32,000 nt of DNA from Guillardia theta nucleomorph (lineage: Eukaryota; Protista; Cryptophyta). The notes beneath the pieces are model-generated. The model had not been told where the DNA came from and searched no databases. It saw only the letters and a program-made list of their open reading frames with translations. Each line of letters opens with the position of its first letter. Within the stretch, counting starts at the first letter, position 1. The stretch spans positions 150,001 to 182,000 of the forward strand of contig AF165818.4 in the NCBI GenBank assembly GCA_000002975.1, written 5' to 3'. Below are positions 1-32,000 of the stretch, piece after piece. The translations under genes were made by a program, and so were the position numbers.

Positions 1-297
1 CCCTATAAATTCTTCTTCATCAAAAGTTTCATTGGAAACGTAGCATGGATGAGAAGATCTACCCCAAGAACTTTTAGAGTTTACATATGCACCGTTTTCA
101 ACTAGCCAAGAAATAAATCTATCACTATTGTATTGAGATATACTCATATTTATTTTGTAAATTTGGTAAAAATTATTTTTTCGCTTTTCTTTAATTAAAA
201 TATTTCTTTTTTTCTTTAACCACGTATTATCTAGAGTGTTATTTCCTACCAATAAATTAACATTGTTGTATGCCACTACATAATTATTCATTTGCAT
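1..297 (-). CDS. met: 5' part of a plastid-targeted Rubisco LSMT-like SET-domain methyltransferase (runs off the left edge)
   Basis: Not in ORF track. Manual translation from ATG 297 is open for 99 codons to base 1: MQMNNYVV...MSISQYNSDRFISWLVENGAYVNSKSSWGRSSHPCYVSNETFDEEEFIG. F..WL.ENG...WGR..HP...T.DE...G matches the N-terminus of algal LSMT-like proteins as I recall it; the first ~50 aa look like a transit peptide. Confidence 0.7.
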   Translation of the reverse strand, partial: MQMNNYVVAYNNVNLLVGNNTLDNTWLKKKRNILIKEKRKNNFYQIYKINMSISQYNSDRFISWLVENGAYVNSKSSWGRSSHPCYVSNETFDEEEFIG

Positions 298-333
298 GTA
301 TTCTTTTGAGTTTTTTTAAAATTTAAACTCAAA

Positions 334-978
334 ATGAACGATGATAAAAATATTCAACACTTGTTTAAGGTGAGAAGGACTGTTTTACAAATGATAAGAG
401 ATCGAGGATATGTTGTGTTTGACTCTAAAGATGATTTAAATATATCAAGATCTAGTTTTGAAGAATTCTACATGAAAAATCATGCAATATGTAGAAAAAG
501 TTTGGAAATCAAAAGACCTAGATGGGATAATCCTGAAAATCGAATATTAATTGTATTTGTTGAGGGAGAAAAAGATAAAATGAATATCGGAGTAAAATCG
601 ATAAGATTATTCTGTGAAAGAATTAAAAATGAAGGTTTTAGTAGAGTTTTAATGATTCTCAATGGTAAATTAACTCCTCATGCTAAACAAGCCGTATCTT
701 CCATCAATTCAAATAATGATTTGATCGAATATTTTTCTGAAAATGAATTAATAGTTAATATTACCCATCATATGCTCGTTCCAAAACATGAAATATTAAG
801 CAAAAATGAATCTAAAAGCTTACTAGAAAGGTATTCAATAAAATTTGATCATTTGCCAAAAATTCTTAAAAATGACCCCGTCGCAAAATATCTAGGTCTT
901 CAAAGATCTGAAATTGTAAAAATAACAAGAGTTAGTGAAACTTCAGGAAAATTTATTACTTATAGAATTTGTATTTAA
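334..978 (+). CDS. rpb5: RNA polymerase I/II/III shared subunit RPB5
   Basis: LFKVRRTVLQMIRDRGY, ELIVNITHHMLVPKH, LPKILKNDPVAKYLGL and SETSGKFITYRIC motifs. Confidence 0.97.
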   Translation: MNDDKNIQHLFKVRRTVLQMIRDRGYVVFDSKDDLNISRSSFEEFYMKNHAICRKSLEIKRPRWDNPENRILIVFVEGEKDKMNIGVKSIRLFCERIKNEGFSRVLMILNGKLTPHAKQAVSSINSNNDLIEYFSENELIVNITHHMLVPKHEILSKNESKSLLERYSIKFDHLPKILKNDPVAKYLGLQRSEIVKITRVSETSGKFITYRICI

Positions 979-1015
979 TTTTTAAAATTTAACTAAATTG
1001 GGAATTTTTAATAAT

Positions 1016-1396
1016 ATGTCTGAAATTGAAAGCTTAGAATCAATAAGTTCTGTGAGTGTTGAAAATGAAGTAGATTCAGAAATGATATCAAATGAATTTC
1101 CAGAAAAATCTTTAAATTGTAACGAAAACATTTTCAAAATGAACGATAAACTTGATATAGATTTTAGAATGACATTACCTATTTTGACTAAATACGAGAA
1201 AGCGAGAATACTAGGAGCAAGAGCTCTTCAAATTAGCATGGGTGCGCCAATTCTAACAGAAGTTAATACACTAAGCGATAGCTTGGATATTGCATCAAAA
1301 GAACTTTATGAAAGAAAAATACCAATTACTATTCGAAGATATCTACCAAATGGCAGATATGAAGATTGGAAAATCGAAGAACTTATATTTGATTAA
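1016..1396 (+). CDS. rpb6: RNA polymerase shared subunit RPB6
   Basis: [22 protein letters not shown] and [17 protein letters not shown]. The track start at 998 is TTG; first ATG is 1016. Confidence 0.97.
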
Positions 1397-1401
1397 TATT
1401 A

Positions 1402-1846
1402 TTATTTGTTACTGTTTAGATCATTTAATTCTTTATCCAGAATCTCGTCGATTTTAATTTCATTTAAAGTTTTAGATATTCTTTTATTGTCTGAAATTTT
1501 TTTAATATTTGAATCATCAGAATCTAAAGCAACCTGGAAAGTTTTTTTTGCTTCTTCAGCTACATTTTTTAATTCTCCAGATATTCTACCTAAGTCTTTA
1601 GCCAGTTGGTAAAGTCTCTTAGGGACCTAGAACTAACCATGCAACTATTCCGATAACAATTAATTCCGAAGAACCTACACCCAAAATTCCTCCTGAAGGG
1701 CCAATTAGATTGACACTTATGTTTTTATTTGGTTTTATTTGGATTGCGTTTCTTTTTAAAAAACAATTAATTAAATTAAAATTATGTTTTTTATAATTTA
1801 AAGCATGGATTTTATAATTGACTAACAACGTACTTTTAATAAACAT
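1402..1846 (-). CDS. tha4: Plastid-targeted twin-arginine translocase subunit (TatA/Tha4 or TatB/Hcf106 family), interrupted by a +1 frameshift near 1621
   Basis: ATG 1846 gives MFIKSTLL... (transit-peptide-like), then GILGVGSSELIVIGIVAWLVLGP and TAA at 1621-1619. The +1 frame continues KRLYQLAKDLGRISGELKNVAEEAKKTFQ... for 72 aa to TAA at 1404-1402, restoring the GPK.L hinge and amphipathic helix. TatA versus TatB is not resolved. Confidence 0.85.
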
Positions 1847-1892
1847 TGTGTGCAATTTAAAAAATCAATTTAGATTTAGTTCATTAATTATA

Positions 1893-3224
1893 ATGTTATT
1901 AAATAAACATTTAAGCGAGAAAAATATAGGTTTTTTTTTTTGTAATTTCATGCTTAAGAGGAAGAAAAACAATTCATGTCAAGTTAGAGTAATTTTAAAA
2001 TTTTTGAAAAAAATTAATTTTAATTTAAGTATTGGATTTCAAGAAAATATTACTGAGTTTTTGAATAAATCTAAAGTTTTAAAAAATTTATTAAAAATAA
2101 AAAGTTTTTTTGATAAACATTCGAATCATATAAAATTATACAGATTTAAGATTAATAAATTTTATAAAATTTTAATAAAAAATGCCAATATTAAGTATTC
2201 AAAATTATCAATCAAAAATAATAATAGTAATTATATGATAAATCCACTAATTAGAAATTTGCGATTTTTTAGAGACACTGAAATAGTTTTTAGATATCAA
2301 GATCAACTTTTAAATACGCTTACATGTGATCCTAAAGGAACTGAAACAGCAGATGATGCAATTTCATTAAATTTTTCAAAAAATTTGTCAACTATAGAAT
2401 ACGGAATGCACTTCCCTGATTTTTCTAATTTATTTGAAAATATTAATTTATTTTTTCTAAAATTATCTGAAATAAAACGAAAATCTTATTACCAAAAAAA
2501 GAATTATGATTTGTTGCCATTTTTTTTTTCTCAAAAGTTATTTTCACTATGTCCTTTAGTCGATAGATCTACAATTTCTATAACAACAAATATAGAACCA
2601 GTTTCTTTTATTAATATAATTAATCTAAAAAGAAGTGTAATAAAAAACAAAAGGTATATAAATTTTTTTCATTTAAAAAAGTTTTTTGATTTAATTATGA
2701 AATATTTAAACTTTCATGATAAAAAATGTTACTTCGAAGACATTTTGTACTTTTACAAAATTATAGCTTTTTCTTTTAAATCTAAAAGAATAAAATTGAA
2801 AAATTTTTATCAAAATTTGTTAGAAAAAAAAATTAATGATAAATATGATAAAAAATTGAACTCCTTCTATTCCTTTTTTAATCCTGATAATGAATATTAT
2901 TTTTATATGTCTAATATATTGTATGATAAAATTTCGTTTATTTTCCCTAATTTATCAAACTTTTTTTTATCAGATGTCTACAAAGTAAAAAAATTGGTTT
3001 ATAGATATCCTATTGAATTTTTTAACTACTACAATTATTTGTATCTAAAATCAAAATATTTTACCACTCAACCTATCTTGATGTTGTATAAAAATAAATC
3101 TAATTTGTTTAAAACTCAAATATCTTTAAAATATGGTTCAACAAATATTTTTATGAATATCAAATCACCTTTGAGGAAATTTAATCATATTATTAATCAG
3201 ATAAAAATAGTTAGAGTTTTATAA
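1893..3224 (+). CDS. Reduced, divergent RNase II/RNB-family exoribonuclease (Dis3/Rrp44-like)
   Basis: TCDPKGTETADDAIS (cf. SIDPPGC.DIDDAL), EYGMHFPDF (cf. EVGVHIADV), KSPLRKFNHIINQ (cf. TSPIRRY.D..VH). First ATG 1893; track start is TTG. Confidence 0.75.
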   Translation: MLLNKHLSEKNIGFFFCNFMLKRKKNNSCQVRVILKFLKKINFNLSIGFQENITEFLNKSKVLKNLLKIKSFFDKHSNHIKLYRFKINKFYKILIKNANIKYSKLSIKNNNSNYMINPLIRNLRFFRDTEIVFRYQDQLLNTLTCDPKGTETADDAISLNFSKNLSTIEYGMHFPDFSNLFENINLFFLKLSEIKRKSYYQKKNYDLLPFFFSQKLFSLCPLVDRSTISITTNIEPVSFINIINLKRSVIKNKRYINFFHLKKFFDLIMKYLNFHDKKCYFEDILYFYKIIAFSFKSKRIKLKNFYQNLLEKKINDKYDKKLNSFYSFFNPDNEYYFYMSNILYDKISFIFPNLSNFFLSDVYKVKKLVYRYPIEFFNYYNYLYLKSKYFTTQPILMLYKNKSNLFKTQISLKYGSTNIFMNIKSPLRKFNHIINQIKIVRVL

Positions 3225-3361
3225 ATTTTTAAGTTTAAAAAACAAAATTATATTTAAAAATATGACAAGTAATCTGAAATTTGGCGATCAGTTCTTCAAA
3301 TGAATTCAACCTTCATCTATCTAAATTAAATAATTTGTATAACTTCTTCAAGAATATAAAA

Positions 3362-4459
3362 ATGTTAAGAAAAACCGTTTGTTATGGAAAAAAAATAAAG
3401 GTTTATAAGATTTTCAATATTATTGAGGATTTTGATACATTTGAATATCCAAGAAAATATTCAGTCAAAATATTTGTTCTAATTAATAATTTACAAAAAA
3501 AAATCTCAAGTTTAAAATCTTTTAGTATTATTGAAATATGGAATTTCAAAAAAAATTTACATTCAAATAGACAAGGTTTTTTATTTTTCTCAATTGAAGA
3601 CATTATTTGGGGGATGCGAATTTTAAAATTTTCTGATTTTCCAGAGAAAAAATATATTGTAACTTTAAATGGCTTCGAATTACAGTTTTATCAAATCCCC
3701 GAAATCAATCCCATATTTTGGAAAATTATCAGTTTCTCTTTAAAAGTTTCATTTTTCAAAAATTTTCAATGGAAAATTTTTTATTTTCAACCTATTTTTT
3801 TTTCTTGTAATTTAAACGGTAAAATCATGATTTCACAAATAAATAATCTTTCTAATTGGAATCAACTTATCCATTCCGATGATAATCGGGCTCCTGTAAC
3901 TGCAATTTACTATAATAACACTTATAGTAGTAAAACCAAAATTATATTTACAGGTGGATACGATGGAATCGTAAAAATATGGAAAATAACATATAATATA
4001 AGCTGTGTTATCAAAATAATTTTGCATAAAAGTAGAATCACAGAATTGAATTTTTTAAAACTAAATGATCATGATTGTTATATTTTTTCATCATTTGATG
4101 ATGGCTGTATTGCTTATAATTATTTTGATAAGAATTTTCAGACTTTGATTACCAATTTTATAAATCATTATCAATCTACATACACGGAAATAATAGAAAA
4201 TATGATAATAGCAGTTGGAGACGAAGGAAGCATTAGTATAAAAGAAGTAGCGAGTCCCTATAATGAAGTGTTTTTAAATTATAATTCACTAAATATATTA
4301 AAAATCAATAAATTCAATATAAAATCAATGAAAAAAAATTTATTTTTGAGAAAAACCCTTCAAAGATATTCTTTAAAAAGCCATTTTTTTTTTAAATTAT
4401 ATAAATTAAATTATCATATTATAGTTTCAAATAACGGTATATTTATATTATTTAGATAA
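3362..4459 (+). CDS. WD40-repeat protein, orthology unknown
   Basis: PVTAIYY...IFTGGYDGIVKIWK, HKSRITEL...FSSFDDGCI and IAVGDEGSISI repeats. First ATG 3362; track start 3281 is TTG. Confidence 0.75.
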   Translation: MLRKTVCYGKKIKVYKIFNIIEDFDTFEYPRKYSVKIFVLINNLQKKISSLKSFSIIEIWNFKKNLHSNRQGFLFFSIEDIIWGMRILKFSDFPEKKYIVTLNGFELQFYQIPEINPIFWKIISFSLKVSFFKNFQWKIFYFQPIFFSCNLNGKIMISQINNLSNWNQLIHSDDNRAPVTAIYYNNTYSSKTKIIFTGGYDGIVKIWKITYNISCVIKIILHKSRITELNFLKLNDHDCYIFSSFDDGCIAYNYFDKNFQTLITNFINHYQSTYTEIIENMIIAVGDEGSISIKEVASPYNEVFLNYNSLNILKINKFNIKSMKKNLFLRKTLQRYSLKSHFFFKLYKLNYHIIVSNNGIFILFR

Positions 4460-4484
4460 ATAATAAAAATTTTTATAAATATTT

Positions 4485-5192
4485 ATGAATAACAACCAAA
4501 CATTATTTGATTCCGATGGTAAAATATTACAATTAGAATTTGCTCTAAAAATTCCTAACCAAGGAAAAATGATTTTTTCTTTTAAATCCATTAATCATTC
4601 ATATATTATATCTGAAATTCATGAAAAGAAAACAAATAATAAATTTTTCAACAGGTTTTATTCTATTGATAATAATATAGGCTTGGGAATTTCTGGAATT
4701 TTCTTTGACGCAAAAAAAATTTTTAATTTTTGTGTTGAACTTAATATCAAAATTAAACAAGCATTTAAAAATTTTTGTTCTGTTGAATACATTTCAAAAA
4801 AGATTTCTGAAGCATTTTCAAATAATACATTAAAAATTAACCAAAGGCCATATGCAATAAATGTTTTTATAATTGGGTTCAGTGACAAAGGACCTATAAT
4901 ATTTGAAATATCAACTGATGGGTTGATGACATATAAAAAAACTTGTCTCTCAGGATCATCAATTAATTCTTATACAAAAGAATTATTTTCGATTATTAAA
5001 AATGATAAAAAAATGTTAAATGATGAAATTTTTATGATTTCTTTTTATCAATGCATTAAAAAATCTGAAAAAAATTCTAGTAATCAAATTTTTTCATTAT
5101 CAATTTTAGGAAAAAAAACTAAATTTACAATTTTAAACAAAATAGTTGATAGATTTTATACTAAAATAATTAACACAAAATTTATTAAATAA
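4485..5192 (+). CDS. 20S proteasome alpha subunit, most like alpha6/Pre5 (PSMA1)
   Basis: TLFDSDGKILQLEFA alpha signature, NQG..FSFKSINH, IDNNIGLGISG..DA and RPYAINVFIIGFSDKGP. Confidence 0.88.
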   Translation: MNNNQTLFDSDGKILQLEFALKIPNQGKMIFSFKSINHSYIISEIHEKKTNNKFFNRFYSIDNNIGLGISGIFFDAKKIFNFCVELNIKIKQAFKNFCSVEYISKKISEAFSNNTLKINQRPYAINVFIIGFSDKGPIIFEISTDGLMTYKKTCLSGSSINSYTKELFSIIKNDKKMLNDEIFMISFYQCIKKSEKNSSNQIFSLSILGKKTKFTILNKIVDRFYTKIINTKFIK

Positions 5193-8100
5193 GCCCTGTA
5201 CCAATTGGAATTGAATTTCCAAAAATTATCGCATCAGAAACTCCAATATATTTACTTTTAGTATGATTTAAGGAAGCATTAAATAAGTTTTCCATTGTTT
5301 TCTCAAAACTTGCCAGCAAAAATACACTTTCCTTATTACATGTCAATCCTTCTCTATTTATTCCGATAATAAATCCATTAAAAGTCATATAGTCTGCTAG
5401 TAAATACACGTGTCTATTGTCAGAAAAAATCCCATGTGATTTAAAAGTATTTGTTATTTCCAAAACTATCAATTCTCTCGAAGCTTCAATTCCTAAAAAA
5501 TTATAAATAGAATTGATATTATTACAGTATAATTTCCTAAAAATTATTCCAGGGATGTTCAATAATATATCAAACCTATTGTCTGAGATTTTAATTTCTA
5601 AGTTATTAAATAAAAAGTTACAATTTATTTTACTCGACTCATAAAAACCTGTTAAAACTATATCACCAAAATGAATTCTAAAGAAATTATACAAATTTAT
5701 AAAGTTTAAATTAAAATCGTCAATTTTAAAATCATTTTTGTGGAACTGAAGAACTACGTTTTTTTTTTTTTTACATATGAAAACTGTTGACTTTTTTATA
5801 ATTTTAGTATTGTCATGAAATTTTTTGATAATAAAATAATAAATTTTTGATTGATCCAGATATTCATAAATTTTTTTGATGAAATGAATTTTTACAGACA
5901 CGAAACCTCTATGTAAAAATATTTCAATTGAGTTAATTAAAAATCCGATTTTTATCTTTTTTAAAAAAAATTTTAACCTTGATTTTTTTTTGTTAAATTC
6001 AAAAAAATTTATATCATAAGATATTAATGGGAATTTTGTGTTTTTAGAATTACTTAATATTTCGTTTATTCTGGGAATTCCAGAAGTAATATTTTGGCTA
6101 CCAGTCCCGGCAGAGTGGAAGGTTTGCAATGTCATTTGAGTACCGGGTTCGCCTAAACTTTGGGCAGATATGCATCCTACCCCAGTGCCAGGATCTATTA
6201 TAACCAATTTAAAAGTTTGAAAATATTTTTTTATTAAAATTTCAAAATAACCAAAGTTAGATTTTATATTTAAAATTTTTTCAAAATTAATTTTATTTCT
6301 CAGATTTATACTAAAGGTTAAACTATCGAAAAATCTTAAAAAATGAGCTCTTAAAAAAACATAAAGTAAATAATTATCTGTGGATTTTTTTAGTTTCAAT
6401 GAAAAATCGAATGAATTAATTGAATAAAATTTCGAAAAATTTTCTGGGTTGACATTGTCACCGCCAAATGTAAATTGATAAATTCTACCAAAGGAATCTC
6501 TAACTGTAGAATCGTTCATTATAGAAATATCTTCAAGAGATTTTACTAATCTCCTCTGAAGATATCCTATTTCTGCAGTTTTAACTGCAGTATCGATTAA
6601 ACCTTCACGACCAGCCATTGAATGAAAAAAAAATTCTTTTGAATCTAGTCCTGAATAGAAACTGTTCTCTATGAGCCCTTTTTCGTTAAATAACATATTT
6701 TCTTTTTTAAAAGATTGAGATGGTAAAATTCTATAACTAAATCCATTTAAAATTCTTTTTGCAGAGATCATCTGCTGACCAAGTGTTAACATCATTTGAA
6801 CTAAATTAAGCTGCGACCCTTTAGAGCCTGATGCTACCATAATTGATGCTGAATTGTTGTCTATATTTTTAGTTGTAACGCAAATTCTCCCTAAATCTCC
6901 TTTTACAGAATTGAGAATAATATTTAGTTTTTCTTCAAATGTATCCAATACCATTAAAGAATTTTTATTTGTAATTTTCTTTTTATAGTTCAGAGATTGA
7001 TGTACGTTCTTAGCTTTGGAAATTATTTGTTCTTTTTTTTTACAAATTACTTTTGAAGGTTTAACATTGTTGATTGAAAATGAGAATCCATAGTTAGAAA
7101 ACCAGTTTTGATTTAAAATTGAAATTTTAAGTATTGAATTTAAAATTTCAGATGCAGAATTATTGTTTCTTGAAAAAGAAAATAATGACATCTTATTTCC
7201 TGTACCTAATGATGTTTTACCAAGTCTACCTGATAAAATAAGATTATTTTTTATGATTGTCCAGCCTTCTATTGGGCAAACAAATGGAGAACAAGTATTA
7301 AATTGTCTTGAAGTAAATTTTTCTCTAATTTGATAATTGGTTTTTTGTTTTTTTATGAGGTTTAAATGATAATAATTTTTATCAAAAAACAAAATTTCTG
7401 AAAAAATCTGTTTACCTGTCCATAATATTTTAGGTTTTAAAATTGCTGGTAAAATGTTATTAAACAAATCGCTAACTTCTCCAGAAATTAAGCCTGTAAC
7501 TTCTTCTTTATTAAAAAAAATATTTCTCGATGTCAAAATAAAAGAATATGACAAAAAGTCTTGCGAGCATGCTATCAGAATTTCTCCGTTCCTAGGTGTA
7601 TAAAAGTTATTATACGAGTTTAAAAGAGTAATAGCTTCTGTTCTAGAAGTTTCACTTTGAGGAACATGTAAGTTCATTTCGTCACCGTCAAAATCTGCAT
7701 TATAGGGCTTACAAACACAATGGTTTAATCTGAATGTTTTTTCTTTAAATATTCTAATTCTATGAGCCATGATAGATAGACGATGTAAAGATGGCTGTCT
7801 ATTAAATAGAATTATGTCATTTTTAACAAGATGTCTTTGTATCGAATTTCCTATTTTGGAAAAAAACATCATATTTTTTTTGTTTGATTTATTCAAGAAT
7901 ATTTTTTTATTATCTCTAGTTATGACAGAAACTACTCCTGGGTATCTATCATTGCCTCTTAAAATACATCTTTTTAGTCTTTCATAATTATAAAAATTCA
8001 ATTTTTCAGGAAAAGATAAATTTTTGCAAATTATAATTGGAATTCCAATTTGAGATAAAAATAGATTTGGATCAGGTGATATGACAGTTCTAGCAGAAAA

Positions 8101-9054
8101 ATCAACTCTTTTGCCGATTAAAGTACCTCTAAATCTTCCATTTTTACCTTTTAGTCTCTGAAATACACCTTGAAATTTTAAATTGAATTTTTTTTGGAAA
8201 AAATCTGAATCAAAATATTGATAGCATTCTATTTGTAAAAATGTCCATAATTCTTTTATTCTATTATAATTCATATTTTGTTCAAGCTCATACTTGAGTT
8301 TTTTGTTAGTGTTTTGAATCGAAGCTAATTTAATTGTTAAGTCATCTTCATTAGTAGTGTAAGTATCAATACGAATACTAGGCCTTATTATTGAAGGTGG
8401 AATCGGAATAAAAAAAAAAATTAAATTTTCAATTCTAAAACCATAATCGTTAACACCAATAAGTTCCAAATCTTCTGCATTTATCTTAGAAAATATTTGG
8501 AAAATTTTAAGTGGTCCTAAAATTTCATTAATTTCATTTTTAGAATTATCTATATCATGTAAAAAAGCTAAATTACTAATTTTTCTTATTTTTCCATTTG
8601 AAAATTCGCAATTTGGGCATTTCCTATGTGATTTGCATTTTTCTAAGATATTAAAATAGATTTTTTTTTTTTCAACTTTATTATTTGAATTCTTACCGAG
8701 CAAGAAACTGAAATGAATTTTTTCTTTTGAGGATCTAAGTAGTAAACTTGAGCATCTCTTACAAACCATTTGCAGAATGCATTGGATTGTTTTGATAAAA
8801 CCTAAATTTAAAACTGGCATTGATAACCTTAAATGCCCATAATGTCCCTGGCAAAATTTAAATTTATCTTTACAGAATGAACAGATTTGATTCCTAATAT
8901 TTCCAAGTTTTTCGTCTAAAAGACTACCTTCTTGAGATGTATTCTTATCTTTCAAAAAAATATTTGAATTAGTCAATTGAATCGTTGAATATCCTGAAAT
9001 TTCTTCTCTAGAAAATATTTTGAATTCAATTTCATGTATAAAATTTTTTTGCAT
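5185..9054 (-). CDS. rpc1: RNA polymerase III largest subunit
   Basis: CQGHYGH zinc motif, QRLKGKNGRFRGTLIGKRVDFSARTVISPDPNL, NRQPSLHRLSIMAH, catalytic YNADFDGDEMNLHVPQ and ESVFLLASFEKT; no CTD heptads. Confidence 0.95.
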   Translation of the reverse strand: MQKNFIHEIEFKIFSREEISGYSTIQLTNSNIFLKDKNTSQEGSLLDEKLGNIRNQICSFCKDKFKFCQGHYGHLRLSMPVLNLGFIKTIQCILQMVCKRCSSLLLRSSKEKIHFSFLLGKNSNNKVEKKKIYFNILEKCKSHRKCPNCEFSNGKIRKISNLAFLHDIDNSKNEINEILGPLKIFQIFSKINAEDLELIGVNDYGFRIENLIFFFIPIPPSIIRPSIRIDTYTTNEDDLTIKLASIQNTNKKLKYELEQNMNYNRIKELWTFLQIECYQYFDSDFFQKKFNLKFQGVFQRLKGKNGRFRGTLIGKRVDFSARTVISPDPNLFLSQIGIPIIICKNLSFPEKLNFYNYERLKRCILRGNDRYPGVVSVITRDNKKIFLNKSNKKNMMFFSKIGNSIQRHLVKNDIILFNRQPSLHRLSIMAHRIRIFKEKTFRLNHCVCKPYNADFDGDEMNLHVPQSETSRTEAITLLNSYNNFYTPRNGEILIACSQDFLSYSFILTSRNIFFNKEEVTGLISGEVSDLFNNILPAILKPKILWTGKQIFSEILFFDKNYYHLNLIKKQKTNYQIREKFTSRQFNTCSPFVCPIEGWTIIKNNLILSGRLGKTSLGTGNKMSLFSFSRNNNSASEILNSILKISILNQNWFSNYGFSFSINNVKPSKVICKKKEQIISKAKNVHQSLNYKKKITNKNSLMVLDTFEEKLNIILNSVKGDLGRICVTTKNIDNNSASIMVASGSKGSQLNLVQMMLTLGQQMISAKRILNGFSYRILPSQSFKKENMLFNEKGLIENSFYSGLDSKEFFFHSMAGREGLIDTAVKTAEIGYLQRRLVKSLEDISIMNDSTVRDSFGRIYQFTFGGDNVNPENFSKFYSINSFDFSLKLKKSTDNYLLYVFLRAHFLRFFDSLTFSINLRNKINFEKILNIKSNFGYFEILIKKYFQTFKLVIIDPGTGVGCISAQSLGEPGTQMTLQTFHSAGTGSQNITSGIPRINEILSNSKNTKFPLISYDINFFEFNKKKSRLKFFLKKIKIGFLINSIEIFLHRGFVSVKIHFIKKIYEYLDQSKIYYFIIKKFHDNTKIIKKSTVFICKKKKNVVLQFHKNDFKIDDFNLNFINLYNFFRIHFGDIVLTGFYESSKINCNFLFNNLEIKISDNRFDILLNIPGIIFRKLYCNNINSIYNFLGIEASRELIVLEITNTFKSHGIFSDNRHVYLLADYMTFNGFIIGINREGLTCNKESVFLLASFEKTMENLFNASLNHTKSKYIGVSDAIIFGNSIPIGTGLI

Positions 9055-9096
9055 TATAAATATACTTTAATATTTAATTATCTATTTAGGATTCTT

Positions 9097-9636
9097 ATGG
9101 TTAGATCTTTAAGATATGAAGAATTAAGAATTATGTTCTGTAATATTTTGAAGTATATAGGAGAAAATATTAGTGATTTTATACAGAAAGTGATTGATTT
9201 AGAAATTTACTTTAGGCTATATCGTAAAAGAATTTCTTTTTCTAAAAAAAAATTAATTAACAATTCGAACTGTTTTACCTTAAAAAAAATAGCAAGTGTT
9301 GGAGTTTTTATGGGAAAATTCTTCATTGGAAAAAGATTTTTGTTTTTTATTTCTTTTATAAATGTTATTAAAGGATTTGATACTTATAAATACGGAGTTG
9401 TTAGTTCTCATGGTGAAAAACATTTTACTAAAGGTAATAATCTAAAAAGATCTCATTTCATTAAGATATCTAATAATTTTGTTAAAGGAGATGGGATATT
9501 TATTAAAGATAATTCTAATAACATTCTAGGATTTGGATTGACAACGAAAGATTATTATATTGTAAAATCTAATCATCCTAATCTTTTGTTAATCAACTTT
9601 AGCGACGTAGGAATTTATATTCGAATAAAATATTAA
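9097..9636 (+). CDS. nip7: 60S biogenesis factor Nip7 (PUA domain)
   Basis: MVRSLRYEE...LKYIGENI...YFRLY, GEKHFTKGNNL, ILGFGL and DVGIYIR. ATG 9097 aligns with homolog starts and avoids overlap with rpc1. Confidence 0.85.
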   Translation: MVRSLRYEELRIMFCNILKYIGENISDFIQKVIDLEIYFRLYRKRISFSKKKLINNSNCFTLKKIASVGVFMGKFFIGKRFLFFISFINVIKGFDTYKYGVVSSHGEKHFTKGNNLKRSHFIKISNNFVKGDGIFIKDNSNNILGFGLTTKDYYIVKSNHPNLLLINFSDVGIYIRIKY

Positions 9637-9681
9637 ATTAATAATTAATTATTTTAAAAATAATTTTATATACTATTGATA

Positions 9682-10101
9682 ATGCAAACTGAAAAAATTA
9701 ATAAATTTAGAAAATTTAACTTTAGAGGATTAGATCTTTCAAACTTAATGAATTTAAATTCAAAAGGATTAATGAAAATTCTTAACTCAAGACAGAGACG
9801 AAAGTTGAGTAGAGGACTGAAGATGAATAATTTGAGATTGATAAAGAAGCTTCGAAATTCTAAAGCAAATGCAAAAACAAAAAAAATTATCCTAACTCAT
9901 TTGCGAAATATGATAATTATTCCGGAAATGATAGGCAAAAGTATTGGAATTTATAACGGAAAACTTTTTAACAACATTGAAATCAAGCCGGATATGATTG
10001 GACATTATCTGGGTGAATTTTCTATAACTTACAAACCAGTAAAACACGGCAAACCTGGAGTAGGAGCTTCAAGTTCTTCAAAATATGTTCCATTAAAATA
10101 A
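9682..10101 (+). CDS. rps15: Cytosolic 40S ribosomal protein S15 (uS19)
   Basis: [47 protein letters not shown]. First ATG 9682. Confidence 0.97.
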
Positions 10102-10102
10102 T

Positions 10103-10175
10103 TGCTCGACACAGGATTCGAACCTGTGACATTCGCGTTATTAGCACGACGCTCTAACCTCTGAGCTAGACGAGC
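10103..10175 (-). tRNA. trnI(AAT): tRNA-Ile(AAU)
   Basis: Minus strand GCTCGTCTAGCTCAGAGGTTAGAGCGTCGTGCTAATAACGCGAATGTCACAGGTTCGAATCCTGTGTCGAGCA folds as a 73-nt cloverleaf with anticodon AAT, GTTCGAAT T-loop and one U-U mismatch in the acceptor stem. Confidence 0.95.
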
Positions 10176-10178
10176 TTG

Positions 10179-10865
10179 ATGACAATTAAACTAAATTTAT
10201 ATGGTAAAGAAGATATTGGGAATTATATTTTATTAACTAACTCTTATTGTATTGTTCCACACGATATTAATTCAAAAAATTACAATATAATTAAATCAGA
10301 GTTAGATAATAAAATAAATATAATTTGCACAAACGTATCAGAGTCAATTTGCGTAGGCAATTTGTTGATCGGTAATTCTAAAGGTTTAATCGTTCCAAAT
10401 ACTATTACGTTTCATGAACAGAATGAGTTGTTAAATTTTTTACCAGAAAAAGTGTTAGTAAAAAAATTTAATGAAAATTTAACAAATTTAGGAAATCTTT
10501 TGGCACACAATGAATTATATGGTCTATCTAGTCCTGATTTATCTCAGAGCTCTTGTGAATTAATTTCTGATGTCTTAGGAGTAGAAATTTTGAAACTTAC
10601 GCTGGGTGAAGAAAAAATGATTGGAACTTATTGTAAATTCAACATTAATGGTGGAATTGTACAACCTTTTCTTTCAATAGAAGATCATGATGAATTAGTG
10701 GAAATTACAGGAGTTCCATTTATCGGAGGAACTGTAAATTCAGGGTGTTCAAATGTGGGTAAAGGAATTGTTTGTAATGACAATCTTGTTTTTTGTGGAT
10801 ACAAAACAAACCAAACGGAAATGCATATTATAAATAATATAATGAAAAAATCAAAAAATAAATAA
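10179..10865 (+). CDS. eif6: Translation initiation/60S anti-association factor eIF6
   Basis: DIGNYILLTNSYC, GNSKGLIVP, LISDVLGVEI, GGTVNSG and GIVCND repeats. Confidence 0.95.
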   Translation: MTIKLNLYGKEDIGNYILLTNSYCIVPHDINSKNYNIIKSELDNKINIICTNVSESICVGNLLIGNSKGLIVPNTITFHEQNELLNFLPEKVLVKKFNENLTNLGNLLAHNELYGLSSPDLSQSSCELISDVLGVEILKLTLGEEKMIGTYCKFNINGGIVQPFLSIEDHDELVEITGVPFIGGTVNSGCSNVGKGIVCNDNLVFCGYKTNQTEMHIINNIMKKSKNK

Positions 10866-10931
10866 ATTTTAATATTTATTGAACCGTGGCTTTTTTTGAA
10901 TAATCATATATTCATATATTTTAGTTTAAAT

Positions 10932-11600
10932 ATGGTTGTGGTTGAGTACATAGGTACTTTTATTCCAAACAAATTGATTATGTCGGACTCGAGTTATACC
11001 CATCTTGGACCTTCTAAGAATAAAAAAAAACATTTATCGGTTATTCCAAATCCCAATACAAAATTTAATGATTACGATTTAGGTAAGATGATTTTCCTAC
11101 TTTTAATACTGTTGAACTCAATCAGTATTTTGAGAGTGATGGAGAATCAATTGTATTTTAAAATGTTTTTTTCTAATGAAATGCATTGTCCTGCTTTTGG
11201 GAGTTTAAAAAGATGTAGGATCATTATAATCTATGCAAAAGTTTCTATCATTTGTTGTGTAATCAATGCAATCTATAGCTACTTAATCATGATCAACTAT
11301 CATTTTTTCCATAGATTTGCTCTAAAGTGTTTTGCATATTACGAAAGTCCTTTCTGGTTCTTTGTCGGACTCGAATGGTTCAAATTGTACCATGAAGTAT
11401 GGAGGTGGACAGATGATACTGGAGCTTCAGGTGAATTCACAGCTGATGTAATAGAGCGAATAGATGCTAATTTCGGATTATACCTTACAATGAGTGCATT
11501 TTCAGCTGCTGAATACCAAAAGATAGTGTTTTTGGCGCCTTTATTTGTAATTTCGAGGGAAGTCTACGCTTTGGTTTCTAATTTTTTAGATACCGAATAA
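10932..11600 (+). CDS. Hypothetical multi-pass membrane protein
   Basis: Open frame of about 222 codons from ATG 10932 with several hydrophobic segments (MIFLLLILLNSISIL; IIIIYAKVSIICCVINAIYSYLIMI; IVFLAPLFVI). No family recognised. Confidence 0.7.
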   Translation: MVVVEYIGTFIPNKLIMSDSSYTHLGPSKNKKKHLSVIPNPNTKFNDYDLGKMIFLLLILLNSISILRVMENQLYFKMFFSNEMHCPAFGSLKRCRIIIIYAKVSIICCVINAIYSYLIMINYHFFHRFALKCFAYYESPFWFFVGLEWFKLYHEVWRWTDDTGASGEFTADVIERIDANFGLYLTMSAFSAAEYQKIVFLAPLFVISREVYALVSNFLDTE

Positions 11601-11811
11601 GAAAAATCTACGGTTAGATCAACAAAGTTTTCAATATAAAAAATCGAATTGTCTATAGATTAAATTGACAAGTTTATAATTGAAGAATATAAGAAGAAAC
11701 TTTAGGTAAGGAATAACTATTTTTCTAAAATTATTAAATGTTTAAATTGAATACTAGGCTATATATTTTAATCTTTTTAAGTAAAATTATAATCTTGATT
11801 ATTTAATTTTA

Positions 11812-12600
11812 ATGATTGTAGATCTATCATATTCTAAAATTCACATGTTGTCTTTGAAAAAAAATGATAGAAATCAAACCATAAATGATTGTGTTTTAAT
11901 TTCATTTCAAGAAAAAATCTTCTCGAATAACCAAAAAAATAAAATTAATATTATTAAATTCATAGGCAATATTTTTTTTAAGAAAAAAAAATTTAAAAAA
12001 TCTAAATTCATTTATACGATTGGACTATGCTTTTCAGAAAAATTTCAAAAAATGAAATCAACTTTTTTTTATAATCGTTCTCAATGTTCTTTTTTATTGA
12101 ATATGCATAGAAATACAAATTATGACAGTTCATTTGCTTTGTGTATAAATAAAACATATACTAAAGCTTGGTTCAAAAAAAAAATTGTAAATGAAATTTT
12201 TAACGACACGTTTATTGTAATAATTAATTTAAAGAAAAATTTATCAATTTCTTGTTCAGTAAAAAAAAATAAATATCATGAAATTATAAAATTATACCTT
12301 AAAACTAAAATCAAAGAATGGAAAAATAAGTTCAAAGTACTATTAAGATCAAAATCTGTTAAGAAAAATTATAAATCAACACAATATTCTAATAAAATTT
12401 CACTAAAATATATTAAAATATTGAATAATAGAATAAATTGTATTTTAATTAATTTAGTTATATTTCATATTTTATGGTTGATTAATTTCTTATTATCAAT
12501 TAAAAAGATGAAAATTAATAAAATAAAAAAAAAATTTTGCTTTATAAGGTCAAAATTTTTTTTATATTCTTTTAGATATTTAATTAGAATTCAAAACTAA
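11812..12600 (+). CDS. Hypothetical protein (ORFan, K/N/I/F-rich)
   Basis: 262-codon ORF in AT-rich DNA, tiling between neighbours; no motif recognised. Confidence 0.6.
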   Translation: MIVDLSYSKIHMLSLKKNDRNQTINDCVLISFQEKIFSNNQKNKINIIKFIGNIFFKKKKFKKSKFIYTIGLCFSEKFQKMKSTFFYNRSQCSFLLNMHRNTNYDSSFALCINKTYTKAWFKKKIVNEIFNDTFIVIINLKKNLSISCSVKKNKYHEIIKLYLKTKIKEWKNKFKVLLRSKSVKKNYKSTQYSNKISLKYIKILNNRINCILINLVIFHILWLINFLLSIKKMKINKIKKKFCFIRSKFFLYSFRYLIRIQN

Positions 12601-12633
12601 ATACTTTTATTAATACAAATAGAACACAAAAAT

Positions 12634-13008
12634 TTAAATAAATTTAAAGATGCAATTTAAAATAGATTTAAAAGAATTTTTTTTATGGGTGAAGATTTTT
12701 ATTTCTTTTTCAACTAGCATTTTCATTATTTCAACTTTATGAATAAAAATTACTTTTGAACAATATTTATCATTTAAAATACATTTTTGTAAAACTTTTT
12801 TTCGAAAATTTATAAAAAATTTGTTGTATCTAAAATATATGAAAAAGATCTTAATAGTAATTAACAAAACTAATATCAATATCGATGTAATTTTTTTTGG
12901 AATTTTCATAATTTTTGATTGTATGTAACAATAGCCATTTGTCAAATGATTGAATTTTAAAAGTTTAGTCTTTAAGTAAAAATTTTTTTGATGCAGTAAG
13001 GTATTCAT
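12634..13008 (-). CDS. Hypothetical small protein with one hydrophobic segment
   Basis: ORF fills the gap between neighbours; first ATG 13008; segment ITSILILVLLITIKIFFIYF. Confidence 0.5.
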   Translation of the reverse strand: MNTLLHQKNFYLKTKLLKFNHLTNGYCYIQSKIMKIPKKITSILILVLLITIKIFFIYFRYNKFFINFRKKVLQKCILNDKYCSKVIFIHKVEIMKMLVEKEIKIFTHKKNSFKSILNCIFKFI

Positions 13009-13036
13009 ATGAATATTAACCAAATTAATTATAAGA

Positions 13037-15358
13037 TTATGAATAAAAAATATTTTTTATCAAAATTTTAGAAACTTTTAAAATAATAAAATTATTAAAA
13101 TTAAAAATCCAATTAAATAAATCGATTGAAGAAAAAATATTTTTATATAAAACTGAAATTAAAAATAATTTTTTTCCCATTATTTTAAAAATATTTCTAT
13201 TGGAACTTTCTAATAATTTTGAATATGGAATTTCTGCTAATAAAATAAAATTTTTGTAATTGTTATAATAACTAAAGTTACCAATTAGTCTGAGATATTT
13301 ATAAATAATGTTAAATAATTTGTAACTAAAAGCTGATACAGTTTTCCACTCAATGTTTAAATACATTAATGAGGAGGATTTTGATAAAATGAAATAATCT
13401 TTTGTAAATTTATAATTAAAATGTGAAAAAATCAAGTTTAATAGAATAATTCCATTAATATTTTTAGAATAATTCTCAGATTTAAATAGCTGAAAATATC
13501 TTAAATTTAGTTTTTTTGAATTGATCGATTTTCTTTCACATTGTATTATATTATGGAAAACTTTATTTTTAGGTTTGTATAACAAAGATTTATGGTAATA
13601 TTTTAAGCTCCAAAAGTAGTCTTTTAATAAAAAACAAATATAACCCAAGGTAAACCAAAGTTTAAATGAAGACTTATTAAGACTTATAGCAAGAATTACC
13701 TGCTTTTTTGCGGAGGTGTATTTTTTTTTTTTAATAAGAATATTCGTAATTAAAAATTTTGCTTTACAGAAAAAAATTTTTTCACTAATTTGAGTCAGGA
13801 TTTCAAATATTTTGATATTACTAAACCTTTTAGCAAGTTTATAGTATATAATAATTTTTTTTTTTAAGTAAGATATGTTTAAAATTGTTTGGATATTAGA
13901 TGATTTTAAAAATACACTATGATAATCAATATCATTTAAAAACGAAAAAAAAAGTTCAAAAGAACTATAATCAAATACGTCTTTATGGAATAGTGCATTA
14001 GTATTAGAATAAATACTTCTGTAAATTGAATGTTTGATTTTAATTTTTTCAAATTTTGATTTATAAAAAAAAGATCCAATAAAAAAATTGTTTATAAAAC
14101 CGTTATTATTTAGTTTAGTATTATTTTGATTTTTAGCCATACCAAAAATTCTTAATGAAATTATCCTTATAGAAGGATTAAATACAATTAATTTCAAGTA
14201 ATTGATTGAACTACAATAATGAATAGTTTTTTTTTTATTTGAATAAAAAAAAAATAATGTAAAAATTAAAATGTAATCATGAATAATTAAAGAAATTTTA
14301 TTTATGTATTTTGAAAATGGAATATTATAAAAATTATTAAAAAGAACTAAAAAAAGAGATTTTATGTGAATTTTTGATTTTTTAAAATTTTTTGTTATGA
14401 TCCAATTTTTTTTATGTTTAAAATCAAATATTTTATCATTTTCTTCTATTAAAATAATAAATTTTGATCTAGATCCTAAACAAAAATGCTCAATATTTTT
14501 AAATGCCAAAAAAGAATATTTTAATGATCTCGAGCAATTTTTGTTCATTTTTATTCTTTTAAATTTATATATTTCAAAACAGTTCTCTAATAATATTTCT
14601 TTAATAATTTCTCTGTTTGTTAAGTCTGAATAAATAGAAAAAGTATTATTAATTTCTAGTATTTCATAGCACGATCTAAACAACTCATAAGATTCAAATT
14701 TATTTTTTGAATCTAAAAATAGTTTTTTGATAGGTGAAATATTTTTGTGTAAATTTATTTCATTGACAATTTTTGCTTTATATGAATCATAAAAAAATTT
14801 ATCAAAAAAAAAACAAAATGCATGAAAAAAAATAGCGGAAGAACACTCTTTAAAAAAAGAATCAACAAAAAGAAAAGAAAACGTCTTAAAATACAAATAA
14901 AAAAATAATTTATAATAATATAATTTTTTTATTTTTGTATTTTTTATATTTAAGATTTCTTTTTTTATAGTAAAATTCCAATTGTTAATTTCTATATTTT
15001 TTTTTGAAGCATTTATTTTTAAATTATAAAAGAAAAAATTAAAAATATAATTTAAAATTGAATAAATATGTAAAAATACAGAAAAATTAAAATAATAATA
15101 TGCAAATTTTTTAAGATTTTTTTTTTTTATTATTATTTTCAAAAAGCAAATAGGATATTTCTTGAAAAGTCTAATAAATTTACTTAAAAGTGGAGATACA
15201 AATGACTGATATTTAGTTGATTTGTTAATCTCAATTAAATCTTTATTAAAAATAAATTTTTTTTTAAAAATCAAATTTTTTTTCTCTCTATGATTTAAAT
15301 CTATATTAACTTTTGCTATATCTACACAATCGTTACTCATATTAAAAAAAGTAATCAT
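13037..15358 (-). CDS. Hypothetical protein with TPR-like repeats
   Basis: 773-codon ORF; AKKQVILAISLNKSSFKLWFTLGYICFLLKDYFWSLKYYHKSLLYKP fits the TPR consensus (W..LG..Y...A...Y..AL...P). Confidence 0.65.
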   Translation of the reverse strand: MITFFNMSNDCVDIAKVNIDLNHREKKNLIFKKKFIFNKDLIEINKSTKYQSFVSPLLSKFIRLFKKYPICFLKIIIKKKNLKKFAYYYFNFSVFLHIYSILNYIFNFFFYNLKINASKKNIEINNWNFTIKKEILNIKNTKIKKLYYYKLFFYLYFKTFSFLFVDSFFKECSSAIFFHAFCFFFDKFFYDSYKAKIVNEINLHKNISPIKKLFLDSKNKFESYELFRSCYEILEINNTFSIYSDLTNREIIKEILLENCFEIYKFKRIKMNKNCSRSLKYSFLAFKNIEHFCLGSRSKFIILIEENDKIFDFKHKKNWIITKNFKKSKIHIKSLFLVLFNNFYNIPFSKYINKISLIIHDYILIFTLFFFYSNKKKTIHYCSSINYLKLIVFNPSIRIISLRIFGMAKNQNNTKLNNNGFINNFFIGSFFYKSKFEKIKIKHSIYRSIYSNTNALFHKDVFDYSSFELFFSFLNDIDYHSVFLKSSNIQTILNISYLKKKIIIYYKLAKRFSNIKIFEILTQISEKIFFCKAKFLITNILIKKKKYTSAKKQVILAISLNKSSFKLWFTLGYICFLLKDYFWSLKYYHKSLLYKPKNKVFHNIIQCERKSINSKKLNLRYFQLFKSENYSKNINGIILLNLIFSHFNYKFTKDYFILSKSSSLMYLNIEWKTVSAFSYKLFNIIYKYLRLIGNFSYYNNYKNFILLAEIPYSKLLESSNRNIFKIMGKKLFLISVLYKNIFSSIDLFNWIFNFNNFIILKVSKILIKNIFYS

Positions 15359-16452
15359 AGTTCTAAATACTTGTTACATACTATTTCGTAACAAAAACAT
15401 TCGTTTTTTCTCGTATGAAAATATTCATTCAAAATTCTATAATTATAATTTATTTCAGTAGATATCAATATGTGTGATAAATTTATTATTATAATGTGTT
15501 TATTACAACCATGAACTGAAATTTTTGTATTACAATTTGGTAAACAAGAATGATTGACAAATCTTGCTATATTACCTATTATTGTTGCGTCTATAATTAA
15601 TAAGTCGTCTATGAGAAATAAATAATTGTCTAAATTCGTATTTTTGTAAAATCTCTCGAAGTTGTCAGAAAAATAATTATGAACCAAAAAGCCTCTATAT
15701 TCAAATAAAATTGTGAAAATTGGCAGTTTTGATACCAGAGTAACACCGAGATTGTGTTTATAGGATGATATATTTCTAAAAATTGTTTTATGATTTTTTG
15801 TATCAAGGAATAAAACTGTTTGTTCTATATAATATTTATCTTTTGTTATTTTCAATAAACTCTTCTGAATTTTAATTATAAAATATTCTTTAAACACGAA
15901 ATAAAATTTTAAATAATTTAACATTATTTTAAAATTAATGTAACCAATTAAACTTTGGATCGTTTCATAGTTAACATAAAATTCATGTAATTTTAAAAAC
16001 TTTTTGTATATGAAAATATTAAGAAAATTAAAATCATCAAAATTATATTTCTTATTGTTTATACTATACTCAAACTCACAATCTTGATTGTTTTTTAAAC
16101 AAGATTCTCCAAAATTACTTGAATAATTACAAATAAAACAATTTTTGTTTATAAATACGTAATCAAAGTATATGTTTTTTTTTGTATTGTTGATATTTAC
16201 TTTTACCCTATAATTTATTATATTATGTTTCATTATAAAACTGTTTTTATATAAATTTCTTTTATTATTAGAATTAAAATATTTGAAAAAATAAATTTTA
16301 TTATTATCAGAGAATTTAAAAATTTGTAAAATTACCCATTTTAGAATTTTTTTTGTTTTGGATTTAATAAAAAATTTCGTATAATATGAAAAATATAAAT
16401 TCTTCAATGTATTTTTTTTGCAACAACATAATAAAACATACTGTTTTCTCAT
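15355..16452 (-). CDS. SET-domain histone lysine methyltransferase (Set1/Trx-like C-terminus)
   Basis: FEYRG, YLFLIDD..IIDATIIGNIARFVNHSCLPNC, EINYNY and post-SET CFC....C..YL at the C-terminus. Confidence 0.88.
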   Translation of the reverse strand: MRKQYVLLCCCKKNTLKNLYFSYYTKFFIKSKTKKILKWVILQIFKFSDNNKIYFFKYFNSNNKRNLYKNSFIMKHNIINYRVKVNINNTKKNIYFDYVFINKNCFICNYSSNFGESCLKNNQDCEFEYSINNKKYNFDDFNFLNIFIYKKFLKLHEFYVNYETIQSLIGYINFKIMLNYLKFYFVFKEYFIIKIQKSLLKITKDKYYIEQTVLFLDTKNHKTIFRNISSYKHNLGVTLVSKLPIFTILFEYRGFLVHNYFSDNFERFYKNTNLDNYLFLIDDLLIIDATIIGNIARFVNHSCLPNCNTKISVHGCNKHIIIINLSHILISTEINYNYRILNEYFHTRKNECFCYEIVCNKYLEL

Positions 16453-16476
16453 AAGACAGATTGTTTTTTATCGGAA

Positions 16477-19400
16477 ATGTGTAATCGTTTAGATTTTAAT
16501 TTTCAATACATACAGGCAGAAAATTTTTTATGTTTTCGAAAATTATTTAGATTAGGACCAATAATGAATTTAAATTTAGTGATGGGTAAAAATGGATCCG
16601 GTAAATCTAGTTTAGGATATTTGGTTGAATGTATAATCAGAGAAACTATTTTTAGACTCTTTGTATCAAAAGACAGCGTATTTTCTGGACATTTAACTTT
16701 CACAAAAATAGGAATAGGATTAATCAAACATTTAAATAAAATTGAACTGAAAATTCTTTATGATAAACATAATTGTGTAGAATATTTTATTAACCAAAAC
16801 AAATGTAGCAAAAAAAAATTTTATTTTATGATTAAATCACTACAGATGTTTAATATCAAAGAATTGGTGATAAATAATACTGTTTCTTTAAAAAATTTAT
16901 TTTATAAATGTGATAATTTGTTTATTTTAATAGAAAAATACTCAGGATGTAGAACTTTAAAACTTTTTAAAAATAAGCTTCGTCTTCTACAGTTTAATTT
17001 AAAAAACAACACTATAAATTATTGGAAAAAATATAAATCTATTTTTAGTAAAAAAAAAAAGTTTAAAAAGTTTCAGAAAGAATATTTATTATTAGATAGA
17101 TATATCAGATTATTTTCAATACTAGACAATTATAAAATAGATTATAAACTGTTTTTCTACATATTTCATTATTGGCAAACAACTAAAATTTTAAAAAAAA
17201 ACATAAGAGAAAAAAAAGATTGCAACTTTAAAGTTATTCTAAAAATTAATTTGTTTACAAAATTCGAAAAGAAAAATAATTATAGTAACTACAAAACAAT
17301 ATTTTATTTTTTCAACTCAAATAATAAAAAAATTAACAATATTATTAAAAATCTTCAATTTAATTTTGATAAACTAAATTCAAAATACTTATTTTCAAAA
17401 AGTTTAGATCTAAGACCAAAAAATGAAAGTATAATGAATATGATTTTTGTTACAGAATCGAATATAAAAAATAATGTAGCTGTTAAAAGAATAAAAGTTA
17501 AAAAAAAAAAATCAAAATTGATCTATAAAATTTCTAAACAAATATCAATTACAACTTTTAAATATTTTAAAATAATTTTTAAAAAAAAATACTTTCAGAA
17601 TAAAATATTACTTTCTTTGTTTATAATTTTGATGATTTCGAAACATTATATTGATAAAATTGTTTTATATAAAAAAAACAGTCTTCTTGGTTATAATATT
17701 ATAATAAATCAACATGGAGTTAGAGGAGTTTTGAATAACCTGTCAAAACCATTAGATTCAAAGTATAGAAATTCAAACATATATGATAAATGTCACATAG
17801 TTTTCTTTTCTAGAAAATATTTTACAATCTTTAAAAATTATTTTTTTAGTTTACCTTTCGATTCGATTTTCTTATCAGAAATTAAAAATAGAAAATCAAC
17901 AAAAAGAAGTAATGGTTCATTTTACAAATTTGACCTCGATATGTATGATGAAATTTTAAATATTGTACTTAGTAAATACGAAGGATGTAATTTTGGTCTA
18001 AAATTCTGTAAAAGTAAAGGAATTAATTATTATTCAATAAAAAGATGCCAAAAAATTTCTTTAAATCATAGGAAAAAAAAAGATTTTCAAATATTTAACA
18101 ACAAATATCTCTATTTCGTTTATTCATTTAAAAATAGTATTATCATTTCGAATGTTAAAGAGTCATTTATTAAATACAATTTTAAAACTGCCCATTTTCA
18201 AAACAATATCAAAATTATATTCCTAAAACAAATATATTATAATGAATTTTTCATTCAAAAATGTTTTATTGAGTTTAGTCTAGTTTTAATTTTTTTTTTA
18301 ATCGGTTTGGTTCGTTCAGAAAGATTAATATTTTTATCGAAGCATATTGATTTCAAATTAAATAAAAAAAAAAACCTTTCAAATCTAAAAATTAAGCTTG
18401 AAACAAAAACAATATTTTTTTTTTTCAACAATCGCAATTATAACATTCTCGATGTTCCAATAAAATCTATCATTAACTTTATTACTCTAAAAAACAATCT
18501 ACAAATTATTATCATTTTTTTGTTAATAAGCAACGAGAGATATAAACTTGCATCAAAAAGTCTGGGAATAACTACTAATGATATTGATTTTATCAAAAAA
18601 TATGTCAATTTAAAAAAAATTTTAATAACTTTTTATGATAATTCAACTTTTTCCTCTAAGTTAAAACAAGTTAATCTTATATCAAAACTTAATAAACTAA
18701 AAACTAAACTAGTTATAAATGATTATTACCGGAGTAATAATTCATTCTATAATTTCGATCAAGATATTAGTTATAGTTTAGGTATCAGAATTTCATATTT
18801 AAATTATTTATTTCTTAATAGCATAATTTCATTCGAACTAAAAGAATCGTTTCGTTCTAAAGTCAAATATTTAAATAATGGCCATTATAAAAAATTATAT
18901 TATATTAAAAATTTGAACTTTGAAGTCTTGAACATTAAAATTTTCAATTCTATAAAAATTCTGAAAAAAAAAATATTTTTCAATAAAAAGTTATACACAA
19001 TGTTGCAAAAAAAAATTTCTGATCTATCAGTAAGATATTTTCTAGTATTTAATTCATTTTCAGAAAAACTGAAAATCAGCATTGAAAAATTTTATTTGAA
19101 ATTAACCAAGTCAATCAATAATCCTCTTGGTGGATCAGTATTTTTACAGATCGACGTAAAAAAAAAAAGTGTAAAAATTTCATCTGTTCCACCTGCTTCG
19201 AGTATTATTTCCACTGAAAGTATGCTAAGTGAAGGAGAATTGATAATAACTTTATTCTGTTGTTTATATGGATTTATGGATGTAAAAATGAATTATTTTA
19301 TACTAATTGATGAACTAGATAGCAGTATTGATATTTGGAATATAATTGAGATAATTTTTATAATCAAAGTATTTAGCTTCAAATATGGGGGAAATGTTCT

Positions 19401-19494
19401 TTATATTTCACACAAAAAAAATTTAACAAGATTATTTAATACTGTATTTTATTTATATAATCACATTAACACATCTTTATTTATACAATTGTAG
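16477..19494 (+). CDS. smc1: Divergent SMC ATPase, most like cohesin Smc1
   Basis: Walker A GKNGSGKS, hinge-like GVRGVLNNLSKPLDSKY, LGGSVFL...PP, signature LSEGE, Walker B/D-loop ILIDELDSSID and YISHK. Confidence 0.82.
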   Translation: MCNRLDFNFQYIQAENFLCFRKLFRLGPIMNLNLVMGKNGSGKSSLGYLVECIIRETIFRLFVSKDSVFSGHLTFTKIGIGLIKHLNKIELKILYDKHNCVEYFINQNKCSKKKFYFMIKSLQMFNIKELVINNTVSLKNLFYKCDNLFILIEKYSGCRTLKLFKNKLRLLQFNLKNNTINYWKKYKSIFSKKKKFKKFQKEYLLLDRYIRLFSILDNYKIDYKLFFYIFHYWQTTKILKKNIREKKDCNFKVILKINLFTKFEKKNNYSNYKTIFYFFNSNNKKINNIIKNLQFNFDKLNSKYLFSKSLDLRPKNESIMNMIFVTESNIKNNVAVKRIKVKKKKSKLIYKISKQISITTFKYFKIIFKKKYFQNKILLSLFIILMISKHYIDKIVLYKKNSLLGYNIIINQHGVRGVLNNLSKPLDSKYRNSNIYDKCHIVFFSRKYFTIFKNYFFSLPFDSIFLSEIKNRKSTKRSNGSFYKFDLDMYDEILNIVLSKYEGCNFGLKFCKSKGINYYSIKRCQKISLNHRKKKDFQIFNNKYLYFVYSFKNSIIISNVKESFIKYNFKTAHFQNNIKIIFLKQIYYNEFFIQKCFIEFSLVLIFFLIGLVRSERLIFLSKHIDFKLNKKKNLSNLKIKLETKTIFFFFNNRNYNILDVPIKSIINFITLKNNLQIIIIFLLISNERYKLASKSLGITTNDIDFIKKYVNLKKILITFYDNSTFSSKLKQVNLISKLNKLKTKLVINDYYRSNNSFYNFDQDISYSLGIRISYLNYLFLNSIISFELKESFRSKVKYLNNGHYKKLYYIKNLNFEVLNIKIFNSIKILKKKIFFNKKLYTMLQKKISDLSVRYFLVFNSFSEKLKISIEKFYLKLTKSINNPLGGSVFLQIDVKKKSVKISSVPPASSIISTESMLSEGELIITLFCCLYGFMDVKMNYFILIDELDSSIDIWNIIEIIFIIKVFSFKYGGNVLYISHKKNLTRLFNTVFYLYNHINTSLFIQL

Positions 19495-19507
19495 AGTTAA
19501 TCATTAA

Positions 19508-19888
19508 TTATAATTGATTTTGTTGTATTCTAATGTTTAACGCTATGCAAATCTTGAAAAATCTATCTTTATCTTCATTCCTCAAGTATTTTAATAATCT
19601 TTTTCTAGCATTTACCATTGAAATTAAACCTCTTGTTGAAGAAAAGTCTTTAGGATTTTTTTTAACATGTTCAGTCATATAAGAAATCCTTGCAGATAGA
19701 GCAGCTATTTGATATTCAGGTGAACCGGTATCTTTTTCATGAATTTTGTATTTGTTTCTAATTTCTTGTACATTTTTGTTATTTATATATGGTTGAGGAG
19801 ATGATAATTGACATTTTAAATTTTTAAAATTGATTTGTTTTTTATTGCTTTGTTTTAATGTTGTTTGTATACTATAATTAATGAACAT
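19508..19888 (-). CDS. rps15: Plastid-targeted bacterial-type 30S ribosomal protein S15 (uS15c)
   Basis: HEKDTGSPEYQIAALSARI..MTEHVKKNPKDFSSTRGL..MVNARKRLLKYL. N-terminal extension MFINYSIQTT... from ATG 19888; track start 19942 is TTG. Not homologous to the cytosolic rps15 at 9682. Confidence 0.93.
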   Translation of the reverse strand: MFINYSIQTTLKQSNKKQINFKNLKCQLSSPQPYINNKNVQEIRNKYKIHEKDTGSPEYQIAALSARISYMTEHVKKNPKDFSSTRGLISMVNARKRLLKYLRNEDKDRFFKICIALNIRIQQNQL

Positions 19889-20033
19889 TATATATATTTT
19901 AAATAAGAGATTATTTTTAATAATAAACCCGTTTGTATTCAATTAAATAGAATTCTACCCGTTAGAAAATAAAAAAGTAGGGGCCACATAAATTTTGCGA
20001 GATAAACCCTGTGTATAAGAAGATATATAAACA

Positions 20034-21638
20034 ATGAGTCGATATGTAATAGTGGACAAGAATGGAAATTTTAATAAAGATAATAGATGGAATGATAATT
20101 GCTCAGAAAATTTACCTGAAACGAATATACCAATTGTTTCCTTTTTTAATCCAATTAAATTTAACTATAATTTAATTTTTGAAAATGACGAAAATTCATT
20201 ATCAAAATTTTCAGAAAAGTATTACAACATTGAAAATTCATCGGATTTTTCTGTAGAAATTCAAAAACTTAAATTTTCTTCAGAAAATTTTCTACTATTG
20301 AAATTACAAGATTTTTTTGATAATAGCAATAATAATCATTTGATTAAAATAATCGGAAAAATAAGCGACGTTGTGGTAATTAATATTTTTCATCAAAATA
20401 TTTTACAAGATAGAGCAATATTAAAAAATTATATTAGTGGAATCGTTTCAAATACTGATTATGCAAAATTTTTAAAAATTAAAGAAAGATTCAGATTTAT
20501 TATTTGTGTTCATGATTTTGATGACAATTTCCATGAATCAAAAAAACTAACTGATTTTTTTGTTGATTTAATTAAAGATGAATTTGTTAATACTTTCGAT
20601 ATCGATACGTTTAGTTTTGAAGATGTATTTGATGTTTCTGTTATTTTGATGGAAAATTATAAATATAATAAAGAACAATTTACAAATTCATGTAAATTAT
20701 TAAAATCTAAAATAAAACAGAGTGTTTCACAAATAGGGAATAAGCTTGATAGTAACTTAAACTTTAGTGAAGTTATTAGACTTTTCGTTAATCCTACATC
20801 AGAAGATAATTTAAATAAATCATGCACAGGAATTCACGAAACAGATAATAATCAAAATGATTGTATTATTGAAGGAGAAAAATGTTTTTCAATAATATTA
20901 AAAGAAGCGGCGTTACAAATGGCAGAATTAACAAAGGTTGTTGATGAAAATAGCAAAATACCAAATTTTGGAATTAAATCTTCTCATATTATTCAAGAAT
21001 CTTTAAGCAAATTTGAAAAATTTATGTCATTTTCAAAAAATTTTTCTTTTATTAATAAGAAGAAATCTGAATTAGAAGCTATTATTGATACTAGTTTAAA
21101 CTCGATTTTTTTGAAACAACTAAATATTATTAGAGAAATGACTATTAGTCATTTTAAATCTGCAACTACAAATGAAGACGTGCCAGCAGATTTTGCTTTT
21201 TTCACAGCAGACTCTTTTTTTGTCAGAGAAGCTGAAGATTCTGTCAGACCCGGTTCTTCTTGGATTTATTCGAACGAACGAGCTAGTTTACATTCTATAT
21301 TGAGAGAAATTTCTAACAGAAGAAAACAATTAATATCTGAACGAATACAACACGCTGAACATACAGCTAACGCCTTCCAATATTTACAAATGCAACAAGC
21401 ACAAATGCAAGCTATACAGCAGCAACAATTTGGTGGTAGTCCTGGAAGTTGGAATATCGGGTGTGCATATCGACCCCCAGATAGTAATCTTAATATCTCA
21501 ATGGGATATCAGCAAGGAAGAACTAACATTCAAATTTCAATGATTCCAGATGAACAAGCGAATTTATTAGGCCCGAATGGTTTTACATCTGGAGTTGGAC
21601 CTGCAAATCTAGGCGTTTCGTTAAATTTAAATTTATAA
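20034..21638 (+). CDS. Hypothetical protein orf534; N-terminal half resembles a degenerate Sey1/RHD3 GTPase domain
   Basis: 534-codon ORF with normal amino-acid composition. Sey1-like blocks VIVDKNGNF, ISDVVVINIF, FIICVHDFD, DVFDVSVI; Q-rich linker and Gly-rich C-terminal domain. Confidence 0.75.
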   Translation: MSRYVIVDKNGNFNKDNRWNDNCSENLPETNIPIVSFFNPIKFNYNLIFENDENSLSKFSEKYYNIENSSDFSVEIQKLKFSSENFLLLKLQDFFDNSNNNHLIKIIGKISDVVVINIFHQNILQDRAILKNYISGIVSNTDYAKFLKIKERFRFIICVHDFDDNFHESKKLTDFFVDLIKDEFVNTFDIDTFSFEDVFDVSVILMENYKYNKEQFTNSCKLLKSKIKQSVSQIGNKLDSNLNFSEVIRLFVNPTSEDNLNKSCTGIHETDNNQNDCIIEGEKCFSIILKEAALQMAELTKVVDENSKIPNFGIKSSHIIQESLSKFEKFMSFSKNFSFINKKKSELEAIIDTSLNSIFLKQLNIIREMTISHFKSATTNEDVPADFAFFTADSFFVREAEDSVRPGSSWIYSNERASLHSILREISNRRKQLISERIQHAEHTANAFQYLQMQQAQMQAIQQQQFGGSPGSWNIGCAYRPPDSNLNISMGYQQGRTNIQISMIPDEQANLLGPNGFTSGVGPANLGVSLNLNL

Positions 21639-21657
21639 ATGATGATACATATTGTAA

Positions 21658-24662
<3,005 letters not shown>

Positions 24663-24665
<3 letters not shown>

Positions 24666-24795
24666 GTTTTCATTTTAATTTTATACATAAAATTGTGAAC
24701 AATATCTGTGTTAAATAACATTTTAATCATAAAACTTTATATAGATATGCGTGTGAGCTTTTACTCATTTTAAGATCCTGTACAAGTACAGTCAA
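24663..24795 (-). ncRNA. Candidate miniature U3 snoRNA
   Basis: Minus strand begins TTGACTGTACTTGTACAGGATCT (GAC box, box A' TACTT, box A CAGGATC complementary to the conserved 18S 5' GAUCCUG). C'-like ATGATTA at 24730-24724, D-like ATGA at 24673-24670, terminal stem AAGTTT/AAACTT. Ends are estimates. Confidence 0.7.
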
Positions 24796-24875
24796 TAAAA
24801 AAAATAAAATGTATTAGTATTTTTTTTAGCAAATTATTATCTTCTGTATGAAATTATAGTGACATTGTATTACAC

Positions 24876-27020
24876 ATGTTTGTTTACAAAAATCTGTTAA
24901 TAAAGATCTTTAATAAGAGATTCAGTTCAAAAAAAAAATTTATAAAAAATTACGAATATATTTATAAAAAATATATTAAAAAAAAAGATACAAATGAAAA
25001 AATAGCAATTAAAATTTTTATTAATAAAAATTTTTCCAAAATATTTGATTTTTTTAAAAGATATAATCACTTGTACATCTTAAAACCAATAAGCATAAAA
25101 TGTTACTTAATTACAATTTTAAAAAACTTGAATAATATATTTTTTGTGAATAATTGGTTTATTAACGCACAAAATAAAAAAATTTTGAGAAGTTTTTTAA
25201 TTTTTAATATTATTTTTGAGAATAATTTTTTAATCTGTAAAACAGAAATGTTAAATAAATACACCACATGTTCCTTAAAAATGAAGGTAATTTTTATAAA
25301 AAAAAAAAGTTTTATAAATTTAATACATTATAGTAAGATAAAAAATTATAATGATAGCATACTTAAATTGAAAAAAAATATTAAAATAAAAAATTTCATA
25401 AACTTAATTTTTATTTTCTATAATTATTCAATTGTTTCAAATTTCAAAAAATATGAACATTATGATTTTTTATCAACATTATATTTTTTAAAATATATCA
25501 AATTTTCATTAAGTATCTTTACAATTGTTTTAAAAAATATACAATCATTAATTAAATATTATTTTTTTAATGATTTTAATAGATTGTTTCTTTTTTTTAT
25601 TTATATTAGAATTAATAATTATAATTGGTACTATCAAAGTATTTTTAATGAAATGAAAAATTGCTTTAAAAACAGCATTGATTTTTTTATAGCATATTCA
25701 ATCAGATCATTAAATATTTCAAGAATTTTAATAAAAAGAATATTTGTAAATTATTTATCTATTAAATGCAATTTTTATATTAAAAACTTATTATCTATTA
25801 ATAGTAAAAGTTTCAATTTAACTTCTGATTCCGTAAAATTAATCACTCTAAATCAAAAAGAATGTAAAAAATACTTTTTGAATTTAATGCAAAGTAATTC
25901 AAAACTAATTGAAACTTTTTTTATTTTGAAAAAAATGAAAAATAATAATAAAGTCTTGTATTCATTTAAAAATTTGATTATTTTTAATATGTTTTATTTT
26001 CTAGTATCAAGTAATTTTAAAATATCTACATTATATAATATTGAAAATAAAAAATTGAATCTTCATATTTCACTATGTAATAAAATTTTGAAAAATTCCT
26101 CGATTGATTATTTGATTAATATTAAATTATTAAATGTATTATATAAAAATTTGAGATATAAAAAATTAACACCATTCTCTATTTTATATCCAAACCAAGA
26201 ACATGTTGTATTTTTAAGAATTGAAAACAAATTTATAAAATCAGTATCATCTAAAAGTTCAATTTTTTCAAATGACTGGTTGCAGCTTTTTTCAAAAAAA
26301 TTATCAAAGAAATATTTATCTCTAGAAATATTTTTTTTTTTAAATTTTAAGAAATCATTTTATTTCAAAAAATATTCTTATAATTCTGTTGATAAAGTTT
26401 CAATTGACATTGAAAAAAATCAATTAACAATCATAAAAAACCACGTCTTTAAATATCTTGAAAACAAAAATGAAACATATTCTAATAATAATTTTCTTTT
26501 CTCATTAATATTTAACCATAGATTTTTCAATGATATGATTAAAAATACAAAGTATAAATATTTGATAAAAAACCTAGTAATTATTTTAAGTATTAAAAAT
26601 TTTCCATTTTACGATACACAATACTTTGAATCTACAAAAAATGTTGAAAGTTACAAATTATTTACAAAAAAAATCGGAAGTATATATTTATTTTTTAAGA
26701 ATTTCAAAATTCGACTTAGAACTAGACGTAAATTGAATTTCTACCTAATCGTATTATTAATTAGTAAACTTTCTAAAATCAAGGAGGAATGTTTTAATTT
26801 TAAAAATAAAAAACTATCTAAAACGTTAAAGTCATCAAATGTAAAAAATCAAATAATTCTAAATTTACTATCCAGTTTTTTTTTATCTAATCTAAAAATA
26901 TATATTAGTTTTTATGGAAATAGAAAAAATAATTTTAATTTTTATGATAGATCAGAATCATTTATTTTTATTAATAATAAAAAATTTTATAAAATATTAG
27001 AAATGTTTATTATATTATAA
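24876..27020 (+). CDS. Hypothetical protein (ORFan orf714, K/N/I/F-rich)
   Basis: 714 codons without a stop in very AT-rich DNA implies coding; no motif recognised. Confidence 0.65.
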   Translation: MFVYKNLLIKIFNKRFSSKKKFIKNYEYIYKKYIKKKDTNEKIAIKIFINKNFSKIFDFFKRYNHLYILKPISIKCYLITILKNLNNIFFVNNWFINAQNKKILRSFLIFNIIFENNFLICKTEMLNKYTTCSLKMKVIFIKKKSFINLIHYSKIKNYNDSILKLKKNIKIKNFINLIFIFYNYSIVSNFKKYEHYDFLSTLYFLKYIKFSLSIFTIVLKNIQSLIKYYFFNDFNRLFLFFIYIRINNYNWYYQSIFNEMKNCFKNSIDFFIAYSIRSLNISRILIKRIFVNYLSIKCNFYIKNLLSINSKSFNLTSDSVKLITLNQKECKKYFLNLMQSNSKLIETFFILKKMKNNNKVLYSFKNLIIFNMFYFLVSSNFKISTLYNIENKKLNLHISLCNKILKNSSIDYLINIKLLNVLYKNLRYKKLTPFSILYPNQEHVVFLRIENKFIKSVSSKSSIFSNDWLQLFSKKLSKKYLSLEIFFFLNFKKSFYFKKYSYNSVDKVSIDIEKNQLTIIKNHVFKYLENKNETYSNNNFLFSLIFNHRFFNDMIKNTKYKYLIKNLVIILSIKNFPFYDTQYFESTKNVESYKLFTKKIGSIYLFFKNFKIRLRTRRKLNFYLIVLLISKLSKIKEECFNFKNKKLSKTLKSSNVKNQIILNLLSSFFLSNLKIYISFYGNRKNNFNFYDRSESFIFINNKKFYKILEMFIIL

Positions 27021-27028
27021 TACGATCA

Positions 27029-27538
27029 TTAGCTTTTAAAAAATGTTTTTGTTCTAAAATAACTTATTAGTAAAGCTTTTTTTTTAATTTTATTTAATAA
27101 TCTTTTCTGTAATTCTTCAGAATAGAAAATATTTTTTTTTGCGATTTTATTTGTTAAAACCGTATTAGAATAATGTTTAGATTTTTTTAATTCTTCTAAA
27201 TAATCTTTATTGGTGTGTTTTGTAAGAAAATTTAGTCCTTTTAAACTTACTCCCGATTTTACCACATATTTCCAATGAATTTTTAGATAACCAATTCCAT
27301 TAAATTTCATTATTCCACTGAGTAACAAGTTACCATCATCCGTATGACCCAAAAAAACACATTTTTTACCATAATTATTTCTTTTTTTGATAATTAGAAT
27401 ATCTCCAATTTTGAAATCTTTATTAGCGAGTTTTTTTTCACTTTTGTTTTTTTTTTGTTTAATGGAGTTATTTGTATTATTAGAGGACAGAAATTCAACT
27501 TTTTCAATCCATGTACTACGCTTACTAAATGGAAACAT
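27029..27538 (-). CDS. rpl6: Divergent 60S ribosomal protein L6 (eL6)
   Basis: GDILII....YGKKCVFL....GNLLLSG.MKFNGI...I...YVV aligns with eL6 GTVLIL....GKRVVFL....GLLLVTGP.K.NGVP. Confidence 0.85.
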   Translation of the reverse strand: MFPFSKRSTWIEKVEFLSSNNTNNSIKQKKNKSEKKLANKDFKIGDILIIKKRNNYGKKCVFLGHTDDGNLLLSGIMKFNGIGYLKIHWKYVVKSGVSLKGLNFLTKHTNKDYLEELKKSKHYSNTVLTNKIAKKNIFYSEELQKRLLNKIKKKALLISYFRTKTFFKS

Positions 27539-27573
27539 GTTATTTAAAAATATGTTTATAGATTAAAAATATA

Positions 27574-27654
27574 TACGACTTGAGAGTTTCGAACTCCCGA
27601 CCTACTGCGTGTAAGACAGTTGCTCTGTAATAATAACCACTGAGCTAAAGTCGC
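27574..27654 (-). tRNA. trnV(TAC): tRNA-Val(UAC) with an ~8-nt D-loop insertion (probable non-canonical intron)
   Basis: Minus strand GCGACTT TA GCTC AGTGGTTATTATTACA GAGC A ACTGT CTTACAC GCAGT AGGTC GGGAG TTCGAAA CTCTC AAGTCGT A: 81 nt with a 16-nt D-loop. Confidence 0.92.
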
Positions 27655-27733
27655 ATTTATTTGTCTTATCTTTAGTTATGAAAATATAGTTTTTTTTATA
27701 ATGTAGCTAATTAAATTTAATATACTACTTGCA

Positions 27734-27916
27734 TCAGACGAATCTTACCATTTTAATCATTCTACCTTTAATAAATAATTTAGAATAAGATTTAAATAAA
27801 TTTCCCCTTAAATTTGTAATTATAACATTACTTAATGTTAGGTTTTTAAATTTATCTATTTTTTTAATACTTCCGTTACAGGAATACCCATTTTCTAGTT
27901 CAATTTGAACATTCAT
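27734..27916 (-). CDS. Sm/Lsm-fold protein, most like Lsm4; N-terminal helix lies outside this ORF
   Basis: VQIELENG.S.NG.I..IDKF.NLTL.NVIIT...GN.F.....FIKG..IK.VR aligns with Lsm4 VELKNGETYNG.L...D.WMNI.L.EVI.T...G..F.....YIRG.TIKY.R. Confidence 0.85.
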   Translation of the reverse strand: MNVQIELENGYSCNGSIKKIDKFKNLTLSNVIITNLRGNLFKSYSKLFIKGRMIKMVRFV

Positions 27917-27962
27917 CGTGAATATTGTTTTTAAAATTTAATGTGAAATCTACGTTAAGTTA

Positions 27963-29045
27963 ATGGAGTCATCTTCTAGAATTGAAGTGATGAGTAATGA
28001 AATAAATTTTATTGAACTCAATTTTATCAAAACAAGAAAAAAAAAAAACCAAAGTAAATGTTTATTGAAAATTAGATTTTTTTTATTTTCATATTTACAT
28101 TTCTTAAATTTGAATTTTATTTTACCAAATTTTGTAGGAGGTAAAATTTTATTGTTATTATGGATTGTTAATACCTGCGATTTAAATGGATTAAAATTAT
28201 CAAATTTAGTTAAAAAAAATTTAATTTCCAGATTAATAAAAAATAAATTCAAAAATTTTAACTATGAAAACCTAATAAATGAAAAATTGAATTTACCATT
28301 ACAATTCTCATTCTTTTCTTTAATAAGCGTAATGAGATGTGCTAAATTTTTTATATTGAGACATAGAATTTATATTTATTTCATTATCAAAAAATCATCA
28401 AAAAAAATATATAAAAATAATTTCGATCAGAATGAAGTTTTAGAAGCAAGAATTATTTATAGTTATTTATTTATTTCTTCCATTCTTGATCTATTCAATG
28501 AATTGTTTTTTAAAAATTTGAAAAAAAAAATGCTAATTTTATTTCGTTCATCTTATTTTTTTGAATTTAAAAACAAAATTGAAATTCATGCCTCCCTTGA
28601 ATATTGTTTGATTAATTCCCACTTTTTTTCTTTTTCTTTTACTGAAAAAAATAAATTAAAAAATCAATTCTTAAATTATGTAAATCACAATCAAAGTTTT
28701 TTCAATTTTGGATTATCTGGAAGAAAAAATAAAACTGTCGATACATGTTATTTTTTTTGGATTTTGGCTGTATCAGTAGTGCTTGATTTACAATTTACAT
28801 TTTTTTTGGAAAAAATATGTAATTTTCTTGCTAATTCAGAAGTATATGCAATTTCTGATAAAATTGGAAAAAAACCAGATATTTATCACACCTATTACTT
28901 AAACCTTTGTTTGTGCTTTGAAATTTTTGCTATTTCATCTAAAGAACGATTCAGATCTAGTTCTTCTATAAAAAAAATATTTTTTCCTAAAATTAGTCCT
29001 ATTTATATGTTACGAGAATCTACGCTTTTTTATAATTTATTTTAA
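27963..29045 (+). CDS. Protein prenyltransferase beta subunit (FTase/GGTase)
   Basis: GLSGRKNKTVDTCYFFW and ISDKIGKKPDIYHTYY retain the D, C and H zinc ligands; EIHASLEYC resembles EAHGG.TFC. Start may be ATG 27990. Confidence 0.85.
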   Translation: MESSSRIEVMSNEINFIELNFIKTRKKKNQSKCLLKIRFFLFSYLHFLNLNFILPNFVGGKILLLLWIVNTCDLNGLKLSNLVKKNLISRLIKNKFKNFNYENLINEKLNLPLQFSFFSLISVMRCAKFFILRHRIYIYFIIKKSSKKIYKNNFDQNEVLEARIIYSYLFISSILDLFNELFFKNLKKKMLILFRSSYFFEFKNKIEIHASLEYCLINSHFFSFSFTEKNKLKNQFLNYVNHNQSFFNFGLSGRKNKTVDTCYFFWILAVSVVLDLQFTFFLEKICNFLANSEVYAISDKIGKKPDIYHTYYLNLCLCFEIFAISSKERFRSSSSIKKIFFPKISPIYMLRESTLFYNLF

Positions 29046-29065
29046 TTAGAGTCGATTCAAAATTA

Positions 29066-30190
29066 TCAAAATAGTTTTATATTATTTTTATGGAATCTTA
29101 TATTTTTTTTGATTTCCGAATCGATAAAATCCAAATATTTCTTTGTATTGAAATCATTTGCCTTATCTTTTTTTTCAATATCTAAGTGAAAATTCGGTCT
29201 GTATAACTTCCAATAAATGTTATTAGGTATGTTGTATTTTATTTTTTTATCTATTGCTATTGAAGTTTCAAATGTCCAGCACTTCGAGACTCTATCTTTT
29301 ATATATCCCCCTCCGCCTAGAACTAATATTGGAATATTAAATTTTTTTAGAAAATTTAAACAGTTCGAATGACCATTTATTGAAAGATTAAATCTACCAA
29401 TAACATCAAAAGAAAGTGAATCTGCACCAGACTGAAGAATTATAATATCAGGCCTAACAGATTCAATAATTTCGCGGACAATAGATTCAAAAATATTACA
29501 GTAATTTTCGTCTCCAATATTTTTTTTTATAGGTACGTTATAAGATGCATACTTTCCAATTGATATTCCTTTGTTCGTTATACTACCACTTCCTGGAAAA
29601 AAATTTTTATTGTAAAAATGAAAGGAAAGAACAAATACTCTATTAGTTGCATAAAATACCTCTTCAACTCCATCTCCGTGATGTACATCAATGTCTATAT
29701 ACAGGATGTAATTAAAATGTTTTAATAAATTTAAGATGCAAAGATTTATGTCATTCAAGTAACAAAATCCAGATTTTTCGTCAATCTTGGAATGATGAAG
29801 ACCCCCAGACCAATTAATTGCGATTTGACAATTATTGTTGGTTAATTCATCTAAGGATAATAAACTTGCAGACGAATAAAGCAACAAATATTCATTAAGA
29901 CCCTTAAAAATTGGACAGTCTGCATCATATTTGTCAATTGTTATATAATTAATACTTTCAAAATTTTTTTTTTTAATCACGTTGAATTCAAAAATTGATG
30001 AGTGAATGTTAAACATCTCACTATTAGTTTTTTTTTCTGTACGAATGATCCTAAGAAATTTTTCCATTCCATATGAATAAATAAGTTCGCTTGTCATAGA
30101 AAGTCTAATAGGTTGCATAGGATGAAATCTACTATAAGCAAAATTCCCAATTTTTGAATTTTCAGCCAATACAGTTTTTTTTTGTGTCAT
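29066..30190 (-). CDS. hda: Class I (Rpd3-type) histone deacetylase
   Basis: HPMQPIR, DCPIFKGL, AINWSGGLHH, SGFCYLND, YIDIDVHHGDGVEE, FFPGSG, GADSL and LGGGGY. Confidence 0.96.
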   Translation of the reverse strand: MTQKKTVLAENSKIGNFAYSRFHPMQPIRLSMTSELIYSYGMEKFLRIIRTEKKTNSEMFNIHSSIFEFNVIKKKNFESINYITIDKYDADCPIFKGLNEYLLLYSSASLLSLDELTNNNCQIAINWSGGLHHSKIDEKSGFCYLNDINLCILNLLKHFNYILYIDIDVHHGDGVEEVFYATNRVFVLSFHFYNKNFFPGSGSITNKGISIGKYASYNVPIKKNIGDENYCNIFESIVREIIESVRPDIIILQSGADSLSFDVIGRFNLSINGHSNCLNFLKKFNIPILVLGGGGYIKDRVSKCWTFETSIAIDKKIKYNIPNNIYWKLYRPNFHLDIEKKDKANDFNTKKYLDFIDSEIKKNIRFHKNNIKLF

Positions 30191-30224
30191 TAAATAAACT
30201 TAAAATTTACTAACACTTCTATAT

Positions 30225-31217
30225 TTATAGTAACCACCCATTTGATAAATTAAAAATTGAACTAAATATGAATGATTTTGAATTTTGTCTCAGAGGTGAT
30301 AAATCGCAAATTTGTGCATTGTTATTAGGTTTTTTAAAATTAAGTTTATAGTTTTTAGGTATTGATTTAAAATTTTGATACAAATAAGATTTTTTATCAT
30401 TTCTTGGATCATATCCATACCTAATCCAATTTTCATGAAATGGATTTTTTCTTTTAAATTTATAACTTACCAATAATAACGTATCTTTAAGATATTTTCT
30501 TAAAGACAATGGGATAAAATTTTTAAGAATTTTTAAATTCCAAATAGGTCTTTTCTTGAATAATCTTATCAAATATCCAATTATTATTTTCGGAGGTTTA
30601 GTATTCATGTTAATTATATTACAATCGTCTGGTTTGACAGGAGATTTATCAAAAAAATCAATATCATTTTTGACTTTTAAATTATTTTTTTCCAAAGATC
30701 TACAATCTAACCCTAAATTTTTTTTTTCTGAATCGCTTATTGGCACACTTATGTTTAAAGATTTGTTAAGGTTTTTTGATAATTTATCAAATCTAAAAAT
30801 ATCTTTTTTAGCGAAAAACGATGGGAGAATGAAATTACTAACATGATAAATATTAGAAATCTCAAAATTGCTTAGGAATTTTTTTTCATTTAAAAATATC
30901 GAATTAAATTTATATAAAATTTTCAGTTTTTTTTTATAATTATATTCAAAGTCATTGATCGATTTATATTTTATTTTTAATAAACTTCTTCTCGAGTTTA
31001 TACTTTTTTGAACAACGTTTGAGTTCCTTAAAAAAAAAATCTTTAACAAAATAATATTTTTATTCAAATTATGATAATTTATAAAATCGCTTCTTTTAAG
31101 AGCTGGATCAATTATAGTATTATAATTATCTTTCATAATATTTTTTGTTTTTTTTTTGTCTTTCAATGTATCGCGATTAAAATGGAACTCTTTTTTTTTA
31201 GAAAAGTTACATTTCAT
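30225..31217 (-). CDS. TFIIIC subunit tau95/Tfc1 (GTF3C5)-like
   Basis: LFKKRPIW...LKDTLLLVSYKF....PF...WIRYGYDPR matches the tau95 pattern LF..RPIW...AY.F..GPW...W.R.GYDPR. Confidence 0.82.
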   Translation of the reverse strand: MKCNFSKKKEFHFNRDTLKDKKKTKNIMKDNYNTIIDPALKRSDFINYHNLNKNIILLKIFFLRNSNVVQKSINSRRSLLKIKYKSINDFEYNYKKKLKILYKFNSIFLNEKKFLSNFEISNIYHVSNFILPSFFAKKDIFRFDKLSKNLNKSLNISVPISDSEKKNLGLDCRSLEKNNLKVKNDIDFFDKSPVKPDDCNIINMNTKPPKIIIGYLIRLFKKRPIWNLKILKNFIPLSLRKYLKDTLLLVSYKFKRKNPFHENWIRYGYDPRNDKKSYLYQNFKSIPKNYKLNFKKPNNNAQICDLSPLRQNSKSFIFSSIFNLSNGWLL

Positions 31218-31265
31218 TTGTTATTATGATTGCTATATATTTATAAAAATTAATTCACATTTAAC

Positions 31266-32000
31266 ATGTCCAGGATTGAAATAACTAATGTTTCCTTAAG
31301 TACTGATTTAAAAACAATAGAACAAATTTTTTCAACTTTTGGAAAAATTACTGAAATAACACACAAAAATAAAAAAAACAGTAAGATTTTTATAGGTTTT
31401 AAATCTTGTAATTCCGCAAATTTTGCCATAAAAACATTCGATAAAAAATTTTTGAATGGCAATCGCGTATACTTAAAAAAAGCAATAGGATACAATAAAA
31501 AATATTTAATTAAAAGAAAAATATCTTTGCTTGAAAATAATATTAATAAAAATTACACTCATGGTTTTCTTAAAATATGTAACTTTTCAATTTTTACTTC
31601 TGATGAAGAAATAAAAAAAGTTATTTCAGCGTTTGGGATGTTTCGAATAATTGAAATTGTTGAACATAATTCATCTAAATTTGGATCAAAATCTGTAATT
31701 GTAGAATTTTTTCTTAAAGAATCTTTGGTTAAATCTCACCTAAGTCTCAATGGTAAAATATTACACGGAAGAATTCTTAAGGTAGAATTATTAAGTTCTA
31801 GATTGAATAATTTCAAATCTATCTCTAAAAATATGTTTTTAAAATACTCAAATACATTAAAAACTCAACTTAAAAACTCAAATAGGTCTTGGATAAGTTT
31901 TTTTTACGACTTTAGAAACAATATTTCTGAATTACACAATAGGATATTTTCAAATAGTATTAGTAAAATTTTAGATAATAATGATACAAAAATCTTAAAT
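31266..32000 (+). CDS. mrd1: Multi-RRM pre-rRNA processing protein Mrd1/RBM19-like, 5' part (runs off the right edge)
   Basis: Not in ORF track. Manual translation MSRIEITNVSLSTDLKTIEQIFSTFGKITEI...IFIGFKS...AIKTFDKKFLNG (RRM1), then GFLKICNF..TSDEEIKKVISAFG...LNGKILHGRILKV (RRM2) and SWISFF. Confidence 0.78.
   Translation, partial: MSRIEITNVSLSTDLKTIEQIFSTFGKITEITHKNKKNSKIFIGFKSCNSANFAIKTFDKKFLNGNRVYLKKAIGYNKKYLIKRKISLLENNINKNYTHGFLKICNFSIFTSDEEIKKVISAFGMFRIIEIVEHNSSKFGSKSVIVEFFLKESLVKSHLSLNGKILHGRILKVELLSSRLNNFKSISKNMFLKYSNTLKTQLKNSNRSWISFFYDFRNNISELHNRIFSNSISKILDNNDTKILN

Follow-up and report, generated by a model that had tools for sequence, protein, structure and literature searches.

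The minus strand of positions 24663..24795 in the window that we analyzed, a 32,000-nt stretch of the Guillardia theta nucleomorph genome (chromosome 1, 150001-182000), very probably encodes the nucleomorph's own homologue of the U3 snoRNA, strongly reduced in size (~132 nt, or ~131-133 nt with the uncertainty at the ends). U3 snoRNA guides early 18S rRNA processing. We base the identity on a U3-type 5′ domain, a C′/D kink-turn that coincides with the mapped 3′ end of the RNA, homologues in related contigs that score significantly with Rfam U3 models, and genes for U3-associated proteins in the nucleomorph; the same evidence upholds the first-pass annotation, which had proposed a very reduced U3 snoRNA at this locus. 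Three other readings (a decaying relic of U3, an antisense regulator of snf1, and a methylation guide) are unlikely. The RNA has already been published as the orphan small RNA GtNM-R21, and its identity as U3 is new here. Genome-wide searches covered the 551,264-bp assembly, consisting of three contigs of 196,216, 180,915, and 174,133 bp.

The locus lies between two plus-strand genes: the protein kinase gene kin(snf1) (23247..24665; Pkinase domain, E = 3e-76) and orf714 (24876..27020), a 714-aa ORF without a Pfam family whose name agrees with PMC6461891. The spacer between them (24666-24875) is 210 nt long and is, as had been claimed, one of only two spacers of that size in the window; the other (11601-11811) has no Rfam match and showed no evident RNA motif. 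With nt 1 of the minus-strand RNA set at 24795, the 5′ domain (24774..24793) contains GAC at nt 3-5 (24791-24793), box A′ UACUU at nt 8-12 (24784-24788), and box A CAGGAUC at nt 16-22 (24774-24780). A hairpin, UGAGUAAAAGCUCA, occupies nt 29-42 (24754..24767) and consists of GAG, a loop of 4-5 nt, and CUC. The 5′ strand of the terminal stem, AAGUUU (nt 59-64; 24732..24737), is followed by a single U and by box C′ AUGAUUA (nt 66-72; 24724..24730), and, beyond an inner domain of 50 nt (24674..24723), where ~50 nt had been predicted, box D AUGA (nt 123-126; 24670..24673) leads into the 3′ strand of the terminal stem, AAACUU (nt 127-132; 24664..24669). Every element of the minus-strand order originally read at this locus was thus recovered and placed to the nucleotide. 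The 3′ end of the RNA (24664/24663) falls within the snf1 stop codon, the three terminal nucleotides being antisense to TAA at 24663-24665; the overlap between the 3′ stem and the stop codon is therefore as first described.

The locus produces a discrete and very abundant RNA with a protected 5′ end. GtNM-R21 is described as an orphan small RNA without an assigned function; kin(snf1) and orf714 are its neighbors, and 130 nt of it lie within the spacer (Asman, Curtis and Archibald 2019, PMC6461891); the interval 24666-24795 is exactly 130 nt and so equals the published spacer portion. In that study the RNA ranked second in abundance among nucleomorph small RNAs (TPM 23,000-38,000), and it was not reduced by Terminator exonuclease, unlike most methylation guides (PMC6461891). 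Its 5′ end is therefore capped or triphosphorylated. In a tiny sequencing run from 2019 (X9), assembled contigs covered only 24663-24793, with word depths of 3,000-10,750, in close agreement with the proposed boundaries of 24663-24795. One X9 contig (depth 3,083) carries 11 T before 24663 on the plus strand, which corresponds to a nontemplated A-tail on a minus-strand RNA. Judging by its year and size, run X9 is a small-RNA library made with poly(A) tailing, and the kit used for the 2019 study adds poly(A) to RNA (PMC6461891). The A-tail places the RNA on the minus strand and its main 3′ end at 24664/24663, 1 nt beyond the terminal stem. The discrete minus-strand transcript of ~130 nt that had been predicted is thus present in the X9 contigs as well as among the highly expressed published RNAs. 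Raw stranded RNA-seq (X13) gave 143 reads, mostly partial alignments, with a first-mate-on-plus bias that fits a minus-strand RNA; we did not rely on it.

GtNM-R21 was published as 171 nt long, with a 43-nt overlap with the downstream gene and without reported homologues (PMC6461891). The X9 contigs (~132 nt) do not reproduce this length or overlap. Longer contigs in other runs (24629-24779 and 24611 onward) show that read-through or precursor forms exist, and the 171-nt species may be a 3′-extended precursor or a read-through product. U3 is nowhere mentioned in PMC6461891, and our literature search found no mention of GtNM-R21 in any other paper or of a U3 snoRNA of a nucleomorph.

The first-pass annotation had placed a U3-type GAC/A′/A block at the 5′ end of the RNA, and this was borne out: 19 of the first 22 nt are identical to the consensus of the Rfam family ACEA_U3. 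When up to two mismatches are allowed, the degenerate U3 5′ pattern GACNNTACTYNNNCAGGATC has a single occurrence in the window where 0.03 would be expected, so the block is not a chance match. We scanned metagenome contigs with the 5′ 20-mer (one position free, one Y) and obtained at least 120 loci. Among the matches listed, most resemble ordinary U3 genes of ~200 nt; the canonical box A tail follows the 20-mer in 107 of 127; and 10 of 20 sampled loci exceed Rfam U3 gathering scores, while most of the sampled loci below those thresholds lie within U1/U2/U4/U5 gene clusters. As a side observation, many protist contigs from metagenomes (L018, L019, L024, L027, L028, L032, and L038) have U3 in tight clusters with U1/U2/U4/U5 snRNA genes, sometimes together with 5S rRNA or SRP RNA.

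We located the nucleomorph rDNA by DNA pattern, in six copies at the chromosome ends. Nucleotides 9-15 of the nucleomorph 18S rRNA (GAUCCUG) are the complement of box A (CAGGAUC), and the 5′ domain is also complementary to AGUAUGGUC in the 18S central domain. The best duplex between nt 1-24 of the RNA and the first 1,520 nt of 18S rRNA was formed with GGAGUAUGGUCGC (-23 kcal/mol; 0 of 40 shuffles as good), and this central-domain segment is what we take to be the box A′ site of processome structures. That box A and box A′ match their own 18S rRNA at these two places is a weak discriminator, and it indicates compatibility with nucleomorph rRNA rather than specificity for it, because the box A/A′ targets are universal in eukaryotes. 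The hinge (nt 23-62) gave a different result: its best ungapped match in the 1.5 kb upstream of 18S was 11 bp at -1114, equaled by 44 of 300 shuffles, and RNAduplex returned z = -0.3. Hinge-5′ETS complementarity is no better than that of shuffled sequence, and this counts against the U3 reading.

Rfam covariance models had been proposed as a check on the locus, and for the locus by itself their support was weak. At gathering thresholds, the window contained two tRNAs and nothing at the RNA locus. In a permissive search, ACEA_U3 (RF01848) was the best match at the locus and had no other match genome-wide; its score is below threshold (16.4 bits vs. a cut-off of 55), and nearly all of it comes from the first 22 nt of the RNA. 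The general U3 model (RF00012) and Plant_U3 (RF01847) returned no match in the whole genome.

Related cryptophyte nucleomorphs carry conserved, covarying homologues of the G. theta RNA. We reached contigs of relatives through close homologues of the snf1 protein; they share the gene order SMC, rps15, Sey1-like, PI4-kinase, snf1 and have ~25% G+C, and one of them encodes a protein named for Teleaulax amphioxeia. In three (L009, L012, and L013), the minus strand just after snf1 opens with the same 20-mer. Two further AT-rich loci of the short form (L035 and L042) were present among the matches listed in the 20-mer scan, L035 antisense just after snf1 and L042 in another neighborhood, beside a 918-aa ORF and a tRNA gene. 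There are thus at least five homologues in cryptophyte-nucleomorph-like contigs, 150-157 nt in length, four antisense after snf1 and one elsewhere; the synteny beside snf1 that was to be checked is present in L009, L012, L013, and L035 and breaks down in L042. The 5′ 20-nt block is identical in all six short genes (G. theta and the five relatives), so the conservation of GAC/A′/A that had been looked for in related nucleomorphs extends to every one of them. Other contigs with snf1 and different neighbors (L010, L011, and L014-L017) yielded no homologue at E up to 1.

The relatives are also recognizable with existing U3 models. L009 scored 38.8 bits against Rfam U3 (E = 1.7e-6 locally, 3.4e-4 in 54 kb), L012 36.1 bits, and L042 27.4 bits, all three in full-length alignments, and in the Rfam alignment of L009 its UGAUGA falls on the C′ box of the model. 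The snf1 gene closest to that of G. theta (76% identity), on contig L008, seems to be split into a 367-aa part and a fragment. At the syntenic spot of that contig (L008:6395-6530, minus strand), the sequence AACUGUACUU followed by GGCUC and ending in AAAAUAAAAC resembles a decayed U3 by eye; this candidate was supported neither by the covariance model described below nor by pairwise alignment, and we rejected it.

We built a covariance model (R1) from the five relatives only, leaving G. theta out. R1 aligned over its full length (model positions 1-156) to exactly 24663-24795 in G. theta, with a score of 55.3 bits (E = 1.4e-8 in the window set, 8.9e-8 genome-wide). The next match had E = 0.33; because R1 finds nothing else below E = 0.3 genome-wide, the gene is single-copy. 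If a full-length R1 match is taken to define a cryptophyte nucleomorph mini-U3, the G. theta locus belongs to the group. Default covariance-search filters lost true matches in DNA of 23-30% G+C, including two of the R1 training sequences, and the lost matches were found when the R1 search was repeated with filters off.

The secondary structure was set by hand, since MAFFT misaligned G. theta with the relatives and RNAalifold paired the C′ box. With this structure, 95% of the cells in the six-sequence alignment were paired and five pairs changed on both sides; either value was reached by 0 of 500 shuffles, and sliding the partners destroyed the signal. With just six sequences, all fitted to a model, the basis is small, and we treat this covariation as supportive only. 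All four pairs of the hairpin after box A are kept in all six sequences, one of them with a one-sided change. In the terminal stem, two of the six pairs show two-sided changes, with C-G replaced by A-U at one position and C-G, A-U, or a mismatch at another. The predicted fold of the RNA was no more stable than shuffled sequences (z = 0.02), and the minimum-energy fold lacked the terminal stem.

In the G. theta RNA, the kink-turn comprises the stem of nt 59-64 with nt 127-132, a bulge of U65, A66, and U67, the noncanonical pairs G68.A126, A69.G125, and U70.U124, and then U71-A123. The C′/D kink-turn, closed by its 6-bp terminal stem, ends at the mapped 3′ end of the RNA. The relatives have the canonical C′ UGAUGA (UGAUUA in L035), the canonical D CUGA, and a terminal stem of 5-6 bp, and both boxes of G. 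theta are noncanonical (UGAUUA and AUGA). Position 6 of C′ faces position 1 of D as a G-C pair in four relatives, as U.C in L035, and as U-A in G. theta, which agrees with the compensated C′/D pair initially suggested.

The B/C motif, the binding site of a second Snu13 and of Rrp9 in other eukaryotes, is degenerate in the G. theta RNA. The Rfam model places boxes B and C on opposite strands of an internal loop that is flanked by an outer helix and an inner hairpin. The corresponding layout is present in four relatives, in which the outer helix is followed by (A/G)GAUUA in the 5′ strand, a hairpin of 4 bp, and AAUGA(A/U) in the 3′ strand; their loop matches the ACEA_U3 arrangement (an outer helix and an inner hairpin around a 6 x 6-7 loop) and is off-consensus in sequence. 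In a classical kink-turn such as that of U4 snRNA, AAUGA forms the bulged strand. The relatives' motif is nevertheless noncanonical because the partner strand does not have the expected GA next to the hairpin. The inner domain measures 64-66 nt in the relatives and 50 nt in G. theta, where a degenerate B/C region surrounds a small hairpin, AUUG-UUCA-CAAU. The AAUGA element is deleted from G. theta in the model alignment, the nearest look-alike being AUGU, so that no box B/C kink-turn is recognizable, as the first reading of the locus had stated. We read this state as secondary loss or decay because the relatives keep a B/C-like internal loop. In G. theta, AAAAUGAAAAC is identical to the box C side of the relatives (AAAAUGA) merged with their box D side (UGAAAAC) at a shared UGA; from the letters, AUGA may have been left as box D by a deletion that brought boxes C and D together, as an alternative to a compensating point change. 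It is possible, and we suggest it only tentatively, that the G. theta processome runs on a single-kink-turn U3 from which B/C and the Rrp9 site have been lost, perhaps leaving AUGA as the C-D deletion scar, and that this is the smallest natural U3 snoRNP known.

We searched the nucleomorph for proteins that accompany U3. Among the nucleomorph ORFs, IMP4 was the best PDB hit of the one at chromosome 1, 114380-115000 (4e-32), Sof1/DCAF13 of the one at chromosome 2, 133187-134281, and Utp12/WDR3 of the one at chromosome 1, 132341-134605. Fibrillarin, Snu13, Nop56, and Nop58 are also nucleomorph-encoded (PMC6461891). Mpp10 had no Pfam match in the nucleomorph, in a search for which the control genomes were all prokaryotes. 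Rrp9 was the best PDB hit of none of the eight WD40 ORFs tested, two of which were unassignable. These two WD40-like ORFs, which have no assignable homologue among solved structures, are at window positions 3281-4459 (plus strand, 392 aa) and on contig C3:25235-26305 (minus strand, 357 aa). They alone could still conceal a very divergent Rrp9, and the missing U3 partner proteins could also be host-encoded and imported.

Most likely, the RNA acts as U3 does elsewhere, chaperoning pre-18S rRNA within a reduced processome. Snu13 would bind the C′/D kink-turn and recruit Nop56, Nop58, and fibrillarin. Box A would pair with the 18S rRNA of the nucleomorph at nt 9-15 and the GAC/box A′ segment with the central-domain sequence AGUAUGGUC. 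Such pairing would hold the pre-18S rRNA open in a small-subunit processome that includes Imp4, Sof1, and Utp12, and the early cleavages around 18S could then occur.

The best-placed rival is that the RNA is a decaying relic of U3, transcribed and no longer processing, with a host-encoded U3 imported into the periplastidial compartment serving instead. The degenerate B/C region, the noncanonical C′ and D boxes, and an inner domain 14-16 nt shorter than in the relatives speak for this reading; the failure to find Rrp9 and Mpp10 genes in the nucleomorph points the same way, as do the possibly decayed copy at the syntenic site of L008 and the view of the authors of PMC6461891 that RNA import is possible for U5. 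Against decay, however, the RNA is one of the two most abundant small RNAs of the nucleomorph, its 20-nt 5′ block is invariant across six lineages while its stems covary, the G. theta change in C′/D restores a Watson-Crick pair, and Imp4, Sof1, and Utp12 are kept in a genome of 551 kb. We therefore consider a relic improbable.

A much less probable reading is that the transcript regulates in cis, as an antisense RNA of the snf1 3′ end or from the orf714 promoter region, with a U3-like 5′ end by coincidence. The RNA does overlap the snf1 stop codon, it is antisense to snf1 in five of the six lineages, nucleomorph transcription is pervasive and overlapping (PMC6461891), and longer contigs in runs X4 and X5 extend across the locus. 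In G. theta, however, the RNA and snf1 share just 2-3 nt, and the RNAs of the relatives end 120-150 nt from snf1; the L042 homologue is not beside snf1 at all. Conservation sits in the U3 boxes and not in the snf1-facing part, and the 20-mer would be expected by chance only 0.03 times per window even with two mismatches. Equally hard to credit is an ordinary 2′-O-methylation guide with a long 5′ extension, since, for all its C-like and D-like boxes and terminal stem and the eleven such guides encoded in the genome (PMC6461891), the RNA has its C box 65 nt from the 5′ end, an invariant 5′ domain and no conservation upstream of box D among the six homologues, a length of 132 nt that is about twice the 56-98 nt of the guides (PMC6461891), and was left an orphan by those authors' own C/D screen.

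Compared with the U3 families of Rfam (clan CL00100; closest family ACEA_U3), the G. theta RNA is a real U3 homologue in a reduced variant. It shares GAC/A′/A, C′, D, and the terminal stem in the order of the model, with which the relatives align end to end, and like U3 it is an abundant, 5′-protected small RNA. It differs in length (~132 nt vs. model lengths of 209-221), in its C′ (UGAUUA) and D (AUGA) boxes, in the replacement of the canonical box A tail AUUUCUAUAG, and in the B/C segment, of which the 51 nt in ACEA_U3 are almost wholly missing in L009 and unrecognizable in G. theta. Trypanosome U3 presumably retains boxes B and C. Published U3 lengths are 143 nt in Trypanosoma brucei, 180 in Euglena, 217 in human, and 333 in yeast (PMC2784804); the T. 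brucei and nucleomorph RNAs are both naturally shortened, and the nucleomorph RNA is the shorter by ~10 nt. GtNM-R9/SNORD14 (U14), another box C/D RNA encoded by the nucleomorph, has likewise been implicated in the processing of 18S rRNA (PMC6461891), but it is also a methylation guide, has canonical C/D boxes at its ends, and has no GAC/A′/A domain.

Identification as U3 gives a function to a published orphan that ranks second in abundance among the small RNAs of a model nucleomorph, and it shows that this relict nucleus has kept the gene for the RNA at the center of 18S maturation along with those for Imp4, Sof1, and Utp12. The six genes define a small family of cryptophyte-nucleomorph miniature U3 RNAs of ~132-157 nt. 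They form a natural series, from canonical C′/D with a B/C-like loop to noncanonical C′/D with no recognizable B/C, in which it can be tested directly what a U3 snoRNP minimally requires and whether Rrp9 is needed. R1 can be used for U3 annotation in other nucleomorph genomes.

A AATGTCTGTA-like element is found at a roughly fixed distance of ~62-71 nt upstream of all six mini-U3 genes; in G. theta it reads AATGTCACTA (24857..24866, minus strand). The five relatives also have a TATA-like box at about -25, and the two elements may together constitute an snRNA-type nucleomorph promoter. The loose form of the upstream motif occurs five times in the window and is weak and not specific on its own. 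An element similar to it, AATTGTCTATAGA, is present in the other 210-nt spacer (11648-11660, plus strand). Elsewhere in the window, the Rfam alignment of a tRNA gene at 27574-27654 (minus strand) shows a 10-nt insertion in the D-loop region. Homologous tRNA genes at L009:10449-10529 (minus strand) and L035:2212-2292 (plus strand) have an insertion of 10-11 nt at the same place, so this insert is conserved across nucleomorph lineages.
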